The notes under the pieces: generated by a model | What the model was told of the DNA's origin: nothing | The model's database searches: none | The model's input: the letters and a program-made list of their open reading frames with translations, nothing else | Source of the DNA: Nitrosopumilus sp. | GTDB taxonomy: Archaea; Thermoproteota; Nitrososphaeria; Nitrososphaerales; Nitrosopumilaceae | NCBI GenBank assembly: GCA_963662625.1 | Contig: OY759726.1 | Coordinates: 1,794,699-1,858,698, forward strand | Length of the DNA stretch: 64,000 nt | Direction: 5' to 3' | In this document: positions 1-64,000 of the stretch, piece after piece | Layout: every line of letters starts with the position of its first letter | How positions within the stretch are numbered: position 1 is the stretch's first letter | Made by a program: the position numbers and the translations under genes

Positions 1-1122
1 GTCCTGGGCTCCGGGGTCATGGGCCACGGGATTGCCCAGGTGTCGGCGGTTGCGGGGTACGACGTCGTCCTGCGCGACATAGAGCGCGGGTTCCTGGACA
101 GGGCCATGGAAAAGATACGGTGGAGCCTGGACAAGATGGTGGAGAAGCGGAAGGTCTCGCGGGAGGAGGCAGACGCGGCATACTCCAGGATCACGCCGGC
201 AGTCGACCTCAAGGAAGCCGTGGGGGGGGCGCAGCTGGTGATAGAGGTGGTCCCGGAGATCATGGAGCTGAAGAAAAAGGTCTACGCGGAGCTCGACGAG
301 GCGGCCGGGGGGGACGTGATATTCGCCTCGAACACCAGCACGCTGCCGATCACCGAGATCGCCGGCGCGACCAGCAGGCCGGACAGGTTCGTCGGGATAC
401 ACTTCTTCAACCCGCCGCAGCTGATGAGGCTGGTGGAAGTTATCCCCGGAGAGAAGACGTCCCGGGACACCGTGGAGGCGACCCTGGACTACGTCGGGTC
501 CGTGAAGAAGGAGGCGGTGCTGTGCAGGCGCGACGTCCCGGGATTCATAGTCAACAGGCTGTTCATACCGGTTATACACGAGGCGTGCCACGCCAGGGAC
601 AGGACGGGCGCCGCGATCGAGGAGATCGACTCTGCCGTTAAGTTCGGGCTGGGCTTCCCCATGGGGATATTCGAGCTGGCCGACTTTACCGGCATGGACG
701 TCGTCCACAAGGCGACCGTCGAGATGCACATGCGCGACAAGAAGGTCGTCCGGCCCCACCCCGAGATCGGGAGGATGTTCGAGGAGAAGAGGCTGGGGCA
801 AAAGTCCGGCGAGGGGTTTTACAGGTATTCGGACGAGAATTACGAGAGGGTCGCGCTGTCGGAGGAGCTCGCGAGGGGGTTCGACCCCGTCCAGCTGCTC
901 GCAAACATCATGAACAACGCGGCGTGGCTCGTCACGAACGGGGCAAGCGACGTCGAGGAGATCGAGAAGGCCGCCCGGCTCGGGCTTGGGCTGAGAAAAC
1001 CGCTCTTCGAGACCGCCGGGGAGGCCGGGATCGGGAAAATCATCGGCGAGCTGAACGGGCTTGCCGCCGAGCACGGGGCGTTCTACGAGCCGGACCCGTT
1101 CCTGGAGTCTATGCGGCGATGA
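1..1122 (+). CDS. 3-hydroxyacyl-CoA / 3-hydroxybutyryl-CoA dehydrogenase (5' truncated by window edge)
   Basis: Frame open from base 1 (VLGSGVMGHG Rossmann motif); SNTSTL, HFFNPP and PGFIVNR motifs of the 3HCDH family. Confidence 0.92.
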   Translation, partial: VLGSGVMGHGIAQVSAVAGYDVVLRDIERGFLDRAMEKIRWSLDKMVEKRKVSREEADAAYSRITPAVDLKEAVGGAQLVIEVVPEIMELKKKVYAELDEAAGGDVIFASNTSTLPITEIAGATSRPDRFVGIHFFNPPQLMRLVEVIPGEKTSRDTVEATLDYVGSVKKEAVLCRRDVPGFIVNRLFIPVIHEACHARDRTGAAIEEIDSAVKFGLGFPMGIFELADFTGMDVVHKATVEMHMRDKKVVRPHPEIGRMFEEKRLGQKSGEGFYRYSDENYERVALSEELARGFDPVQLLANIMNNAAWLVTNGASDVEEIEKAARLGLGLRKPLFETAGEAGIGKIIGELNGLAAEHGAFYEPDPFLESMRR

Positions 1123-1618
1123 GGCCCAGGATCGCCCCGACCGCGCCCTTGGCCGTGTCGGCGCCCACGATCCTGACGTTCCGCCTGTGGTCCACGTAGC
1201 CGTCGACGAACTGGGCCGTGACTCCTCCCATGTTCCTTACCGCGACCATGGGCTTCCTGTGCATGTAGGCCGCGCATATCTCGGACAGCGTACCAGAGCC
1301 CCCGCCGACGATGACCACCCCGTCGGCAGACAGCGCGTTCAGAAAGTCCCGCGTCAGGCCCATGCCGGTGGGGACGACTATGTCGCAGTACCGGTTCGCG
1401 AGCGACGCGTCGTCCTGCGGGATTATCCCGAGGACCGTCCCGCCCGCCTCGTGCGCGCCCCGGGACGAGGCGCTCATGACCCCTCCCATGCCGCCGGTGA
1501 CCAGCACGCTGCCTGACCTTGCGACCTCGGCGCCCACCTCGTAGGCCACCCTCCGGTGCTCCTCGGTGCACCCGTTGTCGTTGTTCCCGATTACGAGGAT
1601 CTGCCGCTTCCTTGCCAA
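1109..1618 (-). CDS. LOG/TIGR00725 family Rossmann-fold nucleotide-binding protein
   Basis: TGGMGGVM, PTGMG..RD..N and GGGSGTLSE motifs; TTG start inferred. Confidence 0.85.
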   Translation of the reverse strand: MARKRQILVIGNNDNGCTEEHRRVAYEVGAEVARSGSVLVTGGMGGVMSASSRGAHEAGGTVLGIIPQDDASLANRYCDIVVPTGMGLTRDFLNALSADGVVIVGGGSGTLSEICAAYMHRKPMVAVRNMGGVTAQFVDGYVDHRRNVRIVGADTAKGAVGAILGLIAA

Positions 1619-1790
1619 CGCCCGATCATGGCCGGCCGCGGTCAAAAATCTTTCGAGTGGCGCCCCCCAGAGGCCCCGCCGCCATCTTCCCGCGGGGGGC
1701 GCGCACGGGCGGCCGGCGGGCCGGCTTTGCACGCGCTGCGAGCGTCTGCCCGAACGCAAGAGATATTAGATAAAGGCGCAAAGCCAGCAC

Positions 1791-1910
1791 ATGGAAAGAC
1801 GCACGGTTCCCGTATGCTTTACGGAAAAACAGTACAAGATGATCGAGGAGTTTGCCAAGAGGAAAGGCATGCTCAACGCGAGCCAGGCCCTTGAGAAGCT
1901 GCTCGGGTAG
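1791..1910 (+). CDS. 39-aa ribbon-helix-helix-like microprotein
   Basis: Not in ORF track. MERRTVPVCFTEKQYKMIEEFAKRKGMLNASQALEKLLG; beta-helix-helix pattern; AT-rich promoter-like stretch at ~1762-1774. Confidence 0.7.
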   Translation: MERRTVPVCFTEKQYKMIEEFAKRKGMLNASQALEKLLG

Positions 1911-2085
1911 GACGTCCCGCCCCGCGGGATCCAGGCCGCGTCCCCAGGGCCGGCGCGGCACCGCGGGCTTTTCGGCATTCCAGACTCCCCAGGCGTACGC
2001 GCGGCCTGGCATGGAACAGCAGGCCCGCGCCGCCGGCCGGACTCGCGCGGCGGCTGGCCGCCAAGCGCAAAAAAAAAGAACGGGT

Positions 2086-3192
2086 TTACGCCCGGGTGCC
2101 CAGTCTGGATTTTGCAGAGACCGCTATGAGGCTCGTGATCGCGACGGCGAGGACTGTCATCGCTATGGTTCCGAACTCCGGGACTATCGTCGCTATGGTG
2201 TCCATCTTTGCCAGTATCGCGTCGATCTGCGCGTTCACCGCCGAAGGCGCCGCGCCGGACTTGATCATGTTCCGGAGATCCTCCCTCATCATGATCTCGA
2301 CCTCGGCCATCAGGTCTTCCTTGCCGAGATCAATCAGCGGTGCCTCGAGGAACTCGTAGTTGTCCAGGTACGCCCTTGTCGCGAGGCTCAGCGCCAGGTC
2401 ACCGTCTCCGTCGCCGTACGCCTGCTTGGCGTCTGCAAGAAGCGTCCTTATGTTTTCGACGTATGCGAGCAGGTCGTCGCCCGTGCCATCGTCTCCGGCG
2501 ATCTGGTCGATCTTGGAAAGGATCCCGCCTACCTGCGCCTCCACGGCGGACGGGTCTGCCAGCGAGCCGTAGGACGCCCATACCTGGTCATAGTATGACG
2601 CGATCTCAGTGGCGTCCCCCGGGTCAAGGTCGCCGCTTACCGTGTCGAAGATCTGCTGGGATCTCCACACGAACGCGGAACCGTCCTGGAACTCCGCCAT
2701 CTCCGTGATCGCGCCGCCGGTCACCGCCTCGCCGTACTCCGCGACCGACGTCTCGAGCAGGCCCCGCATCAGGTTTAGCTTGAATTCGGGGTCGTTGCTC
2801 AGCCGGTCGCCGACTATGGCAGCGCGGGCAGCCTCCACCGCCTGCTTTGCGTCGTCTATGGCCTGCTGCGCCTGCGCCCTCGGCACGTCCGTGGTCGCCT
2901 TGTCCTTCAGCTCCACCAGCGTGGCCTGCACCCGCGCGTCAAGCTCGGGATCGGCGGCCCTTAGCACAGGCCTCATCACGTCGTACAGCTCGGCGACGGG
3001 GTGCGTCGCGTGGGTTAGCGCAAGGGACGCGTTGCCGGCGTCCAGGTTCAGCTCGAGCGCCCTAAAGTGCCCGAGCGTCTCCTCCAGGTTGGCGGCGAGG
3101 TCGGCCTTCTCGTCATAAGATCCTGCAAATGCCAGCTGTGTCGAAGTCGCAGTGAGCATCACGAGCGTTGCCAACGCTATCAGTTTGTTCAT
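2086..3192 (-). CDS. PEFG-CTERM sorting-domain surface protein, acidic helical, probably metal(iron)-binding
   Basis: Signal peptide; C-terminal VPEFG + TM helix + basic tail; AYLDNYEFLE motif shared with the neighbouring FTR1 ectodomain. Confidence 0.85.
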   Translation of the reverse strand: MNKLIALATLVMLTATSTQLAFAGSYDEKADLAANLEETLGHFRALELNLDAGNASLALTHATHPVAELYDVMRPVLRAADPELDARVQATLVELKDKATTDVPRAQAQQAIDDAKQAVEAARAAIVGDRLSNDPEFKLNLMRGLLETSVAEYGEAVTGGAITEMAEFQDGSAFVWRSQQIFDTVSGDLDPGDATEIASYYDQVWASYGSLADPSAVEAQVGGILSKIDQIAGDDGTGDDLLAYVENIRTLLADAKQAYGDGDGDLALSLATRAYLDNYEFLEAPLIDLGKEDLMAEVEIMMREDLRNMIKSGAAPSAVNAQIDAILAKMDTIATIVPEFGTIAMTVLAVAITSLIAVSAKSRLGTRA

Positions 3193-3285
3193 TATGGTGA
3201 CTGTCCACGCGGTATTCATTTAAAGATAGGGCAGGTTACTTTGCACTGTTACATGGATTTGGAATGACGCGCCGCCGGGATCCCG

Positions 3286-5409
3286 CTAGGCGCTGATCAG
3301 TATGGCCGCGCGTTCGCTCTCTTCAAGCTCCTGCCTCACGGCATCCAGGATCTGCGGGGCCGACGTGAGGCTGGAATAGTCCACGAGTTTCAGGTCGTTG
3401 ATCAGGTAGATCTGGGGGACGATGTCGTTGTGCCGGGACTCCAGGTAGTCGTCGACCTCCTCGAGGATCGAGATCCTGCCCCCCTGGAATATCTTGCCGT
3501 TGTCCAGGGACTTTCTCATCTTCCCGAACCTGTCCAGTACCAGTACCGGGTGGCGGTTCCTCTTGCTAAGCAGGCGCTTTTCCGTGACGTGCCCGGTAAA
3601 CACCACGTAGTGGTCCGACTCGAAGCTGAGGTCCACCAGGTCGCCCGATATGCGGAGGATCTCGCGGGCCCTCCCCCTCAGATCCTCGAGCGTGAAGACG
3701 TTCCTTGACGTCTCGGCGCTGTCAAGCTCGATGTTTCCGGAGGCCGTCACGCGCAGGATGGACTTTTCCGGGATGTACTGGCTGTCGATCACGATCGACT
3801 CCGGGATCGCGCCCTTGCCGACGAGGATTGCGTGGATCTTCTTGTGTGCCTGGCTGAACTGCTCCGGCGTCGGGTCTGACACGGACTGCTCCATCTCCTC
3901 CTGCAGCATCGAGGACGCCACGCCTATCGACGATATCACCTCCGCGTGCCGTGCCTTGACGTACTTCAGCTGGAGCGCCTTTGCCACGGACGGGGCCAGG
4001 ACGGACGCCCCCCCGCCCCCGCCGATTATCCTGGCGTCCCGGGGATCCAGATCGAACTCCCGGATTATCTTGCTGACCGTGCGCACTATCTCGAAGGAGG
4101 CGGTGTGTATTATGGACTGCGCGACCTCGGCAAAGGACGTCACCCCGGTCTCCCTTGCCAGCAGGTCCATTGCCAGCCTGGCAGACTGACGGTTCGCGAA
4201 CGAGTAGTCGCCCTCCTCGACGAGTTCCAGCGCGTTTGCGGCGCACGTGTTGGTGACCGCGTACGTTCCCTTTTCGCACCGTATCGCGACGTACTCGTCG
4301 GCGTCCGCCTCGCGCGGCCTTACCTTGACCACCTTCCCCGTCCTTATGTCGTCCGGGTCCGCAAAGCACGCGTACTGGAGTCCGGCGATGTGCGCGCTCC
4401 TCGGGCCCACCTTCCACACCCTGTCGTCGCGCATCATCACCATGCTTCCCCCCGCCACCCCGAGCACCCTCACGTCCATGGAGCGGACGCACGTGGGGTG
4501 ATCCTTGATGGTGACGTACTTGAACTCGGGCCGGCCGTTTTTTATGATGCAGATGTTGGTGCTGGTGCCGCCCACCTCTACGAATATGCCGTTTGTCACC
4601 CTCAGGTATAGGAGCGCGCCCGCGACGCTTGCCGCGGGCCCCGACAAGATGGTGAGTATGGGCCTTGTCCGGAAGGTGTCCATGCTCGTCACCCCCCCGT
4701 CCCCCTTCATGATCATCAGCGGCGCGCTTATCTGGGAGTCCCGGATCGCGTCCTCCACGAACTTGGCCACCTGGAACGTCTTGGGCAGCACGCTGGCGTT
4801 TATCGCCGCGGTGATGGTCCTGATCTCCAGGCCGTACGTGCCCGAGATCTCGTGTGACGCCGTGGACAACATGCCCATGTCCGAGGCGTTCTCCATCACG
4901 AACTCCTCGTTTGACGGGTCGTCCACCCCGAACGACTCGGTCGCCACTATGACCTCCGCCCCCAGGTCCCGCATCTGCCGTATTGCGGCCTTTACCTCCC
5001 CCTCCGAGATGAGGTGGGCCGTGTCCAGGAACACGTGGCACGACCTGATGTCCTGCCCGGAGCCGGTTCCGGTGCCGCTCAGGTTGGTGCGCTTGACGAC
5101 GTCTTTCTTCTCCGGGCCCACCCCCATTGCGACTATCCCGACCTTGGCGGTATCCGACTCCAAAAGCGCGTTGATTGCCTGCGTCGTGCTGTGCGATATC
5201 AGCTCGATGTCCCCTGCCGCGAGCCTTGACTCGGCGGTGATGTTGCGCAGTGCCTGGAGTATCCCTTCTGCGACTCCCCTTTCTGCAAAGTGCGTGGTGG
5301 GCACCGTCGACTTTGAGAGGACGTCCCCGGTCCGCACGTCGATGGCGACTGCCTTGGTGAACGTCCCCCCGACGTCGATACCGATTCGGACCCTGCCCCC
5401 GCTACCCAT
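3286..5409 (-). CDS. Hydantoinase/oxoprolinase family protein
   Basis: IGIDVGGTFT, HSTT..NALL, SGPAAS and VGGTST motifs. Confidence 0.88.
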   Translation of the reverse strand: MGSGGRVRIGIDVGGTFTKAVAIDVRTGDVLSKSTVPTTHFAERGVAEGILQALRNITAESRLAAGDIELISHSTTQAINALLESDTAKVGIVAMGVGPEKKDVVKRTNLSGTGTGSGQDIRSCHVFLDTAHLISEGEVKAAIRQMRDLGAEVIVATESFGVDDPSNEEFVMENASDMGMLSTASHEISGTYGLEIRTITAAINASVLPKTFQVAKFVEDAIRDSQISAPLMIMKGDGGVTSMDTFRTRPILTILSGPAASVAGALLYLRVTNGIFVEVGGTSTNICIIKNGRPEFKYVTIKDHPTCVRSMDVRVLGVAGGSMVMMRDDRVWKVGPRSAHIAGLQYACFADPDDIRTGKVVKVRPREADADEYVAIRCEKGTYAVTNTCAANALELVEEGDYSFANRQSARLAMDLLARETGVTSFAEVAQSIIHTASFEIVRTVSKIIREFDLDPRDARIIGGGGGASVLAPSVAKALQLKYVKARHAEVISSIGVASSMLQEEMEQSVSDPTPEQFSQAHKKIHAILVGKGAIPESIVIDSQYIPEKSILRVTASGNIELDSAETSRNVFTLEDLRGRAREILRISGDLVDLSFESDHYVVFTGHVTEKRLLSKRNRHPVLVLDRFGKMRKSLDNGKIFQGGRISILEEVDDYLESRHNDIVPQIYLINDLKLVDYSSLTSAPQILDAVRQELEESERAAILISA

Positions 5410-7615
5410 TCTTCTTCCTCGACTTTCTCATCATGGCAAGCTTCCTCTCTTTCTTCGGCCTGAGAACCAGGACGTACGAGGCCGCCCCCAGGTAGACCCC
5501 CAGCAGGAGCACCTGGGCCACCACCGTCTCCAGGGTGGGGTATATGCCCGTCATCGTCGCGATGTTGATGTCGAGCCTCGGCACGGTCCCCAGCATGCTG
5601 GTGTACGGGAGCAGGTCCAGTATCTGGAGCTCCCTTACGGCGTTTCCCAGGAAGGCTATGGAAAGGTATGCCCCCACGCCCATGGTCAGGCCGAACAGCG
5701 CCCTGAGCGGCAGCCTCCTGCCCAGCCTCCTCATGACGTAGTATACGACGAAGAGGGATCCCATCCCCACCACGAACCCCAGGCCCACGTAGGCCTCCAT
5801 GTATTTCGCAAAGCCCGACATCGCCTGGTAGAAGAGGACCGTCTCGAACCCCTCCCGGTACACGGTGAAGAACGCCAGCATGACGAACACCATCACGCTC
5901 CCGGTGGTGGTCGCCTGCCACACCTTGGCCTTTACGAACTCCATCCACTTCCTGTGCTCGATCTTGTTCAGCACCCAGAAGCTCACGTAGAACAGGACTG
6001 CCGTCGCGGAGAGGGCGGCGACGGCCTCGATGAGCTCGCGGTTGACCCCGGAGATCTCGATTACGTACGACGCGACCACCCACGTCACGGCCGTCGCCGC
6101 CACGGCGGCGCCCACCCCGTAGAACACGTACTTCTTCAGCCTGTCGTTGCGCGATGCCTCGAGGTAGGTGAGTATGGCCCCGAGGATCAGTACCGACTCG
6201 AGCCCCTCCCGGAAGATTATGGCAAACGACGAGATGAACGCTATGGACGGGGCAAGCGTGCCCGTGCCGCTGACGAGGCGCTCCGACTCGTCCAAGTTCC
6301 TGTTGATGGCGGTGGCGACCTCCCTCACCTTCGCCGGATCGTCCCTCTGGTTGATCAGGTTGCGGAGCTCGGCGAACTGGTACTCCACCTCCAGCGTGAA
6401 GTCCGGGGCTATCTCGCGCAGCGGGATCTCCACGAACTCGTAGCTGTCGAGGTATGCCGACCTGGCAGTCGTGTACGCGGCGTGGTGGTCGCCCGCCTCG
6501 TAAAACGCCACCACGTCTGTCAGGGAGTTCCTGATATAGTCCACCTCGGCCCTCACGCCGGTCTTCTCCTCCTCGGTGGAGTCCCCCATCTGCCTCAGGG
6601 CGTCCGCCGGCGCGGCGTCCGCCGGGTTCGGCAGGCCGGGGTTCGAGGCCAGCGTCGCCGCCGCCAGATCTTCTGCGCGGTCAAGTCCGGGGAGTATCGT
6701 CCCCGTGAGGAACAGCCTTATCTCGTCCGGCGGATCCCCGTCCCGTATCATGCCCCGCAGGTTTTCGCGCATGTCGATCTCCAGCGCGTACAGCAGGTCC
6801 TTGTCCACCTTGTCAATCGCGGGCTCCAGGTACTCGAAGTTGTCCAGGTAGGCCACTATGGCCCTTTCTTCTGCCGCGGCATAGTCCCCCTCGTCCAGCA
6901 ACACGAGCATCTCGCCGTACAGCTCGCGGATGGTCTGGTAGAGTTCCTGCTGGTCAAACGCGACCGACTCGGTGCCGAGTACGTCTTTCTGTATGGCGGT
7001 TATGAGCCCGCCCACCTTGGCGAACTCCTCCCTTTCCGCGGTCTGCAGGTCCAGGTCGGCGAAGAACGACTCGATCTCCAGCGTCAGCCTTCCGTCAAAG
7101 TCGGTCTGCGGGAGCAGGGCGTGTGCCCTCTGGATCATGCCCCTGGAAAGGAGGTAGGACGTCTCCTCTCCCTCCAGGAGCCCCTCCTGGTACTGCTCGT
7201 CGGCCACCGCCAGCAGGCCGACGATCGCCATGTCCGGAGGCGCCGACTCGTCGTAGGGGATCTCTCGGAGCAGCTCCAGTACGCCGTCCAGGTCGGATGT
7301 CTCGCCGGAGCCGGAGCCGATCTTCGTGGCGGCGTCGAGCAGCATGACGTGTGCCTCGTCCACGTTCGGGGAGCCGGACGCGGTCCGGAGCGCCTGGACC
7401 TGCTTGCCAAAGTAGCCGGCGGCAAAGCCCGAATAATCCCTTGCGTCCTCCGTGTCGCCCGCGAGCAGGCTGTCCCGCGCCAGTTCCAGCGCCACGGACG
7501 TGACCTCGACGCCGGTCCTCACCGTGCCGTCGCCGGGATCCCCCAGCGACTCCCCGGCGGCCAGCGTGGACACCGCAAAAATGACCAACATTGCGGGGAT
7601 CCTTGCAGATGACAT
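5402..7615 (-). CDS. FTR1-family iron permease with large N-terminal ectodomain
   Basis: Two RExxE motifs (FREGLES, YREGFET) in the multi-TM C-terminal domain. Confidence 0.92.
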   Translation of the reverse strand: MSSARIPAMLVIFAVSTLAAGESLGDPGDGTVRTGVEVTSVALELARDSLLAGDTEDARDYSGFAAGYFGKQVQALRTASGSPNVDEAHVMLLDAATKIGSGSGETSDLDGVLELLREIPYDESAPPDMAIVGLLAVADEQYQEGLLEGEETSYLLSRGMIQRAHALLPQTDFDGRLTLEIESFFADLDLQTAEREEFAKVGGLITAIQKDVLGTESVAFDQQELYQTIRELYGEMLVLLDEGDYAAAEERAIVAYLDNFEYLEPAIDKVDKDLLYALEIDMRENLRGMIRDGDPPDEIRLFLTGTILPGLDRAEDLAAATLASNPGLPNPADAAPADALRQMGDSTEEEKTGVRAEVDYIRNSLTDVVAFYEAGDHHAAYTTARSAYLDSYEFVEIPLREIAPDFTLEVEYQFAELRNLINQRDDPAKVREVATAINRNLDESERLVSGTGTLAPSIAFISSFAIIFREGLESVLILGAILTYLEASRNDRLKKYVFYGVGAAVAATAVTWVVASYVIEISGVNRELIEAVAALSATAVLFYVSFWVLNKIEHRKWMEFVKAKVWQATTTGSVMVFVMLAFFTVYREGFETVLFYQAMSGFAKYMEAYVGLGFVVGMGSLFVVYYVMRRLGRRLPLRALFGLTMGVGAYLSIAFLGNAVRELQILDLLPYTSMLGTVPRLDINIATMTGIYPTLETVVAQVLLLGVYLGAASYVLVLRPKKERKLAMMRKSRKKNG

Positions 7616-7653
7616 CGGGGTTTATCATGTAGACCTGAAAATACTATTTAAAT

Positions 7654-7689
7654 CCGAGATTCATTTCAAGCCCGTAGAATGAATTTCGG
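7654..7689. promoter_or_regulatory. 12-bp inverted repeat next to the FTR1 TATA box (operator or terminator candidate)
   Basis: ccgagattcatt-N12-aatgaatttcgg (1 mismatch) adjacent to minus-strand TTTAAATA at 7645-7652. Confidence 0.4.
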
Positions 7690-7740
7690 GGAACGCCGGG
7701 CGCGCCGCGCCGTTCCGGCATTCTCCCGGGCAGGAACGTC

Positions 7741-9495
7741 TCATCCAGCGGCGTTCCGGATCCGCCGTCCGCCTGGCGCCGCGCGGCCCCGAATCCTACC
7801 CGCGGTCCAGCATGCCGCAACGACCGGGGCCGCCACGTAGAGGCCCGCTATCGCCGCCATCGCCAGCGACCCCAGCGCCACCACGGACGCCTCGGATCCC
7901 GGATCCGCCGCCGACATGATCCCCAGCACGTACAGGGCCGGCGTGACTGCGGTCCTGACCAGCCAGCGGAGTTCGGGGCTCTCCCTCTCGAGGTCGGCTA
8001 CCGCCGGGGAGAAGGAATAGTAGAACGCGTTGAACCCCTCCATGAAGTGGGATCCGGCGCCTGTCCGGAGCAGCGTCCCGTCGCGCACCTCGCGCAGGAA
8101 CTGGACCTGCGGGGCAAGCTCGCTCCCAAAGGCAGCAGTCGCGATGAGGCAACCGCCTCCGCCAGCCGCGTCGCCTTCCGCGGCATCGGCCGCGTCGCCT
8201 TCCGCGGCATCGGCCGCGTCGCCTTCCGCGGCATCGGCCGCGTCGCCTTCCGCCTTCGCGTTGGCAACGCCCTCCAACCACGATATGCTGTCCGACTCTA
8301 GGCTGTAGGTGCCGGTACGGATCCACTCGTTGCCCTCCAGCTGCCATATCTCGTAGGTGCCGGTCTTCATGTCGCCCGCGTCGTTGAGCACGATCTGGCC
8401 GAAGATCCCGCTGCGCTCCTCGAGTACGCCTGGCAGTGCGGCGGCCACAAGGTCCGGATCCGTGGAACCGGCAGCCTGGACTGACAGGCCCAGCGCCCAG
8501 GCAGCCTCGTACGCGGTAAGGGAGTACACTATCGGCGTCCTGCCGACCGTGTCAAGCATGTATGACACGACCCTGTCCTGCACGGGGTTTTCCGGCGGGG
8601 CAAACAGCGTCACGGTGATCTGGGACTCGAAGAACTCCGAGGATATGCGGTCGCTTCCCGGGCCGCCCACGTTGAGGAGGGTGTCGCTTCCCACCCACTC
8701 GACGTCTGAGAGGTTTTCGTACTGGTATGCGGCCTGGGCTATGTTGATCCCCTCGGAGAACGTGAGCAGGAATACGGTTATGTTGTCACCGCCGGCTCTG
8801 GCGGCGACCTCGTCCACCTGATCTGAGAGCAGCGCCACCTCGGTCGAGAATTCGATTGCCTCCGGGTTGTACCTGACTCCGTCATGGACGGTTCCGCCCA
8901 GCTCCTCGAAGCGCTCCTTGGTGATCTTGACCAGATCGTCGCCCCAGGCGTCCCCCCTCCAGAAGGGTATCACGTGTGACGTCCCCATCGCCTCGAACAG
9001 CCGCGCATTCACGGGCGCCTGCGTGGTGGCATCCGGTATGAACCGGAATATCTTGTCTCCCGGGACCGCTAGGGACGGGGCGATCGAGCCGTATGATATG
9101 AGCACCATGTTGTTTGACGTCGCGTACCCCATCACGTTGCGCAGTTCGGCGCTGGAGTACGTGCCCACCACCAGGTCTATGCCGCGCGCCTTGAGAGACG
9201 TGAGCTTGTCCAGTGCCACCACCGGGGTTGACGCGCTGTCCTCCATCACTATGTCGAGTTGCCACCCGGCCCCGCTCTCCTGAAGGTACAGGTTTATGTC
9301 GGATTCCGCAAGATCCAGCGTCGCACGCACGTCCTGGCCGTGGACGGATCCGTCGCCCGTGATTGGCACCAGGGCCCCTATCTGGACGGTCCCGTCAAGC
9401 GGGACGGGGGCCTGGCCGTCGCTCTGCGCCACCGCGGTCGTGCAGGAGAACGCAAGAAGGCATGCCGCTGCTAAGGCGCAGAAACGCGGAACCAT
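7741..9495 (-). CDS. LivJ-type ABC substrate-binding protein with CFI-box-CTERM domain
   Basis: IGALVPITG N-terminus of PBP type 1; GCLIATAAFGSELAPQVQFLRE...FYYSFSP C-terminal domain plus TM helix. Confidence 0.88.
   Translation of the reverse strand: MVPRFCALAAACLLAFSCTTAVAQSDGQAPVPLDGTVQIGALVPITGDGSVHGQDVRATLDLAESDINLYLQESGAGWQLDIVMEDSASTPVVALDKLTSLKARGIDLVVGTYSSAELRNVMGYATSNNMVLISYGSIAPSLAVPGDKIFRFIPDATTQAPVNARLFEAMGTSHVIPFWRGDAWGDDLVKITKERFEELGGTVHDGVRYNPEAIEFSTEVALLSDQVDEVAARAGGDNITVFLLTFSEGINIAQAAYQYENLSDVEWVGSDTLLNVGGPGSDRISSEFFESQITVTLFAPPENPVQDRVVSYMLDTVGRTPIVYSLTAYEAAWALGLSVQAAGSTDPDLVAAALPGVLEERSGIFGQIVLNDAGDMKTGTYEIWQLEGNEWIRTGTYSLESDSISWLEGVANAKAEGDAADAAEGDAADAAEGDAADAAEGDAAGGGGCLIATAAFGSELAPQVQFLREVRDGTLLRTGAGSHFMEGFNAFYYSFSPAVADLERESPELRWLVRTAVTPALYVLGIMSAADPGSEASVVALGSLAMAAIAGLYVAAPVVAACWTAGRIRGRAAPGGRRIRNAAG
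8165..8253. repeat. 24-bp tandem repeat (3.7 copies) encoding an AEGDAADA linker
   Basis: gccgcgtcgccttccgcggcatcg x3 plus partial copy. Confidence 0.95.
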
Positions 9496-9736
9496 GAGTA
9501 GAGTACGGGTACTGCCATATAGGGTTTTTTGGCTGATCCAGCCAAACGAAATGCGGCCCCCACCAGGCGCAATGGCGGGGCGTTTGGGCATGCGAATGGG
9601 CGTTCGTCCCGCCCGTCCGGCACATTTCGCTTGACTGTGATCGGCGCGGGCGCGGGTTCCCCGCGGCAGCGCGGGCGGTCCCCCGCAGCGCGCGCCACGG
9701 TGCGCTGTTTTTATACCGCGCGGTGGCAGGGGAGGC

Positions 9737-10144
9737 GTGGACTGCGTCTTTTGCAGGATCGTGGAGGAGGAGGAGCCCGCAAGGATCCTCTCGGAGACGG
9801 GGCACTCGATGGCCCTGCTGGACGCGTTCCCGCTTGCCAGGGGCCACACGCTGATAATCCCAAAGAGCCACCGCGTAAAGGTGCAGGACATGTCCCCCGA
9901 GGAGTCGGCAGACCTTTTCGCCATGGTGCACCGCCTGGCCCCCCGGGTCGACGGGCTGACCGGCGCGACGCTTATCGCCATCCACGACGGCAAGGAGGCA
10001 GGGCAGGCGATCCCGCACCTCCACGTGCACATGGTCCCACGCTCGACCGGCGACTCGGCGACGGCGATACACGGCATGTTCGGCCCCGCGGTGGAGATGT
10101 CCGACGGCGAACTGGAAGATGTGCGCCGCAGGCTGGGCGACTAA
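9737..10144 (+). CDS. HIT family protein
   Basis: DCVFC N-terminus and HLHVH histidine triad. Confidence 0.95.
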
Positions 10145-10821
10145 AAGGGGTACATCCTCTCGCGGGTGTCCTCGTTCTCGACGATGATCGCCTTCGTGGG
10201 GCAGGTCTCCGCGGCATTCATGATCTTGTTCACCCCGGCCCCCCGCGGGTTGATCACGGACGACTTCGGGTTCAGGTTCGTGTTCTTGTCAATCTGGAAG
10301 ACCCGCGGCGCGATGGTCTCGCAGCTGCAGCACCCGATGCACAGGGTCTTGTCCACGCTGACGTTGAGGTGGGGTTGCTCCTTGGGTTCCCTGGCCTTGT
10401 CATACTCCCCGTTCTTTCCGTCCGGCCTGACGCGGGCGTTGTACTCCTCCCAGAATTTTTTTTCATAGTCCCTCCAAAAGTCAGGATCCCCCTCCTCGAA
10501 CTCCTTGGTATACCTGCCCCAGTCCTCCTCGGGAGACCTGCCCCCCGGAGGGGCCCCCCACTGGGGTTTTCTCGCAAAGCCGGATCCCGCGCCGGCCTTC
10601 CCGTCCCCGCGCCGGCTCCCGGCGGCCGGCTTGCCTTCCGGGTGGTTCTTCTTCAGGTGGTTGTACGCCTCCGTGACCCTCTTGAACTGCTCCCCCTCCC
10701 TCTCGTCCGTGTTCTTGTCCGGGTGGAACTCCAGCGCCAGCTTCCTGTACGCGAGCTTGATCTCCTCAAGGGTGGCGCCCGAATTTACGTTCAGGGCCTG
10801 CAGTGCCTGCGAGTTGTCCAC
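10141..10821 (-). CDS. DnaJ-domain / ferredoxin fusion protein
   Basis: HPD J-domain motif; CIGCCSC...CP ferredoxin motif. Confidence 0.9.
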
Positions 10822-11063
10822 GGGTTACCATCAACCCCGCACGTTAAAAATGGTTTCATGCGCCCGGCCTGCCGCATGATCGCCCCCGGGACAGGATGCC
10901 CGGCGGGACTCGCGCGCGGGGCCCGGGCGGGCTGCAGGTTGAGCTGGCGTGAAGGGCCCGCGCGCCCTTAAGCTTAAATGCGAACTTTGCGACGGTACGG
11001 TGAAATGCCGTACGAGGAAGTGTACATACAGAGGTCGGAAGACGACGAGGACGGCGAGCGGCG

Positions 11064-11402
11064 CTAGTCCTTCGAGGCGTCTTTCCCGCCGGCGTCCCCC
11101 CCCGGGCCCACCATGTCCTCCGGCCTTACCTCGCTGTCCCAGCTCCCCCGGGCTCCCTTGACCAGCACGGCCACCCCTGAGGCTATCAGCGCTGCGACCA
11201 GCCCGAAGAAGGCCCACTGCCACGTCGTCTTGGCCTCGCAGTCGGCCCTCACCGGCGCCTCGGACTCGGAATACGCGTAGCAGTCCCCGAACTCCTCCGC
11301 CTCTATTGACGACGCCCGGTGGTCGCCGCCGAGCACGCCTAGCACTATGAACCCCGCGAAGATCAGGGCCACGCCGAGGATGGTGAACCGCGTGTCGCTC
11401 AC
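11064..11402 (-). CDS. Small two-TM membrane protein
   Basis: GTG start overlapping the upstream stop; two hydrophobic helices. Confidence 0.7.
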   Translation of the reverse strand: MSDTRFTILGVALIFAGFIVLGVLGGDHRASSIEAEEFGDCYAYSESEAPVRADCEAKTTWQWAFFGLVAALIASGVAVLVKGARGSWDSEVRPEDMVGPGGDAGGKDASKD

Positions 11403-11899
11403 GCCGCCGTCCCCCCGGCGCCTCGTTTGCGCCTTGATCCCGGGCGCCCCTCCAGCGCCCCCTTGAGGTTTTCCAGCGACTCCCCGTAGAACGAGCCCAT
11501 CGACTCCAGGAACTCCGCGAACCGCCGTGCCGGCATCCTCTCGCTGTTGAGGTACGACTGCCACGTCAGCCTGGCGGATCCCTCGCCCGCGGGCGCCACC
11601 GAGATCGTGGCAACGTACGCCCGCAGCGGCAGCCCCTCGGTCGCGACGTACGTCAGGCTCCTCCCCCGCTCCCAGGCGACGACGTGCTCCTCCACCTCGT
11701 TCCCGTCGTCAAACGTGATCAGCCTGACCGCGCCGACGCCACTCTTCTTCCCGGACAGGAGCGAGGTCTCCCTCACGCCGGCGGCCCATCCCGGGAGGCC
11801 CGCGATGTCGCTCACCTTCCGCCATACCCGGCCCGCCGGAGCGTTGATCGTCACCGTCCTCCTCAGGATCCCGGTGTGGGACGACGCCTTCGGTGCCAT
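11399..11899 (-). CDS. SRPBCC (polyketide cyclase/dehydrase-like) family protein
   Basis: TINAP..RVW...D...LPGW and GVGAVR pattern. Confidence 0.88.
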   Translation of the reverse strand: MAPKASSHTGILRRTVTINAPAGRVWRKVSDIAGLPGWAAGVRETSLLSGKKSGVGAVRLITFDDGNEVEEHVVAWERGRSLTYVATEGLPLRAYVATISVAPAGEGSARLTWQSYLNSERMPARRFAEFLESMGSFYGESLENLKGALEGRPGSRRKRGAGGTAA

Positions 11900-11974
11900 G
11901 AGTACCACTGGGCGTGCCGGATTTTAAATTTTGGTGATCTAACACATTTAATCCCCATGGGCGTAACGTTACAG

Positions 11975-13255
11975 ATGGTCTTCGGGTGGGGCAGGAAGAA
12001 GGAGGAGGAGCCCGGGCTGCAGGAGATGCCCGCGAGGGAGATCCCCCTGTCAGACGTCCCGCGGGTGGCCTCCGAGCTGCTCGAGCTGCGCAGGTCCCAG
12101 GCCGTCTCCGAGGTCAGGCTGTGCCGGGACCGGGCCGTCCCGCTCCTGAGCGAGGTATCCTACATAGGCAGGGAGCTCGAAAAGGACGACCTCAACGTGG
12201 AGGACATCGACAAGAACATCCGCGTGATAGTCGTCCGCGGGAAGAAGCAGGTGATCGACACCATCAGGAAGGAGATAACGGACCTGCCGGCAATATCCAG
12301 CTACGACGACGCCGTGGCGCTCAACGGCGCGCTGAACCAGGCGCTGAAGAAGGTGGGGGACGTCCTGGGGAGGCAGACGCGGGTCATACACATCTTCGCG
12401 AAGAAGTACGCCTCGAAGCTCAAGGAGATCCTGGCCGAGGTGGCGTCCATCAACGACGACGTCGGGAAGATCCTGCAGAACTTCGCCCGCTCCGACTCGG
12501 AGAACGCGGCGATCAACGGCCTGATAGGCGAGATTGCCGAGCTGGAGGGCTTTAACGCTGAGTCGAGGCAGAAGGCCTCGTCGCTGGCAGGCAGCCTCGC
12601 AGAGTGCCGGGGGAGGATCGCCGCGTGCAGGGAGTCCATCGCGGGCATAAAGTCATCCCAGGGATACGCCCGCCTGCTGGAGACGAAGGAGGCACTGGAG
12701 CGGCTCCGCGCCCAGAGGGCCAGCATGAGCGGCAGGGTGGCCGACCGGTTCACGAGGGTGTCCAGGCCCCTCGGCAGGTACGAGTACGCCTCGTCGCTCG
12801 ACAAGGAGCAGAAGGCGCTGCTCTCCGGCCTGATCCAGTCGCCCTTCGAGGTCCTCACCCCGGGCAACGAGAGGGCAATCATCGTGATACTGGAGAACGT
12901 CAAGAAGGGCGTCTCTGCGGGCTCCATATCGGTCAAGGACCGCGAGAAGGCCATCCTGCACATCACCGAGCTGGAGGACGCCCTCGGCGGCATCATCTCC
13001 GAGATCGCCGAGAACGCCTCCGGGCAGGAATCGGCCAGGGCGGCCATCGAGGAGCTGACCCCCCCGGAGCTTGCCGTGCTGGAGAAGGATCTCGCAAAGT
13101 CCACGCTCGACGAGTCTTCCGCGGAGTCCAGGATCAGGTCCCTGGGCGGCGAGGTATCCGCAAACGAGGCCAGGATACCCCGCATCGTGGGCGAGATCGA
13201 GTCGAGGCTACGCCGCTTTACCAGCACCAGGTACTCCATAACCACTGAAGACTAA
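11975..13255 (+). CDS. Coiled-coil conserved hypothetical protein
   Basis: Long ORF with host-like codon use, MVFGWGRKK start after ATTTAAT box; predicted coiled coil. Confidence 0.8.
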   Translation: MVFGWGRKKEEEPGLQEMPAREIPLSDVPRVASELLELRRSQAVSEVRLCRDRAVPLLSEVSYIGRELEKDDLNVEDIDKNIRVIVVRGKKQVIDTIRKEITDLPAISSYDDAVALNGALNQALKKVGDVLGRQTRVIHIFAKKYASKLKEILAEVASINDDVGKILQNFARSDSENAAINGLIGEIAELEGFNAESRQKASSLAGSLAECRGRIAACRESIAGIKSSQGYARLLETKEALERLRAQRASMSGRVADRFTRVSRPLGRYEYASSLDKEQKALLSGLIQSPFEVLTPGNERAIIVILENVKKGVSAGSISVKDREKAILHITELEDALGGIISEIAENASGQESARAAIEELTPPELAVLEKDLAKSTLDESSAESRIRSLGGEVSANEARIPRIVGEIESRLRRFTSTRYSITTED

Positions 13256-13283
13256 TTAGGCCATGCGCGTACCAGAACCCAGT

Positions 13284-13679
13284 ATGCTATTCGGGAAGAA
13301 GTTCGAACGGCAGGTCTCCCTGCAGAGGGACGTCCTAGACAGCATACTGTCATACTGCAAGATGAAGCACCCTAACGAGGGGATCCTGATCCTGAAGGGC
13401 AAGTCCAAGAAGGGCGACATCAGGGTGGACGGCCTGGTGATCCCCCCGTTCAACTACACGGGCCCCACGTTTGCCGGCTTCCCGCACTCGTTCCTGCCGT
13501 TTGACATGAGCTACGTCGGCAGCGTCCACTCCCACCCGAGCGGCTCTGCGGACCCCTCGATCACCGACCTGCACAACTTCTTCGGGCTGGTGTCGGTCAT
13601 AGTCAAGGCCCCGTACGAGGATGAGGACGTCTTTGCGTGGGACAGCGGGGGCAAGCCCATCAGGATCGACATAGTCTGA
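13284..13679 (+). CDS. JAB/MPN (JAMM) metalloprotease
   Basis: PNE...HSHPSGSADPSITD JAMM motif. Confidence 0.92.
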   Translation: MLFGKKFERQVSLQRDVLDSILSYCKMKHPNEGILILKGKSKKGDIRVDGLVIPPFNYTGPTFAGFPHSFLPFDMSYVGSVHSHPSGSADPSITDLHNFFGLVSVIVKAPYEDEDVFAWDSGGKPIRIDIV

Positions 13680-13919
13680 CGGCCCCGTCGTGCGTCCTTG
13701 GGGCGCCAAAGTGGAACAGCGTGGCCGCGACGCGCTGGCGGACGTGCCCTTGGCTGGGTACTCGCACCCCCCGACGGCCGCTCCTACGAAGCGTTCCTCC
13801 GGGCGCTCGTGCTCCAAACCGTGGGCATCGAGTGCTTCCCGCACGTCGTCCGTGGCCACGTCAGGCCATAGTTTCCCAGCAGCTTCCGGGCCGTCCTGGA
13901 AGCGGTCGTCGTTTGCCAT
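13680..13919 (-). pseudogene. Unknown ORF starting 2 nt after hammerhead cleavage site; apparently 3' truncated
   Basis: MANDDRFQDGPEAAGKLWPDVATDDVREALDAHGLEHERPEERFVGAAVGGCEYPAK...; frame runs on antisense into the JAB gene to a stop at 13350. Confidence 0.4.
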
Positions 13920-13967
13920 GCGACGCCGCTCGCGGCGTTTCGGCCACCGGGGCCTCATCAGGCAGGC
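13915..13967 (-). ncRNA. Type I hammerhead ribozyme (copy B)
   Basis: Minus strand: gccugc CUGAUGA ggcc-ccggu-ggcc GAAAC gccg-cgag-cggc GUC^ gcauggc; full catalytic core and stems I-III. Confidence 0.93.
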
Positions 13968-14029
13968 TGTCTGGGCGTCTTTCAAAAATTAAATACTCGG
14001 GGGTCCAACATCAGGTGGTGGGGGCTCAG
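13915..14029. repeat. 115-bp direct repeat (partner 15493-15607)
   Basis: Ungapped alignment at offset 1578, 11 mismatches by manual count; similarity resumes at 14089-14130 vs 15706-15749. Confidence 0.95.
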
Positions 14030-14108
14030 CTGGACTTTAGTCCACCTACTCTTCATCTCCAGATGAAGGGATTAGCAGTGCCAAGTTTTCATCATCGCCC
14101 TCACCATC
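14014..14108 (-). ncRNA. Box C/D-type RNA (unit B)
   Basis: Terminal stem, C AUGAUGA (14095-14089), D' CUAA (14075-14072) or CUGG (14062-14059), C' AUGAAGA (14056-14050), 20-nt guide, D CUGA (14029-14026). Confidence 0.75.
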
Positions 14109-14175
14109 CAAGCCAGTCCCATGGGACGGCCATCCCAAATCGAACACTAAAATAACTCCGGGGCCTCCTGAAGGT

Positions 14176-14245
14176 GGCGAGGGGTCAGATCTGACAGTCA
14201 TCATCACAATGATGATCAGAAGCCGTTCTCATCATCCCCCTCGCC
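14176..14245 (-). ncRNA. Compact box C/D-type RNA with two 9-nt guides (unit C)
   Basis: GGCGAGGGG g AUGAUGA gaacggcuu CUGA ucaucauugug AUGAUGA cugucagau CUGA CCCCUCGCC: four perfect boxes and a perfect 9-bp terminal stem. Confidence 0.85.
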
Positions 14246-14643
14246 CGGTTCACCCGGCACTTGCCGGGAAATGCCGCCAACCGGCGTGACTGCCGGACCA
14301 ATTCCGGCGTGAAAACGTGAAAGGAGACGTCTTGCGTGAGACAAGACACATGGAAGAAGGCACGTAGGATGTCTCGTGTGGCATAAGACGCGGCGCCATG
14401 GTGACACTTTGGCATGTTAGATGGGGGTTTACTAGGGTCCGATTTTGTGTTTGGTGTTTTGTTCCTGTTTTGGTTGGAACGCCCACCATAACCGCGAAGG
14501 ATACTAGGGAGTTCGGGTTTTGTCGGAGCCCGCAGACGTCCTCCCCCGCAGGGTATATGGATCGCGCCGTCCCGGGGTTGCCAACGGGGCCACTGGCTGC
14601 CGGCGCGGCCGCGCCCGCGGCGCTCCTTGAACGACATGGACCG

Positions 14644-15270
14644 TCAGTCGAACAGACTGTAGAGCTGGCTGTCTGTAAGACGTGGGGCTTCGCGGGTCTC
14701 GGAGCACATGTTTGACACGTACCTGCCGTGTTCCGGAAGGTAGATGCCCTTCCCCGGAACGTATCTCCCGATGCCCTGCAGTATGCGGGCGACATCCCCT
14801 TGAGAGTGGCTCTCGGCCACTGAAGTTGCCATGGATCCCCTGCCGGGGGTTTCGCCCATCCAGGGCTCCTCAGCATGGCTTCGTTTGGTAAAAAAGGGGG
14901 CGGCTACCGCCTGCCGCCCATGCCGTCCCTGAGCCTTTGCCAGTGGGCCTTTTAGGTCCCACGACCTTTTTGGCGCAGAACTCGAGCCGCCGGAGGACCC
15001 CGCGGGGGAGGCACTCTTCCAGGTCAGACCTGGACTCCCCCGGAGCAGCTGCTCCAGAACCGCCTTGCACTTGGCCGGCCCCATGGCTTGGAATTGCTCC
15101 CTGTACCAATCGGAACCGTGGAAGTCCGGCGGGTTGCAGAACTGGCACTCCTCCCCGTACTCGTCCCCGCGGGGATTGACGTGGTCGTGCGCGTCCGCTT
15201 GATCCTTTTCGATCAGTTTGGCGGCCAGCAGGTAGTGCTCGACCACCCGAGCCGATGGGAGTTCCCCCAT
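14644..15270 (-). CDS. Hypothetical protein, possibly frameshifted continuation of 15213-15497
   Basis: 208-aa ORF with HxH...CxxC; no recognisable family. Confidence 0.4.
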   Translation of the reverse strand: MGELPSARVVEHYLLAAKLIEKDQADAHDHVNPRGDEYGEECQFCNPPDFHGSDWYREQFQAMGPAKCKAVLEQLLRGSPGLTWKSASPAGSSGGSSSAPKRSWDLKGPLAKAQGRHGRQAVAAPFFTKRSHAEEPWMGETPGRGSMATSVAESHSQGDVARILQGIGRYVPGKGIYLPEHGRYVSNMCSETREAPRLTDSQLYSLFD

Positions 15271-15497
15271 CCGGTGCCGATTGGATTCCCGGAGCCTACG
15301 TCCGTCAGTACGTCGCCGTCACTTATGGCGACAACATCGTTCTTGCAATAAAATTTGCGGGTTCGGCCCTCTGGGCCGGCTTGGGCGCGTACGGCGTCGT
15401 CGAGGCCTAGCCTCTCCTGTACGTGCTTGCAGACGCTTTTGGTTAAGAACGTCCTACCTCCTATGGAGATTTGCTTCATGACTGTTTGTTCTGCCAT
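15213..15497 (-). CDS. Hypothetical protein starting 2 nt after hammerhead cleavage site
   Basis: MAEQTVMKQISIGGRTFLTKSVCKHVQERLG...; overlaps the next ORF in another frame. Confidence 0.45.
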   Translation of the reverse strand: MAEQTVMKQISIGGRTFLTKSVCKHVQERLGLDDAVRAQAGPEGRTRKFYCKNDVVAISDGDVLTDVGSGNPIGTGWGNSHRLGWSSTTCWPPN

Positions 15498-15545
15498 GCG
15501 ACGCCGCTCGCGGCGTTTCGACCATTCAGGTCTCATCAGGCAGGC
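15493..15545 (-). ncRNA. Type I hammerhead ribozyme (copy A)
   Basis: Minus strand: gccugc CUGAUGA gacc-ugaau-gguc GAAAC gccg-cgag-cggc GUC^ gcauggc; stem II covaries with copy B. Confidence 0.93.
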
Positions 15546-15591
15546 TGCCTGGCCGTCGTTCAAAAATTAAATACTCGGGGATCCAACATCC

Positions 15592-15725
15592 GGTGGTGGG
15601 GGCTCAGTTGTCACGGCTTGAAGATGTCTCATCATTTGCGCCATGTCAGACTTTCACTGGAGTACAGCGTCGGCACTGGCATCATCATCATCGCCCTCAC
15701 TGGCATCATCATCGCCCTCACCATC
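15592..15725 (-). ncRNA. Box C/D-type RNA (unit A)
   Basis: Same terminal stem as unit B; C AUGAUGA (duplicated by a ~21-24-nt tandem duplication), D' CUGA (15649-15646), C' AUGAUGA (15635-15629), 21-nt guide, D CUGA (15607-15604). Confidence 0.8.
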
Positions 15726-15795
15726 CAAGCCGGATCAGATGGGAACGGCGCGGTCGACAAAACTTTATAAGGTTTTTGACGGTAGTTGCAGTGGA

Positions 15796-16125
15796 TTGTT
15801 CAGCTACAAGACTTATTTGATCTTCCTTTTCGTGTCACTGGCGGTCAGCATCGGCCTGCAGATGGTCCTGCCGTTCCCGTACGGCCTCGGGGTCGCGCTG
15901 GCGCTGTTCATCGCGTTCCCGCTGCTGCTCAGGAGAAAGTACATGAACCGCATGAGGGGCGGATACGGAGGCTCCGGCTCCGGCTCGTCCGGGGGCGGCG
16001 GGTTCTTCGGGCTCGGCTCGTCCGGCGGCAGCTCGGTCAGGTACGTGTGCCTCGTGTGCAACAACAAGCACAAGGGGGGCGCCTGCCCTCGCTGCGGTTC
16101 CAAGATGCAAAGGGCGGACTTTTAG
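15796..16125 (+). CDS. Membrane protein with Gly-rich linker and C-terminal zinc ribbon
   Basis: Two TM helices, CLVC...CPRCG; TTG start ~25 nt after TTTATAA. Confidence 0.8.
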   Translation: MFSYKTYLIFLFVSLAVSIGLQMVLPFPYGLGVALALFIAFPLLLRRKYMNRMRGGYGGSGSGSSGGGGFFGLGSSGGSSVRYVCLVCNNKHKGGACPRCGSKMQRADF

Positions 16126-16137
16126 GGGGGCGCCTGC

Positions 16138-16449
16138 ATGTCGCTGGACGAGCTGCGCAAGAAGGTGATCTTCCACAACTCGGTCGACGTCTGGATCGCG
16201 TCGTGCGCCGAAAGGGGCGGCGACTGGACGGACACGGACGGCTACAGGGGGTTCATCGCGTTCCTGCTCGAGAACGGCCTGAACATGAAGGCGTTTTCCC
16301 TGTGCGCGCACGAGGCGGGCGACGACGAGGCCGAAAGGACGAGGTTCGCGGAGTCGCTGGCAGGCTCGGGGGACGACCCGAATTCCTCGATCTACACCAT
16401 CAAGCTCAGCGACCAGGCGCTGGAGACGATCCGCCGGTTCGGCCGGTGA
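16138..16449 (+). CDS. Conserved hypothetical protein
   Basis: Host-like ORF in operon with the previous gene. Confidence 0.75.
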   Translation: MSLDELRKKVIFHNSVDVWIASCAERGGDWTDTDGYRGFIAFLLENGLNMKAFSLCAHEAGDDEAERTRFAESLAGSGDDPNSSIYTIKLSDQALETIRRFGR

Positions 16450-16451
16450 TC

Positions 16452-17819
16452 TCACCCCCTCAGTTTCGGGTTGACGATCGCGTCGAGCGCGTTCCCGATG
16501 AAGACGAACGCCAGCCCCGTGACGGCAATCATCATCCCGGGGGGCGTGATCCACCACCACAGGCCCCTCGCGGCGGCGCCGTACACGTTTGCGTCGTGCA
16601 GGATCTGCCCCCACGTGGGGAACGACGGGTCCCCCAGCCCGAGGAAGCTCAGCCCCGCCTCCGTGGTGATCGCGGCCGGGACCGAGATCGCTATGCTTGC
16701 AAACGCGTACGGGAGCAGCTGCGGCAGTATGTGCTTCACGATTATCCTGGAGTCCCTCTGCCCCATCATGGTTGCGGCCTCCACGTACCCGCGCGTCTTG
16801 ATCTGGAGCGCCATGCTCCTTGACACCTTGGCTATCCCGACCCAGCCGAACATCATCAGGAACCCGATCATCAGGAATATGCTGTTGCTTATGGTGACCG
16901 ACAGTATTATGAGGAACGGCAGCGCGGGGAGCGCGTAGATCACGTCGTTGAAGCGCATCATGGCCTCGTCCGTCTTCCTTCCGCGGTATCCCGCGTATAT
17001 CCCGTACAGCAGGCCCATCATCACGGACGCGATCGCGACCGCCAGCCCTATGAACAGGGCAAGCGGCGTCCCCCAGAGCAGCCCCAGGGCCAGGTCCCTC
17101 CGCAGCTCGTCGGTGCCCATCACCCCGAAGGCCTTGCCCCCCACGATGACCCTGGAGTCGGTTATCTCGGCCTCGCCCCCCGCCCCGTACAGGTTCACCA
17201 GGAACACGTACCTGCCCTTCAGGGGCTCGTGGGCGCCCTCCTTGGAGAACACTACGTCCTCTGCCGGCATGCCGCGCGGGTCGAATGCAAACCCGGCGCC
17301 CTGCATGGCGGCGTTCTTCCTGACGGTCTCGTCGGTGGAGAATACCCTCTCGCCGTGGACGGCGGGCGACTCGGAGTACGGCAGCGGCGCCGAGAGCAGC
17401 AGGATCTCCCGGGAGTCGGGCCGCACGACCGACAGCTGCAGCAGCGGCGAGCCCGAGTACCGCGCGGTGATCTCGTAGATGAAGTCGTTTGGAAAGTCGT
17501 CGTAGTCGAAGATGGTCGCGAACTGGTGCGACGACAGCGTGACGCCGCCACGCCGGTCGGACAGGACCTCTGGGGAGTCGAGGATCTTGTGCTCCGGGAT
17601 CTTCTCCCCCAGGAACGCGTTCACCCACGCCGGGACCGCGGCCTTGGGGTACCCGAGCCAGCTGCTCGGGTCGTTCCATTCCTTGAGCGTCTCGGCCGGG
17701 ATCACGGCCACCGCGAGGATCGACGTGGCGGCCAGGCCGGCCAGGATCGCCACCCCCGCCATCCCGATCCTGCTCCTCGCGAACTCCGCCCGGATCTCCT
17801 GCGGGGTGGCGCTGCTCAA
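16452..17819 (-). CDS. Peptide/nickel ABC transporter permease (DppC/OppC-like)
   Basis: GTDELRRD, EAA loop (YVEAATMMG), LSFLGLG..PTWG. Confidence 0.93.
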   Translation of the reverse strand: MSSATPQEIRAEFARSRIGMAGVAILAGLAATSILAVAVIPAETLKEWNDPSSWLGYPKAAVPAWVNAFLGEKIPEHKILDSPEVLSDRRGGVTLSSHQFATIFDYDDFPNDFIYEITARYSGSPLLQLSVVRPDSREILLLSAPLPYSESPAVHGERVFSTDETVRKNAAMQGAGFAFDPRGMPAEDVVFSKEGAHEPLKGRYVFLVNLYGAGGEAEITDSRVIVGGKAFGVMGTDELRRDLALGLLWGTPLALFIGLAVAIASVMMGLLYGIYAGYRGRKTDEAMMRFNDVIYALPALPFLIILSVTISNSIFLMIGFLMMFGWVGIAKVSRSMALQIKTRGYVEAATMMGQRDSRIIVKHILPQLLPYAFASIAISVPAAITTEAGLSFLGLGDPSFPTWGQILHDANVYGAAARGLWWWITPPGMMIAVTGLAFVFIGNALDAIVNPKLRG

Positions 17820-18871
17820 CTCCCGGCCCTCACCCGCGGGTCAAAGTACCCGTAAAGCAGGTCCGCCACGAATATGCTCGCCAGGAAGAACACGGTCAGG
17901 ACGTAGGTCGCGCCGATGATCACCGGCAGGTCCATCACGGTGATCGCCTCGAAGTACAGCCTGCCCATTCCCGGCCAGTCGAACACGGCCTCCGTGATTA
18001 TGGCGCCCCCCAGCGAGCCCGACAGGCTCAGCGCGAGGATCGTCACGATGGGCGGCGCGGCGTTCTTCAGCGCGTGCCTGTAGATTATCCTCCTCCGGCC
18101 CACGCCTATCGCCCTCTTGGCAAATATGAAGTCCTCCTGCATGATGCCCACCATGAAGTTCCTCACCAGGTACGCCCACGCCCCGAACCCGATCAGCACT
18201 ATCGTGATCAGCGGCAGCGCCATGTGGTAGAGCAGCACGACGGCGTACGACGGATCCGACGGCGGGACCGTGGGGGTCGCCCTGGCAGGGAACACCTGGT
18301 AGGCAAACGCGAAGACGAATATCATGATCATGCCGATCCACCACACCGGGAAGCTGGAGCTGATCACCGCGAAGCTCGACGTGATCCTGTCCAGCACGGA
18401 ACCCACCTTGCTGCCCGAAAGCGCGCCCAGGAATATCCCGATCACGGAGATTATGACCGTGGCCGTGGTGAACAGCAGGACCGTCCTCGGGAGTTTTTCC
18501 ATGATTATCTCCCGGATGTCCGACGATCCCAGATCGCTCGTGAGGAACGTGGCGTGGCCAAAGTCCAGCGTCAGGATCTTGAACATTGTCAGCCCCAGCC
18601 TCTGCGGCGAGTGCCACGGCTCGTCCAGCCCCATCACCGCGATCCTGTGCTCGATCTGCTCCCGGACGTACCCCTCGAACTCATCCACCGACGAGAAGCC
18701 CTCGGCGATGGCGGGGTTGTCCGTGATCTCGGCCCTCACCTGGAACGCCACGCCCTGCTTGAGGATCGCGTCCATGTTGGAGCCGACTAGCGATATGGTG
18801 AGCAGCAGCGTGATGATCAAGACGCCGAACATCGTGGCCAGGCGCGTCGCGACGTACCTTCCCAGACCCAT
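17816..18871 (-). CDS. Peptide/nickel ABC transporter permease (DppB/OppB-like)
   Basis: HALKNA and GAIITEAVFDWPGMG motifs. Confidence 0.93.
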   Translation of the reverse strand: MGLGRYVATRLATMFGVLIITLLLTISLVGSNMDAILKQGVAFQVRAEITDNPAIAEGFSSVDEFEGYVREQIEHRIAVMGLDEPWHSPQRLGLTMFKILTLDFGHATFLTSDLGSSDIREIIMEKLPRTVLLFTTATVIISVIGIFLGALSGSKVGSVLDRITSSFAVISSSFPVWWIGMIMIFVFAFAYQVFPARATPTVPPSDPSYAVVLLYHMALPLITIVLIGFGAWAYLVRNFMVGIMQEDFIFAKRAIGVGRRRIIYRHALKNAAPPIVTILALSLSGSLGGAIITEAVFDWPGMGRLYFEAITVMDLPVIIGATYVLTVFFLASIFVADLLYGYFDPRVRAGS

Positions 18872-18967
18872 CAGGGTTTCTCACGCGCGCCGCGTTATAA
18901 TAGGTGCGGCGCGCCCGCGCCAGGCCCGCCGGAAAGTCCTAAATTACGGCTGGCCGCAGGATCCGCG

Positions 18968-19267
18968 TTGCCCCGCAGCACGTTTGATCCGGACCGACTG
19001 GAGCTGACAAAGCCCGAGATCGTCGGGTTTTGCGACAGGGTGCTGGCCAGGTGGGGCAAGGAGCCGGCAAAGAACGCGCACGGCATCATGGCGATGAACG
19101 CGGTCAGGGCCGGGGTCATGTGGACCGACGACGAGTCCCTCAAGGCCATCTGGGGCGAGATAGTCAAGTGGTCCTTTGAGATAATGTACGAAAACGCGCT
19201 GGCGCAGGCGAAGGACGGCGACGTCGACTGGGCGGGCGTCATGAGGGGGCTGAAGAGCAAAAAATGA
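18968..19267 (+). CDS. Conserved hypothetical protein
   Basis: Host-like codon usage; TAAATTA box upstream. Confidence 0.7.
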   Translation: MPRSTFDPDRLELTKPEIVGFCDRVLARWGKEPAKNAHGIMAMNAVRAGVMWTDDESLKAIWGEIVKWSFEIMYENALAQAKDGDVDWAGVMRGLKSKK

Positions 19268-19551
19268 CCCCCGCGCGTGGCGGGCCATGAGCGCGGGCGC
19301 GCTGCGGAAGGCGAGGGGGCACTCAGGGCCGGGCGGCGTGTCTGAGGCCGGCGACGGCCCCTGCCATGCAGGGTCTCCTCCCGATCCCGCCAAGCCGCAT
19401 TTCGCGACCCCCGACTCCCGCCGGTGCCCAGGGTTCAGGAACTCCTGGCCCCGCCACGGGAAGGGCGCGGGGGCATGCTGCCCCCGCACGGGGGCGGCTA
19501 GGATCTTCACGCGGCGGGACGGGTGACGCCCGGGACGCGGGCCCCCCCCCC

Positions 19552-19878
19552 CTACGGGCAGCCCGCGGCGGCCTTGCCGACGCGCACGGAGCCGTTCTCG
19601 ACTACTATCGGCCGCGCGATCAGGCCCGGGTTTCTTGCCATCAGCCTTATGAGCTGGGAGTCCGTGTACTCCCTGTTCCCCATGTCAAGCTCCCTGTACA
19701 TCCTGTCGCGCTTGCGCAGCAGCTCCCTGGGCCTCATGCCCGACATGCCGATGATCCTCCCCAGCTCCGCCTCCGAGAGCGGGTCCTTGAAAAGATCCCT
19801 CCCGTTCACGTCGGCCCCGTCCAGCCCAGCCAGCACCCTCTTGCACGTGACGCACGAGCCCTTGTAGTAGACGTCCAC
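19552..19878 (-). CDS. ArsC/Spx family thioredoxin-fold protein
   Basis: YYKGSCVTCKR and PGLIARPIV motifs. Confidence 0.88.
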   Translation of the reverse strand: MDVYYKGSCVTCKRVLAGLDGADVNGRDLFKDPLSEAELGRIIGMSGMRPRELLRKRDRMYRELDMGNREYTDSQLIRLMARNPGLIARPIVVENGSVRVGKAAAGCP

Positions 19879-20056
19879 GGAGGACGGTGGGCCTTGCCGA
19901 TTAAAACTGTTTTTGCCCGGGGCAGCTAGCCCATCCCCGCGCCCCGCGGCGTCCCTGCGCGGGAAGCGCGCCCGCCTTCCACGGCCGCCCCGGCAGGCCT
20001 GCGGCTCCCGGGTTTTGCAAAAACTCAAATCCACCCTGCGCGTTGACCATGCTGGT

Positions 20057-20191
20057 ATGATTTGCGCCGCATGCGAGATCCGCAAGCACTACGAGTGCAT
20101 CGACTGCGTAAACAACCACAAGACCCACCTATGCAGCTGCGACTGCCACGACGAGGACACGAAGCCCCACCCGATGGGCAGGCCCCACTAG
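20057..20191 (+). CDS. 44-aa Cys/His-rich metal-binding microprotein
   Basis: MICAACEIRKHYECIDCVNNHKTHLCSCDCHDEDTKPHPMGRPH. Confidence 0.7.
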   Translation: MICAACEIRKHYECIDCVNNHKTHLCSCDCHDEDTKPHPMGRPH

Positions 20192-20208
20192 GGCGGCGGG
20201 CGCCGCGG

Positions 20209-20910
20209 CTAGCCCTCGAAGCTCCGCTCGATCTCCTGGGCCATCGCCTCCAGCCTGTTCGTGCTGCCCATCTTCCTGTAGGTCAGCTTCTCCAGCGTCT
20301 TGATGATGCTGATGGCCGCCCGGTACTGCGGGACCTCGGGGTCGTTGAGCTCCCCGTACATCCCGATGCCGTAGATGCCGTTCTGCTTGGCAAACCCCAG
20401 GATCAGGCCGTTGAACCCGGTTATTATCGACCTCTGCGGCGTGGTCTCCACGCCCAGCTCGCGCATCTGCCTCGTCAGCTGCGGCGACGTGGTGGTGACG
20501 TACGCCTTCGGCATCTTCTGCAGCTCCCTGCTCGTGTGGAATCCCCCCGCCGTGTAGATGAACTTGGCGGAGTGCCTTTTCGCGACCTCGATCACGTCCT
20601 GGCAGACCGTGCCGATGTCCTCGCTTCCCTGGGGCTGCCCGTTGCCGCCCCCGAAGACTATCAGGCCGTCGGCGTACCGGTACTCCCACACCTCGTCGGG
20701 CACGTCGACGTACCCCCCCTTGTCGATCACGTACGACGGCTGCTCCGCCCTCACGGACCGGAACTTTTTCGTGCGCAGGCTGCTGTTGATGAAGTTTATC
20801 ACGATGCTCCCGACGTTTCCCATGTCCTGCATCGCGGCGATCATGATCGGCTTGCTGATGCTCGGCTCGCCGGCCTGCAGAAACTCCATACTGTTGCTTG
20901 TGGTACCCAC
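20209..20910 (-). CDS. PAC2 family (proteasome assembly chaperone-like) protein
   Basis: DMGNVG, ITGFNGLILG and PQYRAA pattern. Confidence 0.85.
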   Translation of the reverse strand: MGTTSNSMEFLQAGEPSISKPIMIAAMQDMGNVGSIVINFINSSLRTKKFRSVRAEQPSYVIDKGGYVDVPDEVWEYRYADGLIVFGGGNGQPQGSEDIGTVCQDVIEVAKRHSAKFIYTAGGFHTSRELQKMPKAYVTTTSPQLTRQMRELGVETTPQRSIITGFNGLILGFAKQNGIYGIGMYGELNDPEVPQYRAAISIIKTLEKLTYRKMGSTNRLEAMAQEIERSFEG

Positions 20911-21062
20911 TTAAAACATGTAGCCGCGCCGCCTCGATCTGCCCCCGGGCCGCCGGCCCGGGGGCAGCCATATTTTAACCAATGCCGCCCGCCGGCGCCG
21001 GCGTCCTCGATCGGGGAAAACGTGAAGATTCATAAGGCAAAAAAACCCCCTACCGACAATTT

Positions 21063-22787
21063 ATGGCAACCACCGTGGGGAACTTTGGGACTCTCGAGTA
21101 CGCCCTGGACAGGTACTCGAAGATCTGGTGCTGGAAGGTGACGGGCTCCCGCGCGGTCAGCATGGTGTCGAGGCTGATCCCCGAGGCGTGGTACGGCGAG
21201 GCGGTCGACGAGGTCATAATCCCCGACAGCCCGGACAACGTGAAGCAGCTGAAGCTCATCATGGACAGGTACCCGCTGGGGATCCTGTCCAAGTCGGCCT
21301 GGCACAGGAAGATCAGCAAGGCGGCCTCCCCAAAGCCGGCCCCGCCCCCCGTCGAGCACAAGCTGAGCCGCGCAAAGCCCGGGCCGCAGTTCCGCGGAAG
21401 GCTGATGAACTTCCAGAAGGAGGGCCTGGACTTCCTGATAAAGTCGTCCGGAAACGCCCTGCTTGCCGACGAGATGGGCCTGGGAAAGACGGTGCAGACC
21501 CTGGCGTACGTGTCCACGGAGAAGCAGGCGTTCCCGGTGCTGGTGGTGGCCCCGCTGGTCACCCTGAGCAACTGGGAGAGGGAGATCGCGAAGTTCGTGA
21601 AGAAAAAGTCCCGCAACGGCAGGATCATAGGGTCCGAGTCCCCCTCCTCGACCGTCATCCGGACGGGGAAGAGGCAGGAGCTGCCCCGCGCCGACTTTTA
21701 CGTAATAAACTACGAGCTGCTCCACAAGCGGCTCGGGGACCTGGCAGGGATCGGCTTCAGGACGATGGTCTGCGACGAGGTGCACAACCTACGCTCCAAG
21801 ACGACCCAGAAGTACAGGGCGGTGAAGAGGCTGGCCGCGCTGCCCACCACCTCGTTCCGGATCGGCCTGTCCGGCACCCCGATCTACAACCACGGGTCGG
21901 AGATCTGGCCCATAGTGGACATACTGAGGCCGGGACTGCTCGGGAGCTTCAAGGAGTTCTGCGAGTACTTTTGCTACATCAACGACAGGGGAAAGGCCAT
22001 CGTCCTGAGGAGCAAGCGCGCGTCGCTCCGGAACGAGTTGCAAAAGCACGTGATGCTGCGGAGGAAAAAGTCCGACGTGCTCAAGGAGCTGAAGGACAAG
22101 GTCCGCTACAAGGAGGTGATCGAGTCCGACACCGAGTACTACATCGAGGAGCTGAACAAGATATGGGCCCTCCTGGAGGAGGAGCAGAGGGCCGCCACGT
22201 CGAACGTGGACAAGTTCGCGTCGTACAGGCGCGCCATCAGGAGCGAGAGGCAGGTGGCGGGGGTGGCGAAGCTCCCGCACGTGATAAACTTCGTCAAGAA
22301 CATCATGGAGATAGAGGAGAGCGTCGTGGTGTTCTGCCACCACAAGCTGATCCACAGGCTGCTGCACGAGAGCCTGGCCGAGTTCTCGCCGGCGTCCATA
22401 ATCGGGGGGCAGTCCGACGGCGAGCGCCAGGGGCAGATAGACAGCTTCCAGAGGGGCGAGTCCAGGCTGATGATCGCCGGCATCCGAGCGGGGAACGTGG
22501 GGATCAACCTCACCCGCGCAAAGTACGTCGTCTTTGCGGAGCTGGACTGGAGCCCGGCCATACACAGGCAGGCCGAGGACCGCCTGCACAGGATCGGGCA
22601 GAAGAGCACGGTGTTCGCGTACTACCTGATCGGGCACGGGACGCTGGACGACCACGTGGCGGGCGTCCTGGTCGACAAGGGCTACGAGATAGACGCCATA
22701 ATGGACGAGTCGGCCGACGCGTACGACAACGCCGGCAAGGCGGAGATGATCCTGGCCCAGATCCACGACAGGATCAGCTCGGGCTAG
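21063..22787 (+). CDS. SNF2-family helicase/ATPase
   Basis: LLADEMGLGKT, DEVH, LSGTP and QAEDRLHRIGQ motifs. Confidence 0.95.
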   Translation: MATTVGNFGTLEYALDRYSKIWCWKVTGSRAVSMVSRLIPEAWYGEAVDEVIIPDSPDNVKQLKLIMDRYPLGILSKSAWHRKISKAASPKPAPPPVEHKLSRAKPGPQFRGRLMNFQKEGLDFLIKSSGNALLADEMGLGKTVQTLAYVSTEKQAFPVLVVAPLVTLSNWEREIAKFVKKKSRNGRIIGSESPSSTVIRTGKRQELPRADFYVINYELLHKRLGDLAGIGFRTMVCDEVHNLRSKTTQKYRAVKRLAALPTTSFRIGLSGTPIYNHGSEIWPIVDILRPGLLGSFKEFCEYFCYINDRGKAIVLRSKRASLRNELQKHVMLRRKKSDVLKELKDKVRYKEVIESDTEYYIEELNKIWALLEEEQRAATSNVDKFASYRRAIRSERQVAGVAKLPHVINFVKNIMEIEESVVVFCHHKLIHRLLHESLAEFSPASIIGGQSDGERQGQIDSFQRGESRLMIAGIRAGNVGINLTRAKYVVFAELDWSPAIHRQAEDRLHRIGQKSTVFAYYLIGHGTLDDHVAGVLVDKGYEIDAIMDESADAYDNAGKAEMILAQIHDRISSG

Positions 22788-23386
22788 CCGCCCAGCCTCT
22801 CCCTGAGCAGCCCCAGCTTCCTGAGGGCCAGCCCCGCGTCCGGCTCGCTCCCGCCGAGTTCCGACGCGATCTCGTCGATCAGGTCCAGCGCCTCCCGCCG
22901 GCCCCCGTCCCCGGGATCCGCGCCTGGGGGGCGCCCCTCCAGGATCCTCCCGATCGCCCCGGCGCCCTCCGGGAGGATCTCGTACACCTTGGCCAGCGCC
23001 TCCCCCCGGCGCGCCGGGGACGCCATGACCAGCCGGTCCCGCCTCAGCCGCTCCAGCACCCCGGCGGCGCCCCCGTGCGGCATCCCCAGCGTCCCCGAGG
23101 CTTCCTCGGCCGTGCACGGCCTTATCTCCAGCAGCCGCAGCACCCTGGCCTCCGCCGGCACCGCGTCGTCCCACAGGAGGCGCCTTGCCGCGTCCGTGAC
23201 GCGGAACGAGCCGTCCCCGTTGACGCCGATCAGCCCCCTGTCCTTGAGCGACGCCAGCGAGTCCAGCGTCCTGCCGACCCCCAGCCGCTTCAGGCCGGAC
23301 CCGGCGATGTCGCGCTCGTCGAACGTCCCGCCGCCCTCGATCCCCAGGCGGAGCATCTCCAGGTCGACCGTCCCGAGGCTTGCCAT
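22784..23386 (-). CDS. Tandem winged-helix hypothetical protein
   Basis: Two wHTH-like segments; overlaps the SNF2 stop convergently. Confidence 0.65.
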
Positions 23387-23499
23387 GGCCCCCCTCCGGC
23401 CGCCGCACTTATCTTCCTTTGCCGCGGCGCGGGTCCCGCCCGGCCACGCCCCCCGGGGCGCCCCCGAGAGATATATTGCCGTCCGGGCACCGTACCGGC

Positions 23500-24122
23500 A
23501 TGGCGCGGTACGAGCTGCCGAGGCTGCCCTACGGCTACGACGAGCTGGAGCCGCACGTCGACGGGCAGACCATGAGGATCCACCACCTGGGGCACCACCG
23601 GCACTACACGACGGGCTGAACGACGCCCTGGATCGGATCTCGGCGTCCTCTCACCCACGATACATCGCGTCGGTGCTGGCAGACATCGGATCCGTGCCGG
23701 CCGGCGAGAGGGGGCGGGTCGCCTTCTTCGGGGGCGGCTACGAGAACCACAGGGTGTTCTGGGAGTCCATGACCCCCGGGGGCGGCGGCGGCCCGGGGGG
23801 CAGGCTGGCCGACGCGATCGACGTCTACTTTGGCGGCTTCGGGAGGTTCCGGGAGCTGTTTTCGGCGAGGGCCGGGGCCGTCCGCGGCAGCGGCTGGTGC
23901 TGGCTCGTCCTCGACCCGTCGTACGGCAGGATCGAGGTGATGGCCACCGCGGACAACGGCAGCCCGTGGGCCGCGGGAAGGGTCCCGCTGCTGGGGCTGG
24001 ACGTGTGGGAGCACGCGTACTACCTGCGGCACCAGCACAGGAGGCACGACTACGTGGAGTCGTGGTGGAACACGGTCAACTGGGAGGGCGCCGAGGGCCG
24101 GTTCTCCGGGTACGCGGCGTAG
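23500..24122 (+). pseudogene. sod: Fe/Mn superoxide dismutase with a 1-nt frameshift at ~23610
   Basis: [19 protein letters not shown]...HH..HH in one frame (stop 23617-23619); NH..FW, GSGW and DVWEHAYY in another frame. Confidence 0.9.
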
Positions 24123-24196
24123 GCGGGCGGCCGCGGGCCCTGGCGCGCGCAGGTCCCAAGAACATGTTTAAAAACGCTAAATTGGATCGGAACGTG

Positions 24197-25519
24197 ATGC
24201 AGGAATTCTCGAGCCCGCATGCGCTGATAAACGAGATAAAGGACCAGCTGGCCCAGAGGGGGCTGGGAGGCAGGTGTTTTTTTGAGATGCTCGACTATAC
24301 CGTGGAGCTGTTCACGACGCAGGGGCTCGGGGAGGACTATTACGGGTACCACAACATCAACCACGAGCTGGAGGTCACGTACGTCTCGCTGCTGGCCACG
24401 AACGCCGAGGACGGGTTCACGGAGGAGGACGCCAAGTACATGTACGCCGCGGCGCTGTTCCACGACTTTGATCCCCAGAAGAGCGTCGACAAGCCGCACG
24501 AGGCGGAGGTCGTGAAGTTCATCTCCGGCGACAGGAAGATAAAGGAGGTGCTGGCCGACGCGGGGATCGACCTGGACATCCTCAAGGTGCTGATCCTGAG
24601 GACGGCATACCCCTGGCGGGGGAAGATAAGGAAGGACATGGGGGCCAAGATCGCCGAGTACCTCGAGGGGTCGGAGCGCGCCAGGGGGGACGCCGCGTTC
24701 CGGGAGCACGTGATGGGCCTCGGGCGGTACCTCTCGGTGATAGACAGGATGGCGGGGTACGTGCTGGGGGACTTTGCGAAGGCCATGGAGATGGCAAAGA
24801 TGAACGCCCACTCCCTGGGCTGGAAGCCGGAGTGGATAACCAAGAGGTCCGTGGCGTACTTTGAGGAGCTGTTCAGCGAGGAGGCGGGGGCGGTGAAGAG
24901 GATCCTGAAGATCCTGCCGCGGCACATGAGGAAGAACTTTTACGACACGATCCTGTCGTTCATGAGGCTCAGGCAGCAGGAGATCACCGTCCAGGCCGGG
25001 GTCGCCTACGAGAACCTGAAGCTGGTGCCCACGATCGAGACGATGGGCACGAGGCGGGGCGAGGGGTTCATCAAGTCGCTCCATTCCATATTCCTGGAGC
25101 TGCCAAAGCCGCTCCAGTTCATGGGATCGGACTTTGGCGACTCGGTGAGGAACCCAGACACCATACTTACCACGCTGCGCCTGAACTCCCGGGACGGCGA
25201 GGTCATCGGGTTTGCCAAGGGCGGGCCGCTGGAGGGGTACCACGTGAGGCCGGAGATCAAGGACGACAACTACGGGCTCGGCAACACCGTGTTCCTGGAG
25301 CCGATCGCGCTGAAGAGGGGGTACTGGGGGTTCAACGGCGGCAGCGAGATACGGCACATGTTCGTCATGCAGGCGCACGCCAAGAAGTTCAAGAACCTGA
25401 CCAGCTTTGCCCTGCGCGACGTGATCGAGGCGAGGGCCGGGAGGGAGGACATAGAGTTCGTCGCGAAGTTCGACCCAGAGAAGTGGGACTACTACAGGGT
25501 AAGGCTGGAATCTCCCTGA
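24197..25519 (+). CDS. HD-domain protein with GNAT-like C-terminal region
   Basis: YHNINH...FHD HD motif; C-terminal VIGFAKG...YWG pattern suggests an acetyltransferase-like fold (inference). Confidence 0.8.
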   Translation: MQEFSSPHALINEIKDQLAQRGLGGRCFFEMLDYTVELFTTQGLGEDYYGYHNINHELEVTYVSLLATNAEDGFTEEDAKYMYAAALFHDFDPQKSVDKPHEAEVVKFISGDRKIKEVLADAGIDLDILKVLILRTAYPWRGKIRKDMGAKIAEYLEGSERARGDAAFREHVMGLGRYLSVIDRMAGYVLGDFAKAMEMAKMNAHSLGWKPEWITKRSVAYFEELFSEEAGAVKRILKILPRHMRKNFYDTILSFMRLRQQEITVQAGVAYENLKLVPTIETMGTRRGEGFIKSLHSIFLELPKPLQFMGSDFGDSVRNPDTILTTLRLNSRDGEVIGFAKGGPLEGYHVRPEIKDDNYGLGNTVFLEPIALKRGYWGFNGGSEIRHMFVMQAHAKKFKNLTSFALRDVIEARAGREDIEFVAKFDPEKWDYYRVRLESP

Positions 25520-26991
25520 TGAACGCGGCGGAGACGCGGAGGGCCCTGGGGGAGCTGGTATCGGGGGAGGTGCTGTGGGACAGGGACGTCCTGAGGTTTT
25601 ACTCGGTGGACGCAAGCGCGTACCAGGTGGTCCCGGGGGTGGTGGTGGTCCCCAGGGACGCCGCGGACGTGGCCGGCGTGGTGGGGTTCGCGGCGAGGTT
25701 CGGCAAGCCGGTCACGGCGAGGGGGGCCGGGACGGGCCTCGTGGGGAACTCGCTGAACTCAGGCATAATCCTGGACACGAAGAGGCTCGACTCGGTGAGG
25801 GTGGGCAGGGGGTTCGCCGTCGTGGGCCCCGGGGTGAGCAAGGGGAGGCTCGACGAGGAGCTCGGGAGGCACGGGGCGTTCTTCCCGCCGAACCCCTCGA
25901 TAGGCAGGTACTGCTCTGTGGGCGGCATGCTCGGCAACAACTCCAGCGGGAGCAGGAGCCTGAAGTACGGGAGCACCGTGGACAACGTCCTTGAGGTCAC
26001 GTTCGTGGACGGGATGGGGAGGGTGGTGACGCTGCCCGGGGACAGGCGCGTGGGCGGGAGGATCCTGGAGCTGGCCGGGGGCCTCGACAGGTCCAGGATC
26101 CCCAGCGTCACGAAGAACTCCTCGGGGTACAGGATCGACAGGGTGGGCTCGATCACGGAGACGCACAGGGCGCTGGTGGGCTCGGAGGGCACGCTCGGGG
26201 TGGTGGTGTCGGCGAAGATAAGGACCCTGCCCGTCCCGGAGAGGAGGGCCCTGTACGTGATCGAGTACGGCACGCCGAGGGAGGCGGCGGAGGACTGCCC
26301 CGGCATACTGGGCACCGGGCCCTCGGCGGTGGAGTTTGTCGGCTCGTGGGCCCTGGAGGGCTTCGAGCGGGGCCTCAGCAGGGGGGCCGGGTGCCTGCTG
26401 TTCGTGGAGTACGACTCCGATCTCGCCGGCGCGGGCGCGCGGATCAGGCGCGCCTCCGCGGGGAGCATCAGGGAGACGGCCAGGTCGGGTAGCGCGATCA
26501 GGCGGTGGTGGAGGATCAGGGACATGTCGCTCCACTACAGCCTCAAGTCGCTCAAGCTCGAGGAGAGGGTCCCGCACGTCATCGAGGACGCCGCCGTCCC
26601 AGTCGAGAACCTGGCCGGCCTGTTCGACGCCATCGACGACCTCAACGGGAGGTTCGGCACCGACGCCGTCACCTACGGGCATGCCGGCGACGGGAACATC
26701 CACGTGAGGCTGCTGGCCGGCAGGCAGGGGCCGGAGGACATCAGGGAGATGGCCAGGTACTACTTTGGGCGCGTCGCGGAGCTGGGCGGCAGCCACTCGG
26801 GCGAGCACGGGGACGGGCTCGCCAGGACGGAGTTCGTCAGGGGCCAGTACGGGCCGGAGAACTACGAGGTCTTCAGGCGGCTCAAGGGCCTGCTGGATCC
26901 CCGCAACATACTGAACCCGGGCAAGATAATATCCCGGGGGAGCACCGTCACCAGGAACCTAGGGTGGCGTGGCCGCGGGGACGCCGCGTAA
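25519..26991 (+). CDS. FAD-binding oxidoreductase (GlcD/D-lactate dehydrogenase family)
   Basis: ARGAGTGL, GSEGTLG, GHAGDGNIH, SGEHGDG and DP.NILNPGK motifs. Confidence 0.93.
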   Translation: MNAAETRRALGELVSGEVLWDRDVLRFYSVDASAYQVVPGVVVVPRDAADVAGVVGFAARFGKPVTARGAGTGLVGNSLNSGIILDTKRLDSVRVGRGFAVVGPGVSKGRLDEELGRHGAFFPPNPSIGRYCSVGGMLGNNSSGSRSLKYGSTVDNVLEVTFVDGMGRVVTLPGDRRVGGRILELAGGLDRSRIPSVTKNSSGYRIDRVGSITETHRALVGSEGTLGVVVSAKIRTLPVPERRALYVIEYGTPREAAEDCPGILGTGPSAVEFVGSWALEGFERGLSRGAGCLLFVEYDSDLAGAGARIRRASAGSIRETARSGSAIRRWWRIRDMSLHYSLKSLKLEERVPHVIEDAAVPVENLAGLFDAIDDLNGRFGTDAVTYGHAGDGNIHVRLLAGRQGPEDIREMARYYFGRVAELGGSHSGEHGDGLARTEFVRGQYGPENYEVFRRLKGLLDPRNILNPGKIISRGSTVTRNLGWRGRGDAA

Positions 26992-27068
26992 AACCTGATC
27001 TGCCGTTGTCTTCATGGTGAAAAAAGTTTAACAAGTCCTCGCTAATAGGGCTTTGGCCATACCAGGGC

Positions 27069-27212
27069 ATGGCAATAGGATATTGCGTCAAGTGCCGCGA
27101 CAAGAGGGACATCAGCGGCGCGAGACCGTACACCATGAAGAACGGCAAGCCGGCAATCAAGGGCACGTGCCCGACATGCAGCACCGCCATCTTCAGGATC
27201 GGCACGGGGTAG
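27069..27212 (+). CDS. DUF5679-like 47-aa zinc-binding protein
   Basis: Not in ORF track. MAIGYCVKCRDKRDISGARPYTMKNGKPAIKGTCPTCSTAIFRIGTG. Confidence 0.85.
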   Translation: MAIGYCVKCRDKRDISGARPYTMKNGKPAIKGTCPTCSTAIFRIGTG

Positions 27213-27215
27213 TCG

Positions 27216-27467
27216 CTAGTAGCGCCACTCGTCAGTAAGCCCGTTCCACAGCGCGCGCATAGGGGACGGGTCTTTTTCTATCTCCCCCATGATGCGGTTC
27301 CGCAGCACGAAGAAAAAGTTCTCAAGCGCGTCGACCCCCCCGTCGGCGTACAGCTCCCCGCCTATCTCCGCGATCCGCCGCTCCTTGCCGGCGACCTCCG
27401 GCGATCCCGGGTTCTGGAGGCAGAACGTCATCAGGTCCACCAGCTCCTCTTCCAGCATAAAGTCCAT
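27216..27467 (-). CDS. Conserved hypothetical protein
   Basis: 83-aa ORF with host-like codons; AT-rich box upstream. Confidence 0.75.
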   Translation of the reverse strand: MDFMLEEELVDLMTFCLQNPGSPEVAGKERRIAEIGGELYADGGVDALENFFFVLRNRIMGEIEKDPSPMRALWNGLTDEWRY

Positions 27468-27838
27468 GGCCTGCGTTGCCCGGCAGCCGAATAACTAGTT
27501 TTCCAAGATCGCCCCGCGCGCGTCCAGGCCCGCCCGGGCCCGGGCAGGTTCGCGCGGTTCATCCAAGGGCCTCGATCGGCGCGCCTTTGATCCTGCCCGC
27601 CCGGGCAACGCGCGCGGGGCCCGGCCCGCAACTTTTACCGGCGGGCCGCCCCGTCCCCTTGCCTACTGGGCGGGCGCCAGGCCGATCACCATGTGGCATG
27701 GGGGACGGCGCGCCGCACTAGGTGCCGTCCGGGGACGGGCCGCCCGGAGCGGACGCCGGCGGCCCCCTCGTCCGCGCCCCCGGCGGCGGCGCGCCCGTTC
27801 AGAAAGGTTCAATAGATTTGGGCGCGCTCCCCCACTTG

Positions 27839-28336
27839 ATGCCGCTTGACGCGGGCCTGCTGGCCCTCCTGGCCGGGCCGGGCGCGGAGGCCGACCTGGA
27901 ATTTACGCTGGTGTGGCGGGGAAGATCGTACCCGCTTGCCGGCGTGTCCGTGGCGCGTTCCCCCACCCCGGTCACGCGTCCCACCACCAGGGGCGGCGCG
28001 TACTTTTCGGGAAGGCACGCGCACAGGATCACCGGCACGGTCGGCGACCAGGGGATAGTCCCGTCGCTCTCGGGGGCCATGCTCGGGCCCAACGCGGAGT
28101 TCGGCGACATACTCATACGCGCCGCGCCGCCGGCCGGGGGGCGCGGGCCCGCGCTGGACCTGCACGCGAACCTGACCAGCAGCGTGCAGGGCCCCTCGGG
28201 GGTCGAGCTGCGCATGATCCTGGTGGGGATAGAGCAGGCCCGCGGCGGCGCGGCACGCGCCGCCGGGCCCCCGCACGAAGGCGATGCCGGGACGGCGGGC
28301 GAAAGCGGCCCGGGGACGGTCGGGCCGGGAGCCTGA
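27839..28336 (+). CDS. Conserved hypothetical protein
   Basis: ATG ~25 nt after TTCAATA; PVTRPTTRGGAYFS...MLGPNAEF core. Confidence 0.65.
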   Translation: MPLDAGLLALLAGPGAEADLEFTLVWRGRSYPLAGVSVARSPTPVTRPTTRGGAYFSGRHAHRITGTVGDQGIVPSLSGAMLGPNAEFGDILIRAAPPAGGRGPALDLHANLTSSVQGPSGVELRMILVGIEQARGGAARAAGPPHEGDAGTAGESGPGTVGPGA

Positions 28337-28577
28337 GGGCCGGACGGCCGCGGCGCGCCCCACGCGCGGTCCTTCTGCGCCACACGGCACGGCGTTAAAA
28401 GGCCGCCGGGTCCCTGGGCGCGAGTGGATCCGCGGCGGTTCTCGGGTGGGGGTTGCGCGCGAACCCCGGTTGCCGGGATTCGGCGGGCACGGTGCCGGGA
28501 CGGCCGTTTCCCCGGCCACTGCCGCGTCTAGCGCAGGCCCGGGCTCAGCCACGGGGTCGCGAAGTCTGATGGCGCGC

Positions 28578-29025
28578 ATGCGCAACATGGCTGCGCGAAA
28601 CGCGCAGTCCTGAAGATCGCGGGGACGGCCCATGGAGCTGGCTTCCGCGACGCCGCCGGGCTGGCCGCGGGGGGTTCTCCGTCAGCCGGACTGCGGGAAA
28701 CGCGGGTTGCAGGACGGCGCGCGTGTCGTGCGAGGGGGAAGAGGGCGACATGGAAAAGTTCGCCGCCGCGCTGCGCCACGCGGGGTTCCCGGCTGAGGCG
28801 GGCGGCACGCGTGCAGGGCGCTCCGAGCCCGCCGGCGAGCGCGGGCGCTTTACCATAGTGCCGGGTGGCACGGCGGTGAACGGGGGAAGATGGAGCCGCC
28901 GGGATGTCCAGACCCCGCCGGATGGGCACGAAGCTGTACTCGACGCCCGGGAAGCGGGATGCCGCGTGGGGGGATCCGCCAGATCCCATCGGGCATCCGC
29001 GGCGTGGCGGGCACGCGCCTGCGGA
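28578..29025 (+). pseudogene. Decayed acylphosphatase-like gene copy (dispersed repeat of 60248-60735)
   Basis: Collinear nucleotide similarity to 60248-60735; ATG replaced by GCG; frameshifts. Confidence 0.75.
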
Positions 29026-29276
29026 TTGCATGGGAAGACGTTGCAAGGGTAAGGGCGAGGCCGTCAGCGTGGCCGCGCTGCCCTCCCGCCACGCGGGCCG
29101 AATCCCGGCGCGCGCTTGGCAAGAAGGCGTCCCGGCCCTGCCGGGCGTCCCCCGGCGGGGGCGCGGGTGGGGAACCGCCCCGCCGGCACCGCGGCGGGAA
29201 GACCCGGCATCCCCGCGCGCGGGCCTCCCTCTTCGCGCCCATGCAGCCCGCGCATCCTGGCGGGGGACGCCCGGGC

Positions 29277-29849
29277 TTACTCGCGGGCGTCGCCCGGGTC
29301 CAGGAAGCCGTCGTACCTTGCCCTCAGGTCCCTGTCGGACAGCACCTCGTAGGCCTCGTTGATCTCCGCCATGGCGTCCTCGGCCCCCCCGCCGGCCCTG
29401 TCCGGGTGGGACCTCTTTGCGAGCTCCCTGTACCGCCGCTTCACCTCCCCCGGCGTGGCGTCCCTCTGCAGCCCCATCACCCCGTAGTAGTCCGGGAGGG
29501 CAGAGTCGCGCGCGGCCCTGGCGAACTCCTCGCTGCGGTGCGCGCCCCCCCTGCCGCCGACCTCCTCGTAGTCGTCGTTCCAGTCAGAGTGGTACTTTTC
29601 GTACGTCCTGTCCCTCTTCGACTCGAGATCCGCAGAGTCGTACGGCGTCTTCCTCCGCAGGATCACGTCCCTTGCGAGGAAGGCCAGTATGCCGGCGACC
29701 GCCGCCACGAGCCCCCCGAACAGCAGCGCCAGGTCCCCGTCCGACACGGCAAGATCCATCTCGAGCTGGCCGCCTCCCCCCGCCTGCGCCGCCGCGTGGG
29801 GTGCGAGTGGGACGGCGGCGGCAAGGAAGAGCAGGGCGGCGGTCCTCAT
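29277..29849 (-). CDS. Membrane-anchored DnaJ-domain protein
   Basis: N-terminal hydrophobic segments; DYY..GL...HPDR...INEAYEVLSD. Confidence 0.9.
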   Translation of the reverse strand: MRTAALLFLAAAVPLAPHAAAQAGGGGQLEMDLAVSDGDLALLFGGLVAAVAGILAFLARDVILRRKTPYDSADLESKRDRTYEKYHSDWNDDYEEVGGRGGAHRSEEFARAARDSALPDYYGVMGLQRDATPGEVKRRYRELAKRSHPDRAGGGAEDAMAEINEAYEVLSDRDLRARYDGFLDPGDARE

Positions 29850-29854
29850 CGTCG

Positions 29855-30298
29855 CTACGCCAGCCCAAAGTCTTCCTTCGCCGTGCGCAGCACGACGCGC
29901 GTGATCGTGCCCTCCACGCCGGGCGTGGCCGACAGACGCTTCACGAAGCCGCTCAGATCGTCCCTCCCCCTGAACTTTGCGATCACCAGCGTGTCGGTGT
30001 CCCCCGTGATGTCGTACACGCCGCACACGTTCCCCACCCCCGACAGCTCCCTCTCGATTCCCACGATCCTGTCGTTCCTTGCGGATATCTCGATGGCCGC
30101 GGTGAGCGCGTATCCGAGCTTCTCGTGGTCGACCACGGCGGCGTACCCGCGGATGACCCTCCCCGCCTCCAGCTTCCTGATCCTCGAGAGGACGGTGGCG
30201 GTGGACATCCCCAGCCGCATCGCGAGCTGCCTCGCAGACAGCCTCGCGTCGTCTGCCAGGTGCCGCATTATCTTCTTGTCCGTCCCGTCCAGGCCCAC
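29855..30298 (-). CDS. Lrp/AsnC family transcriptional regulator
   Basis: LD..D..I...L..DAR HTH; YDITGDTD RAM domain. Confidence 0.93.
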   Translation of the reverse strand: MGLDGTDKKIMRHLADDARLSARQLAMRLGMSTATVLSRIRKLEAGRVIRGYAAVVDHEKLGYALTAAIEISARNDRIVGIERELSGVGNVCGVYDITGDTDTLVIAKFRGRDDLSGFVKRLSATPGVEGTITRVVLRTAKEDFGLA

Positions 30299-30401
30299 GC
30301 GTACTGTCCGGACGAAAATGCATTTAAATTTTCAACGCCGGGGGCCGCCCGGCGCCGGCCGCCGATCCATCCCTTTTATAGAACGTGGGCGGAGGTTCCA
30401 C

Positions 30402-30629
30402 ATGTCAGAGCGCGAGCGGCTGGCCGAAAAGGGGTCAGCCCTCATGGATGCAGGCAGGTACCACGAGGCGCTGGGGTGCTTTGAGCAGGCCCTGCTGCTG
30501 GGGCGGGACGATCCCGAGCTGTGGAACCTCAAGGGGGTAGCGCTGAGGAGCGTCGGCAGGTACGAGGAGGCGTCCGAGTGCTTCAACAGGTCGCTGGAGA
30601 TCGATCCGCGGGACAGGGACTCGTCGTGA
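30402..30629 (+). CDS. Tetratricopeptide repeat protein
   Basis: Two TPR units; TTTTATA box upstream. Confidence 0.85.
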   Translation: MSERERLAEKGSALMDAGRYHEALGCFEQALLLGRDDPELWNLKGVALRSVGRYEEASECFNRSLEIDPRDRDSS

Positions 30630-30644
30630 CCGCGCGGGGAGCGG

Positions 30645-30812
30645 CTAGAACACCGTGACGTCGCCGGGCGCGGGCCCGGTCTCTTTTTGGCGGCTCCCGG
30701 GGGACCCCTTGTGCACGGCCTCCTGGTGGGCCCTAAGGCCCTCCAGGTCGTCGAACCCCTCGTGGCACAGGAAGCACTTGGGCTTGTGCTCGTCTACCAG
30801 CGGCAGCACCAT
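30645..30812 (-). CDS. 55-aa C2H2 zinc-finger microprotein
   Basis: Not in ORF track. MVLPLVDEHKPKCFLCHEGFDDLEGLRAHQEAVH...GPAPGDVTVF (C-x2-C-x12-H-x4-H). Confidence 0.8.
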   Translation of the reverse strand: MVLPLVDEHKPKCFLCHEGFDDLEGLRAHQEAVHKGSPGSRQKETGPAPGDVTVF

Positions 30813-30926
30813 GCGCCTGATGGGCGCCGTCCATACTTAACGGTTGGGAAGCGCGCCGCCGGGCCTCGATCCCGCCACGGAGGGGCACTGTGTAACGTCT
30901 ATATCCCGACGGGGCCCAGCAGGACC

Positions 30927-32024
30927 ATGCTGGAACAGCTCGTGGGGGAGTCCAAGGCCCTTGATCGCGCGTACGCCGGCGAGGAGCTGACGTTCGGCGA
31001 CGGCATGGAGCTGATGCGCCTCGACAACCTCCACCTGCTGGGGGCGCTCGCGGACTCCGCGAGGCGGGGGAGGGCCGGCGACACGGTGACCTTCGCCGCG
31101 TCATACTACATGAACTACACGAACGTCTGCGCGGCGAGCTGCCAGATGTGCGCGTTCTACAGGAAGGAGGGCGCCGACGACGCGTACGTGCTGACGCCCC
31201 GGCAGATAGAGCAGCGCGTGGCAGCCGCGGAGGGGATGGGCGCTACCGAGGTCCACATAGTCGGCGGCTTCCACCCCAGCCTCCCGCTGGAATACTACGA
31301 GGACATGATGCGGGCGATCAAGAAGAACCACCCGGGGATGAACGTCAAGGCCCTCACCGCCGCAGAGGTGTACTACCTGTCCAAGCTCACGAAGAACTCC
31401 ACCGGGGAGATCCTCGGCAGGCTCAAGGACGCCGGGCTCGGCTCCATGCCAGGCGGCGGGGCGGAGCTGTTCCACCCCGGGATCCGCGGCAGGATAGTGA
31501 GGGGCAAGTGCACCGGCCAGCAATGGCTCGACGTAATGGAGGAGGCCCACGGCATGGGGATCAGGAGCAACGTCACCATGCTCTACGGGCACATCGAGAA
31601 GCCCGAGCACGTGGTGGACCACCTGGTCAAGATCCGGGAGCTGCAGAAGAAGACGGGGGGGTTCATCACGCTGATCCCGCTCAAGTTCAGCCTTGACAAC
31701 ACGGAGCTGGAGAAGGAGAACCTGGTGGACAGCGAGTGCTCGGCGGTGTACGACCTGCGCGTGATCGCGCTGTCGCGGCTCATGCTCCGGGGGGCCCTGG
31801 ACAACATCTCCGTCTACTGGGTGGCGTACGGGAAGAAGCTGGCCCAGGTGGCGCTCGCGAACGGGGGCAACGACCTTGTCGGGACCGCCTTCTCCGAGGA
31901 GATATACCGCGCGGCGGGCAAGCCCACGGCGTCGTCGGTCGACGAGCTGGCGGCCATGGCAAGGGAAGCCGGGAGGCAGCCGGCGCAGCGCGACACGTTC
32001 TTCAACGTACTCCGGCGGTTCTAG
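30927..32024 (+). CDS. mqnE: Radical SAM CofH/MqnC/MqnE family, most likely aminofutalosine synthase
   Basis: CAASCQMC, MPGGGAELF and TMLYGHIE motifs; near mqnD. Confidence 0.75.
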   Translation: MLEQLVGESKALDRAYAGEELTFGDGMELMRLDNLHLLGALADSARRGRAGDTVTFAASYYMNYTNVCAASCQMCAFYRKEGADDAYVLTPRQIEQRVAAAEGMGATEVHIVGGFHPSLPLEYYEDMMRAIKKNHPGMNVKALTAAEVYYLSKLTKNSTGEILGRLKDAGLGSMPGGGAELFHPGIRGRIVRGKCTGQQWLDVMEEAHGMGIRSNVTMLYGHIEKPEHVVDHLVKIRELQKKTGGFITLIPLKFSLDNTELEKENLVDSECSAVYDLRVIALSRLMLRGALDNISVYWVAYGKKLAQVALANGGNDLVGTAFSEEIYRAAGKPTASSVDELAAMAREAGRQPAQRDTFFNVLRRF

Positions 32025-32047
32025 GCCCCGGGCCCCCGCGTGCGGGG

Positions 32048-32326
32048 TCACCCGGCCGGCTTCTTCTCCTCCCTCTTCGCGCTGCCCTTCCTGCGCCCCG
32101 CCCCGAAGCTGATCAGCACGAGCAGGAACCCCACGCCGACGAGTATCCCCGCCAGCGTGCCCATGTCCCGGTTCTCCTGCTCCCTTACGAGGAGATCTGC
32201 CGCCTCCGCCTCGCTCATGCCGGCCTGCCCAACGGGCACTGCCGCGCCGATCGCGGCGGAGATGGCTATCCCCACGGACAGCATGGCGAGGCCTCCCGCG
32301 AGGATCCTCCTGTCCACCAGCGCCAT
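32048..32326 (-). CDS. Small two-TM membrane protein
   Basis: Two hydrophobic helices, basic tail. Confidence 0.7.
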   Translation of the reverse strand: MALVDRRILAGGLAMLSVGIAISAAIGAAVPVGQAGMSEAEAADLLVREQENRDMGTLAGILVGVGFLLVLISFGAGRRKGSAKREEKKPAG

Positions 32327-32638
32327 CGCTTGTAATTTTGGCCTGTCGTATATTAGGCATTCTTCCGGCGTCCGGCAGGATCAAGGGGCATGGGTCGGGT
32401 CCGCTGGCAGGTTGCGCGAATTTGGCCCGATCGGACCAGAACATGCACGCGGCAGGGCATGCCAGCCCCCGCGCATCCCGTGCCGCCCACGCGCCGATCC
32501 CCCCCCCCCCGGCGGCGGCCACGGGGGCACGCGCTTCCTGCGGGGCAGGCGATCTGCTTGCCGGTCTTTTCACGCGCTCATGACGGGTGCCGCCTGGAAC
32601 CGGTTTCTCGCTGGCCGCGCGCGGTTGCCGGGGACGGG

Positions 32639-32929
32639 TCAGAACCCCTCCGGCGGGTTCTGCACGAACACGTCGCAGACCAGCGCGTCCGTCTTCGGGT
32701 CCCTGTACCGCACGCTGCACGAGACGAACCTCCCGCGCAGCGCCGCCTCCAGGCCCTCCCGCGCGGCGCCCCCGGGACGCGGCCCGCCGTCCCCCGACAT
32801 TATGATCTTCTCGGACCGCCCGTACTCTTCCGCGTTGTCCTTCCTAAAGTGGGTGACGAGGATCTCGAACGCGTCGTGGGAGAGCACCCCCGTTACCGGA
32901 CCCGCTATCCCGTCGCCCATACCACCCAC
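32639..32929 (-). CDS. Conserved hypothetical protein
   Basis: 96-aa ORF downstream of mqnD. Confidence 0.65.
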   Translation of the reverse strand: MGGMGDGIAGPVTGVLSHDAFEILVTHFRKDNAEEYGRSEKIIMSGDGGPRPGGAAREGLEAALRGRFVSCSVRYRDPKTDALVCDVFVQNPPEGF

Positions 32930-32947
32930 GCGGCCCCCGCGGTATAA

Positions 32948-33775
32948 CTACCTGCCGGCTATGCTCAGGTCGAACTCCGGGACCAGGCCCCGGTCACGCG
33001 CCATCGCGAACAGCCGCCGGATGGACTCCTCCCCCGCGTCCCCCATGCTCACGGTCACGTCGTTTACGTACATCCTCACGAACCTCTCGATGAGGTCCCG
33101 CGGCTTCCCCCTGCCGTACTGCATGGCATAGTCCACCGCCTCGCCGGCGTTCGCCAGCCCGTACTCTATCGAGTCCCGCAGGAGCCCGTCAAACTTGCGG
33201 ATTGCCTCCGCCCCCAGCCCCGTCCTCATCACGTTGATTCCCAGCGGCACCGGCAGCCCCCCGGTGGCCCTGTCCCACCATTCCCCCACGTCCAGGACCT
33301 TGGCGTTGCCTTCCTGACCGTACGACAGCTGCGTCTCGTGGATCACCAGCCCCGCGTCCACCGTCCCGTCCCGGACGGCCCGCGGGATGTCGCTGAAGTT
33401 CATCGCCACGTAGTCGAACTTCCCGACCATCAGCTGCAGCAGGAGGAACGCCGAGGTCATCTCCCCCGGCACCGCGATCCTGCACTTGCCGACGTCGTCG
33501 ATGCCCATCTGCTCCCTCGCGGTGACTATCGGCCCGTAGCCCATCCCGAAGCTGCCGCCGCTCCTCAGGATCGTGTATCCCGGGGCGTACGCGCACGCGT
33601 GCACGGACACCGCGGTCACGTCCAGCTCCGTGCGGGCCGACCTCCTGTTCAGCACCTCGATGTCCTCGACCACGGGCCTCACGTCAAAGTCCGGGGAGGG
33701 GACCCTGCCGGTGAGCATGCCGAAAAACATGAACGCGTCGTCAGAATCCGGCGTGTGCCCCACGGAGATCTCCAC
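32948..33775 (-). CDS. mqnD: MqnA/MqnD family protein, likely 1,4-dihydroxy-6-naphthoate synthase
   Basis: GHTPDSDDAFMF, GYGP, GLVIHE, PVPLG and MYVN motifs. Confidence 0.85.
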   Translation of the reverse strand: MEISVGHTPDSDDAFMFFGMLTGRVPSPDFDVRPVVEDIEVLNRRSARTELDVTAVSVHACAYAPGYTILRSGGSFGMGYGPIVTAREQMGIDDVGKCRIAVPGEMTSAFLLLQLMVGKFDYVAMNFSDIPRAVRDGTVDAGLVIHETQLSYGQEGNAKVLDVGEWWDRATGGLPVPLGINVMRTGLGAEAIRKFDGLLRDSIEYGLANAGEAVDYAMQYGRGKPRDLIERFVRMYVNDVTVSMGDAGEESIRRLFAMARDRGLVPEFDLSIAGR

Positions 33776-33855
33776 AGGTGCACTCCAATGCGTCGTAATA
33801 AAAACCAAAACCCCCCGCGGGCATGGTTTTTCTACCCGGGGCCCGCAACCAGCGC

Positions 33856-34764
33856 ATGGGGACCATCGCCGCCTACGAGAGCGACATACGCCTCCAGCCT
33901 GGATTCCTCGGGTCGTTCCGCGGGCAGCCGATGATCCCGGCTGCGCGGCAGGCCCGCGTCCTGTTCGCCGGCAGCGGGGACTCGCTGGCCGCGTCCATGC
34001 TGGCCGAGTCGTTCTCCGGAGGCAGGGCGAGGGCCGTGGATCCGCTGGACCTGTACAGGAACCCGCGGCTGGCGGAGGGGAAGACGGTCTACTTTGTCTC
34101 GGTGTCCGGGAAGACCGCCGCCAACGTGCGGGCCGCGGGGGCCGTCCCGGAATCCGTCGCGGTCACCGCCGACCCCTCCAGCCGCCTCGCCAGGGCGTGC
34201 TCCAGGTCGATCCAGCTCGACTTTCCGAGCTCCGGGGCGCTCACCGCGGGGAGCGTCGGCTTCCTCGCAAGCGCGCTGACGTGCGCCTCCCTGGTCAGCA
34301 GGATCTCCCTGCCGGGGGCCGGGAGGATCCTTGCCAGGGCCGAGGCCGCGGCGAGGGGCTCCAGCGTCACTGGGAGCGTCTTCGTGCTCGGGGGATTCCA
34401 CACGTACCCGCTGGCGATGTACTGCGCGGCGAAGTTCGGCGAGGTGCTGGGGGCCGCCGCGCGCTACTGCAGGACCGAGCAGTTCTCACACATGGAGCTC
34501 TTCGCGGCAAGGGAGGGCGACACCGTGATCGTGCTTGACGATCCCACCGCGTACAACAGGCGCCTCGCGGGGCACCTCAGGTCCGAGGGCATCGGCGCGC
34601 TCCTTCCGGGGCCCGCGTCTGGGAGCATGATCTCGAAGATCTTGTTCTACGCGTTTTACTCGCAGCTGCTCCCGCTCTACGGGGCCAAGGCCGCGGGGCG
34701 GGACGACTGCCACTTCGTGCTGGCCGGGGGGCTACGCGGGATAAGCGACCGCATGATCTACTGA
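33856..34764 (+). CDS. SIS-domain sugar isomerase family protein
   Basis: FAGSGDS, VSVSGKT and EQFSH motifs. Confidence 0.85.
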   Translation: MGTIAAYESDIRLQPGFLGSFRGQPMIPAARQARVLFAGSGDSLAASMLAESFSGGRARAVDPLDLYRNPRLAEGKTVYFVSVSGKTAANVRAAGAVPESVAVTADPSSRLARACSRSIQLDFPSSGALTAGSVGFLASALTCASLVSRISLPGAGRILARAEAAARGSSVTGSVFVLGGFHTYPLAMYCAAKFGEVLGAAARYCRTEQFSHMELFAAREGDTVIVLDDPTAYNRRLAGHLRSEGIGALLPGPASGSMISKILFYAFYSQLLPLYGAKAAGRDDCHFVLAGGLRGISDRMIY

Positions 34765-34775
34765 ACGCGGCGCCG

Positions 34776-35078
34776 TCACGCGAGATCGGCCACCTCGCCG
34801 AGGTTGTCCAGCCTGATCCGGTTCCCGTCGGTGCGGATGTAGTAGTTGCCGCCAAGCTTGTAGGCGCGCACCGCGTCCCCCCTCCTCCACGAGCTGCCCC
34901 CGTCGTAGGCCGTGACGTGGGAGACCTTGTTCTTGATGTCGGACGCGAGGGTGAGCCTGTCGACCGTCTCGTCGGGGCCGAGCCCGGAGCCCGTGTCCCT
35001 GCGGCGCCTTATCTTGCGCAGCAGGCGGTTCTCGTCGTAGCTTGCCCCGGTGATGAGGTAGTCTGCCCACTTTTCCAA
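34776..35078 (-). CDS. DUF3892-like protein
   Basis: WADYLIT...YIRTDGN...DNL pattern. Confidence 0.7.
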   Translation of the reverse strand: MEKWADYLITGASYDENRLLRKIRRRRDTGSGLGPDETVDRLTLASDIKNKVSHVTAYDGGSSWRRGDAVRAYKLGGNYYIRTDGNRIRLDNLGEVADLA

Positions 35079-35132
35079 CGCACGTATAGGCTCGCAGCTA
35101 ATTTAAAAAGTAACCTAGGGGTGTAACCGTGG

Positions 35133-35492
35133 ATGGGCAGGGGGGAGGTCTCGTTCTCGGCCTCCAGGGTCTTCGTCCACCGCTGGCCGCGGGACGGCCC
35201 CGGGTGGGACGGGCGCGCAAGCGCCATGGCCGAGGAGTTGAACGGTGCGGGGGAGAAACGCGTGACGCTCGGGGACCGCGCCGTGCTCATATCCGGCCAC
35301 AGGTTTGACTGCATAAGGAAGGTCGGGGTTTCCGTGCCCATGTTCAGGAAGGAGGCCAGGATGATCTTCGAGGGCCGCAGCGGGGAGTCCGGCGTGCACG
35401 TGCACGTCACGGCCGGCGGCGCCGACTACCTGGAGGTGCTCGGCTGCATGAGCGAGTGGAGGGACGGGCTCGAGGGCGGGGGGCGGCCGTGA
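35133..35492 (+). CDS. Conserved hypothetical protein
   Basis: ATG ~25 nt after TTTAAAA. Confidence 0.7.
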   Translation: MGRGEVSFSASRVFVHRWPRDGPGWDGRASAMAEELNGAGEKRVTLGDRAVLISGHRFDCIRKVGVSVPMFRKEARMIFEGRSGESGVHVHVTAGGADYLEVLGCMSEWRDGLEGGGRP

Positions 35493-35714
35493 GCCGGGGG
35501 CGCCGCCGCCGGCGCGCGCTGCCAAATCATGCGGAGTCTTTTTTAGGCAACGGCGCGCGTGGTGAAGGGTAAGCAGGATGATCTCTTGCCTGGTTTTTTG
35601 GCATTATGTGAACCTGCTTACAAGCCGGTTTCCCGCGAGGCGGCGCGGCTTTGAACCCGCAGCTGTGAAAAGATCGACCATGGCCGCGTAATAGGCATCC
35701 CCGGGCAAGGCAGC

Positions 35715-35870
35715 GTGCCGGTGATCGAGGCGTACGACGTCAAGGCCGGGAGGAAGGCCGCCATGAGGGACCCCCGCCCGTACCGGATGAAGGACGGGGC
35801 GTGGGCGCCGAGGGGGCCGGCGCGGAGACAGGGATCATCCTGTTCAGGATCGTCGGAAAAGGCAGTACGG
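35715..35870 (+). pseudogene. Frameshifted Cys-free DUF5679-like paralogue
   Basis: IEAYDVKAGRKAAMRDPRPYRMKDGAWA / GAETGIILFRIVGK in two frames, aligning with 27069-27212. Confidence 0.55.
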
Positions 35871-36022
35871 AATGGTTCCTGCCCGGGCTCGACGCGCTCA
35901 AGCGGCCGCCCACCGGCAGGGAATGCGGGCGCGGGAAAGAGTGCTGGCGGGCGCCCCGCGGGCGGCGGTCCCGGCGGCGCCGCCTGCAAAGTATTAATTT
36001 GATTGCCCGCATTGGTGTGCGT

Positions 36023-36499
36023 ATGTCCTTTGGCATGGCGTGGCACGATGATTTCTACGGGATATCGTGGGCGTACGAGAAGGACAGGCTGGTCGTCTCG
36101 ATAGTGTTCGAGGACAAGGAGGCGGCGGCCATGGCGGTCAGGCATGTGGAGACGTGGAACGACAGGTTCACCAGGCTGACCATAATCGAGAAGGACAGCG
36201 GCGAGTACTCGCTGTGCGCCTACCAGGACCCGCAGGTCTCCAAGGCCGGCGCAAGCGTGGGCCTGTACAGGACGGGGATGATCCAGGCAGGCGGGTACGA
36301 GCAGGTGAAGCCGCTGATCCTGGAGAGGGCGCCGCTCCTGCAGATAGCTTACGCCAAGGACGTCAGGGACATGAACACGTACGAGCAGGTCTCCCGCCTG
36401 GTCGCCATGCGGAAGTGCAGGATCATCCCGGAAGGCAGCCTGAAGAGGCAGGAGTTCTACTACGAAAAGACCGCCGAGGAGGGGCACCGCGGGGGCTGA
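36023..36499 (+). CDS. Hypothetical protein
   Basis: Host-like ORF; TATTAATTT box upstream. Confidence 0.75.
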   Translation: MSFGMAWHDDFYGISWAYEKDRLVVSIVFEDKEAAAMAVRHVETWNDRFTRLTIIEKDSGEYSLCAYQDPQVSKAGASVGLYRTGMIQAGGYEQVKPLILERAPLLQIAYAKDVRDMNTYEQVSRLVAMRKCRIIPEGSLKRQEFYYEKTAEEGHRGG

Positions 36500-36561
36500 G
36501 CCGCCGGCCGCGGCCGGCCCCGCAGCTTGGTATTTTAAGGAGGGGCGGGCAACCAACGGGG

Positions 36562-36909
36562 ATGGCAGAATACACGCTTCACGGCTCTGGCGGCCACGTG
36601 GTGGCCGAGCTTACCGACGCGGAGGCGGGGAAGGCTGACCTCGGGGTGGGGAAGCTGTTCCTGGCGCCGGTCGGGAAGATGGGGCCCGAGAAGATGCTCG
36701 GGCACTTTTGCAAGGAGTGCGCCAGGGAGTTTGACGGCCCGCCCGAGACGAGGCCCGAGCCCACGAACGAGGACGTGTCGGAGAACCTGGTCCTGGTGGA
36801 GCGGGGCAGGTACGCCTGCCGGGGCTGCGACGGGACGATAGGCGAGTACAGGGTGTTCAGGAAGCACGACGAGGGCAGCGGCGCCGGGATGGCAAAGCCG
36901 GGGGGATAG
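36562..36909 (+). CDS. Zinc-ribbon hypothetical protein
   Basis: CKEC...CRGC; TTTTAA box upstream. Confidence 0.8.
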   Translation: MAEYTLHGSGGHVVAELTDAEAGKADLGVGKLFLAPVGKMGPEKMLGHFCKECAREFDGPPETRPEPTNEDVSENLVLVERGRYACRGCDGTIGEYRVFRKHDEGSGAGMAKPGG

Positions 36910-36912
36910 GAC

Positions 36913-37083
36913 GTGGGGCTCACGCTGTTCAGGCTGGTCTGCAGGAAGGGGCACCCCTCAAACGCGGTGATCTGGGAGGGCCAGTCGGTCGAGGAGTACG
37001 TAAGGGGCAAGAGGTGCAACAGCTGCTGCTCCGAGCTGGAACGCGCGGGGGCGCGGCGGCCGGGGGCCGCTTCACAAGACTGA
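36913..37083 (+). CDS. Small zinc-binding protein
   Basis: Not in ORF track. MGLTLFRLVCRKGH...KRCNSCCSEL. Confidence 0.65.
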   Translation: MGLTLFRLVCRKGHPSNAVIWEGQSVEEYVRGKRCNSCCSELERAGARRPGAASQD

Positions 37084-37108
37084 TAAAGTCACGGCGGTCC
37101 TAACACGT

Positions 37109-37459
37109 ATGACGGATTTCGTGCACGAGCCGTACGGCACCGTCCTGATCAGGGACATCATAAAGGTGAGCACGGACGACCTGCTCAGCATGATGTCCAC
37201 GCTGGAATCCGGAAACGCGTACTGGGCGGACGGGGTGCTTTTTGCCAGCTTCGCGATGACAGAGTCCGAGGAGCTCGCGAAGAAGGAGATGGAGGGCAAG
37301 ACGTACCTCGACAAGCTGGTCTTCGCGAGGCACGACGGGTACACGGAGACCATAAAGTCGTCCACCAACATGGAGGTCAACGTGATCAACGTCCGGAAGA
37401 GCAGGCTGTACCGCGACCTGATCTCGTGGCTGAAGCGCCAGCCCATCTGGGACGAGTAG
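37109..37459 (+). CDS. Conserved hypothetical protein
   Basis: Host-like 116-aa ORF. Confidence 0.8.
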   Translation: MTDFVHEPYGTVLIRDIIKVSTDDLLSMMSTLESGNAYWADGVLFASFAMTESEELAKKEMEGKTYLDKLVFARHDGYTETIKSSTNMEVNVINVRKSRLYRDLISWLKRQPIWDE

Positions 37460-37462
37460 GCC

Positions 37463-37669
37463 TCAGCGGCCGGCCCGGCGCAGGTCCCTGCAGGCGCCGC
37501 AGAGGTACGCCTTTTTCAGGCGGTCCACCTCGAGGAAGAACGAGTGCGTGCCAAAGTACCGCTCCGCGGCGGCCATGCCTCCCGGCACCCTCTTCTGGCA
37601 CCGCGTGCACCTGAGATCCAGGCTGAACCTGATCCTCTCGGAGCCCTTGTCGGCGTTCCCTATGAGCAA
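37463..37669 (-). CDS. Small zinc-finger protein
   Basis: CTRC...CGAC. Confidence 0.7.
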   Translation of the reverse strand: MLIGNADKGSERIRFSLDLRCTRCQKRVPGGMAAAERYFGTHSFFLEVDRLKKAYLCGACRDLRRAGR

Positions 37670-37779
37670 GCCACGTATGGGGGGCGCCAGGGGGTAATAA
37701 ACGTGGCCTGCCGCGGCCGCCGGGCTCCCCGAGCCGCCCTAAGATATTCTTAAAAACCATGCGTGGCCGTACTACTACC

Positions 37780-38172
37780 ATGGGCCTGGACAGACTGCTG
37801 CAGAGGATAATGGATTCGGACATCAACATCAGGCACGGCATAATCACGGACGCCGAGGGAAACATACTGCACGTGAACCACAGGGAGGGGGTGACGAACT
37901 TCCTGTCCACGGAAGAGACCGCCGCCTCGCTGAAGAGGGCGGCCAGCGCCTGGAAGGCAAGAAAGCAGCTGAGCCCCAAGATCGGGGCGGGGATGTACGC
38001 GGTGGCCGCGTTCGAGAAGATCACGAGGATGACGTTTCCGCTCGGGGACGACAACCTCATATTCGTGAGCATGGGGTCGGACACCGTGAGGATGGACATC
38101 CGCGAGGGCGGCCAGAAGCAGATCATCGAGCACGTCCTGAACATACTGAGCGGCGATCCCACCAGGGCGTAG
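37780..38172 (+). CDS. Roadblock/DUF6659-like small alpha-beta protein
   Basis: IRH.II.D..G and FEKITRMTFP pattern typical of thaumarchaeal paralogues. Confidence 0.7.
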   Translation: MGLDRLLQRIMDSDINIRHGIITDAEGNILHVNHREGVTNFLSTEETAASLKRAASAWKARKQLSPKIGAGMYAVAAFEKITRMTFPLGDDNLIFVSMGSDTVRMDIREGGQKQIIEHVLNILSGDPTRA

Positions 38173-38192
38173 GGAGGCCTGGGGGCCGGCCC

Positions 38193-39438
38193 CAGTTAAG
38201 CGAAATGTACCCGATCCTGCCCCCTCATGGCGGGGGCTTGGGCTCCAGTATCCGGGCCGACTCCAACTGGTAGGCGAACGCCCGCTGGGTCATCACGCCG
38301 TTCCTGCAACCCCTTCCAGAAAGGACGGCCCGCACCACCACCCACTCGTTGTACGCCAGCAGCGAGTAGTAGAAGCACAGCATGCGGGCCCCCTCGTCGG
38401 CGACCCTGGTCTTGGCCCTCATGGACTCTATAACCCTGTACGACGTCTCGATGCCCCACCTGCGCGGGTACCCCCTTGCGCTGGCTGCGGGGCGGTTGGT
38501 CGCAAACCCGATGTACCGCTCCTCGGGGACGGAGGGATCGTCGCACTTCTTCCTCTCCTCGATCTTGATGTGGTACCCCGCGGAGTTCCGCCCCTCGATC
38601 GTCACCGGGGACACGCCGGGCCTGGCGTTGCGCGCGAACTCCCGCAGCGCGGCCACCACGTTGCCGGTGTTCCTGCACGGCATGAGGTACCCGACGCGGG
38701 CCCTGTCCAGCGCCCTGATCGTCTCCACCGTGAAGAACTCCCTGTCCAGCAGGACGAGGCCGGGCCCGATTCCGGCGTCCCGTACCGACCGCAGCGCCTT
38801 TTCGACGAAACCAGGCACGGAATCGAACATGTTCACGCGGTACGCGCCCAAAACCAGCGGGTACCTGCCCCCGACGCACTGGACCGTGATGTACCTCTCG
38901 AACAGCTTGGTCCCGTTCTTGCTCCTGGAGCGGGTCAGCCCGGGCCCCGGCGCGGAATCGTAGCGCGGTATCAGGTGCATGTCGATGGCGATGGAGGGCT
39001 TGCGGGGCAGCCTTCCGGCCTTTTTGAGCGCGGCCGCCTGCCTCCCCACGGCGCCGCCGAGGGCATCCTGGATCCCGGCGCCGCCTGCCCCCCTGAGCGC
39101 CGAGGCGAACCACCTGTCCGAGGGGGCCGCCCTGCCGTGCACGGCCTTGGCCGCGTTGGCGCACCCCCCGACCGACGAGTCCCGGAGCGCGGCCCCAAGC
39201 ATGCCCCGGTTGAGGGCGTCCACTCCGAACACGGCGTTGCGGCCCGCTGGCCGCATGAGCGGGGCCAGGAACCCGCGCATGCCGGAGACGACACCCTGAT
39301 ATAGGCGGGGGTCGTTCACCATGTCGCGGCCCTGGCGGGTCTTGTTTCGAGACAATTCAAGTCTTGTCGGGGCCCATCCCCTGTTGATCTGTTTGGAATT
39401 GCGAGAGTTGACTATTTGGTCTACTTTTCGCTTAACTG
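38193..39438 (-). mobile_element. Complete ISH3-like insertion sequence (1246 bp)
   Basis: Terminal inverted repeats CAGTTAAGCGAAA(T/A)GTA; 5-bp target duplication GGCCC at 38188-38192 and 39439-39443. Confidence 0.93.
38225..39322 (-). CDS. DDE transposase (ISH3/IS4-like)
   Basis: AIDMH, LLDREFF and Y..RWGIETSYR motifs. Confidence 0.93.
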   Translation of the reverse strand: MVNDPRLYQGVVSGMRGFLAPLMRPAGRNAVFGVDALNRGMLGAALRDSSVGGCANAAKAVHGRAAPSDRWFASALRGAGGAGIQDALGGAVGRQAAALKKAGRLPRKPSIAIDMHLIPRYDSAPGPGLTRSRSKNGTKLFERYITVQCVGGRYPLVLGAYRVNMFDSVPGFVEKALRSVRDAGIGPGLVLLDREFFTVETIRALDRARVGYLMPCRNTGNVVAALREFARNARPGVSPVTIEGRNSAGYHIKIEERKKCDDPSVPEERYIGFATNRPAASARGYPRRWGIETSYRVIESMRAKTRVADEGARMLCFYYSLLAYNEWVVVRAVLSGRGCRNGVMTQRAFAYQLESARILEPKPPP

Positions 39439-39493
39439 GGCCCGGGGGAAGCTTTGAATTGCCGCGCGGCCACCTCACTGGCGGGTGGCCAGG

Positions 39494-39745
39494 GTGGAGG
39501 TGAAAAACGGCGTCGCGTTCCTGCTTGGCGTGACCGCCCTGGTGCTGGGGGCGTTCATCGTCACCTTCGACTACCCGCAGATACTGTACTTTGAGCGGAT
39601 GCCGCCGGAGTCGTATTACCTGCTCGATCCCGGGCAGAAGGGCGTCCACCAGAGGCTGCTCGTCGAGGGGGCCATAGGGGGCGGGATCGCGGCGGCTGGG
39701 GCCGGGATGGTCGCCCTTTCGCTGGCAAGAAAAGGCTGGCGGTGA
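39494..39745 (+). CDS. Small two-TM membrane protein
   Basis: Two hydrophobic helices around DYPQI. Confidence 0.7.
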   Translation: MEVKNGVAFLLGVTALVLGAFIVTFDYPQILYFERMPPESYYLLDPGQKGVHQRLLVEGAIGGGIAAAGAGMVALSLARKGWR

Positions 39746-39824
39746 GCCCCGCTGCGAGGCTGGCGGGCCCGTCCAGGCGCCCTGCCATCAGTTTAAATAG
39801 CAAGCCCGGGAGTCCCCTGTATGG

Positions 39825-41174
39825 GTGAACGCATTTGGCTCGTCCTGTCCGAAAGTAGTGCCCCTAGATTTATCTGAAAACCAGTTTCAAATATACAACA
39901 AAATCTCAAGGAACTACCGTCACTCGTTCCTGTTCGAGTCGCTCACGGGGCCCGAGGCGCTGGCCGAGACCTCGGTGATGGGCTTTGACCCGAGGGCCGT
40001 GGTCAGGGGGTACTACGACAGGGTCGAGATCACCGAGGGCGGCAGCACCAGGACAGTCCGGACCTCGGAGCCATTCGAGGAGCTGAGGGGGATCATGAGG
40101 CGCAGCGACGGGCGGGAGTACAGGTACCTCGGGGGCGCCGTGGGCGTCATAAACTACGACGCGGTGCGGGTGGTCGAGGACATACCCGACAGGCACCCGG
40201 CGCCGCAGCCGATCATGGAGTTCGGCATATACGACGACGGCATACTGTACGACAACCTGAAGGGCAGGCCGTTCTACTTTTACTACGACGAGGACAGGTT
40301 CGACAGGATCCGCATGGACGGCGGCGCGTTCGGGGAGTTCCGCGCCGAGGGCATAGCCCCGGAGACCGGCGGCGCGGATTTCGCGCGGGCGGTGGACGCC
40401 GCCAAGAGGTACATCCGCGACGGGGACGTGTTCCAGGTGGTCCTGTCAAGGAGGTTCAGGTTCGGGGCCAGGGGCGACGTCCTGGCCATGTACAGGGCGC
40501 TCAGGGACCTTAACCCGTCGCCGTACATGTACCACCTGAAGCACGGCGACAGGACCATAGTCGGCGCGTCGCCGGAGATGCTGGTCAGGGTCACCGGCGA
40601 CAGGGTGGAGACGTTCCCCATCGCGGGCACCCGGAGGATCACCGGGGACGAGGAGGAGGACTGGCGGCTCGCCGGCGAGCTGCTCGGGGACGAGAAGGAG
40701 CTCGCGGAGCACACCATGCTGGTCGACCTGGGCAGGAACGACATAGGCCGGGTCTGCAGGTACGGCACCGTCCGCCCGGAGTCCCTTATGCAGATAAGGA
40801 GGTTCAGCCACGTCCAGCACATCGTGACCCACGTGGCCGGCAGGCTGGATCCGGGCAAGGACATGTTCGACGCGTTCAAGGCGGTGTTCCCGGCGGGAAC
40901 CGTCTCCGGCGCGCCGAAGGTGAGGGCGATGGAGATAATCGACGAGCTGGAGTCCTGCGCCAGGGGCCCCTACGCGGGCGCCGTGGGGTACTTTGCGTAC
41001 AACGGGTGCTGCGACTTTGCCATAGCCATCAGGAGCATCTTCATAGACGGCGACAGGGGGTTCGTGCAGTCGGGGGCCGGCGTCGTCTCTGACTCGGTGC
41101 CGGAGAACGAGCTCCTGGAGACGGAGCAGAAGGCCGGCGCGATGCTGCAGGCGCTGAGGGAGGCATCGGCGTGA
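39825..41174 (+). CDS. trpE: Anthranilate synthase component I
   Basis: LFES, NPSPYM, KELAEHTMLVDLGRND and PAGTVSGAPK motifs. Confidence 0.96.
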   Translation: MNAFGSSCPKVVPLDLSENQFQIYNKISRNYRHSFLFESLTGPEALAETSVMGFDPRAVVRGYYDRVEITEGGSTRTVRTSEPFEELRGIMRRSDGREYRYLGGAVGVINYDAVRVVEDIPDRHPAPQPIMEFGIYDDGILYDNLKGRPFYFYYDEDRFDRIRMDGGAFGEFRAEGIAPETGGADFARAVDAAKRYIRDGDVFQVVLSRRFRFGARGDVLAMYRALRDLNPSPYMYHLKHGDRTIVGASPEMLVRVTGDRVETFPIAGTRRITGDEEEDWRLAGELLGDEKELAEHTMLVDLGRNDIGRVCRYGTVRPESLMQIRRFSHVQHIVTHVAGRLDPGKDMFDAFKAVFPAGTVSGAPKVRAMEIIDELESCARGPYAGAVGYFAYNGCCDFAIAIRSIFIDGDRGFVQSGAGVVSDSVPENELLETEQKAGAMLQALREASA

Positions 41175-41764
41175 GGTTCCTGATCATAGACAACTACGAC
41201 TCGTTCGTGTACAACATAGCGCAGTACCTGGGCGAGCTGGGGGTGGACTCGGACGTGGTCCGCAACGACAGGATCTCGGTGCCCCAGGCAAGGCGGGGCG
41301 GCTACGACGCGATAGTCATATCGCCGGGCCCGGGGACCCCCGACGACAGGAAGTACTTCGGCGTGTGCGGCGACGTCATCAGGGAGCTGGGCCCCACCAC
41401 CCCCATCCTCGGGATCTGCCTCGGGCACCAGGGGATCATCTCGGCGTTCGGGGGGAGGGTGGCAAACGCCGGGCGCGTGAGGCACGGGAAGACCAGCCCC
41501 GTGAGGCACTCGGGTTCGGGGCTGTTCAGGGGCGTGAAGAACCCGTTCAGGGCCACCAGGTACCACAGCCTGGCCGGGGACAGGGCGTCGATCCCAGACA
41601 GCATCAGGGTCACCGCCACCGCGGAGGACGACGGCGAGGTGATGGCGGTGAGCCACAGGGACTACCCGATCGAGGGGGTCCAGTTCCACCCGGAGTCGAT
41701 CATGACCGAGGACGGCAAGGCGATCCTGGCCAACTTCATAGCGCAGGTGGGCGGCAGGGGATGA
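41171..41764 (+). CDS. trpG: Anthranilate synthase component II
   Basis: IDNYDSF, GICLGHQ and QFHPES motifs. Confidence 0.96.
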   Translation: MRFLIIDNYDSFVYNIAQYLGELGVDSDVVRNDRISVPQARRGGYDAIVISPGPGTPDDRKYFGVCGDVIRELGPTTPILGICLGHQGIISAFGGRVANAGRVRHGKTSPVRHSGSGLFRGVKNPFRATRYHSLAGDRASIPDSIRVTATAEDDGEVMAVSHRDYPIEGVQFHPESIMTEDGKAILANFIAQVGGRG

Positions 41765-42801
41765 TCGAGGAGATCACCGCGAAGCTCGCCAGGGGGGAGG
41801 ACCTGGGCCGCGGCGACGTGGGCGCCGCGATGGCAGGGATGCTCTCGGGGGACCTCCCGGACCCGGAGAGCGCGGAGTTCCTGTCCAGGCTGGCAGGCAA
41901 GGGGGAGACCGACGACGAGCTGCTCTGGATGCTCGACGGGATGCGCGGGTTCGCCGTGGGGGTGGAGCCGGCGTCCCGGGAAACCCTGATCGACATGTGC
42001 GGCACGGGCGGCGACGGCCTCGGCACGTTCAACGTGTCCACCGCCGCCTCGTTCGTGGCGGCGGCCGCGGGCGCCAGGGTGGCAAAGCACGGGAACCGCT
42101 CCAGTTCCGGCGCGTCGGGCAGCGCGGACGTCTTCGAGTACCTCGGGTACGACCTGGGGCAGGGGCCGGAGGAGGTCGCAGGGGTGCTCGAGAGGCACGG
42201 CATTGCGTTTATGTTTGCCCAGAGGTTCCACCCTGCAATGAGGCACGTGGCGGCGGCGAGGAGGCTCCTGCCGGGGAGGACGGCGTTCAACCTGCTCGGG
42301 CCGCTGTCGAACCCCGCGGGCGTGAAAAACCAGGTGGTGGGCGTGTACTCGGCCGGGATGCTCGAGAGGATCCCCCGCATCCTGGAGCGGAACGGGTCCC
42401 GCAACGTCATGGCAGTCATGTCCGGCGACGGGATGGACGAGTTCTCCACCAGCGCGGCCAACAGGGTGTGCGTCGTGCGGGACGGCAGGGCCTCGGCGTT
42501 CACCGTGACCCCCGAGGAGGTGGGGCTGCGCAGGTCCGCGCTGGCAGACCTCCAGGTGGGGTCAAGGGAGGACGCGATGTCGGCGTTCGTCGGGGCGGTG
42601 GGGGGCACCGCGCGCAGGGCCATGGTCGAGACCGCGGCGCTCAACGCGGCGGGCGGCCTGGTGGTGGCCGGGGCCGCCGACGGCCTCGGCGACGGCGTGG
42701 AGATGGCGCTCGAGGCGATCAACGGCGGGGGGGCGTCCAGGCTGCTGGAGGAGTTCGTCTCGGACACGGGGGACGCCGAAAGGCTGGCGGGGGCGGCATG
42801 A
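41761..42801 (+). CDS. trpD: Anthranilate phosphoribosyltransferase
   Basis: CGTGGDG, AKHGNR and FNLLGPLSNP motifs. Confidence 0.96.
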   Translation: MIEEITAKLARGEDLGRGDVGAAMAGMLSGDLPDPESAEFLSRLAGKGETDDELLWMLDGMRGFAVGVEPASRETLIDMCGTGGDGLGTFNVSTAASFVAAAAGARVAKHGNRSSSGASGSADVFEYLGYDLGQGPEEVAGVLERHGIAFMFAQRFHPAMRHVAAARRLLPGRTAFNLLGPLSNPAGVKNQVVGVYSAGMLERIPRILERNGSRNVMAVMSGDGMDEFSTSAANRVCVVRDGRASAFTVTPEEVGLRRSALADLQVGSREDAMSAFVGAVGGTARRAMVETAALNAAGGLVVAGAADGLGDGVEMALEAINGGGASRLLEEFVSDTGDAERLAGAA

Positions 42802-43577
42802 TGGCGCGGAACGTGCTGGAAAGGCTGGTCAACAACTCGCTGGCGGCGGTGGGCGACGGCGTCTACGACGTCGACTGCGCGCTGCAAAAGTCCCCGACTG
42901 ACCTCATGCAGGCGATCAGGACAAACCCGCACGCCACGCTCATCACCGAGATAAAGTTCTCCTCGCCCTCGCTGGGCAAGATCCGCACGCCCGCCGATCC
43001 CGGCGGCATCGCGAGGGACATGATCGCGGGGGGCGCCAGGGCGCTGTCCGTCCTGACCCAGCCCAACCTGTTCCACGGCAGCCCCGAGCACCTCATCAGG
43101 GTGAGGCAGGCGGTGGACGCGCCGCTGCTGATGAAGGACGTCATGGTGGACCGCGCCCAGGTCGACGCGGCCGCGAAGATGGGGGCGGACTACATCCTGG
43201 CAATCCAGTCGCTGTACGACGGGGGCTACCTGAAGGACATCGACGAGTTCATAGCGTACGGGCACAGGAGGGGCCTCATGGTTCTGCTGGAGGCGCACAC
43301 CAGGGAGGAGTTCCGGAACGCGCTGGGGACGGAGGCGGACCTGATCGGGATCAACAACCGCGACCTGGACACGCTCGAGATCGACCTGGGGACCACCGGG
43401 GCGGTGCTGGAGGGGCACGAGAAGACGAGGCCCGTCCTGTCCGAAAGCGGCGTGGAGACGCCCGGGGACGTCAGGTACCTGAGGGAATGCGGGGCCGACG
43501 CGTTCCTGATCGGCTCCAGCATCATGAAGAGTAATAACGTGGAGGCGCGGGTAAGGGAGATGGTGAACGCGTTTTGA
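42798..43577 (+). CDS. trpC: Indole-3-glycerol phosphate synthase
   Basis: [20 protein letters not shown] and SESG motifs. Confidence 0.95.
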
Positions 43578-44761
43578 GGTACCCGAGGGACGGAAAGTTC
43601 GGGGAGTTCGGCGGAAGGTACATCCCCGAGACGCTGGTCCCCGCCATAGAGGAGCTCGAGGAGAACTACCTCAGGTTCAGGGGCGACGGGAAGTTCAAGG
43701 AAGAGCTCGCCCACTACCTCAAGACCTACGCCGGCCGGCCCACGCCGCTCTACTACGCGGGGAACCTGACAGAGGAGGTCGGCGGGGCGAGGATATACCT
43801 CAAGCGGGAGGACCTGCTGCACGGCGGGGCCCACAAGATAAACAACACGCTGGGGCAGGCGCTCCTGGCAAGGAAGATGGGGAAGGGCAGGATAATAGCC
43901 GAGACGGGCGCGGGGCAGCACGGCGTGGCCACGGCCATGGCCTGCTCGGCGCTAGGCATGAGGGCCGAGGTATACATGGGGTACAGGGACACCGTCAGGC
44001 AGAAGCTGAACGTGTTCAGGATGAACATGCTGGGATCCAGGGTGAACCCGGTGAGGTCGGGCTCCATGACGCTCAAGGACGCGATAAACGAGGCCATACG
44101 CGACTGGATAACGAACGTCGGGGACACGTACTACCTGCTCGGCTCCGCGGTGGGGCCGCACCCGTACCCGGTGATGGTGAGGGACTTTCAGAGCGTGATA
44201 GGCAGGGAGATAAAGTCGCAGATGGCCAGGATCGGGAGGGCCCCCGACGGGGTGATCGCGTGCGTCGGGGGCGGCTCCAACGCGATCGGCACGTTCCACC
44301 CGCTGGCCGGCACGGACGCCGAGATGATCGGCGTGGAGGCGGCCGGGGGCGGGCTCGGGTCGGGGCGGCACTCCGCGACGCTGTCAGCCGGGAGCAGGGG
44401 CGTCCTGCACGGCATGATGACGTACCTCCTCCAGGACGCGGAGGGGCAGGTCACCGAGACGCACAGCGTCTCCGCCGGGCTTGACTACCCGGGCGTGGGC
44501 CCGGAGCACGCGTACCTCAAGGAGAGCGGGCGCGTGTCGTACCGCTCCGCCACCGACGCGGAGGCGGTGGACGCGTTCCTGCTGCTGGCAAGGACGGAGG
44601 GGATAATCCCCGCGCTGGAGTCGTCGCACGCGGTAGCGGAGGCGGTGAAGGTCGCGGGGAGGTACAGGAGATCCGAGTCCGTGGTGGTGACGCTGTCGGG
44701 GCGCGGGGACAAGGACGTGGAGGTGGTGCAGGGGTACATGGACGGAAATGTCGGCGATTGA
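43574..44761 (+). CDS. trpB: Tryptophan synthase beta chain
   Basis: [16 protein letters not shown] and LSGRGDKD motifs. Confidence 0.97.
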
Positions 44762-45548
44762 GCGCAAGTTCGCGGAGCTTGCGGGCAGGAACCAGAGGGC
44801 GCTCGTCGCGTACGTCATGGCGGGGTACCCCGACGAGAAGGCCACGCTTGCTGCCGTGCGCGGCCTGGCAAGGGGCGGGGCGGACATCATAGAGCTGGGC
44901 TTCCCGTTCTCCGACCCCCTAGCGGACGGGCCCGTCATCCAGAACGCGGGTACCGTGGCGCTGGAGCGCGGGGCCAGCGCCAAGAGGTTCTTCGCCATGG
45001 TCAGGAGGATCAGGAAGGAGACGGACATACCGCTGGTCCTGATGACGTACACCAACGTCCTGTACCGCAGGGGCTACGGGGAGTTCGTCGGGGAGGCCAG
45101 GAGGGCCGGGATCGACGGCATCATACTCCCCGACATGTCGATCGAGGAGTCGGCGGAGTACCTGGAGGCCGCGGGCGGCGCGGTGGACACGATATTTCTC
45201 GCGTCCCCCAACACCAGCGGGGCCAGGATGAAGAGGATAGCCGGGGCGTCAAGCGGGTTCCTGTACCTGGTCGCGGTGTACGGGACCACGGGCGCCGAGT
45301 CCGGGATCAAGGACTACGCCATCAGGGCCGTCAGGGAGGCAAAGAGGCACGCCGGGGGCAGGATCCCCGTGGGCGTGGGCTTTGGGGTCTCTACCCCCGA
45401 AGACGTGAGGAGGTACGTGGAGGCGGGCGCGGACGCCGTGATCGTGGGCAGCGCGTTCCTGAGGCTGATCGGGCGGGCGCCCCCCGGCAGGCTGGAGTCG
45501 AGGGTGGCGGCGTTTGCCAGGTCGCTGAAGAAGGAGACCGTCCCCTAG
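44748..45548 (+). CDS. trpA: Tryptophan synthase alpha chain
   Basis: [17 protein letters not shown] motif. Confidence 0.97.
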
Positions 45549-45755
45549 GCCTCGGGCCAGGCCGGGCGGGGCGCGCCGGATCCCGCCGCGCGCCGGGGCG
45601 GGCCCGGAGCCTCCCGGCTTGCCAGGCCGGCGCGCCTTCTGCCAAGCCGCGAAGTTGGGACACCTAATCTGGGGCGAAGCCGGTAGGATTCAACAAAAAA
45701 CGGGCACGCCAAGACGCATACGAGTGCCAAGAACCCCCCACATGCTCAGTACGAT

Positions 45756-46724
45756 CTAAACTGGATGCCTGACGCCAAATTGCGCAGGCGGCAACGCCTG
45801 CGGCTCCGGCCGCAGCTGTTTCATAAACGCATTTCCCAGGTTGTTTTCGATGATTTTAACGGTTCCGTGCTGGAATGTGATTGTCGCCGCATGGAATACG
45901 GACAGAACCAGATCATACAGGACTGGATCATCCTCTAAAGACATCACGTTGAGCCCAAGATCCGCCGCCATTTCTTTGTCAATATGCCTAGAATGGCTTT
46001 TGAAACGATCGTGATCTGCCAGCGAGTTTGCGGTTTTAGCAGCCTTCTCTTTGGCATCTGGCTTTTCTTGGTACATGTACTGCCCCAACCACGTAGACAC
46101 GAGGCTTTTTGACAGTTCTTGTGCACGGTGGCACTGTTCTATCAGGCCGGGGTAGTATTGGTTGAGAATGGGGATGTACGCCCCAAGGTTTTCTGGTGAC
46201 GTTGCAGAAATTTGCTTTGCCTTTTCAAAATTGTCCACGATTGCCTGTGCAGGCTGCATTTGTGCGCCGTACTGGTTCTGTAACACAAGCTGTGGATCTA
46301 TTGGTCCCAAGGACGAATGCTTGGCCATCACAATTTGATCAGCAGAACACGCCAGCATTGTTGCCGCAGACATTGCGGCCTGCGGGATTATTACCCGTAC
46401 ATGTTCGAATTCTTTGCGCATGTAGGAAACTAGATTTTCAGTTACTTCGGCTACCCCACCAGGGCTGTGTAGAATCAGATCTAGCGATGTCTGCTTTAGA
46501 TCTGGCATCACTTCCATGAATCCCTGTATGTCCTCATCGTTGATAGAAGCGTCTTCTACAAACGGAATGTTTCCTTGAGTCCAATTTGACGCGTATAGGA
46601 TTATATCGCGTTTCGTATGATCGTGTAACTTTTTGAGGTATTTTCGCCGCACCACATCAACGCGTGCGGGTGACACATGCGGGGAATTAGACACTTCTTG
46701 GAGGATGTTGCCCCATAACGGCAT
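45756..46724 (-). CDS. SDH family Clp-fold (S49-like) serine proteinase in a low-GC island
   Basis: LILHSPGG, AMSAATM, SLGPIDPQ and SH.RHI motifs; visibly AT-richer than flanks. Confidence 0.88.
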   Translation of the reverse strand: MPLWGNILQEVSNSPHVSPARVDVVRRKYLKKLHDHTKRDIILYASNWTQGNIPFVEDASINDEDIQGFMEVMPDLKQTSLDLILHSPGGVAEVTENLVSYMRKEFEHVRVIIPQAAMSAATMLACSADQIVMAKHSSLGPIDPQLVLQNQYGAQMQPAQAIVDNFEKAKQISATSPENLGAYIPILNQYYPGLIEQCHRAQELSKSLVSTWLGQYMYQEKPDAKEKAAKTANSLADHDRFKSHSRHIDKEMAADLGLNVMSLEDDPVLYDLVLSVFHAATITFQHGTVKIIENNLGNAFMKQLRPEPQALPPAQFGVRHPV

Positions 46725-46912
46725 TAGTAAGACGAATTGGATGCAACTAATATTCTTTTATACCTACGAGTGCCCCACATGCGGTTGTTTCTCTGCATCA
46801 CCTCATCGTATCGTTTCTGGAGATGGATCATGTCATTTACCCCAACCTGCCTAGCAGCCATGTCTTTGATTTTTTGAAGATCCTTTTCATGCTCGGAACT
46901 CATCTGTGGCAC
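46724..46912 (-). CDS. Small hypothetical protein coupled to the protease gene
   Basis: TAATG stop-start overlap; TATAAA upstream. Confidence 0.55.
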   Translation of the reverse strand: MPQMSSEHEKDLQKIKDMAARQVGVNDMIHLQKRYDEVMQRNNRMWGTRRYKRILVASNSSY

Positions 46913-47049
46913 CCAAACCTTTTATATGGTACACAATGTGAATTGCCTGCAACCCGAACATAACATGTCATATGAACCATATGTTAAGAATGCTTCTGAA
47001 GCTATATGAGTGTTTAATAACGCTTCTGGTATTCAATTGTACGGAAAGT

Positions 47050-47967
47050 CGGTCCGCGCCCGGGACGGGCGGGGCCGCCCCGGGAGCAAGGACTGGACCA
47101 GGCTGTCCGGGAGGCACGTCGCGGCCCGGTGCGTCGGGGGCAGGCACCCGCTGGTTTTGGGCGCGTACCGCGTGAACATGCCCGGTTCCGTGCCCGGTTT
47201 CATCGAAAAGGCGCCGCGGCCTGTCCGGGACGCCGGGCCCGGGCCCGGGCCCGGGCCCGTCCTGCCGGGCAGGGAGTCCTTCGCGGCGGGGACGATCAGG
47301 GCGCCGGGCGTGGCCCGCGTCGGGTACCCCGTGCCGTGCAGGAACGCCGGCAGCGCGGTGGCCGCGCTGCGGGAATCCGCGCGCAACTCCAGGCCCGGCG
47401 CGTCCACGGTGGCGGCCGGGGGACGGAACCCCGCGGGGCACCACGTCAAGACGGTGGAGGGGAAGGAGCGCGGCGATCCCTCCGTCCCCGGGGAGCGGCG
47501 CGCCAGGTTTGGGCCAGCCGCCCCGCAGCCAGCGCAAGGGCTTAACTGCTGGCTGTCTCCCACCAAAGGATATCACGTGGGTTTGGGCCAGCCGCCCCGC
47601 AGCCAGCGCAAGGGCTTAACTGCTGGCTGTCTCCCACCAAAGGATATCACGTGGGTTTGGGCCAGCCGCCCCGCAGCCAGCGCAAGGGGGTGCCCGCGCA
47701 GGCGGGGCACCTGGACGCCGTACGGGGCGACAGGGCCCATGGGGGCCAAGACCGGGCCGCCGACGATGGGGCCCGCATGCCGTACCTCTACCGTTCCCTG
47801 CCGGCGTACGACGGGCGGGCGGCAGTGCGGGCCGTCCTTTCTGGAAGGGGCTGCGGGAACGGCGTGATGGCCCAGCGGGCGTTAGCCTGCCAGCTGGAGC
47901 AGGCCCGGATGCTGGAGCCCAAGCCCCCGCCATGAGGGGGCGGGATCTGGCACATTTCGCTCAACTG
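47050..47967 (+). mobile_element. 5'-truncated, decayed copy of the ISH3-like element
   Basis: Collinear with the reverse complement of ~38193-38950, ending in a degenerate IR (ttcgctcaactg); frameshifts. Confidence 0.9.
47506..47688. repeat. Three 35-bp repeats separated by two identical 39-bp inserts (74-bp period)
   Basis: Repeat ggtttgggccagccgccccgcagccagcgcaaggg at 47506, 47580, 47654; insert cttaactgctggctgtctcccaccaaaggatatcacgtg. Confidence 0.95.
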
Positions 47968-48005
47968 GTGATCGGCAAAACACACAAAAGCCGGACGCCC
48001 GTCCC

Positions 48006-49610
48006 ATGAACGTGCAGACAAGGTTCATTTTCGTCACCGGGGGGGTCATGTCCGGCCTCGGGAAGGGCGTGACCACGTCCTCGATCGCCAAGCTCCTGCA
48101 GCTGGCAGACCAGAGGGTCTCCTGCGTGAAGATCGACCCGTACCTGAACTACGACGCGGGGACGATGAACCCCGTGGCCCACGGCGAGGTGTTCGTGACC
48201 GAGGACGGCGGGGAATGCGACATGGACATAGGCAACTACGAGCGGTTCCTCAACCAGGACATCCCGAAGAGCCACAACATCACCACCGCCCAGGTGTACT
48301 CCGCGGTGATCGAGGCCGAGCGGAGCGGCAAGTACCTCGGCGCGTGCGTGCAGATCATACCGCACGTCACCGACGAGATCAAGCGCAGGATCAGGGGAAT
48401 CGCCAGCGAGGGGGGCCTCGACTTCCTGGTGGTGGAGTGCGGCGGGACGGTAGGCGACATAGAGTCCCTCCCGTTCCTGGAGGCGCTGAGGCAGATCAGG
48501 GCCGAGGAGGGGCCCGGCGGGGTGATATTCGTCCACGTGACGCTCGCGCCGTCGCTGGACGTGGTGGGGGAGCAGAAGACCAAGCCGACCCAGCACAGCG
48601 CCCAGGAGCTCCGCAGGATCGGCATACAGCCGGACTTTCTCGCGGTCAGGTGCACCGCGCCGCTGGGGGAGAAGGCGAAGGAGAAGATCGCCCTGTTCAC
48701 GAACGTGACGGCGGGCAACGTCCTGTCGTGCCACGACGTCAGGTCCATCTTCCACGTGCCCCAGGTGCTGTACGACCAGAGCATACTCGACTCCGTGTTC
48801 AAGCAGTTTGGCAAGGTCGGGATGGTCAACACGTCGGCCAACTGGGACAGGTGGAACGGGATCGCAGAGTCGATGGTGAGCCCCGGGGAGGGGCGGACCA
48901 GGATCGCCATGGTGGGAAAGTACGTCACGCTGGCGGACAGCTACGTCAGCGTGAACCAGGCGCTGAGGCACGCCGGCGCGAAGATCGGCAGGTCGGTCGA
49001 GATCGACTGGGTGGACTCGGAGGCCATATCCGACTGCGGCACCCTGTCGGGGTACGACGGGATCCTGGTGCCGGGCGGGTTCGGGACGCGCGGCTCCGAG
49101 GGGATAATCAGCGCGGCCGACCATGCCAGGAAGGAGGACATCCCGTACCTCGGGATATGCTTCGGGTTCCAGCTGGCCGCGATCGCCTACGGCAGGAGCG
49201 TGCTGGGCCTGGAGGACGCCAACTCGGCGGAGATCAAGCCGGACGCGGCGAACCCGGTGGTGGACCTGCTGCCGGAGCAGAGGGGGGAGCTCGGCATGGG
49301 CGGCTCGCTCCGCCTGGGGGCAAACAGCATCAGCGTGAAGGAGGGCACGGCGGCGCGCCGGATATACGGCGCCGGCACGATCAGCAAGAGGCACAGGCAC
49401 AGGTACGAGATCAGCGGGGACTACATCCCGGAGTTCGAGAGGAACGGGCTGGCGTTCTCGGCGCACAGCGACGGCGGGAAGAGGATGGAGATCCTCGAGG
49501 TCAGGGGCCACAGGTTCTACCTCGGGGTCCAGTTCCACCCCGAGTTCAACAGCAGGCCCGGGTTCCCGGAGGCCGCGTTCGAGGCGTTCGTGGGCGCCGC
49601 GTCGGAATAG
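48006..49610 (+). CDS. pyrG: CTP synthase
   Basis: GGVMSGLGKG, KTKPTQHS, GICFG and QFHPEF motifs. Confidence 0.98.
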   Translation: MNVQTRFIFVTGGVMSGLGKGVTTSSIAKLLQLADQRVSCVKIDPYLNYDAGTMNPVAHGEVFVTEDGGECDMDIGNYERFLNQDIPKSHNITTAQVYSAVIEAERSGKYLGACVQIIPHVTDEIKRRIRGIASEGGLDFLVVECGGTVGDIESLPFLEALRQIRAEEGPGGVIFVHVTLAPSLDVVGEQKTKPTQHSAQELRRIGIQPDFLAVRCTAPLGEKAKEKIALFTNVTAGNVLSCHDVRSIFHVPQVLYDQSILDSVFKQFGKVGMVNTSANWDRWNGIAESMVSPGEGRTRIAMVGKYVTLADSYVSVNQALRHAGAKIGRSVEIDWVDSEAISDCGTLSGYDGILVPGGFGTRGSEGIISAADHARKEDIPYLGICFGFQLAAIAYGRSVLGLEDANSAEIKPDAANPVVDLLPEQRGELGMGGSLRLGANSISVKEGTAARRIYGAGTISKRHRHRYEISGDYIPEFERNGLAFSAHSDGGKRMEILEVRGHRFYLGVQFHPEFNSRPGFPEAAFEAFVGAASE

Positions 49611-50609
49611 TCACCCTATCCTCGATATCTCGTAGATCTTCTGGCGCGCGTCGCGGATGGACACCTTCTTCTTGACGTACCCCTTGTCCAGCAGGTGGCT
49701 CAGCGCGAGCCTGACCGTCCTGCCCGGCAGCAGCGTCTTGTTTGCGAGGTCCTTCTGCGTCATCGCGCCCTCATACTCCAGGGTCTTGAGGAGCAGCTTG
49801 GAGCTTGGCGGCATGCTGAGCAGCTCCTCGGCCAGGTGCACCTTCTTTGCGAGCGCCGATATCGCGGTGGAGTCCTTCCTGAGCCGGATGATCCTGGCCG
49901 GCGAGTGGAACTTTGCGCACTCCACGCTCCTCGTCACCTTGCGCCTGTCCAGGCCGTCGAGTACCACCTCGCAGTGCACCCTCGCGTAGACGTCGTCGAT
50001 CTCGATGGCGCTGTCGGCCGACACTATCACCGGCCTCCGCGTCACGTCAAGCGAGTTCACCGAGATTATCTCGAACACGCCGGAGTCCTGGAACAGCACC
50101 GGCCCCCCGGCCGACATGGAGTACGCGGACGAGCCTATCGGGGTGGCCACGATCACCCCGTCGCTGTTGTCGTGCCACACCTCCTCGCCGTCGACCCTCA
50201 GCGTGTGCTCCATGAGCATCGCGCTCCTCGAGGAGAAGACGCCGACGTCGTTGAGGACTGGGTAGACGCTCTTGCCGTCGATCCTGACCCCCAGCTGCGG
50301 CACCTCCTCCACCGCGTAGTCCCGCTTCTTGAGCCTCCCGACGTAGGCGCGGAACTCCCGCAGGTCCACCTGCGCCAGGAATCCGCTCGACTCGCCCTCG
50401 CTTATCCCGAGGACGGGGGACGCGGGGCCGGACATGCGGTGGAAGTAGTTCCTCACGCCCCTGTCCCCGCCCAGCACCAGGACGCAGTCGGCGTGGCGCG
50501 GCCTCGACTTGTGGGACACCGCAAACGAGCCTATCCCCGAGTCGTCCAGGATCCGCCGGACCGACTTTGCCGCCTGGTCGTGTCCTGGGCCGTATATGCC
50601 TGCTTGCAC
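49611..50609 (-). CDS. NAD kinase family protein with C-terminal wHTH
   Basis: GGD, LND and DG...ATPIGSSAYSMSAGGP motifs; MarR-like tail. Confidence 0.88.
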   Translation of the reverse strand: MQAGIYGPGHDQAAKSVRRILDDSGIGSFAVSHKSRPRHADCVLVLGGDRGVRNYFHRMSGPASPVLGISEGESSGFLAQVDLREFRAYVGRLKKRDYAVEEVPQLGVRIDGKSVYPVLNDVGVFSSRSAMLMEHTLRVDGEEVWHDNSDGVIVATPIGSSAYSMSAGGPVLFQDSGVFEIISVNSLDVTRRPVIVSADSAIEIDDVYARVHCEVVLDGLDRRKVTRSVECAKFHSPARIIRLRKDSTAISALAKKVHLAEELLSMPPSSKLLLKTLEYEGAMTQKDLANKTLLPGRTVRLALSHLLDKGYVKKKVSIRDARQKIYEISRIG

Positions 50610-50647
50610 AGGGGAACAAGGCGCGTGCCAAATAAAAAGGATCGAGG

Positions 50648-51517
50648 TCAGACGGTGCGGAACTTGACCAGGTTGTAAAAGTACGACGCGTTCGTCTCCA
50701 CCGCCCCCTTCCGGGGGATCTTCAGCAGGCCCACCTGCCGGGAGTCCAGCGCGGCCTGCGCGGCGCCCCCCGCAAAGCACAGCGCCCAGAGCATGTCCCG
50801 CTCCCTCAGCATCGTGCAGCAGAACGCGGCGCAGAAGATGTCGCCGACGCCGGTCGTGTCGCGGATCTCCCTGTTGGGGAGCGTTATGGAGTAGACCTTG
50901 TCCCCGGCCAGCATCGAGACCTCCGCCCCGTCGGTCTGGATCACGTGCTCGACCCCCCGCCTCTGCAGCGACCTCGCCATCTCGTCGCCGCCGCAGCCGG
51001 CCAGGCTGCGGCCCTCGTCGGGGTTCACCTTGACGGCGTCGACCCCCGACAGCTGGACGTCGGATCCGGCGAGGGAGACGCTCCCCCCGGGGCCCGCGGA
51101 GCGCAGGAACCCCTGGGGATCCACCAGCACGAAGCCGGAGTCGGCCTTGATCCTCGAGAACGTGTCGGGCGAGATCTCGCCGCACACGGGGCTGACGAGG
51201 GACCCGTCGGCGTCCGATCCCCCGTACGCTATGTCGTCGCACCTGCTCTCGAGCCTGAGCTCCTTGCGCGCGCCGGACACCCGTATCGAGAACCTCGTCG
51301 TAGGGGCCCGCGCCAGGGCCCCCCGGGGGTCGATCCCGCGCTCCTCCAGGTACTGCCTCGGGAAGTCGCCGCCGAACCTGGTGTGCAGGTCGACGTCGAA
51401 CTTGAGGTTCCTCGCCGTTATGCCGCAGTAGCACGCGGGCCCCCCCGGCCGCTCGTAGGTGGAGCCGCCCACGGTTATGGAGTCGATGGTGCAGTGCGAG
51501 AAAACTGCCAGCCTCAT
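50648..51517 (-). CDS. PfkB family carbohydrate kinase
   Basis: GGPA..., KVNPDE and DTTGVGDIF motifs. Confidence 0.9.
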   Translation of the reverse strand: MRLAVFSHCTIDSITVGGSTYERPGGPACYCGITARNLKFDVDLHTRFGGDFPRQYLEERGIDPRGALARAPTTRFSIRVSGARKELRLESRCDDIAYGGSDADGSLVSPVCGEISPDTFSRIKADSGFVLVDPQGFLRSAGPGGSVSLAGSDVQLSGVDAVKVNPDEGRSLAGCGGDEMARSLQRRGVEHVIQTDGAEVSMLAGDKVYSITLPNREIRDTTGVGDIFCAAFCCTMLRERDMLWALCFAGGAAQAALDSRQVGLLKIPRKGAVETNASYFYNLVKFRTV

Positions 51518-51557
51518 CACGTGGGCTGCGCGGCGCGCGGATTTAGCGTTTTGCATT

Positions 51558-51611
51558 GCCCCCTCCGGGGCGGCCCCCTCCGGGGCGGCCCCCTCCGGGG
51601 CGGCCCCCTCC
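51558..51611. repeat. 15-bp tandem repeat (3.6 copies), intergenic
   Basis: gccccctccggggcg x3 plus partial copy. Confidence 0.9.
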
Positions 51612-51870
51612 CCGCGCCCCGGCGCGGGGCCGGGACGCGCCGGCGGCATGGCGGGATCCCGGCGGCCCGGGCGCCGTTCCGCGCACTTGGCTGCGGGCTC
51701 CCCCGGGCCCCGCCGCCGGGGCGCCCGCGGGGCGCTCTTGGGAGGGCCCAAGCGCGCCCATGGGCGCGGCGCGCGCCAAACCCGCGCGGATGCCGCACGA
51801 TCAGGCGCGAACCCGGACTTGTGCCTGAGGCCATACGCAAGAATATAAGTAGGAAAATCGGATCATGTGC

Positions 51871-52158
51871 ATGCCGCTAAAACGCGCAAGCAGGGGCAGG
51901 ACGAAGGGGGGCAAGGGCTCCTCGGGCGTGGTCCAGTGCACCAACTGCGGGCAGACGATCCCCAAGGACAAGGCGAAGAAGGTCACCTCGAGGCTGAACC
52001 TGGTGGAACACACCCTTGCAAAGGAGCTCCGGGCCCAGGGCGCGTACATCGCGTCGCCCACGGTGCTAAAGTGGTACTGCATATCGTGCGCGATCCACTT
52101 TAAGATCCTGAAGATAAGGTCCGCCGACAACAGGCGGAAGCGCGGAAAGCTGCGGTAG
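51871..52158 (+). CDS. rps26e: 30S ribosomal protein S26e
   Basis: VQCTNCG..IPKDKA...YCISCAIH. Confidence 0.96.
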   Translation: MPLKRASRGRTKGGKGSSGVVQCTNCGQTIPKDKAKKVTSRLNLVEHTLAKELRAQGAYIASPTVLKWYCISCAIHFKILKIRSADNRRKRGKLR

Positions 52159-52160
52159 CC

Positions 52161-52733
52161 CTACCCCCCCGCGCGCCGGGCGGTCACGATCATCCTCTGC
52201 GCCAGGGTCGCCGCCGCGATGGCGGCCACCGCGATCACCGCGTACTCCATGAGCCCGGCCATCCCCAGCACCGCCACCACCAGGAGCCGCTCGGCCCGCT
52301 CGCCGATCCCGACGCCCTGCAGCCCGATGCCGATGGCGTCGGACTTTGCCCTAGCGTAGCTGGCCAGGAGCGAGAGGGTGATCGCGAGGAAGACCGCGTA
52401 CGGCTCGGCGTACCCCCCGACCAGTATCCCCAGGAAGACCGCCACCTCGGCGATCTTGTCGGACATCGAGTCGAGGTACCCGCCCCTCTTCGACGCCCTC
52501 CCGGTGACGCGGGCGACCTGCCCGTCCACCACGTCAAAGAACCCGGAGGCAAGGAGCAGCGCGCCGCCCACCACCAGTGCAAGCTCCATCGCCAGCCCGT
52601 AGGCCGCCGCGGACGCCGCGGCCAGCGCCAGCCCCAGGCACGTCCACGCGTTCGGCGGGACCCCGGTGGCGGCAAACGACTTCCCGATCCCCTCGAGGAC
52701 CGGGCGGAGCCTGTCGCGAAGGTTGTTCAGCAC
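52161..52733 (-). CDS. CDP-alcohol phosphatidyltransferase (archaetidylinositol phosphate synthase-like)
   Basis: DVVDGQVAR...G.YLDSMSD motif. Confidence 0.92.
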   Translation of the reverse strand: MLNNLRDRLRPVLEGIGKSFAATGVPPNAWTCLGLALAAASAAAYGLAMELALVVGGALLLASGFFDVVDGQVARVTGRASKRGGYLDSMSDKIAEVAVFLGILVGGYAEPYAVFLAITLSLLASYARAKSDAIGIGLQGVGIGERAERLLVVAVLGMAGLMEYAVIAVAAIAAATLAQRMIVTARRAGG

Positions 52734-52791
52734 GAGTTTTCCCCAATGCACGCGTATATAAGAAAAATGCCGGCGCCGGGCCCGCGCGGCC

Positions 52792-53667
52792 CTACCGGCC
52801 CCTCGCCACGTTCATCGCGATGAGCTCGGACACTATCCTGGCGGCGATCACGGCGGTGGCCCCGTTGTCGAACTGCGGGTTTAGCTCCACGACGTCGGCC
52901 CCGGCGACGGCGGCGCCCTCGAGGGCGCGGACCAGGTCCAGCAGCTCGCGCGACGTCATGCCGGCGGCCTCGGGGTTCCCCACCCCGGGGGCAAACGCGG
53001 GGTCCAGCACGTCGAGGTCGAAGCTGGCGTATATCCTGTCAAAGGACGACGCGAACTCCCGCAGCAGCCCCGGCCCGTCGCCGGCCCGGACCTGCCGGTC
53101 GGATATGGTCACGATGCCGCTCTCCTTCAGGAAGGCCAGCTCCTCCCTGGCGAACGCCCGCGCGCCCACGTGCATGACGTTCTCCGGCCCCCTGTCCTCG
53201 ACTATCCGGCGCAGGTACGAGGCGTGGCCCAGCCGGGTGCCCGAATACTCGTCCCTCAGGTCGTAGTGCGCGTCGAACACCACGTAGCCGGTGTCCCGCG
53301 GGAAGCCGGCGTACGCCCCGTAGGTAAGCGAGTGCTCGCCCCCCAGTATGAGCAGCTGCCTGCCCCTCGGCGCGAGCTCCCCCGTGATCTTCCTGACCAT
53401 GTCGATCATCTGGCTGGCCACGGCGGTGTGGGCCGCGTTTCCGAGGTCCTCGACGGCGGCGCCCCCCAGGTCCACCCCGAGCCCGGGGTGGAACACCTCG
53501 ATGTTGTTGAAGGCGTCCCGTATCGCGTCGGGCCCGAACCGGCAGCCCGGCCTGTAGGAGTGGGTGGAGTCAAACGGCACCCCGAAGACCGTGGCCACGG
53601 GATCGGCCCCCCCTCCCGGCGCCGCGCCGAGCTGGCGCCCGCCCAGGTACAGGTCAAGGTAGCTCAT
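52792..53667 (-). CDS. speB: Agmatinase
   Basis: GGEHS, DAHYD, DLDVLDPAFAPG and ELNP motifs. Confidence 0.93.
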   Translation of the reverse strand: MSYLDLYLGGRQLGAAPGGGADPVATVFGVPFDSTHSYRPGCRFGPDAIRDAFNNIEVFHPGLGVDLGGAAVEDLGNAAHTAVASQMIDMVRKITGELAPRGRQLLILGGEHSLTYGAYAGFPRDTGYVVFDAHYDLRDEYSGTRLGHASYLRRIVEDRGPENVMHVGARAFAREELAFLKESGIVTISDRQVRAGDGPGLLREFASSFDRIYASFDLDVLDPAFAPGVGNPEAAGMTSRELLDLVRALEGAAVAGADVVELNPQFDNGATAVIAARIVSELIAMNVARGR

Positions 53668-53671
53668 GGCG

Positions 53672-55549
53672 TCACGCCATCACCTGCGGCCGCCGCGAGA
53701 GGCGCCTCGGGGCGTTCAGCCCGGAAGACGGCTTCCCCGCCGTCTCCCCCTCGAACTCCGAGACAAGGTCGTCAAACGGGATCTCCCTGACGCCCCCCGC
53801 CCGCCGGTCGCGGACGCTGAGGTTCTCGGAGCCGGCCTCGTTCTCCCCCACGACCAGTATGTAGCGGATCCACTCCTTCTCCGCGTCGCGGATCCTCCTG
53901 CCGACGCTCTCGTTCCTGTCGTCGATGTCGACGCGCATGCCCCTCCCGGACAGCCTGGACCCCAGGCCGTCGCAGAACTCCGCGAACTCCTCCTTCACCG
54001 GTATTATCCTCGCCTGCGTGGGCGCGAGCCACAGGGGGTACTGCGGCTTCCTGCCCTCCCGCGAGTCCCTGGCCGCGTTCTCCAGGAGCGCGTAGATCAC
54101 CCTCTCGACGGCGCCGCACGGCGAGTTGTGCAGTATGATCGGGTGCCGCGGCGCGCCGTCCTCGTCCACGAACTCTATCCCGTAGCGGGCGCCGTTCTCG
54201 ACGTCGATCTGGTCCGTGGAGAGGGCCGTCGCCTTCCCGAGGTTGTCGACGTAGTTGAACTCCCACTTTAGCACGAAGTAGAAGAACCTCTCGCTCCACA
54301 CCTCGACCAGCACGGGCCTGCCGTGCCTCCTGGCCAGGTCCTCCACCGCGGCCCGGTTCTCGGCGTAAAACTCCTCGGTAAACCTGATCGCCATCTCGCA
54401 GTCCCGCTCCGGGACGCCCAGCTCCCGCAGGACGTCGCGCGACAGGTCGAACCTGGCCTTGATCTCCGATATCGCCTGGCCCATGTCCTTGCAGAACGCG
54501 TGGCAGTCGGGCATGGTGAACGCCCGGAGGCGCCTCAGGCCCACCAGCTCGCCGGACTGCTCGCGCCGGAAGCTGTACCTGGCCATCTCGTAGAGGCGGT
54601 ACGGCAGGCTCCTGTGAGACATCTGGAAGTCGTTTGCCATGAGGAACTGCCCGAAGCACGCCGCGAAGCGCAGGAACAGCTTCTTCCCCTCCGAGTCTAT
54701 GCTGTACTGCCGCGCCGGGAACCTGTTGAAGTAGCTCATCATGCTGGGGTGGCCGGAGTCGTACATTATGGGCGTCTCCACCTCGTATCCCCCGTACTCC
54801 CTGACCCTGTCCGTGACGTACCTCTCGATCAGGGACTTTATCAGCCGGCCGTTTGGGAAGAACCTCATGTTGCCCGGATCCGACGCCGGCTCGTAGTCGG
54901 CGACCGCCATCCTCTTCATGAGCGCGATGTGCGGGGGCGGCTCGTCCACCGCCCGGTTCTTCGAGGCCTCGTACCTCGCGAGGGCCTCGAGGCCCCCCTG
55001 GCCCGAGAAGTCATAGTCAGACACGTCGGTCATGGTGCCGTCCGGCGAGAGTATCTTCCAGGACGACGTCATCCCCGACTCGCCCCGCAGGGCCTCCGAC
55101 GTCTCCTCGTCCCCGCGCTGGTCCCCCGCGCCCCCGCGCCCGCCGCCTGCCGTGATCACCTTGGAGGCCTCTGCCAGCGGGTGCCCCTTCACCTGCACCT
55201 TGTAGGACTTTGTCCACCCGAACGGCGAGCGGGACACCTCGAGGCCGGCGGCGGCAGACTCCATCTCGCGCAGCACCACGACGGCCTCCTGCGGGGGCGC
55301 GAGGTCGGAGCTCAGGTGGGCGTACGGGTACAGCAGCAGCCTCCTGCAGCCGATCTTCCCCATCGACTCCCGGATCTGGGACACCGCGTCCCTCGCCACC
55401 GAGGAGTCGTCCCCCCGCTCCACCGCGACGAACGCGACGACGACCTCCTCGAGGCGCACGGTCGCCGGCTCCGCGTCCTCCGCCGCCTTGATCTCTTTCT
55501 TCGTCGGGGTGTACTCTATGCTGTCGCAGTGGAGTTGGAGTATTCGCAC
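53672..55549 (-). CDS. thrS: Threonyl-tRNA synthetase (archaeal type)
   Basis: Archaeal editing domain (LYPYAHLSS, SPFGW.K); RFAACFG, FTMPDCH and WLAPTQ motifs. Confidence 0.97.
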   Translation of the reverse strand: MRILQLHCDSIEYTPTKKEIKAAEDAEPATVRLEEVVVAFVAVERGDDSSVARDAVSQIRESMGKIGCRRLLLYPYAHLSSDLAPPQEAVVVLREMESAAAGLEVSRSPFGWTKSYKVQVKGHPLAEASKVITAGGGRGGAGDQRGDEETSEALRGESGMTSSWKILSPDGTMTDVSDYDFSGQGGLEALARYEASKNRAVDEPPPHIALMKRMAVADYEPASDPGNMRFFPNGRLIKSLIERYVTDRVREYGGYEVETPIMYDSGHPSMMSYFNRFPARQYSIDSEGKKLFLRFAACFGQFLMANDFQMSHRSLPYRLYEMARYSFRREQSGELVGLRRLRAFTMPDCHAFCKDMGQAISEIKARFDLSRDVLRELGVPERDCEMAIRFTEEFYAENRAAVEDLARRHGRPVLVEVWSERFFYFVLKWEFNYVDNLGKATALSTDQIDVENGARYGIEFVDEDGAPRHPIILHNSPCGAVERVIYALLENAARDSREGRKPQYPLWLAPTQARIIPVKEEFAEFCDGLGSRLSGRGMRVDIDDRNESVGRRIRDAEKEWIRYILVVGENEAGSENLSVRDRRAGGVREIPFDDLVSEFEGETAGKPSSGLNAPRRLSRRPQVMA

Positions 55550-55640
55550 AGCCTCAGGCTCCGCCGGATCGGAATTAAATGTTATGAACCGCGGGGGCAT
55601 TCCCGGCACGGAAGGCCCGCCCGCGGAGCGGCGGCCCGCG

Positions 55641-57201
55641 TCACGGGGCGGGCGCCAGGCCGACCTCCATGGTGACGGCGGATCCTGGCACGGGGTCGAC
55701 CACGGTCAGCGCTCCCGGGACGCCGGACGCCGGGTCCGCCGGCGACGTCGCCCCGGCGTACCCGTCGGGGACCACCACCTGCGCCAAGAAGTCGGCCGGG
55801 ATGATGCCGGCCTTGCTTGCCGTGCCGTCCCGTCCTGTGGTCACGGAATCCCGCTCGCCGGTGGAGTACGCGTACACGGCTACCACCACTCCGGGTATGG
55901 CCGGCTCGCCCGCGTCAATCCTGCCGTTTGCGTTGGAGTCGGCGTACGCGGCGACGTCGAGCGTCACGGCCTCCGACGGCTGTACGGGTCGGAACCCGAC
56001 GTCGAACGCCACGGTTTTGCCCGCTTCCGGGTGCACGTACGCGTAGGAGGGCGACGTGGCCGGGCGGGGCGTGGGCTGCCTGCACGAGCGCCAGGCCGGG
56101 CGGGGCGTTCATGCCGAACGTGTACGCGCCCCCGGAGCCCGTGGTCGCCCTTAGGACGGCATGCGGGCTAGCGGGATCCACCACGTACATGGCGTACCCC
56201 GGGATCCCGGGCTCCCCCTGGTCCCGGGCGCCGTCGCCGTCCGTGTCGTAGAACACCGTGCCCCCCACGATCGCCGGAACGGGCACTGGTCCGTCGGCTA
56301 CGGTGACGGCGACGGCCCTGGAATTGTGACTCCCAAAGCCTCCCGCGGACACCACGGTGACGCCGTAGGACGCCTTTTCGTACTGGCCGGACAGGGACAC
56401 GAGCACGTTCCCACGCACCTCGAACAGGTCTCCGTCTCCCCCCGGGGCCACGCCGTACGAGGGGTTCTGCCCGTCAAGGAAGCTGTTCTGCGCCGCCAGG
56501 GCGGTTACCGCGAGGCCTCCCCGGGACACCGCGGCGGCGCCCGGCACTACGTACCACTCCCCCAGGTTCTGGTCGAACGAGTCCGCGCCATCGAACATGC
56601 CGGACATGCCGGTGACGGAGGAGACGTCCCAGGGGTTAAGGGGCTGGTCGAAGGAAGAGGCGCCTGCGAACATCCAATACATGTCAGTCACGCCCGACAC
56701 GTCCCAGGAGGAGACGTCTCCGTCGAAGGAGGAGTCGTGGAACATGTATCCAAGGCTGGTCACGCCTGACAGGTCCGGGGCGTCAGTTGCCCTGTACTCC
56801 ATTCTGGAGGCACCGCTGAACGCCGACTCCATCGTGGCCCAGCTTGTGGTGCCCCACTGGTCTATCTAGCGCAGCTTGGCGGCGTTCCCGGGATCCCCGC
56901 CCAGGTAGATCCTCGCAAAGTCGCCCGTTACCTTCACGGTGTAGGTCCCGGGGGAGCCGTACGCGTGCGTGGCATCGCCCGAATGCTCGGTGCTGCTGCC
57001 GTCCCCCCAGTCCACCGCATAGGCGCCTTCGGCGCCCCCGACTGGTATTGTTATCGACTCGCCGGTGGCGGTGGTCTCCCAGGTGGTCACGAACGGGGCC
57101 GGCTGGCCGTGGACGGCGCCGGCGCTGCCCGCCGCCGCGACGCATATGGCCGCGGCGCACAGGACGAGGCGCGGCACGCCCTGCCGGGGACGGATCCTCA
57201 T
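55641..57201 (-). pseudogene. BspA/DUF285 surface protein (PKD + DUF285 + cadherin-like + SdrD-B-like), disrupted
   Basis: Signal peptide, FVTTW, VDWGDG, WDVS.VT.M..MF repeats, D.DGDG..D.GEPGIPG; in-frame TAG at 56866-56868 and frameshift near 56050. Confidence 0.85.
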
Positions 57202-57448
57202 GGCCTTGGTGCGCCCTCTCCGTATTTATTGTTGCACGGGGCACCGGGAAGGGCGTGCCCCTCCGCGCCGGTGCCGGCCCGCCACCGAGCCAGGATCTGG
57301 CGTGCATGCAGGTGCCAGTTAAAGCGAAAGGCCCCCAGGCGTGTTTTATGGCAAATTCCCCTTTAAGCATGGGACGGGTTTGTCGAACAAAACTCCCCGA
57401 GGCCATTTGGTGCAGGCGCTGTCCTTCATCGAGGGCGATGGCAACGGG

Positions 57449-58018
57449 TCAGAGAGGGCGCAGTTCGTCTCGGACGACTCCGATCACCTGGTCGCCGGGC
57501 CATGCCCCCGGGAGAGTACCGGCCGGAGGATGCTGGTGGTGCCGGTCGACGGCGCGATCGCCCACTTCCAAGCCGCCAAATAGCCGTCCGCCCCGGCCGG
57601 CTGCGCCCCCCTGCGGGCCGCGGCGCGGCGGGCCATCCGGCCCCACCGGACTCGCAGGATTCCCGGCAGGCGGGGTGGCCCCCAGGCCGGCCCCGCCCTC
57701 CAGGGCGATGACCGAGCGCAGGACCAGCGCCGACAGCCCGAGGCTGGAGGCTACGAACCTGGCGGCCCTCCCTAGCGCGTCTGGCCCGCGGAACCCCTCG
57801 TCGTATACCATCTCCACCGATCCCCTGTCGGTGTCCACGAACGAGGTGATCAGCGAGTAGGGCCCCAGATCCTCGTCGGCCCCCTCCTCGTAGAGGCGGA
57901 GCTCCACGCGGGACACGACAAGGCCGCGCTCGCGGAGGGCGCCGGACCCGAGGAGCACCTCCGTCGCGTCGGGCTCCCTGTCCACCCGGCCAGGCCGGGG
58001 GACGTCCACCAAATGCAT
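57449..58018 (-). CDS. Conserved hypothetical protein (C-terminal part may be read-through)
   Basis: N-terminal ~110 aa look protein-like (LGPYSLITSFVDTD.GSVEMVYDEGFRG); tail is GC-rich low complexity. Confidence 0.6.
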   Translation of the reverse strand: MHLVDVPRPGRVDREPDATEVLLGSGALRERGLVVSRVELRLYEEGADEDLGPYSLITSFVDTDRGSVEMVYDEGFRGPDALGRAARFVASSLGLSALVLRSVIALEGGAGLGATPPAGNPASPVGPDGPPRRGPQGGAAGRGGRLFGGLEVGDRAVDRHHQHPPAGTLPGAWPGDQVIGVVRDELRPL

Positions 58019-58064
58019 GCCTAGTCTTGCCGCCCCGGATCGCTATAAAGTTGGCGCAAACGTT

Positions 58065-59162
58065 ATGTACGCCAGGCCTAGGATCCTTAGGGTGGACCGC
58101 CACGAGTTCCGCGGAAGGGACATCCCGTACGCCAGCCTGGATCCCGACATGACGATCGGGGACCTGGTGGAGGTCTTTGCGAGGTCCGGCTTCAACGGCA
58201 GGCAGCTCGGGGAGGCCGCGAAGCTCTACGCGAGGATGATCAGGGAGGGCGCGTCCATATGCCTCACCGTCGCCGGCGCGATGACCCCCGTGGGGTTCGG
58301 CGGCATCATAAAGACGCTGGTGGAGAGGGGCTTCGTGGACTGGATAGTCACCACCGGGGCAAACGTGTACCACGAGGACCACTTTGCGTGGGGGCTGCCG
58401 GTGAAGCAGGGGCACTCTGACGTGGACGACATGAGGCTGTACGACAACGAGATCGTGAGGATCAGGGACGTCTTCATAAAGTTCTACGAGACGCTCGAGG
58501 CCGAGGACCAGGTGGTGCAGAAGATGTTCGAGGACTTTCCCGACAGGCCGTTCACGACCGCCGAGTTCTGCAACGCCATGGGGAGGATCAGCAAGGGGCA
58601 GTCGAGGCACCCGGAGAGGAGCTTCCTGGTGTCCGCGTACGACCTGGACGTCCCCGTGTACATATCTACCATGAAGGACTCCTCGCTGGCGCTGAACCTG
58701 GCGGTCCACAGGCTGCGGGGCAAGCAGTACAACCTGGACTTTGTGAGGGAGATAATAGAGCAGGCCTCGATCCTGTACAACTCCAAAAAGTCTGGCATCC
58801 TGGAGCTGGGGGGAGGCGTCCCGAAGAACACGGCCCAGCAGACGGGCCCGCTGCTCGACCAGATACTGCGGAGGAACGACGGCGGGCAGGACTACATCAT
58901 ACAGGTGACGGACGCCAGGCCCGACACGGGCGGGCTGTCGGGGGCCACGCTGCAGGAGGGGAAGAGCTGGGGCAAGATCCAGGACGCGCACAGCGGGGCG
59001 GTGACCGTCTACGCCGACGCCACCATCGCGTTCCCGATACTCGCGCTCTACGTCCTGAGCAGCCAGAAGCCGAGGAGGCCCAAGAGGATCTACAGGAAGC
59101 TCGGCAGGTACTACAAGAAGCTCAGCGACGACTACTTTGAGAGCCCAGCGGCCGGGGGCTAG
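58065..59162 (+). CDS. Deoxyhypusine synthase family protein
   Basis: VTTGAN, GGGVPKN and GGLSGAT..E..SWGK motifs. Confidence 0.93.
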   Translation: MYARPRILRVDRHEFRGRDIPYASLDPDMTIGDLVEVFARSGFNGRQLGEAAKLYARMIREGASICLTVAGAMTPVGFGGIIKTLVERGFVDWIVTTGANVYHEDHFAWGLPVKQGHSDVDDMRLYDNEIVRIRDVFIKFYETLEAEDQVVQKMFEDFPDRPFTTAEFCNAMGRISKGQSRHPERSFLVSAYDLDVPVYISTMKDSSLALNLAVHRLRGKQYNLDFVREIIEQASILYNSKKSGILELGGGVPKNTAQQTGPLLDQILRRNDGGQDYIIQVTDARPDTGGLSGATLQEGKSWGKIQDAHSGAVTVYADATIAFPILALYVLSSQKPRRPKRIYRKLGRYYKKLSDDYFESPAAGG

Positions 59163-59371
59163 AACCGGTCGAACCGCGCCCGTTCCAGGTCGCGGTCCTC
59201 CTTTGACTCCTTCTTGTAGGCCTTGTAGTGCTCCTTGCAGAGGACCGTCTTCTTTCCCGGGGAGTTCACGCGCATCCCCGCGTTCTCCACCTTGGCGGTG
59301 TTGAGGGACCTCGCCCCGCCGTTATCGCACCCCTCGAAGTTGCACTTTGCCCCTTTTGAGACTATGCCCAT
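59159..59371 (-). CDS. Small zinc-binding conserved hypothetical protein
   Basis: C.F.GC...LCKEHYK. Confidence 0.8.
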   Translation of the reverse strand: MGIVSKGAKCNFEGCDNGGARSLNTAKVENAGMRVNSPGKKTVLCKEHYKAYKKESKEDRDLERARFDRF

Positions 59372-59433
59372 GGCGCTAGTTGCAACTGAGGTTATTTATA
59401 CTTGAAACCCCGGCCGGCGGCGCGCCTCGCGCG

Positions 59434-60012
59434 CTACCGGCGGAGTTGCTTGTTGTTCCTGTTGGCAGACAACAGCGATTCTGCCAGCCCGAATACGAAC
59501 ACCGCCATGTAGATCACCTGGAACAGCCCCTTGACTTCCCCCATTAATACCGGCAGCTGGTCCTGGTACACGATAAGCACGACGGCGGCGACGAACAGCC
59601 CCATGGCCGGAAGCAGCCTCACGCATTTTCTCCGTTCCCCGACGTAGAGGTGCCCGCCCCCGCACACCCCGAAGCACCCAAACAGGATCGAGTAGAACGC
59701 CGTCACCCTCATGCTCCTGTATCCGGCGGGCCTGTGATCGCGCCCCTTGCCCCCGGACAGCCCAGTCACCCTACCGAGGAACGGCATCGTCCCCCCGGTC
59801 CGGGGCCGCGGCGGAGGGTCGTATCCAGCCGGTTCCTGCATGTTGGGGATGTTCGCCGCCAGTCCCAGGACGTACTTTTCGTCTGATGCCAGGATCTTCC
59901 TTCCCTGCATGAGATCGGATCTGATGCGGTGCAGTTTGTCAGGGTCCCCCATGTTATGGGATAACAGGTCGTCTACCATCGAGATGGTGTTGTGGTCGAT
60001 CGGCAAGCTCAC
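59434..60012 (-). CDS. Membrane protein with TM2-like region
   Basis: GD..KL..I N-domain; G.GHLYVG followed by TM helices. Confidence 0.7.
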   Translation of the reverse strand: MSLPIDHNTISMVDDLLSHNMGDPDKLHRIRSDLMQGRKILASDEKYVLGLAANIPNMQEPAGYDPPPRPRTGGTMPFLGRVTGLSGGKGRDHRPAGYRSMRVTAFYSILFGCFGVCGGGHLYVGERRKCVRLLPAMGLFVAAVVLIVYQDQLPVLMGEVKGLFQVIYMAVFVFGLAESLLSANRNNKQLRR

Positions 60013-60264
60013 GGTACCCGCTCCCTCCCGTCACCGCGCGCCGGATGGCACGTCCCCGCCGCGCCGCATGGCATCCTGTCCACGCCTTAGATCCCCGGCG
60101 TCCGTAATTAAACAAATCGCCTGGCGCGCGGCACGGGGCAACGCGCCTGCGCCATCCCGGGGAGTCGGCGCCGCTGCCCCCAATCACGGGCGGGTTTGGG
60201 GCTGACCGTGGGCCCGCTGCGGGGTTGCGCAGGGCCTAATAGTACGAATGCGCCACATGGCTTG

Positions 60265-60668
60265 ATGAAACGCGCAGTCCTGCTGTCTCAGGGGCGGTCC
60301 AGTGGGCTGGATTCCGCGAAGCCGCCAAGCTGGCCGCGAGGAAGCTCTCCGTCAGGGGAACCGTGGAGATCATGGGCGACGAGACGGCGCGCATATCGTG
60401 CGAGTGGGAGGATGGCGACGTCGAAAGATTCGTCGCCGCGCTGCGCCGCGTGGAGTTCCCGGCGGAGGTGGACGACATACGGGCAGAGCACTCCGAGCCC
60501 ATCGGCGAGTACAGGCGCTTTACGATAGTGCTGGGGGAGGGCGCCAAGGAACTGCTGGAAACACTGTCCAGCAGGATAGCCATACTCGGCCTGGACACGC
60601 ATGCTTCACGGAATGCCCGCGCTCCGCAGGATGGGCAAGGGGCAGGGCGCCGTGCTGGAAAAGCATGA
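60265..60668 (+). pseudogene. Acylphosphatase-like gene with an early 1-nt frameshift
   Basis: MKRAVLL / VSGAVQWAGFR...VRGTVE...EG-like, PAEVDDI...FTI pattern split over two frames at ~60285. Confidence 0.75.
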
Positions 60669-61304
60669 TGCCGCCACATGCGGGATCCGCCGGATCCCAT
60701 CGGGCATCCGCGGGGCGGCTGGCGCGCGCCTGCGGCGGGCCAGATAAGCCAAACGCGGCCCCGCGCCAGGCGGGGCGGCGGGGGTTTTTGCGGCAGCCGC
60801 CGCCGGCGGGCATTCCCCACGCGCGGGCGGGGAGATGGCGCAAGTGCCGGCCTCCCGTGATCCGGGTGGCGCGGCCGCGCCTCGGCAGCCACAAAAAGAT
60901 CACGGCGCGCTGCGCGGCGGCCGGGGACTGCAGGCAGCAGTTACGGATCCACGAAAGGTTTGGCGGGGGGACGCCGGCGGTGATGCGCGCGGCGGGATCC
61001 GGATGCCGCGCGGCGGCCCGGCCCGATCCGGATCTTTGCCCGCGTCCGTGCGGATCGCCTTCCAAATGCACCGTGGGCTTTTGATCGTGGTCGTATGCAC
61101 GGCGCGCGGGCCTCGGTGCGCCCGGGGGCGGGCCATCCCGCGCCGGTGCCACCCCGTGCAGGCGATTCGGCGCGCCGCCGCGCGCAGGACGCGGGGGCGG
61201 ATCCCACTCCGGCCGCAGGCAACCTGCCCGCGCCGGGCGGGGCGCGGGTTTTCGGCCTTTCCCGTGTAAACCGTTTATAAGAGGATGGCGCGCGCCGTGA
61301 GTGC

Positions 61305-61934
61305 ATGGGCGGGGCGAAGAAACCGAGTCCTGCAAAACAGGACAAGGCCCAGGGCGGCAGGAACGCCAAGAAGGCAAAGAAGGACAAGGGCGACGGCGGG
61401 CCCAAGAAGGCCGAGATCACGGTGATCATGAACGAGCCGCAGGCTCTGAAGATCATCGGCGGGGCGAAGGTGGTCACCGTCCACGAGCTTGCGAGGCAGA
61501 CCGGCGTCAAGATATCGGCAGCCAACGCGTTCCTGCGCGACTCTGAAAAGAATGGAACTGTCAAGAAGATCGGCGGATACAGCGGGCACTACATCTACAA
61601 GGCGGCCCCGAAGGACGCGGATGCCCCGCAGGCGGCCCCGAAGGACGCGGATGCCCCGCAGGCGGCCCCGAAGGACGCGGATGCCCCGCAGGCGGCCCCG
61701 AAGGACGCGGATGCCCCGCAGGCGGCCCCGAAGGACGCGGATGCCCCGCAGGCGGCCCCGAAGGACGCGGATGCCCCGCAGGCGGCCCCGAAGGACGCGG
61801 ATGCCCCGCAGGCGGCCCCGAAGGACGCGGATGCCCCGCAGGCGGCCCCGAAGGACGCGGATGCCCCGCAGGCGGCCCCGAAGGACGCGGATGCCCCGCA
61901 AGGCACGGACTCGCCTCAGGCACCATCCTCATAG
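61305..61934 (+). CDS. rps25e: 30S ribosomal protein S25e with repetitive C-terminal extension
   Basis: MGGAKK..., VTVHELARQTGVKISAAN..L wHTH; TTTATAA upstream. Confidence 0.9.
   Translation: MGGAKKPSPAKQDKAQGGRNAKKAKKDKGDGGPKKAEITVIMNEPQALKIIGGAKVVTVHELARQTGVKISAANAFLRDSEKNGTVKKIGGYSGHYIYKAAPKDADAPQAAPKDADAPQAAPKDADAPQAAPKDADAPQAAPKDADAPQAAPKDADAPQAAPKDADAPQAAPKDADAPQAAPKDADAPQAAPKDADAPQGTDSPQAPSS
61601..61900 (+). repeat. Ten perfect 30-bp tandem repeats (AAPKDADAPQ)
   Basis: ggcggccccgaaggacgcggatgccccgca x10. Confidence 0.98.
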
Positions 61935-62299
61935 AGCGCCAGCACGTCCCCGGCAGCAAGGGATCGCAGGCCGTCTACGTCACCGGCGAGCCTTCCGAGC
62001 GGGGTCATGGTGTTGCTGGTCGCGTCGGACAGGAAGAAGCAGATGCTTCCGGTGGACGGCATGAAGGCCACGTCGCCTTTCCTGAACTCCTTTCTGGGCC
62101 GCTCTGCCCCCGAGTCGATCGCCGTCCCGAGGCACACGATGCTCCTCCCCAGGAAGTGGGCGTGCCCCTCCAGCGGGAGGGACCGCACCACCATCCCCAC
62201 CGTGCGCGGGGAGAGGTGCCGCTTGAGATCGCACCGGATCCTGGCCTTGCCGTTGACCTCCAGCACGAGCCGCCTCCCAGAGACCGACGTGGCGTCCAA
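61916..62299 (-). CDS. Cyclophilin-like fold protein
   Basis: PRTV....SLP and GDVAF.P..SICFF pattern. Confidence 0.8.
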   Translation of the reverse strand: MDATSVSGRRLVLEVNGKARIRCDLKRHLSPRTVGMVVRSLPLEGHAHFLGRSIVCLGTAIDSGAERPRKEFRKGDVAFMPSTGSICFFLSDATSNTMTPLGRLAGDVDGLRSLAAGDVLALYEDGA

Positions 62300-62351
62300 T
62301 CCGTTGCATAAAAATATTGGAATATATAACGCTTTGAAAACATCCTTTTAC

Positions 62352-62828
62352 TTGTCTGATCCTAGCAACGCCGAACTTGGGGCGCCCGCGCATGCCGAAC
62401 CCGAACCCGAGGAGAATGCCGAGCTGGACAAGGCGCTCGACACGTACAGGAAGGTCGTCGAGAACGCCGGCGGGGAGCCGCTGACAGAGCAGCAGCGGGA
62501 GGACCTCGAGGAGAGGATAAGGGAGATCGAGGCCAGGGAGATAGTCGAGACGGTGGCCGAGCACGAGCCGGAGGAGATCGCGTGCGAGGACGGCAGGATC
62601 ACGGTGGGCCCCCCCACGCTCACGAGGTTCGAGAAGGCCAGGATCATAGGGGCTAGGGCGCTGCAGCTCTCCCAGGGCGCGCCGCCGTTCATCCCGATCC
62701 CGAAGACGGCGAGGATATCGCTCGACATCTCGATGGAGGAGCTGGAAAAGAGGGTCATCCCGATCACCATAAGGAGGTCGCTCCCGAACGGCGACCACCA
62801 GAACATCCCGATAGACTACTTTGAATGA
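62352..62828 (+). CDS. rpo6: DNA-directed RNA polymerase subunit K (Rpo6) with N-terminal extension
   Basis: LTRFEKARIIGARALQLSQGAP...IPITIRR. Confidence 0.95.
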   Translation: MSDPSNAELGAPAHAEPEPEENAELDKALDTYRKVVENAGGEPLTEQQREDLEERIREIEAREIVETVAEHEPEEIACEDGRITVGPPTLTRFEKARIIGARALQLSQGAPPFIPIPKTARISLDISMEELEKRVIPITIRRSLPNGDHQNIPIDYFE

Positions 62829-62879
62829 ACCAATCGTCGATAAAACTTAATAGAAATCGGGGCCGCTGATCCGTGGACA

Positions 62880-63179
62880 ATGCTCACGGAAGGGGCCGGC
62901 GGCCGGGCGGGCCGCTCCGGGTACGCAGAGGTAGGCATCAAGAACTGCCCGGTCATGGAATCGGCCCTCGACGTGCTTTCTGTCCTGGGCAAGAGCCCCG
63001 GCGTGGTGATCAGCGCCAAGGGGGACGCCATCCCGGACGCCGTCGCGGTGGCGAACATAATCACGGAGAGCATGATGTCCGGCAGCGCCAGGGTGCAGGA
63101 GATCAGTGTCGACACGGACGCCGCGCCCGGGATCGGGAGCATGCTGTCGACCATAGAGATAGTGCTCAGCAGGTCCTAG
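62880..63179 (+). CDS. Alba-family nucleic-acid-binding protein
   Basis: ISAKG.AI..AV.VA...STIEIVL pattern. Confidence 0.85.
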   Translation: MLTEGAGGRAGRSGYAEVGIKNCPVMESALDVLSVLGKSPGVVISAKGDAIPDAVAVANIITESMMSGSARVQEISVDTDAAPGIGSMLSTIEIVLSRS

Positions 63180-63592
63180 TAGACGCTTCCGGGGCCCTTG
63201 AGGAGCATGTTCTCGCACTCCTTGCAGACCTCCTCGTCGATGTCGGACTCGAGCTTGTGGTGTATGTCGCAGATCAGCAGGCTCGACTTGATGTAGTTGC
63301 ACAGGCCGATGAACTTGGAGAGGCTCGAGGGCGTGTACGCCATGTCCGAGGACAGGCTCTCGGTCAGCTCGCCGACCATCGCGGCGACCTGCTCCTCGGC
63401 GAGCAGCTTCGCTATGAGCGACGGGTCGCCGCGCGTGCCGCGGATGTAGTTGCTGACGGCGGCCTGGGTGACGCCGAGCATCTTGGAGATCTCCTCCTCC
63501 CGTATGCTGTGGTCCTCGGCCAGCTTCTTGGCGAGGATCGCCCTCAGCGCCGGGATCAGCGTCTTTGACTCTATCTCGGCCGGGAGGAGCAT
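63176..63592 (-). CDS. HTH transcriptional regulator (COG2522-like)
   Basis: P.E.....IPALR and LGVTQAAVSNY..G.RG; C-terminal C..H...C..C. Confidence 0.88.
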   Translation of the reverse strand: MLLPAEIESKTLIPALRAILAKKLAEDHSIREEEISKMLGVTQAAVSNYIRGTRGDPSLIAKLLAEEQVAAMVGELTESLSSDMAYTPSSLSKFIGLCNYIKSSLLICDIHHKLESDIDEEVCKECENMLLKGPGSVY

Positions 63593-63700
63593 CACTCCAA
63601 AGGGGGCGAATTGGGGATTTAAAGTTTGCAATGCCGCCCCCGCGATCCGGCTGGCCGCCGCCGGGCTACGCTATTATATCTTCGCGGGCACCACCACGTA

Positions 63701-64000
63701 TTGGAGGACGCATTCGGGAGGCTGCGGGGCCTCCTCGCCGCGGCGTGCGGCCGGTGCAGGTCGCGCGCCATCGCCCTGTCGGGCGGGCTGGACAGCACGG
63801 TGCTGGCCAGCCTCCTGAGGGACAGGGGGCCCGAGGGGGTGGCCGTCATCGCCGACGACTTTGTCGCGACGGACCTGACGTACTGCCAGGCGGCGGCGTG
63901 GGATCTCGGGATCCCGCTGCACGTCAGGCGCGCCGGCACGGCGGAGCTGCTGGACGCCGTGGAGGAGACGATCAGGATCCTGGGCAACTTCAACGACATA
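63701..64000 (+). CDS. Asparagine synthase C-terminal-domain protein (3' truncated by window edge)
   Basis: Not in ORF track. IALSGGLDS PP-loop; TATTATA upstream. Confidence 0.85.
   Translation, partial: MEDAFGRLRGLLAAACGRCRSRAIALSGGLDSTVLASLLRDRGPEGVAVIADDFVATDLTYCQAAAWDLGIPLHVRRAGTAELLDAVEETIRILGNFNDI

Follow-up and report, generated by a model that had tools for sequence, protein, structure and literature searches.

Why are two genes that lie only 85-100 nt apart in two sister-genus genomes (G003 and G045) separated here by 2.1 kb of small RNA motifs? The insert occupies positions 13680-15770, on the minus strand, of the window, the 64,000-nt stretch of a Nitrosopumilus genome (G000) that we analysed. 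In it we identified three hammerheads of type I, three box C/D RNAs and open reading frames (ORFs) in a state of decay. A preliminary description had proposed tandem cassettes of box C/D RNA, hammerhead ribozyme and ORF; re-checking the sequence, we recovered every element it lists, in minus-strand orientation and at or close to the positions it gave, and the synteny comparison that it called for reveals an insertion.

The flanking genes are both on the plus strand. On one side, outside the element, is a conserved JAB/MPN-domain gene (13263-13679; Pfam Prok-JAB, E 3.4e-11) with orthologues in all five relatives searched, and on the other a zinc-ribbon membrane gene (about 15796-16125). In G045 the orthologue of the latter begins about 85 nt past the JAB gene, with CCTTATATG preceding it at the matching position. 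The TATA-like box at 15770-15763 (TTATAAAG on the minus strand, CTTTATAA on the plus strand), previously listed at the head of the minus-strand series, is indeed there, but it sits where G045 has the promoter of the plus-strand neighbour. It most likely serves the zinc-ribbon gene, and may in addition serve the first C/D RNA.

Hammerhead A (15493-15545; core CUGAUGA at 15539-15533, stem I GCCUGC/GCA(U)GGC) is predicted to cut after C15500, between GUC and GC AUG, with an ATG at 15497-15495. It scores 20 bits with Rfam Hammerhead_1 (E 0.2; the gathering score is 34) and 63.9 bits with our own covariance model R2, in whose building set this copy was itself included; its minimum free energy (MFE) fold has stems I, II and III. 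Hammerhead B (13915-13967), with a predicted cut after C13922 and an ATG at 13919-13917, scores 61.2 bits with R2. To these two, the full count in the preliminary description, we add a third, here called mid (14828-14879), with core CUGAGGA, an AUC site and stem I GCCAUG/CAUGGC. Its predicted cut is after 14834 and its ATG, at 14832-14830, opens a 62-aa ORF; it scores 60.4 bits with R2 and has an additional A in stem III beside the 15.1-16.1 pair. The MFE structures of B and mid are alternative folds, not hammerheads. Searching the window with Rfam gave no match at the gathering score, and B and mid are absent from its match list, including the part below that score. All three carry the CUGANGA core and they fall within 1.6 kb. 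A strict hammerhead descriptor finds only six sites in 1.86 Mb, four of them in two hammerhead loci and two nearly devoid of stem I. The window hammerheads exceed chance expectation.

R2 yielded 29 hammerheads from 11 genomes, AT-rich as well as GC-rich, of one ammonia-oxidising archaeal family. In the 29-copy alignment 97.5% of the 315 stem cells are paired and 10 of the 12 pairs show compensatory changes on both sides, counts that inflate the number of independent events because many copies are closely related, and that come from an alignment fitted to the model. Each of the three stems has compensatory changes across the 11 genomes, and the covariation score of 0.709 compares with 0.136 for shuffles (none of 500 got as high) and no more than 0.143 for slid partners. 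Stems II and III are capped and stem I is open, the type I arrangement. CUGANGA, GAAA and an NUH triplet are all present in 25 copies. Of the four that depart from the core, both copies from G400 read GU in place of GA at positions 8-9, and one of these reads CCGA in place of CUGA; one from G002 reads UAAA in place of GAAA, and another from G002 has an additional U following A9. The cleavage triplet is GUC in 23 copies, GUA in three, CUC in two and AUC in one. G002 carries five hammerheads in 2.4 kb, with ORFs of no known family; three score 35.4, 33.8 and 28.2 bits with Rfam against the cut-off of 34, so that one passes. G002 and G460 have tandem arrays with a single hammerhead per unit.

The position of the start codon follows a rule. 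An ATG begins 1-2 nt past the cleavage site, within stem I, in 28 of the 29 copies, the remaining one having GTG. Covariation in stem I surrounds an invariant AUG/CAU, and at cistron heads the start codon lies in its 3′ strand in the order GUC, then the cut, then N-AUG-GNC. Hammerhead-led ORFs of 221-234 aa in G289, G368, G337, G400 and G095 match a staphylococcal-nuclease-type protein from query residue 1-6, which marks the stem I ATG as the real start. Most of their N-termini resemble the G000 copy, and those of G337, G400 and G095 include a membrane stretch.

The three C/D RNAs of the window differ in how canonical they are. C/D RNA A (15595-15722), a strict descriptor match with terminal stem GGUGAGGGC/GCCCCCACC, has a duplicated C box (15712-15706 and 15692-15685), D′ at 15649-15646, C′ at 15635-15629 and D at 15607-15604. 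Its guide regions, 35 and 21 nt, are atypically long; it contains an internal 21-24-nt duplication (repeat families D2 and D4) and reaches just 16.8 bits with Rfam. C/D RNA B (14017-14105) is likewise a strict match with stem GGUGAGGGC/GCCCCCACC; its C box (14095-14089) and D box (14029-14026) enclose a degenerate D′ (CUGG, 14062-14059) and a degenerate C′ (AUGAAGA, 14056-14050), its guide regions are 26 and 20 nt, and its Rfam score is 19.6 bits (sR39). C/D RNA C (14177-14244) is canonical: it matches the descriptor, with stem GCGAGGGGG/CCCCUCGC, has all four boxes (C 14235-14229, D′ 14219-14216, C′ 14207-14201, D 14188-14185) and a 12-nt D guide, and scores 35.1 bits with Rfam snoPyro_CD (E 6.3e-5), under the gathering score of 45. 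Genome-wide, five of the six matches to the strict long-stem C/D descriptor in G000 fall inside the two hammerhead loci, as do two of the four snoPyro_CD matches.

The scaffold duplication noted before keeps its offset of 1578 nt; the identity first given, 104/115, is replaced by a direct repeat of 119 nt at 90% (13914-14032 and 15492-15610). Exactly 1578 nt also separate cleavage sites A and B. The two copies share their box-flanking stems; their guide regions diverge, as had been claimed, and stem II shows one compensatory pair change (GACC/GGUC in A, GGCC/GGCC in B). An A/T box, TATTTAATTTTT, lies between C/D RNA A and hammerhead A (15562-15573) and again at 13984-13995; it is identical across all three scaffold copies and may act as terminator, promoter or spacer. 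Another TATA-like box, TTATTTTA (14148-14155), lies about 43 nt upstream of the C/D RNA B stem and is kept in the island copy described next.

A paralogous, more complete island is found at 143-150 kb of the same genome, in the company of a restriction endonuclease, an ArdC-N-like plus JAB gene and tRNA genes. The MFE structures of its hammerheads are hammerhead folds (z -3.4 and -3.7), and its paralogue of C/D RNA C retains the stems with altered guides. The "structured segment" of the preliminary description is real and can now be defined as a 197-nt stretch (14615-14419) that shares 97% identity with the beginning of the island locus (G000:C1:150092-150289); it may be a leader or a regulatory region. 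These islands also carry a second conserved element, a covarying pseudoknot that we call element X (61 copies, of which the window has none) and that holds the hammerhead's position before the same nuclease gene family; it is a well-supported new structured RNA.

The window ORFs fared less well than those of the island. ORF1 (14907-15497) is a remnant homologous to an intact 198-aa island ORF; its first open stretch is 94 aa, and tblastn recovers the homology in pieces (aa 1-77, 79-154 and 184-198) spread over three frames, which implies at least two frameshifts. ORF2 (14644-14832, 62 aa) is 90% identical to its island copy, with eight substitutions distributed 3/2/3 by codon position; third positions are not in excess among substitutions between the two G000 copies. 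Neither a Pfam nor a PHROG family matched ORF1, and none matched ORF2. Ahead of hammerhead mid, and of its counterpart in the island, the sequence offers a T-run after ORF1 but no TATA-like box; both hammerheads would therefore need to be transcribed together with ORF1. ORF-B (13680-13919) opens at the ATG of hammerhead B, and its frame runs on to 13350, antisense to the JAB gene; a search for relatives found none, no Pfam or PHROG family matched, and it is probably not a real full-length gene. Judged by the frameshifts of ORF1 and by an ORF-B that lacks relatives and overlaps the adjacent gene in antisense, the window copy looks degenerate. The 2.1-kb stretch is probably what partial decay has left of a copy of the front part of a lineage-specific and probably mobile island, a kind of island that occurs in some genomes of the family.

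One test that the preliminary description set for itself, whether the C/D-hammerhead-ORF linkage recurs with different guides and ORFs, turns out in its favour: such loci are present in 8 of the 11 hammerhead-bearing genomes examined. Fourteen of the 29 hammerheads have a C/D RNA that ends no more than 100 nt ahead of them, and the spacing from D-box end to hammerhead model start is 18-95 nt, mostly 32-51. Thirteen hammerheads have no upstream C/D RNA and two more have decayed ones only, so the coupling is frequent, not obligatory. In G465, decayed C/D RNAs stand next to decayed hammerheads. An A/T-rich box occurs 18-34 nt upstream of the hammerhead core in G000, G289, G368 and G465, and could be a promoter or terminator that separates C/D RNA from mRNA.

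Canonical dual-guide C/D RNAs with 12-13-nt guides occur in G002, G289, G368 and G465, and three guide stretches (AAGCCGUGAC, AUGAAACGACA and GCGUUGAU) are common to different genera. Against rRNA and tRNA, where a guide's target is expected at the fifth pair from box D or D′, most guides match no better than shuffles. A few show Watson-Crick complementarity of 10-11 nt to LSU rRNA, SSU rRNA or tRNA-Asp, figures that are uncorrected for the roughly 30 guides tried. In the best cases the D guide of C/D RNA A is complementary over 10 nt to tRNA-Asp(GUC), by our placement at U33-U42, the D′ guide from the canonical C/D RNA in the island over 11 nt to LSU 855-865, and GUUCCAUUCAUU, found in G289 and G400, over 11 nt to LSU at about 2063.

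What we observe is a set of covarying motifs, a rule for the start codon, C/D RNAs that recur upstream, and an insertion. Our preferred reading, with a probability of about 0.55, is that the locus is a processing module of a mobile island, in which self-cleavage frees a nearly leaderless 5′-OH mRNA and the C/D RNA stays on the 5′ fragment. We infer that C/D RNA and ORF are transcribed together, that the ribozyme cuts in vivo, that the mRNA is translated without a leader and that the C/D RNA matures from the 5′ product, as follows. A long transcript would pass through one or more box C/D RNAs and then a hammerhead into the ORF, the AUG being base-paired for as long as stem I stands. Self-cleavage after GUC would give an mRNA starting 1-2 nt before the AUG. 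The 5′ fragment would keep the C/D RNA or RNAs and end in a 2′,3′-cyclic phosphate; with their 8-12-bp terminal stems, these RNAs could then be trimmed by host L7Ae, Nop5 and fibrillarin into mature guide RNPs.

Several other readings compete with this processing module. The C/D RNAs and the mRNAs may be separate adjacent transcripts, an alternative that we consider unlikely while taking it seriously. Each C/D RNA would have its own promoter (e.g. TTATTTTA at 14155-14148) and end at the T-run of TATTTAATTTTT, five or more T's being an archaeal termination signal; the hammerhead-mRNA would start from the A/T box, the hammerhead would be a self-removing 5′ leader, and the C/D RNAs would be tightly packed passengers. 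TATA-like boxes about 40 nt upstream of C/D RNAs A and B and of the island copy fit this arrangement, as do the A/T box conserved between C/D RNA and hammerhead in three genera and the 13 hammerheads with no C/D RNA upstream. If that box were a TATA element, however, with about 26 nt to the start, transcription in G368, G465, G289 and G000, where box and CUGAUGA are 24-34 nt apart, would begin inside or after the 5′ strand of stem I, leaving the hammerhead without stem I. The tight D-box-to-hammerhead spacing and the five-of-six co-location demand more than packing, and the joint decay in G465 also speaks against this reading. A rather improbable alternative gives the C/D-like K-turns another job, instead of or besides guiding, as protein-binding switches through which L7Ae, with Nop5, would control hammerhead folding or access to the start codon and so tie island gene expression to the state of the host RNP machinery. 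Archaeal L7Ae is reported to bind K-turns in mRNA leaders, with translational effects (PMC5539422), and the unusually long terminal stems, the non-canonical guide lengths of C/D RNAs A and B, the lack of significant targets for most guides and the conserved C/D-to-hammerhead spacing agree with such a role. Guide function is indicated instead by the canonical dual-guide units of the four other genomes, by guides conserved across genera and by the rRNA and tRNA-Asp matches.

The period of the locus invites comparison with viroid-like or retrozyme RNAs, the hammerhead-bounded units being unit-length RNAs turned circular and the 1578-nt period a 1.3-mer. The exact distance between sites A and B in scaffolds 90% identical, the one-hammerhead units of G002 and G460 and the hammerhead end chemistry (5′-OH and 2′,3′-cyclic phosphate) would suit this, and an RtcB-type ligase can join such ends. 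We nevertheless hold it to be very improbable: the ORFs include a conserved nuclease gene in an ordinary island context, neither a replication gene nor reads across a circular joint came to light, in a search that showed DNA contigs only, and neighbouring units differ in guides and cargo and are thus not multimers of one replicon. That the motifs are functionless chance resemblances in GC-rich intergenic DNA deserves next to no credence. The window copies do score under all Rfam cut-offs, and weak Hammerhead_1 matches turn up in 13 of 14 control genomes; this reading is contradicted by compensatory changes in three stems across 11 genomes together with the near-universal ATG rule, and by motifs in AT-rich and GC-rich genomes alike, those of G002 reaching 35.4 and 33.8 bits.

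Beyond the processing module lies a broader possibility, speculative and doubtful as a whole, that the islands encode a ribozyme- and RNP-punctuated polycistronic RNA system of which our searches found no description. Hammerheads and element X, the latter then a new self-cleaving or cleavage-directing RNA class, would cut apart C/D guides, tRNA-like genes and mRNAs strung along extended transcripts; the hammerheads would control translation by keeping the start codon concealed in stem I before they produce leaderless 5′-OH mRNAs; and element-borne guides would reprogram host methylation of rRNA and tRNA, for example in the tRNA-Asp anticodon loop, to the benefit of the mobile element.

The biological role of hammerheads encoded in prokaryotic genomes is an acknowledged open question in the accounts consulted (PMC6155905, PMC6765202), and the anatomy described here suggests a concrete one. 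With the cut 1-2 nt before a start codon paired in stem I, the ribozyme would make, and possibly gate, a leaderless mRNA. The C/D coupling would be the first case known to us of a self-cleaving ribozyme separating a guide RNA from an mRNA, and would mean that a mobile island carries guide RNAs for the host methylation machinery. Element X is a natural candidate for a self-cleaving RNA. Our literature search found no account of C/D-hammerhead coupling or of a start codon designed into stem I, and no paper on natural ribozymes or C/D RNAs in ammonia-oxidising archaea.

Among known systems, archaeal box C/D sRNAs, of which Tripp et al. in 2017 reportedly treated examples including clustered or co-transcribed genes, share with our units the C, D′, C′ and D boxes, the terminal stem and the dual guides, with canonical 12-nt guides in several units of relatives. 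Ours differ in their 8-12-bp terminal stems, in the 20-35-nt guide regions of two of the three window units, in a mobile-island location directly upstream of a ribozyme, and in Rfam scores (35.1 against a threshold of 45). Plants and yeast have polycistronic snoRNA clusters and dicistronic tRNA-snoRNA genes, whose guide RNAs are cut endonucleolytically, by RNase III or RNase Z, from a precursor bearing another functional RNA; here a self-cleaving ribozyme would do the cutting, with an mRNA as partner. TIGR-Tas systems, as far as the source consulted describes them, have 36-nt units with 8-12-nt alternating repeats, two spacers of about 9 nt, UG/CCA "boxes" and an adjacent Tas (Nop-domain) gene, and resemble our loci as tandem dual-spacer guide arrays on viruses or mobile elements, related to box C/D RNPs (PMC12045711). 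A TIGR-Tas array was ruled out here: the units are 55-130 nt long with canonical RUGAUGA and CUGA boxes, and the sole Nop-domain match in the genome is the host Nop5 gene at 524 kb.

Other close systems are themselves hammerheads. In bacteria and (pro)phages, tandem hammerheads flank small non-conserved ORFs (PMC6155905, PMC6765202), so the earlier statement that no such system had been described is true, as far as our searches reach, of nothing more than the coupling to C/D RNAs and the design around the start codon. Apart from the third hammerhead, that description also overlooked the fuller island, the stem I start-codon rule, the non-obligatory linkage and the decay of the window copy. The bacterial and phage arrays share with ours several same-strand hammerheads, small ORFs without a family and a mobile-element-like context, and the role suggested for them, processing of polycistronic transcripts, would also fit here (PMC6155905, PMC6765202, in the parts consulted). 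Ours differ in the archaeal host, in type I hammerheads whose cleavage site is 1-2 nt from a start codon in stem I, and in the C/D RNAs and element X within the unit; the portions of those accounts that we consulted mention none of these features. In haloarchaeal viruses HF1 and HF2 a hammerhead variant precedes a helicase gene (Perreault et al. 2011, PMC3088659), an archaeal-virus hammerhead just before the first ORF of its transcript, as in our cassettes. A 5′ end mapped there to within 3 nt of the cleavage site indicates that the ribozyme defines the mRNA 5′ end. The HF1/HF2 site, by the part of that account consulted, differs in lying 13 nt upstream of the start codon and in its core insertion, with C/D RNAs and tandem cassettes undescribed (PMC3088659); ours would cut 1-2 nt before an AUG held in stem I.

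The 2.1-kb stretch is bordered by two plus-strand genes, one with a JAB domain (13263-13679; Pfam Prok-JAB, E 3.4e-11) and one for a zinc-ribbon membrane protein (about 15796-16125). The elements between them all read on the minus strand, in the order given by the preliminary description. A TATA-like box (15770-15763) is followed by box C/D RNA A (C/D-A, 15722-15595), an A/T box TATTTAATTTTT (15573-15562), hammerhead A (15545-15493), the frameshifted ORF1 (15497-14907), a T-run, hammerhead 'mid' (14879-14828), the 62-aa ORF2 (14832-14644), a 197-nt segment (14615-14419), the canonical box C/D RNA C (C/D-C, 14244-14177), a second TATA-like box (14155-14148), box C/D RNA B (C/D-B, 14105-14017), a second copy of the A/T box (13995-13984), hammerhead B (13967-13915) and ORF-B, an open frame that starts at 13919 and extends antisense into the JAB gene. 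Hammerheads A and B had been recognized from the start; 'mid' is a third that had been missed. The scaffold duplication proposed at 1578-nt spacing is real: over 119 nt the two copies are 90% identical. Both retain the terminal stems, the boxes, the spacer and the ribozyme, hammerhead stem II shows a compensatory change, and the guide regions are unrelated, as had been claimed. C/D-A also has an internal 21-24-nt tandem duplication of its own 5′ stem and C box (15685-15731; repeat families D2 and D4), and elsewhere in the genome (G000:C1:1742855-1742998, plus strand) the C/D-C-plus-spacer scaffold occurs a third time, as a partial copy of 76% identity.

In two relatives (G003 and G045) the JAB and zinc-ribbon genes are only 85-100 nt apart, and by this synteny the 2.1-kb stretch, already termed an insert, is an insertion between them. 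The box at 15770-15763 corresponds in the same comparison to the promoter region of the zinc-ribbon neighbour. No zinc-ribbon gene was found past the JAB gene in L107 (G002:C12) or L108 (G001:C223, 1906-2055), contigs of two genomes from the same genus that end shortly after it; in L107 (1-988) the 988 nt beyond the JAB gene are unrelated and AT-rich. The insert-bearing junction in G000, the window's own genome, may be a variable spot.

A paralogous, fuller locus (the island) lies at about 143-150 kb of the same genome. Its order is the 197-nt segment as in the window, a canonical C/D RNA with stems as in C/D-C and different guides, a long-stem C/D RNA whose guides also differ from those of the window, an A/T box, a hammerhead, an intact 198-aa ORF1, a T-run, a hammerhead, ORF2 and four more genes. 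Each of these four has ahead of it a conserved RNA of ∼80 nt, which we call element X, and two of them encode staphylococcal-nuclease-type (SNase) membrane proteins, one matching Pfam SNase at E 3e-5. The window locus looks like a decaying partial copy, because its ORF1 aligns with the intact island ORF1 in three frames, because substitutions are spread evenly over codon positions (8 in ORF2, 6 in the first 77 codons of ORF1), and because the minimum free energy structures of B and 'mid' lack the hammerhead fold, which is present for the island copies (z -3.4 and -3.7). DNA contigs of four runs give fragmented cover over the window and neither confirm the frameshifts there nor mark them as assembly errors; the indels that they show at 15036 and 15266 may derive from the paralogous locus.

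Pfam and PHROGs gave no family for ORF1, ORF2 or ORF-B, tblastn against the island loci found nothing outside G000, and a homologue search with P0001 (lengths 108-347 aa) had one match, the window's own copy. By eye, a common N-terminal motif (h-x-I-G-G-x-x-Y..VC..V....F.C) is seen in three island ORFs, namely ORF1 (198 aa), a 558-aa ORF and a 303-aa ORF (G000:C1 149646-149050, 147639-145963 and 144907-143996, respectively); tblastn of ORF1 against the 558-aa ORF reached E 0.007 at best.

At Rfam gathering scores the 64-kb window had no matches, and the hammerheads of the preliminary description stay under the curated cut-off: in E-value mode Hammerhead_1 found copy A only, at 20 bits against a cut-off of 34. 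C/D-C scored 35.1 bits with snoPyro_CD (cut-off 45, E 6.3e-5). Over the whole G000 genome Hammerhead_1 gave six weak matches, of which the two at 1834-1878 and 472543-472578 lie in apparent coding sequence and were judged chance. Weak matches also occurred in 13 of 14 control genomes. With window copies under the curated cut-offs, the case therefore rests on anatomy and comparison rather than on Rfam. A strict hammerhead descriptor found six sites in the 1.86-Mb genome: hammerheads A and B, two at 149.7 and 149.0 kb, and two with a stem I of 0-1 bp. A strict C/D descriptor likewise gave six matches genome-wide, five of them in the two hammerhead loci, and snoPyro_CD at E up to 1 gave four, two of them in the window locus. 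Two other C/D candidates lie elsewhere in G000 (438203-438255 and 1032410-1032463, both plus strand).

When the 761-nt scaffold was searched as DNA against 41 relatives, it matched its own genome only, apart from one weak C/D match in the relative G002. Covariance models went further, and the recurrence that the preliminary description had looked to such a custom search for was found: the aligned set holds 29 hammerheads from 11 genomes of one family. A model built from the five G000 hammerheads (R1) matched 3 of 151 family genomes (G000, G002 and G045), and two more loci, both of one Nitrosopumilus sp. record, came from scanning genome records with a pattern. The nuclease-type domain was used as a marker and is present in 225 of 401 family genomes, a tally that includes two unpublished genomes (G275 and G108) on which no other claim rests; with this marker and a broader model (R2), hammerheads were found in 7 of 151 genomes of one genus (g14). 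A class-wide sample had them in 4 of 151 genomes, all of the same family (f1), and in none of the 70 genomes of 11 other families. The G002 hammerheads score 35.4, 33.8 and 28.2 bits with Rfam Hammerhead_1. Stem cells of the alignment are paired in 97.5% of 315 cases, and 10 of 12 pairs show changes on both sides. The alignment has a covariation score of 0.709, whereas shuffles give 0.136 (none of 500 gets as high) and slid partners no more than 0.143. These figures overstate independence, because the 29 copies include many kin and were aligned by fitting to the model. Different compensating pairs occur in AT-rich and GC-rich genomes.

The hammerhead-ATG pattern had no matches in viral contigs. 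Metagenome contigs yielded ten hammerhead loci, nine of which were inspected (L118 was left out). Eight of the nine have tandem or repeat-type hammerheads with no ORF after the ATG, and element X is absent from all nine; the other, L119, is GC-rich and prokaryotic-looking, with a 4-codon ORF. In L112-L117, L120 and L121, AT-rich to mid-GC contigs (0.36-0.48), the hammerheads are type I repeats with the stem I GCCAUG/CAUGGC seen in islands, up to six in tandem at a spacing of about 56 nt in L120. We take these repeat hammerheads to be of animal type, from satellites or retroelements, and not related to the islands.

An ATG lies 1-2 nt past the cleavage site in 28 of the 29 copies (+1 nt in 23, +2 nt in 5); in the exception a GTG stands at +1, with a frame of 11 codons. 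Within stem I the AUG is paired to a CAU of the 5′ strand that is invariant, and the flanking pairs covary (GCCAUG/CAUGGC, GCCAUC/GAUGGC, GUCAUU/AAUGAC, GACAUG/CAUGUC). Hammerhead-led ORFs of 221-234 aa in five genomes (G289, G368, G337, G400 and G095) match the nuclease-type protein from its first residues, and most of these N-termini (MAKQFIK..., MSKKQFIK...) resemble that of the G000 nuclease-type protein, whose gene has X ahead, not a hammerhead. As judged from these sequences, the hammerhead ATG is the true start.

For C/D linkage, the 330 nt upstream of each of the 29 hammerheads were read, partly by script and partly by eye. A boxed C/D RNA with a terminal stem ends within 100 nt upstream of 14, decayed remnants precede 2, and the remaining 13 have no C/D RNA in this interval. 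One of the 13 adjoins an upstream IS-like gene, three are in G095, two in G045, and several are second hammerheads inside an operon. At least one C/D-hammerhead pair occurs in 8 of 11 genomes, with guides and cargo ORFs varying between cassettes, so the C/D-hammerhead-ORF linkage does recur elsewhere, as the modular unit first proposed would have it. In G002 four or five consecutive cassettes run from X through a C/D RNA with 12-nt guides and a ∼40-nt spacer to hammerhead and ORF. In L048 (4040-4930) and L049 (3040-3780), on the minus strand, six to seven tandem C/D units with a period of about 120 nt stand directly upstream of one hammerhead and a nuclease gene; their terminal stems are kept and guides are common to pairs or triplets of units. 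Palindromic repeats GGTCGCGTAATTAGACGACC are seen in the region ahead of this array.

Guide stretches that recur across genera are AAGCCGUGAC, AUGAAACGACA and GCGUUGAU. Watson-Crick guide matches of 10-11 nt were found to tRNA-Asp(GUC), LSU 855-865, LSU about 2063 and SSU about 1346, giving as candidate target positions tRNA-Asp 35/36, LSU about 857/862, LSU about 2063 and the SSU GUCAACGCC region; as a set the guides do not beat shuffles, most best matches being at chance level, above all with G-U pairs. The D guide of C/D-A (window 15604-15628) has 10 contiguous Watson-Crick pairs with tRNA-Asp(GUC) (G000:C1:1157171-1157248), placed at U33-U42 with the fifth pair from box D at anticodon base 36, a match not significant against shuffles alone (6/40). 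Its core AAGCCGUGAC recurs in the L048/L049 C/D units. G000 has a single Nop-domain gene, far from the hammerhead loci, so the C/D RNAs would use host machinery; a TIGR-Tas array (PMC12045711) was set aside on the same ground.

Element X is absent from the window. Its 61 copies are spread over 12 island loci in 10 genomes; those of G000 lie on the minus strand at G000:C1 145081-148727 (L106 7076-10733) and the others in L095-L105, and a T-run precedes nearly every copy. Three helices are supported, with P1 forming a pseudoknot with P2; the model contained P2 and P3, not P1. Cells are paired in 95.5% of 627 cases, and both sides change in 10 of 12 pairs. The covariation score of 0.567 compares with 0.202 for shuffles (none of 500 gets as high) and with no more than 0.13 for slid partners. 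Most copies of X precede ORFs; others precede tRNA-like genes (13) and C/D RNAs (three). In G000 and G002 the nuclease gene has X ahead of it, in the place taken by a hammerhead in other genomes. ARAGORN calls tRNA-Ile(GAU) genes abutting the 3′ end of X in L095 of G400 (7869-7956 and 9003-9092); in L096 of G460 (250-4000, minus strand) tandem tRNA-like genes of ∼136 nt alternate with X, and ARAGORN calls none of them. The islands therefore carry tRNA-type genes.

Rfam models did not match X in L027, L028 or L001 at E up to 0.5. In viral contigs the X pattern matched 18 times, each time singly; none of these matches scored above 19 bits with the X profile, and they were judged chance. Integron attC sites have an R″/R′ core-site consensus; no such core sites were seen in X by eye, and its sense-strand G-U pairs point to an RNA rather than an attC DNA site. 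HDV-like ribozymes, with which X was compared by description, have a P4 and a J4/2 with the catalytic C; X has a similar helix order, but P4 and J4/2 are missing and P3 is variable, and on this comparison the HDV-like reading was rejected. X is a candidate processing element.

Genes flanking the G000 island, within G000:C1 138-153 kb (L106), include a BsuBI/PstI-type restriction endonuclease (E 1.9e-56) and an ArdC-N-like ORF just below the Pfam cut-off (21.4 bits) that overlaps a JAB-domain ORF. A small, divergently transcribed gene stands at the island head. The islands of G400 and G460 contain tRNA or tRNA-like genes, and these together with the island neighbours fit a mobile element. No integrase was seen in the islands, and a phage collection had no blastn match to the G289 island.

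The reading that we favour, with a probability of about 0.55, is that one transcript would span the C/D RNA(s), the hammerhead and the ORF. Self-cleavage would release a nearly leaderless mRNA, and the C/D RNA would stay on the 5′ product and mature there as an RNP. In uncleaved RNA the AUG would be sequestered in stem I; from the ATG position after the cleavage site, the cleaved mRNA would thus keep a 1-2-nt leader with a 5′-OH. In the main rival the units would be transcribed separately, and the hammerhead would be a leader that removes itself. The C/D transcript could terminate at the intervening A/T box with its five T's, and the linkage is not obligatory. However, only 24-34 nt separate this box from the CUGAUGA core, so that a transcript begun about 26 nt past the box would lack the 5′ strand of stem I. 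The narrow spacing from D box to hammerhead, the fact that C/D RNA and hammerhead have decayed together in G465, and the absence of a promoter-like box ahead of 'mid' and its island twin were likewise counted for co-transcription, and we regard separate units as rather unlikely. Beside the single-transcript reading, a K-turn/L7Ae switch acting on the ribozyme is improbable, circular unit-length RNAs still more so, and chance resemblance can in practice be ruled out.

Prokaryotes are known to have tandem hammerheads on either side of small non-conserved ORFs, with a persistent phage link (PMC6155905, PMC6765202), so the earlier statement that no such system was described fails for the hammerhead/small-ORF arrays and stands, in the literature searched, for the C/D coupling. 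Titles and abstract openings on hammerheads in Cenarchaeum, Thaumarchaeota or Nitrosopumilus, on archaeal C/D sRNA and on leaderless starts gave no account of this linkage. As far as the literature was searched, the family occurrence, the start codon inside stem I, the box C/D coupling and element X are new; for the first of these, the archaeal hammerhead alignments in Dataset S1 of Perreault et al. 2011 could be relevant. In the haloviruses HF1 and HF2 a hammerhead 13 nt upstream of the start codon sets the mRNA 5′ end (PMC3088659), whereas here the ATG is 1-2 nt past the cleavage site and inside stem I itself.

Follow-up and report, generated by a model that had tools for sequence, protein, structure and literature searches.

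The 64-kb stretch of the Nitrosopumilus sp. genome analysed here (the window) contains three type I hammerhead motifs, all on the minus strand: HHR1 copy B at 15493..15545, HHR1 copy A at 13915..13967 and HHR2 copy B at 14828..14879. An earlier note had recognized HHR1-A and HHR1-B as type I hammerheads, an assignment confirmed by their canonical core positions and by the covariation of the three helices in 12 homologues. HHR2-B, found by alignment and by a match to a hammerhead descriptor, had been overlooked there, as had a start codon in stem I and C/D box sRNAs upstream. Cleavage is predicted at 15500/15499 in HHR1-B and 13922/13921 in HHR1-A, as proposed before with coordinates that check out, and at 14834/14833 in HHR2-B; just past these sites lie AUG triplets, at 15497-15495 in the stem I 3' strand of HHR1-B, at 13919-13917 in HHR1-A and at 14832-14830 in HHR2-B. 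In their 5' half HHR1-A and HHR1-B consist of a 6-nt stem I 5' strand, CUGAUGA and a stem II of 4 bp with a 5-nt loop, followed in the 3' half by GAAA, a stem III of 6 bp (A15.1-U16.1 included in the count) with a 4-nt loop, GUC and the stem I 3' strand, which contains a single bulged U. HHR2-B has the core CUGAGGA, a stem I of six perfect pairs, the cleavage triplet AUC and a C.A mismatch at pair 15.2-16.2, adjoining the cleavage site. The hammerhead fold is the minimum-free-energy fold of HHR1-B (-20.1 kcal/mol). In HHR1-A (-20.9 kcal/mol) it lies 3 kcal/mol above another fold (-23.9 kcal/mol), and in HHR2-B (-19.5 kcal/mol) 2.5 kcal/mol above the minimum-free-energy fold. Of the three window copies, HHR1-A and HHR2-B would be expected to cleave most weakly.

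HHR1-A and HHR1-B belong to a direct repeat that also includes about 70 nt upstream and is 90% identical over about 120 nt; the unit containing HHR1-A is truncated right after the ribozyme, homology to the other copies stopping at about 13912. All six differences between the two ribozymes do fall, as had been noticed, in one stem II pair or in loop II: two constitute the second stem II pair (G-C versus A-U) and four lie in the loop. For the conclusion drawn from this pattern, selection on the fold, the identity of the two cores and stems is weak evidence by itself, since both copies are part of the direct repeat; the more distant copies provide the stronger argument.

Each hammerhead is associated with small open reading frames. 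ORF1 copy B (14904..15497, minus strand) is a paralogue of a 198-residue ORF that is intact at a second locus of the genome (L002:917-1513(-)); in the window it appears broken into three reading frames and matched the intact paralogue in three pieces, with the indels visible in the alignment. Contigs of three DNA sequencing runs were short, breaking at repeats, and the indel-bearing ones resemble the paralogous locus. ORF1 has no Pfam or PHROG family, its sole match among 5.8 billion proteins ('longer' and 'shorter' lengths left out) is the window's own fragment, and across 200 genomes of the family its similarity to other, longer ORFs is weak and confined to the N-terminus. A six-T run (14890..14895, minus strand), placed after the stop codon of ORF1 and before HHR2, resembles an archaeal terminator and may function as one. 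ORF2 copy B (62 residues, 14644..14832, minus strand), for which no family was found, starts 1 nt past the predicted cleavage site of HHR2 and differs from its paralogue by six nonsynonymous and two synonymous codons. As ORF1-B looks frameshifted, ORF1 is an orphan and change between the paralogues is mostly nonsynonymous (6 to 2 and 6 to 0 in the ORF comparisons), these ORFs are putative coding sequences only. Overall, the window locus looks like a partly decayed duplicate of a better-kept locus near genome position 149 kb. G+C is below the genome's (0.59 in the window and 0.53-0.61 at the second locus), and the second locus adjoins genes for a BsuBI/PstI-type restriction enzyme, an Eco57I-type methylase and a HerA-like ATPase.

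Upstream of the ribozymes there are candidate C/D box sRNAs. One, at 14182..14239 on the minus strand, scores 35.1 bits (E=4.7e-5) with the Rfam model snoPyro_CD, under the gathering score of 45, with the C, D', C' and D boxes all aligned. A C/D-box-like sRNA at 14024..14099 (minus strand) ends 56 nt before HHR1-A; inspection by eye gave a C box, a D box and a terminal stem, and it matches Rfam sR39 weakly (19.6 bits, E=0.052). Another, at 15600..15696 (minus strand), ends 54 nt before HHR1-B and was likewise read by eye; Rfam matches are weak and partial (16.8 bits at 15672-15716). Upstream of it part of the C-box region is duplicated, and farther out stands a TATA-like TTATAAAG. The second locus, again by eye, has a C/D-like sRNA at this distance from HHR1 as well, and in G002, a genome of the same genus as the source genome G000, an sRNA lies 35-40 nt upstream of four of the five hammerheads, the D box and 3' flank of the sRNAs being alike in the two genomes. 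No upstream sRNA accompanies eight of the 15 hammerheads collected from the family: the two HHR2 copies, G002_e, two copies in G045 and three in G095, the latter two being further genomes of the same family.

The same islands harbour many copies of an unlisted pseudoknotted RNA motif, motif X, whose pseudoknot covaries. HDV-like, twister, pistol and hatchet ribozymes were considered for it, and Rfam returned no match at E values up to 0.5 in L066:1-3000 or up to 0.01 in four other loci. An integron attC-like recombination site was also considered and is less likely, as the covarying pseudoknot speaks for a folded single strand.

How do these motifs compare with known hammerheads? Searched at gathering thresholds, the whole window gave no match in Rfam. 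HHR1-B scores 20 bits (E=0.15) with RF00163 (Hammerhead_1) and thus stays below the threshold of 34 bits, a curated detection cut-off and not a biochemical criterion, and HHR1-A and HHR2-B give no match to this model up to E=10. Insignificant covariance-model scores, which had been named as grounds for refutation, are literally what the Rfam model gives on the window, and it is only a lineage-specific model together with the homologues that rescues the call. The low score of the window copies is mainly due to their longer, G+C-rich stem III. They share with RF00163 the catalytic core, the three-helix junction with open stem I and a loop II of equal length and similar sequence, and differ by a short stem I that carries the start codon. 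The conserved strand C3-U4-G5-A6-N7-G8-A9 reads CUGAUGA in HHR1-A, -B and -C, CUGAGGA in HHR2-B and CUGACGA in HHR2-C, so that all five copies of the genome have CUGANGA, and all five also have the G10.1-C11.1 pair, GAAA, A15.1-U16.1 and C17 as cleavage nucleotide. G12-A13-A14 followed by A15.1-U16.1 appears as GAAA in five of five genome copies, with A-U in all 12 aligned homologues; the G10.1-C11.1 pair closing stem II is G-C in 12 of 12 rows, with the row of G002_e depending on the placement of an extra U; and the cleavage triplet N-U-H (H being any base but G) is GUC in four genome copies and AUC in HHR2-B. Stems II and III are closed by loops, stem I is open, and the helices covary. For fast cleavage at physiological Mg2+ a hammerhead needs loop II and stem I to touch in a tertiary contact. 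The 5-nt loop II found here is a common form that viral type I copies have too, and stem I of HHR1 carries the bulged U.

Within the 1.86-Mb genome, a descriptor requiring all three stems finds five type I hammerheads, which are paralogues of one family and not five independent events, and no further fitting site elsewhere in the genome; in each of five Markov-simulated genomes it finds none or one. The loose pattern CTGATGA..GAAAC..GTC matches twice in the window where 0.08 matches are expected, a number reached by one of 100 shuffles. A covariance model built from the five G000 copies only (R1), which scores HHR1-B at 78.5 bits by construction, detects homologues at 34-43.5 bits in G002 and at 35.7-39.3 bits in G045, and a second model (R2) adds three homologues in G095 at 35.6-39 bits. 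The G002 copies come close to the Rfam threshold of 34 bits or surpass it (G002_b 35.4, G002_a 33.8 and G002_c 28.2 bits). Across 12 sequences from G000, G002 and G045, 91.8% of the cells pair and seven of 15 pairs have changed on both sides, in an alignment that was fitted to a model of stem II, stem III and the outer three stem I pairs, and so leans towards them, and that leaves the three inner stem I pairs outside the model. None of 500 shuffles reached this value, and slid controls pair at 21-45%. In addition, HHR2-B and HHR2-C differ from each other more than their flanks do, and these differences are confined to N7, one compensated stem II pair, loop II and stem III; in HHR1-C stem III is kept with a different sequence and length. 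One G002 copy clearly lacks G12. Used as DNA query against 40 relatives, the 121-nt repeat found its own three copies only, other matches having E>0.05. Weak covariance-model matches in G077, G110, G086, G140, G068, G104, G323 and L068 were rejected as they lacked GAAA or the stems on inspection, and no count includes G082 (24.7 bits) or G002:C24 (23.2 bits), which are doubtful or degenerate. Judged by these searches, which sampled genomes of the family 150 at a time, the hammerheads belong to a small lineage-specific set in one archaeal family, the Nitrosopumilaceae.

The most consistent feature of this set is the position of a start codon. In 14 of the 15 family copies, which are related so that a shared AUG may in part be inherited, an AUG lies 1-2 nt past the predicted cleavage site inside stem I, and the ORFs that it opens, set in some ten different contexts and in three genera, range from 26 to more than 227 codons; the exception is G045_a with GUG and only 11 codons. 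By comparison, among 177 distinct type I hammerheads from 115 viral loci, scored for an AUG at +2 or +3, 17 have ATG there and eight combine it with an ORF of 26 codons or more. Viral ORFs of this sample usually start farther downstream, 20-40 nt in the examples inspected and behind a Shine-Dalgarno-like motif, and nine inspected viral cases with an AUG at the site have such a motif and an in-frame AUG farther downstream as well. Elsewhere in the order, in families other than this one, the distance to the AUG downstream is 11-25 nt. The ordinary genes of the source genome look leaderless: upstream of 496 genes whose starts are well placed, both AT content and the frequency of TATA-like hexamers are highest 32-25 nt ahead of the ATG, and a Shine-Dalgarno-like motif precedes just 38 of them. 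At the window locus, a TATA-like ATTTAA (15567..15572, minus strand) starts 27 nt upstream of the 5' end of HHR1-B and is followed by a five-T run, the same hexamer (13989..13994, minus strand) stands 27 nt before HHR1-A, and the G002 array has a similar box 26-27 nt before its first hammerhead. Given the spacing of TATA-like hexamers in this genome, the candidate promoter at 15567..15572 would set the transcription start at about the 5' end of stem I. Stem I has only six pairs in the window hammerheads, and its outer pairs might be missing if transcription begins where the TATA position predicts.

On balance we lean towards the view that these are genuine type I hammerheads that shorten transcripts to leaderless mRNAs and that detach, in one genus, an upstream C/D box sRNA as well. 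Each hammerhead immediately adjoins the 5' end of a small ORF, and in the uncut RNA the AUG would be paired and thereby hidden in stem I. Cleavage at GUC/ or AUC/ would leave a downstream RNA that starts with G-C-AUG or C-AUG and a 5'-OH, by which the ribozyme would convert a longer transcript into a leaderless mRNA, a product suggested by the leaderless look of the ordinary genes. The longer transcript could originate from a promoter-proximal leader, from read-through of an upstream gene or from co-transcription with the C/D box sRNA, and where an sRNA lies upstream the same cut would release it. What the genomes show directly is the motif, its covarying fold, the place of the AUG in stem I, the existence of homologues and the leaderless look of ordinary genes. 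From these we infer cleavage in vivo, the transcript boundaries, translation of leaderless mRNAs with a 5'-OH and expression of the ORFs. It speaks against this reading that E. coli translates leaderless mRNAs poorly when they carry a 5'-OH.

The closest competitor, which we regard as rather unlikely, accepts the hammerheads as real and assigns them the role they have in phage and prophage arrays, an unresolved processing within a mobile or defence island, between ORFs that are small and evolve fast. The AUG in stem I would then be inherited with a spreading cassette and would not serve leaderless translation. Phage and prophage type I hammerheads are indeed described as several same-strand copies within 1-2 kb between small non-conserved ORFs in two reports (Perreault 2011, PMC3088659; de la Pena 2017, PMC6155905), the second of which portrays prokaryotic hammerheads as often close together and flanking such ORFs. 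Viral contigs often have their hammerheads arrayed on one strand (at least three in 26 of 101 locus-strands), some of these contigs have a stem II and loop II identical to the archaeal ones, and the low G+C, the orphan ORFs and the restriction enzyme, methylase and HerA-like ATPase beside the second locus would suit such an island. However, the AUG is kept in place before about ten unrelated ORFs in three genera, the archaeal layout recurs in only eight of the 177 viral hammerheads, where the ORF usually starts farther downstream, and the leaderless signature of the archaeal host gives the position a plain meaning. Far less probable is that the motifs are inactive relics or chance look-alikes retained only through the youth of the repeat. 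Signs of decay can be named (the apparently frameshifted ORF1-B, the truncated unit A, the HHR2-B mismatch and the G002 copy without G12), no window copy scores significantly with Rfam, and the 90% identity of A and B makes their shared core weak proof; against this, the fold covaries across genera, independent homologues score above or near the Rfam threshold, the genome has five descriptor sites where simulated genomes have none or one, and the changes between HHR2-B and HHR2-C spare every core position.

Two further readings concern the fate of the cleaved RNA. Maturation of the C/D box sRNA could be the main job of the ribozyme, which would cut 35-60 nt past the D box and leave a tail to be shortened as far as the k-turn, where protein protects the RNA. 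The sRNAs 54-56 nt before the window HHR1 copies, the like arrangement seen at the second locus, the spacing in four of five G002 hammerheads and the similar D box and 3' flank in two genomes agree with this proposal, which we nevertheless find improbable, as more than half of the family hammerheads (eight of 15) have no sRNA upstream and as the TATA-like box and T run between sRNA and HHR1 may place the two on separate transcripts. Of scarcely greater weight than a relic origin is a retrozyme-like cycle, in which the RNA between two cleavage sites, with its 5'-OH and 2',3'-cyclic phosphate, would be closed by the archaeal RtcB ligase to circles containing an ORF, C/D sRNAs and a rebuilt hammerhead. 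The three same-strand hammerheads of the window predict fragments of 666 and 912 nt, hybrid stems could form through the stem I 3' strand CAUGGC common to HHR1 and HHR2, and the repeat unit ends exactly after HHR1-A. Hammerhead retrozymes are described as a source of circular RNAs (PMC5680766). Retrozymes resemble the archaeal units in direct repeats with hammerheads that bracket about 0.7-1.6 kb, but they are eukaryotic, non-coding and spread by reverse transcription, whereas the archaeal units contain ORFs and C/D sRNAs. There is no reverse transcriptase among the ORFs examined, the second locus has no downstream HHR1 copy, and circularisation would do away with the free 5' end on which a leaderless AUG depends.

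For the trimming to leaderless mRNAs that we prefer, the literature offers partial precedents. The HHphage hammerhead of the haloarchaeal viruses HF1/HF2, for which a mapped transcript 5' end lies at most 3 nt from the cleavage site, likewise belongs to an archaeal context and closely precedes a start codon, but according to the report on it (Perreault 2011, PMC3088659) it sits 13 nt before that codon, has core insertions and is a single site in a halophile virus, not an array. The main text of the same report speaks of 'at least three' archaeal hammerheads. Engineered hammerheads that cut just before the AUG to produce leaderless mRNAs in vitro follow the same logic, although those described (e.g. 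PMC11698992) are laboratory constructs. In the literature search, which covered papers but not supplementary species lists, no paper on hammerheads in this archaeal group, Cenarchaeum symbiosum included, and no natural use of hammerheads for making leaderless mRNAs was found.

It could be imagined that the islands as a whole form a ribozyme-diced operon, in which hammerheads with the AUG in stem I cut polycistronic or sRNA-mRNA co-transcripts of a leaderless-translating archaeon into monocistronic mRNAs that start at the AUG with a 5'-OH, motif X marks the cistron boundaries and, in one genus, C/D sRNAs are released between motif X and hammerhead. This extension is speculative and on present evidence doubtful; if true, nature would have its own version of ribozyme-flanked expression cassettes, and archaeal hammerheads would have a defined cellular role. 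To our knowledge, hammerheads are widespread and their cellular roles mostly unknown outside viroids, satellites and retrozymes. Hammerhead neighbourhoods have earlier led to new ribozyme classes (PMC6155905), and in the loci described here hammerheads keep company with C/D box sRNAs and with a structured RNA that is new and present in many copies. With their fixed and interpretable position, the hammerheads of this archaeal family may have a concrete role, creation of leaderless mRNAs and unmasking of the AUG, that is directly testable.

The sequence agrees with the hammerhead layout that an earlier note had read at two places on the minus strand, here called HHR1-A (13967-13915) and HHR1-B (15545-15493). 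Both copies consist, in order, of a 6-nt 5' strand, CUGAUGA, a 4-bp stem II with a 5-nt loop, GAAA, the stem III hairpin and GUC, after which the 3' strand pairs back with one bulged U, and the predicted cleavage positions, between 13922 and 13921 and between 15500 and 15499, had been placed correctly. Pairwise alignment also reproduces the six differences between the copies, which affect both bases of the second stem II pair (G-C versus A-U) and four letters of loop II. The note had taken this as a sign of selection on the fold; the pattern of differences stands, but two repeat copies alone are little evidence for selection. In the alignment the two motifs form the end of a direct repeat of about 120 nt, including about 70 nt upstream with five more differences. 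A loose hammerhead sequence pattern matches the window twice against 0.08 matches expected, and 1 of 100 shuffles also gave two matches.

The 1.86-Mb genome of the organism, a single contig, was searched for further copies and contains a third, HHR1-C, at C1:149634-149755 on the minus strand, within a second hammerhead locus (L002); its stem III has another sequence and length and is still paired. Alignment of the roughly 1 kb after HHR1-B with the same stretch of L002 (93% identical) exposed a second hammerhead type, HHR2, with one copy at 14828-14879 of the window (HHR2-B) and one at L002:827-877 (HHR2-C), both on the minus strand. Stem I of HHR2 is a perfect 6 bp, and the two copies differ at N7 (G in one, C in the other), in one stem II pair (C-G versus G-C) and in stem III, which is again different but paired. 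A descriptor of the core and all three stems finds five type I sites in this genome, exactly the HHR1 and HHR2 copies, and no type II or type III site; in five simulated genomes it finds 0-1 type I sites each.

Covariance models gave a less favorable picture at the start, as no Rfam family reached its threshold in the window and, in permissive mode, only HHR1-B matched Hammerhead_1 (RF00163, type I; 20 bits, E=0.15, threshold 34). Insignificant scores of this kind counted against the claim by the earlier note's own reckoning, and independent relatives were therefore sought. A model built in-house from the five copies and searched in 150 genomes of the same family yielded four same-strand sites on contig C31 of a same-genus genome (G002; 43.5, 38.5, 34 and 21.8 bits) and two sites in a genome of another genus (G045; 39.3 and 35.7 bits); other weak matches were discarded because core or stems were absent on reading. 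The Rfam model scores G002 sites at 35.4, 33.8 and 28.2 bits, so that one relative passes the curated threshold of 34 independently of the in-house model. In an alignment of 12 sequences, pairing holds in 91.8% of cells, and both sides have changed in 7 of 15 pairs. No shuffle out of 500 attains any of the four measures, and pairing in slid controls is 21-45%. The alignment is biased towards stems II and III and the outermost three pairs of stem I, since these made up the model used for fitting. The inner three pairs of stem I, absent from that model, hold in the nine rows other than HHR1, and the three HHR1 rows pair there one base out of register. A second in-house model added three sites within 1.2 kb on one strand of a genome of a further genus (G095). 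Searched in 150 genomes of the order, it gave six more sites, one per genome, spread over four other families (23-34 bits). Among 185,579 species genomes, a strict pattern matched the G002 contig alone.

Where do these hammerheads stand relative to coding sequence? At 14 of the 15 family sites (five in this genome, five in G002, two in G045 and three in G095) an AUG lies 1 or 2 nt past the predicted cleavage site, within the 3' strand of stem I, and opens ORFs of 26, 39, 39, 56, 62, 62, 81, 93, 94, 124, 189, 198, 227 and more than 141 codons; only G045_a departs from this, with GUG and 11 codons. The family copies are akin, and the count thus does not represent 14 independent events. The ORF contexts number about ten and are unrelated, one ORF in G045 being a staphylococcal-nuclease-like membrane protein. 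For calibration, the descriptor was run on 115 loci among the matches listed in a scan for viral contigs sharing this core and stem II pattern. They contain 177 distinct type I sites; an ATG occupies the corresponding position in 17 of these, and 8 of the 17 also have an ORF of at least 26 codons. Another viral sample, biased in its selection, shows the AUG-plus-ORF layout in 9 of 146 cases, and in those nine an SD-like motif and a later in-frame AUG suggest that the true start would lie further downstream. In other families of the order the AUG follows the predicted cut by 11-25 nt, in some cases with an SD-like motif. Judged by these sequence comparisons, the AUG within stem I is a trait of this family's copies and not of hammerheads generally. 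The ORF from the HHR1-A AUG would run antisense through a JAB-domain protein gene (13263-13679, plus strand; Prok-JAB, E=3.4e-11) that converges on the truncated HHR1-A unit, and for this reason is probably spurious past its opening part.

The position of the AUG matters in light of how ordinary genes of this organism seem to begin. In 496 genes whose first ATG is close to the stop codon upstream, an AT-rich stretch lies 35-24 nt ahead of the ATG, where AT content climbs from about 0.4 to 0.65. Most TATA-like hexamers have their first base between -32 and -25 (101 of the 194 counted fall in those two bins), and an SD-like motif is found in only 38 of the genes. The pattern indicates that transcription would start at or beside the start codon and that most mRNAs would be leaderless. 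HHR1-A and HHR1-B are each preceded by a TATA-like ATTTAA, which starts 27 nt ahead of their first base, and the leading hammerhead of the G002 array has a similar box 26-27 nt ahead of it; by this spacing the 5' end of stem I stands where the ATG of an ordinary gene would be. No TATA-like box was found at such a position at the HHR2 or G095 sites, which come after a T run behind the preceding ORF and so would be reached by read-through.

The window locus itself reads, in order, sRNA, HHR1-B, ORF1-B, HHR2-B, ORF2-B (ORF1 and ORF2 opening at the AUG of HHR1 and HHR2), a 197-nt segment, two sRNAs and HHR1-A, and its homology to L002 ends at 13912. The 197-nt segment (14419-14615, minus strand), in which no ORF or RNA family was recognised, is 97% identical to L002:1959-2156 and better kept than the adjoining repeat parts (82-93%). 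ORF1-B (14904-15497, minus strand) is spread over three frames by three indels relative to an intact 198-aa paralogue; one indel is a difference in the length of a G run and might be an assembly error. HHR2-B carries a C.A mismatch adjoining the predicted cleavage site, and the hammerhead fold is the minimum-energy one for HHR1-B and both L002 copies but not for HHR1-A and HHR2-B. The state of the locus suggests a partial duplicate in decay, with HHR1-B as its best-kept hammerhead. Both loci have a G+C content below that of the genome, and beside L002 (L135, C1:138000-157000, minus strand, 13515-18996) lie genes for a BsuBI/PstI-type restriction endonuclease, an Eco57I-type methylase and a HerA-like ATPase, suggesting a variable or mobile island. 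Further along this stretch come paralogous ORFs without assigned function, which have an N-terminal segment in common with ORF1, as well as two membrane-anchored proteins; a staphylococcal nuclease domain is present in one of the two. Pieces from the same-genus genomes G001 and G002 have a G+C content of about 39-46%, the present genome 63%.

A C/D or C/D-like sRNA ends 54-56 nt upstream of each HHR1 copy. On the minus strand of the window the best candidate, at 14182-14239, scores 35.1 bits with snoPyro_CD, below the threshold of 45, and weaker ones lie next to HHR1-A (14024-14099) and HHR1-B (about 15600-15696); their guide regions differ between copies and their flanks are conserved. In G002 a C/D sRNA lies 35-40 nt upstream of four of the five hammerheads, in an array with the modular order T run, motif X, C/D sRNA, hammerhead, small ORF. 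Since 8 of the 15 family sites have no upstream sRNA, the link is real in one genus, not general. Motif X, a conserved RNA-like element of about 84 nt, recurs in many copies in the hammerhead islands of several genomes. It occurs in 11 of 151 family genomes, in same-strand arrays of up to nine copies per strand, with four copies at C1:145070-148725 on the minus strand (for example L002:509-592 and L035:1892-1975), four in the G002 locus L066, several in the G045 locus L067 and none in the window. It has four helices and a pseudoknot, with 15 of 22 pairs changed on both sides and 92.6% of cells pairing (equalled in 0 of 500 shuffles); the pseudoknot joins the 5' tail to a hairpin loop and goes from four to five compensated pairs in one genus. 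No Rfam family matched it at the thresholds used. At least five T directly precede 32 of 35 distinct copies, and C/D sRNAs or ORFs follow; in two genomes motif X stands before a nuclease-like gene that in a third follows a hammerhead. Such a position would suit a processing element or one linked to termination.

The ribozyme class itself is already known. Hammerhead arrays flanking small non-conserved ORFs are described from bacteria and phages in PMC6155905, and the viral contigs among the matches listed likewise contain them. Archaeal hammerheads are put at "at least three" in the main text of PMC3088659, which also describes a halovirus hammerhead 13 nt before the start codon with the transcript 5' end mapped near the cut. 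A search of main article texts returned no report of hammerheads in this archaeal group, and no earlier description came to light of their occurrence in this family, of a start codon systematically inside stem I, of its fit with a leaderless host or of a hammerhead link to C/D sRNAs.

In the uncut RNA the AUG is paired within stem I. From there we infer that self-cleavage, if it occurs as predicted, would give the downstream RNA a 5'-OH and G-C-AUG or C-AUG as its first bases, after which the 6-bp stem I could come apart. For a host that initiates at 5'-terminal AUGs, the cut would yield a leaderless mRNA fit for translation, whether the AUG had lain behind a leader, in an internal cistron or in a co-transcript with an sRNA.

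Follow-up and report, generated by a model that had tools for sequence, protein, structure and literature searches.

Predicted box C/D sRNAs and start-codon hammerhead ribozymes in a repeated cassette of Nitrosopumilus

We propose that a cassette repeated in the genome of Nitrosopumilus sp. combines a minus-strand family of box C/D sRNAs with hammerhead ribozymes predicted to cut just before the AUG of the ORFs that follow them, an explanation that we consider probable as a whole. Two units, B and A, and a third one at 14171-14250 of the window (the whole 64,000-nt stretch of contig OY759726.1 that was analysed) are, judged by their boxes and stems, box C/D sRNAs whose family is specific to the taxonomic family of ammonia oxidisers to which the genome belongs, and the 119-nt flank shared by A and B is read as containing a type I hammerhead. 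The evidence consists of sequence anatomy, covariation, guide-target statistics, distribution and the presence of RNP genes; from it we infer transcription, self-cleavage, methylation and a possible co-transcription of sRNA and mRNA.

To our knowledge, the maturation of archaeal box C/D sRNAs is poorly understood, and little is known of what hammerheads naturally do in cellular genomes. A hammerhead that carries a start codon in its own stem and cuts 1-2 nt ahead of it would provide a concrete, testable case for both questions. The host group comprises abundant environmental archaea that are genetically hard to work with, and the predicted cut and methylation sites are exact enough to be tested.

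The box C/D units and their guides

On the minus strand unit B (CD1_B, 14012-14110), delineated by direct reading, folding and comparison of units, reads ggatggtgagggcg-AUGAUGA-59 nt-CUGA-gcccccaccacc. The arms of unit A (CD1_A, 15590-15727, minus strand; direct reading and repeat search) are those of unit B and enclose an interior of 77 nt, or of 98 nt when counted from the duplicated outer C box. The repeat search gave a 119-nt direct repeat (13914-14032 and 15492-15610, 90% identity) and a 26-nt repeat (14089-14114 and 15706-15731, 100% identity), between which alignment finds the two interiors unrelated; this bears out the description given in the initial annotation, of two units with a common terminal stem, C and D boxes and flanks around different interiors. 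The tandem duplication of the C box and stem arm of unit A, also described there, was recovered with a period of 21 nt (15685-15710 and 15706-15731), and the two A.C mismatches that it placed in the 13-bp minus-strand stem of A and B were seen on reading.

Unit A is ordered as the 13-bp terminal stem, the duplicated C box, a 35-nt D' spacer, the D' box CUGA, the C' box AUGAUGA, a 21-nt D spacer and the D box CUGA. The interior of unit B has degenerate internal boxes only (CUAA and AUGAAGA) and folds as two hairpins, AUGAAGA lying inside a hairpin; its D' box, if any, is the degenerate CUAA. The D guides of 20 nt (B) and 21 nt (A) previously reported stand as D spacers of that length provided that AUGAAGA in B and AUGAUGA in A are taken as C' boxes. 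The third unit, CD2_win (14171-14250, minus strand), is a compact C/D sRNA-like unit on the sister scaffold GGCGAGGGG/CCCCUCGCC, with C, D', C' and D boxes and spacers of 9-12 nt; it scores 35.1 bits against Rfam snoPyro_CD (E 6.7e-5), below the cut-off of 45, and the best Rfam C/D scores of the other two also lie below their cut-offs (B 19.6 bits with sR39, cut-off 50; A 16.8 bits). Box C AUGAUGA and box D CUGA are present in all three units, internal CUGA and (A/G)UGAUGA in A and CD2_win, and the C-D' and C'-D spacers measure 35 and 21 nt in A, 13 and 20 nt in B and 9 and 12 nt in CD2_win. Together with two units at a second locus the genome holds five, all with perfect C/D boxes and stems, and the K-turn and stem of the scaffold are the sole parts conserved among them. 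The CD2 unit of the second locus resembles a unit of a relative from which the D'/C' region has been removed, and at G000:C1:1742853-1743020 A-to-G changes have erased the boxes of a relic copy, the window units retaining theirs.

The scaffold is a fixed K-turn, in which box C follows the terminal stem GAGGGC/GCCCUC after 1 nt and box D directly precedes it; these offsets (1,0) are the same as in other C/D candidates of the genome. Ten distinct scaffolds display compensatory stem changes at positions 1, 7 and 8, and position 5 varies between A-U and A.C. In this genome the pattern has matches at 4 places, and 12 of the 401 genomes searched from its taxonomic family contain it, against none for the pattern reversed, so it is not a product of chance; viral contigs gave 0 matches. 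In the relatives the units often stand in tandem arrays of up to 9 and have canonical C/D'/C'/D boxes, interiors of 39-50 nt and 12-nt guides (spacers mostly 10-14 nt), and the same guides recur across genera. The genome encodes the RNP proteins fibrillarin (271 bits), Nop5 (225 bits) and L7Ae (91 bits), all above Pfam cut-offs. The central claim of the initial annotation, paralogous minus-strand C/D RNAs with a fixed scaffold and different guides, is upheld by the repeats, the K-turn boxes and the distribution among genomes. The constancy of the scaffold across genera suggests a sequence-specific step in the assembly or processing of the sRNAs. Integron attC-like sites and CRISPR-like mini-arrays were dropped as readings, since the boxes fit the K-turn exactly and an integrase is absent, and so was a MITE, the interior not being conserved.

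Seven of the 24 distinct guides pair over at least 10 bp with rRNA or tRNA in the canonical (N+5) register, against 0.65 on average and at most 3 in 40 shuffled sets, the rRNA and tRNA of this genome serving as a proxy for those of the relatives. The methylation sites predicted for the family are SSU about 1348 and LSU about 858-862, 2015 and 2066. The 21-nt D spacer of unit A contains the 9-nt core AGCCGUGAC of a 12-nt guide from another genus (genome G284) and, over positions 2-11 counted from box D, pairs with tRNA-Asp(GUC) by 10 Watson-Crick bp; this places the N+5 site at C36, in disagreement with the register that the G284 homologue would imply. Units B and CD2_win have no rRNA or tRNA target of at least 10 bp in this genome, the best pairing of B being 9 bp, the level of shuffles. 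Scans of the whole interiors of A, B and CD2_win against rRNA and tRNA did not rise above shuffles, and a whole-genome blastn-short search with the interiors of A and B gave no match longer than 14 nt elsewhere. We regard the case for guide function of the window units themselves as weak.

Archaeal C/D RNPs work with a 12-nt ruler, to which spacers of 20-35 nt do not fit. Since the interiors of the relatives are 39-50 nt long and hold 12-nt guides, the "unusually long guides" of the initial annotation are not supported as a design feature, and the long spacers are more plausibly derived states of this genome, the spacer of A still holding the core of a 12-nt guide. Nor is there support for reprogrammable guides, as had been suggested: the guides recur across genera, and the pattern fits duplication with guide replacement. 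According to the available text of PMC6009581, duplication, guide replacement, circular permutation and MITE-like spread have shaped the C/D sRNA families of Pyrobaculum. As here, that text describes paralogous sRNAs with common boxes and flanks and different guides, some of them orphan; it also has some units co-transcribed with protein genes or other RNAs, as may be the case in the cassette. The present family differs from that description in keeping a single terminal stem sequence of 6-9 bp over three genera and dozens of units, in its tandem arrays, in the hammerhead that follows in three genomes and in window spacers of 20-35 nt rather than 8-12.

Hammerheads and layout of the cassette

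The window contains three hammerhead copies, all on the minus strand. HH_A (15486-15550), recognised by the R1 model (86.7 bits), covariation and fold as type I, has the core CUGAUGA...GAAA...GUC, a predicted cut between 15500 and 15499 and an AUG at 15497-15495. HH_mid (14820-14884; R1 model 74.2 bits) has the core CUGAGGA...GAAA...AUC, a predicted cut between 14834 and 14833, an AUG at 14832-14830 and, at the foot of stem III, a single C.A mismatch; in stem II it has GCCC/GGGC where other copies have GGCC/GGCC and GACC/GGUC, a compensatory difference. HH_B (13908-13972; type I, R1 model 81.8 bits) has its predicted cut between 13922 and 13921 and its AUG at 13919-13917. Around the core, stem I is open and stems II and III are capped, and the catalytic core (CUGANGA...GAAA...UH) is present in all three. 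The minimum-energy fold of HH_A is the three-way junction and that of HH_B differs from the hammerhead fold; overall the hammerhead is the minimum-energy fold in one of the three copies, with z-scores of -1.1 to -1.7. On Rfam Hammerhead_1 (RF00163, cut-off 34) HH_A reaches 20 bits (E 0.22), below the cut-off, and copies of relatives score 35.4, 33.8 and 28.2 bits.

A hammerhead descriptor found 4 sites in the genome, all inside the cassette, and 1, 0, 2, 0 and 0 in five shuffled genomes. With the R1 model 14 copies were found in four genomes (this genome, G000, and G016, G028 and G284), in whose stems 97.2% of cells pair, against 18-43% in slid controls, and both-side changes occur in 9 of 12 pairs, a level attained by 0 of 500 shuffles; the alignment had been fitted to the model, and these pairing figures lean towards it. 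The pairs G10.1-C11.1 and A15.1-U16.1 are invariant in all 13 distinct rows and GAAA is kept in 13 of the 14 copies, one G016 copy having a core G12-to-U change. The start codon stands 1-2 nt after the predicted cut, as AUG in 13 copies and as GUG in one. In G000 and G016 all 10 copies precede an ORF of at least 26 aa, and in G028 and G284 (4 copies) the stretches read continue as open frames. At the 11 other loci of the scaffold a hammerhead lies within 1.5 kb at one only, so the pairing of sRNA and hammerhead is not obligatory. Over genome contigs a hammerhead-AUGGC pattern gave 61 loci, about 30 being expected by chance on our own estimate, among them records titled Nitrosopumilaceae or Nitrosopumilus; of 20 run on Rfam, 1 reached the gathering score. 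The same pattern gave 10 loci in viral contigs, 5 of which obtained a score with R1, and a viral origin was discarded, the scaffold having 0 matches in viral contigs and the one viral locus read having a Shine-Dalgarno sequence and a later ATG after it and being phage-like and unrelated.

The cassette, of about 1.6 kb, is present at two loci, and the window copy is a head-to-tail 1.3-mer with two hammerheads 1578 nt apart. Along the minus strand the sRNA(s) are followed by an AT-rich spacer, then by a type I hammerhead and the AUG of a small orphan ORF, and then by another hammerhead and the next ORF; the homology stops at HH_B. Direct reading located a palindromic BRE/TATA-like element, caaaacTTTATAAggtttttg (15758-15778, no strand assigned); in minus-strand orientation it precedes unit A by 30-50 nt and is a candidate promoter of that unit, and it could also serve the divergent plus-strand gene. 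The minus-strand AT-rich spacers at 15551-15589 (direct reading and alignment) and 13973-14011 (direct reading and repeat search) contain UAUUUAAUUUUUG at 15561-15573 and 13983-13995, respectively. The former spacer may be a promoter of the hammerhead mRNA, an oligo-U stop of the sRNA, or both, and G016 and G284 also have an AT-rich element, 20-34 nt before the hammerhead. Located at these same positions, the plus-strand BRE/TATA-like CAAAAATTAAATA of the initial annotation is better read as such a spacer, or promoter, before the hammerhead, rather than as a promoter for the plus strand.

A frameshifted copy of an orphan 198-aa ORF (14890-15497, minus strand) follows HH_A in three pieces with 76-91% identity to the ORF, which is intact at the second locus (G000:C1:149053-149646). 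A search of 200 genomes of the same taxonomic family yielded one weak match only (E 8e-5), a 5.8-billion protein set the window's own copy only and viral contigs none; Pfam, PHROG and PADLOC gave no matches. After HH_mid comes a 62-aa ORF (14644-14832, minus strand), by sequence match a homologue of L002:638-826, without matches to Pfam, PHROG or PADLOC families, and further on a non-coding block of the repeated cassette (14419-14615, minus strand), 97% identical on comparison of the loci to G000:C1:150092-150289. The ORF after HH_B runs antisense into a Prok-JAB gene (13263-13679, plus strand), which makes its product doubtful. Restriction-modification genes and a nuclease-like gene adjoin the cassette in a low-GC area. 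CD2_win, the second locus with its two further units and the identity of the flank as a hammerhead all lie beyond the initial annotation.

Alternative explanations

The main competitor holds that A and B are dying pseudo-sRNAs in a decaying duplicate of the cassette, with interiors of indel debris that guide nothing now, which we take as a possible but doubtful account. It would explain the frameshifted ORF in three pieces, the stem III mismatch of HH_mid, a unit B without proper C'/D' boxes whose interior folds as two hairpins and finds no target of at least 10 bp, the 21- and 35-nt spacers of A, interiors longer (59 and 77/98 nt) than the 39-50 nt of relatives, and the D'/C'-less appearance of the second-locus CD2. 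Decay is hard to reconcile with perfect C/D boxes and stems in all five units of this genome when the true relic has lost its boxes by A-to-G changes, with flanks 90-100% identical, which make the copies either young or constrained, and with a D spacer of A that retains a conserved guide core in canonical register. The K-turn stem-loops might instead be cis elements bound by L7Ae that regulate or stabilise the downstream mRNA, leaving the interior free to vary. Archaeal L7Ae is known to bind K-turns in mRNA leaders, its gene is present, the units lie upstream of same-strand ORFs and the K-turn and stem alone are conserved among the five. A hammerhead between K-turn and ORF would nevertheless sever the two, relatives have full C'/D' boxes and rRNA-matching guides, and arrays of up to 9 units exist without an adjacent hammerhead or link to an ORF; we judge regulation in cis to be improbable.

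Folding energies fail to separate the strands; B, A and the second-locus unit fold slightly more stably on the plus strand. In an antisense RNA started from the BRE/TATA-like element about 20 nt before the stem, where an A-rich BRE-like run lies 5' of TTAAATA at the right distance, the A.C mismatches would become G.U pairs, position 5 would vary between A-U and G.U and the stem would be fully paired. Such a plus-strand product would lack the K-turn boxes and carry its guides sense to rRNA, leaving the enrichment of targets unexplained; neither G016 nor G284 conserves the spacer sequence or its distance from the stem, the ORFs and hammerheads of the arrays are all on the other strand, and an A:T to G:C change, as in the relic, by itself makes A.C from A-U. 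For the family we consider the strand settled as minus by the exact K-turn geometry of the C/D boxes, the C'/D' boxes in A and the relatives and the antisense guides in N+5 register; the antisense caveat of the initial annotation falls on this point, with 7 of 24 guides against 0.65, and survives as a very unlikely plus-strand transcript. Less credible still is a programmable system against foreign or host nucleic acids, in which long spacers are swapped to retarget an effector. A fixed scaffold with unrelated interiors and the neighbouring restriction-modification and nuclease-like genes in a low-GC area are what such a system might display; against it, the interiors of A and B match nothing over 14 nt elsewhere in the genome, the scaffold is absent from the viral contigs searched, the guides recur across genera and match rRNA, and no effector is evident beyond the ordinary C/D proteins.

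A proposed pathway and its precedents

Under the preferred explanation of C/D sRNAs combined with hammerheads, the guides of the family would direct 2'-O-methylation of rRNA and tRNA through L7Ae-Nop5-fibrillarin and would change through duplication and guide replacement while the scaffold is kept. The start codon would be folded into stem I of the hammerhead, and the mRNA left by a cut 1-2 nt before the AUG would start with a 5'-OH and have a leader of 1-2 nt. With an sRNA on the same transcript, the cut would also free a 5' fragment bearing the sRNA, with a 2',3'-cyclic phosphate end, that may then be trimmed back to the RNP. The window copy would be the more derived one, with its frameshifted ORF, a unit B devoid of C'/D' boxes and the expanded spacers of A.

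Ribozyme-flanked guide RNA cassettes are known as man-made designs. A hammerhead has been used in the laboratory to produce leaderless archaeal mRNA, and in Saccharolobus, as far as the available text of PMC11698992 goes, binding to the 30S subunit is poorer for a leaderless mRNA with a 5'-OH than for its triphosphate form, the triphosphate mimicking a -1 base. As in those designs a ribozyme before the AUG would remove itself to give a defined 5'-OH end; unlike them, the copies found here are natural and would retain 1-2 real bases before the AUG. In the accessible part of PMC3088659, prophage hammerheads are clustered beside genes and a hammerhead of the haloviruses HF1/HF2 lies 13 nt upstream of a start codon. 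Shared with the prophage cases are several copies in one orientation between short genes, for which a role in dividing a long transcript into gene-length mRNAs was proposed, and with HF1/HF2 an archaeal-virus hammerhead near a start codon; the differences are the type I architecture, a start codon within stem I with the cut predicted 1-2 nt before the AUG, an ammonia-oxidising archaeon as host and C/D sRNAs directly upstream. In fungal and plant RNA viruses, type I hammerheads of the 5' UTR allow translation to begin by cleaving themselves (PMC13725137, from the portion available); they likewise stand just upstream of an ORF and make the translated 5' end, in eukaryotic, cap-independent RNA genomes instead of an archaeal DNA genome with a 1-2-nt leader. 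Our literature search found no paper combining a hammerhead with Nitrosopumilus, and the papers found that mention both hammerheads and Thaumarchaeota do not deal with such ribozymes. What appears to be new is the predicted hammerhead in the shared flank, adjoining a start codon and with C/D sRNAs upstream.

In relatives the module comes together with another conserved structured motif, motif X. Rfam gives no match to it at E up to 1, both sides of its putative pseudoknot CCUG/CAGG are invariant, and we consider it a candidate new structured RNA. As a tentative extension, and one that we would not bet on, a single precursor of sRNA and small ORF might cut itself into sRNA precursors and near-leaderless 5'-OH mRNAs in a ribozyme-delimited, tandemly amplified guide-RNA cassette, with the type I hammerhead as cutter and perhaps also motif X, in which case motif X would represent a new class of ribozyme. 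Given their 5'-OH and 2',3'-cyclic phosphate ends, the pieces could be circularised by RtcB, which is encoded in the genome, and a retrozyme-like circular RNA released by two hammerheads is conceivable as part of this same extension. If true, it would be the first natural link between self-cleaving ribozymes and the biogenesis of methylation-guide RNAs. Four DNA contig sets show nothing beyond breaks in assembly at the repeats and variants that agree with the paralogous locus.

Paired units and their box C/D family

The initial annotation had described two units with a common scaffold and unrelated interiors, and the repeat search bears this out. In unit B (14012-14110, minus strand) the two arms of a 13-bp stem enclose AUGAUGA, 59 nt of interior and CUGA, in that order; unit A (15590-15727, minus strand) has the same arms and boxes with a longer interior. 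Both share a 119-nt repeat in their flanks (13914-14032 and 15492-15610, 90% identity) and a second repeat of 26 nt (14089-14114 and 15706-15731, 100% identity), and no alignment was found between the interiors lying between these repeats. The proposed tandem duplication of the C-box arm of A was confirmed, with box C and the adjacent stem arm repeated at a period of 21 nt, as were the two A.C mismatches in the stem and the TATA-like element near it, CAAAAATTAAATA in both copies. A third unit, CD2_win (14171-14250, minus strand), absent from the initial annotation, carries the sister scaffold GGCGAGGGG/CCCCUCGCC. With 35.1 bits against snoPyro_CD (E 6.7e-5, cut-off 45) it outscores every other Rfam C/D match of the region; in the Rfam scan of the entire window no family reached its gathering score. 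The host genome, G000, is one contig of 1.86 Mb; its other copy of the cassette, hereafter the second locus, has one unit per scaffold, with interiors differing again.

Exactly 1 nt separates the end of the terminal helix from box C, and the helix resumes immediately after box D, the register of a K-turn, which is common to other C/D candidates of G000. The scaffold pattern GAGGGS-N-RUGAUGA ... CUGA-NCCCYC was matched in 12 of 401 sampled genomes of the same family, spanning three genera, and its reversed form, used as a control, in none of the 401. The related genomes contain arrays of nine units (G079), two times five (G284), three (G438) and four plus one (G016); interiors there measure 39-50 nt, the D' and C' boxes are well formed, and most guides are 12 nt long. 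Among ten distinct scaffolds, stem positions 1, 7 and 8 have changed in a compensatory manner; at position 5, seven have A-U and three A.C. We compared 24 distinct guides, from 20 units of G000, G016 and G284, with the 16S and 23S rRNA and 41 tRNAs of G000, its rRNA standing as a proxy for that of the relatives, and accepted only pairing that included the fifth nucleotide and began at a distance of 1-3 nt from box D or D'. Seven guides, two of them an orthologous pair, form at least 10 bp, against 0.65 on average, and never more than 3, in 40 shuffled guide sets. Guides also recur across genera: GUUCCAUUCAUU is exact in three genomes and has one change in a fourth, and a guide of the (A/G)UGAAACGAC type occurs with small changes in three. 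G000 encodes fibrillarin, Nop5 and L7Ae. Thus the K-turn register, the guides matching rRNA and tRNA, their recurrence and the RNP genes indicate, at the level of sequence, that A, B and the CD2 units lie on the minus strand as true members of a C/D sRNA family made of ordinary putative methylation guides with an unusually constant stem. Three other C/D candidates of G000 (G000:C1:1032410-1032463 and 438189-438269, plus strand; 285622-285678, minus strand; snoPyro_CD 43.3 and 25.6 bits, under the cut-off) have different terminal stems, and therefore the GAGGGC scaffold is not universal in the organism.

Guide potential of units A and B

The window's units are the unusual members of the family, and the case that A and B themselves still guide is weak. 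The spacers of A measure 35 and 21 nt; the latter, its D spacer, includes AGCCGUGAC, which is also the core of a G284 guide of 12 nt, and forms 10 Watson-Crick pairs with tRNA-Asp(GUC) at positions 2-11; the target nucleotide implied by the shared core is not the same in G000 and G284. In unit B the internal boxes are all degenerate and the interior folds into two hairpins. Comparison with host RNAs yielded this tRNA pairing for A, whereas B, like CD2_win, had no match of at least 10 bp among the rRNA and tRNA of G000; scans of the whole interiors of the three units against rRNA and tRNA were not better than shuffles, and the long interiors of A and B match nothing longer than 14 nt elsewhere in G000. 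A relic of a CD2-CD1 pair (G000:C1:1742853-1743020, plus strand; L011 853-1020) serves as an internal control. Its C and C' boxes and stems are eroded by A-to-G changes, as in GAUGAUGA to GAUGGUGA, with the D' guide and D boxes still discernible, while all five intact G000 units, unlike the relic, keep their boxes. Weighing these intact boxes against the odd spacers, we hold A and B to be members of the C/D sRNA family and candidate guides. Of the original interpretation, paralogous minus-strand C/D RNAs remain; the term 'reprogrammable' is not supported. Duplication with guide replacement, which the pattern fits, is documented for Pyrobaculum sRNAs (PMC6009581).

A predicted hammerhead in the shared flank

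On the minus strand the 119-nt repeat runs from an AT-rich spacer and one strand of stem I through CUGAUGA, stem II (capped), GAAA, stem III (capped) and GUC to GC-AUG; the flank shared by A and B is a predicted type I hammerhead ribozyme. The Rfam model Hammerhead_1 scores 20 bits at 15494-15545 (E 0.22, cut-off 34). A strict descriptor finds four sites in the entire G000 genome, all inside the cassette, and 1, 0, 2, 0 and 0 sites in five block-shuffled genomes. A fifth copy, HH_mid (14820-14884, minus strand), contains CUGAGGA, AUC as its cleavage triplet and a single C.A mismatch. The covariance model built on these five copies finds more in G016, of the same genus, and in G028 and G284, with matches in 2/150 other genomes of the family sample, 3/80 of the class sample and 0/70 outside the family; a G016 copy reaches 35.4 bits on Rfam's hammerhead model, above its cut-off. 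In an alignment of 14 copies (13 distinct rows), which is fitted to the model and hence biased in its favour, 97.2% of the cells are paired and both sides vary in 9 of the 12 pairs; none of 500 shuffles reaches this, slid partners give 18-43%, and the two pairs invariant in hammerheads generally are invariant here. Two results count against it: minimum-energy folding returns the hammerhead fold for only one of the three window copies, with energies that are not unusual, and the core is altered in one copy from G016.

An AUG lies 1-2 nt past the predicted cut in 13 of the 14 copies, and a GUG in the other; the 3' strand of stem I is this AUG plus the next codon, and an ORF of 26-238 aa follows all ten copies in G000 and G016 (the four of G028 and G284 being left out). 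Elsewhere in G000, outside the cassette, a weak Hammerhead_1 match (G000:C1:1834-1878, plus strand; 21.4 bits, E 0.011) is negative with the strict descriptor. Five viral contigs of IMG/VR (L103, L104, L106, L109 and L111) also carry type I hammerheads, similar in core and with UAUGGC as a stem I strand; in L106 a Shine-Dalgarno sequence and a later ATG lie downstream, so its setting resembles a bacterial-phage leader.

Cassette setting, proposed processing and motif X

Comparison with the second locus (a ~1.6-kb cassette near G000:C1 149053-150289) shows a head-to-tail 1.3-mer of the cassette in the window. Unit A comes first on the minus strand and is followed by a spacer, a hammerhead, the frameshifted ORF198 (198 aa), a hammerhead, ORF62 (62 aa), a conserved non-coding block, CD2_win, unit B, a spacer and a hammerhead. 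Homology ends past this last hammerhead, HH_B, and the frame continues antisense into a Prok-JAB domain gene (13263-13679, plus strand; Pfam E 3.4e-11) that converges on the truncated end. In G016 an intergenic module of oligo-U, motif X, C/D sRNA, ~35 nt of AT-rich spacer, hammerhead and AUG is present four times, and in G284 five arrayed sRNAs stand ahead of a single hammerhead and a gene for a membrane protein. The cassette genes are orphans except for membrane-anchored SNase-like proteins (L010 3156-3842, minus strand, in G000; L024 3230-3913, plus strand, in G028; PF00565, E 3e-5 and 2.6e-7), encoded in clusters bearing hammerheads and motif X; the gene starts right after a hammerhead in G028 and downstream of motif X in G000. 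A BsuBI/PstI endonuclease and an Eco57I-type methylase (L010 9514-11975, minus strand) adjoin the second locus, past which GC drops from ~0.65 to 0.50-0.55, and a large methylase-like gene with an NPPW motif (L023 3232-6000, plus strand) adjoins the G016 array, which together suggest an accessory, possibly mobile region. The association of scaffold and hammerhead is frequent in the lineage and not fixed, because only one of 11 other scaffold loci, that of G284, has a hammerhead within 1.5 kb and G028 has hammerheads without C/D units. Short A/C-rich repeats with CCUGAYA precede a G028 hammerhead (L024 3040-3180, plus strand), where others have C/D sRNAs.

We propose that minus-strand transcription would start at a palindromic TATA-like element (15758-15778), the AT-rich spacers perhaps being extra start sites. 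Each hammerhead would fold with the start codon inside stem I and cut 1-2 nt upstream of it, releasing downstream an mRNA that begins with a 5'-OH and has a leader of 1-2 nt and upstream an sRNA-bearing fragment with a cyclic phosphate end, in which L7Ae, Nop5 and fibrillarin would delimit the mature sRNA, the remainder being trimmed. This agrees with the proposal in PMC3088659 that hammerheads flanking prophage genes split long transcripts into gene-length mRNAs, and with the result reported for Saccharolobus in PMC11698992, where the 5' triphosphate on leaderless mRNA acts as a mimic of a -1 base, and mRNA with a 5'-OH does worse; the 1-2 bases left before the AUG would supply that base. An AT-rich element 20-34 nt upstream of the hammerhead in three lineages could equally start the transcript at the ribozyme itself, instead of sRNA and mRNA being co-transcribed. 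C/D sRNA paralogues with replaced guides and clustered hammerheads between genes are already known. The halovirus hammerhead described in PMC3088659 lies 13 nt upstream of its start codon, whereas here the predicted cut is 1-2 nt before it, and hammerheads before start codons are also known from RNA viruses (PMC13725137). What is new in the predicted arrangement is that the start codon lies within stem I, that the leader measures 1-2 nt, that the host belongs to this group and that the ribozyme is coupled directly to box C/D sRNAs. In the literature searched, outside subscription journals and supplements, no report was found with 'hammerhead' and 'Nitrosopumilus' together, and the five joining 'hammerhead' with 'Thaumarchaeota' were unrelated to these ribozymes.

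The hammerhead and motif X, both by-products of the follow-up, are more interesting than the original guide claim. Motif X is a conserved structured RNA of ~75 nt after an oligo-U run, reading GUGACCUGRC, P1, AAACC-P2, hairpin, CUGACAGGCAGG, P2', UGUGG and P1', with a possible CCUG/CAGG pseudoknot. It occurs on the minus strand in G000 (L010 3856-3940, 5807-5889 and 6641-6725, about G000:C1 145856-148725), in G016 (L023 270-351, 686-767, 1423-1507 and about 1962-2045) and at L027 5147-5225, and on the plus strand in G028 (L024 4138-4234, 5516-5596, 8583-8665 and 10991-11073). In an alignment of 12 copies (one cut short by the coordinates chosen) from four genomes belonging to three genera, pairing holds in 88% of cells, both sides vary in 8 of the 15 pairs, and 0 of 500 shuffles reach the covariation score; Rfam gave no match at E up to 1. 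Motif X lies directly 5' of the C/D sRNAs in G016 and before ORFs of the second locus in G000, and may serve as a signal for processing or represent a new ribozyme.
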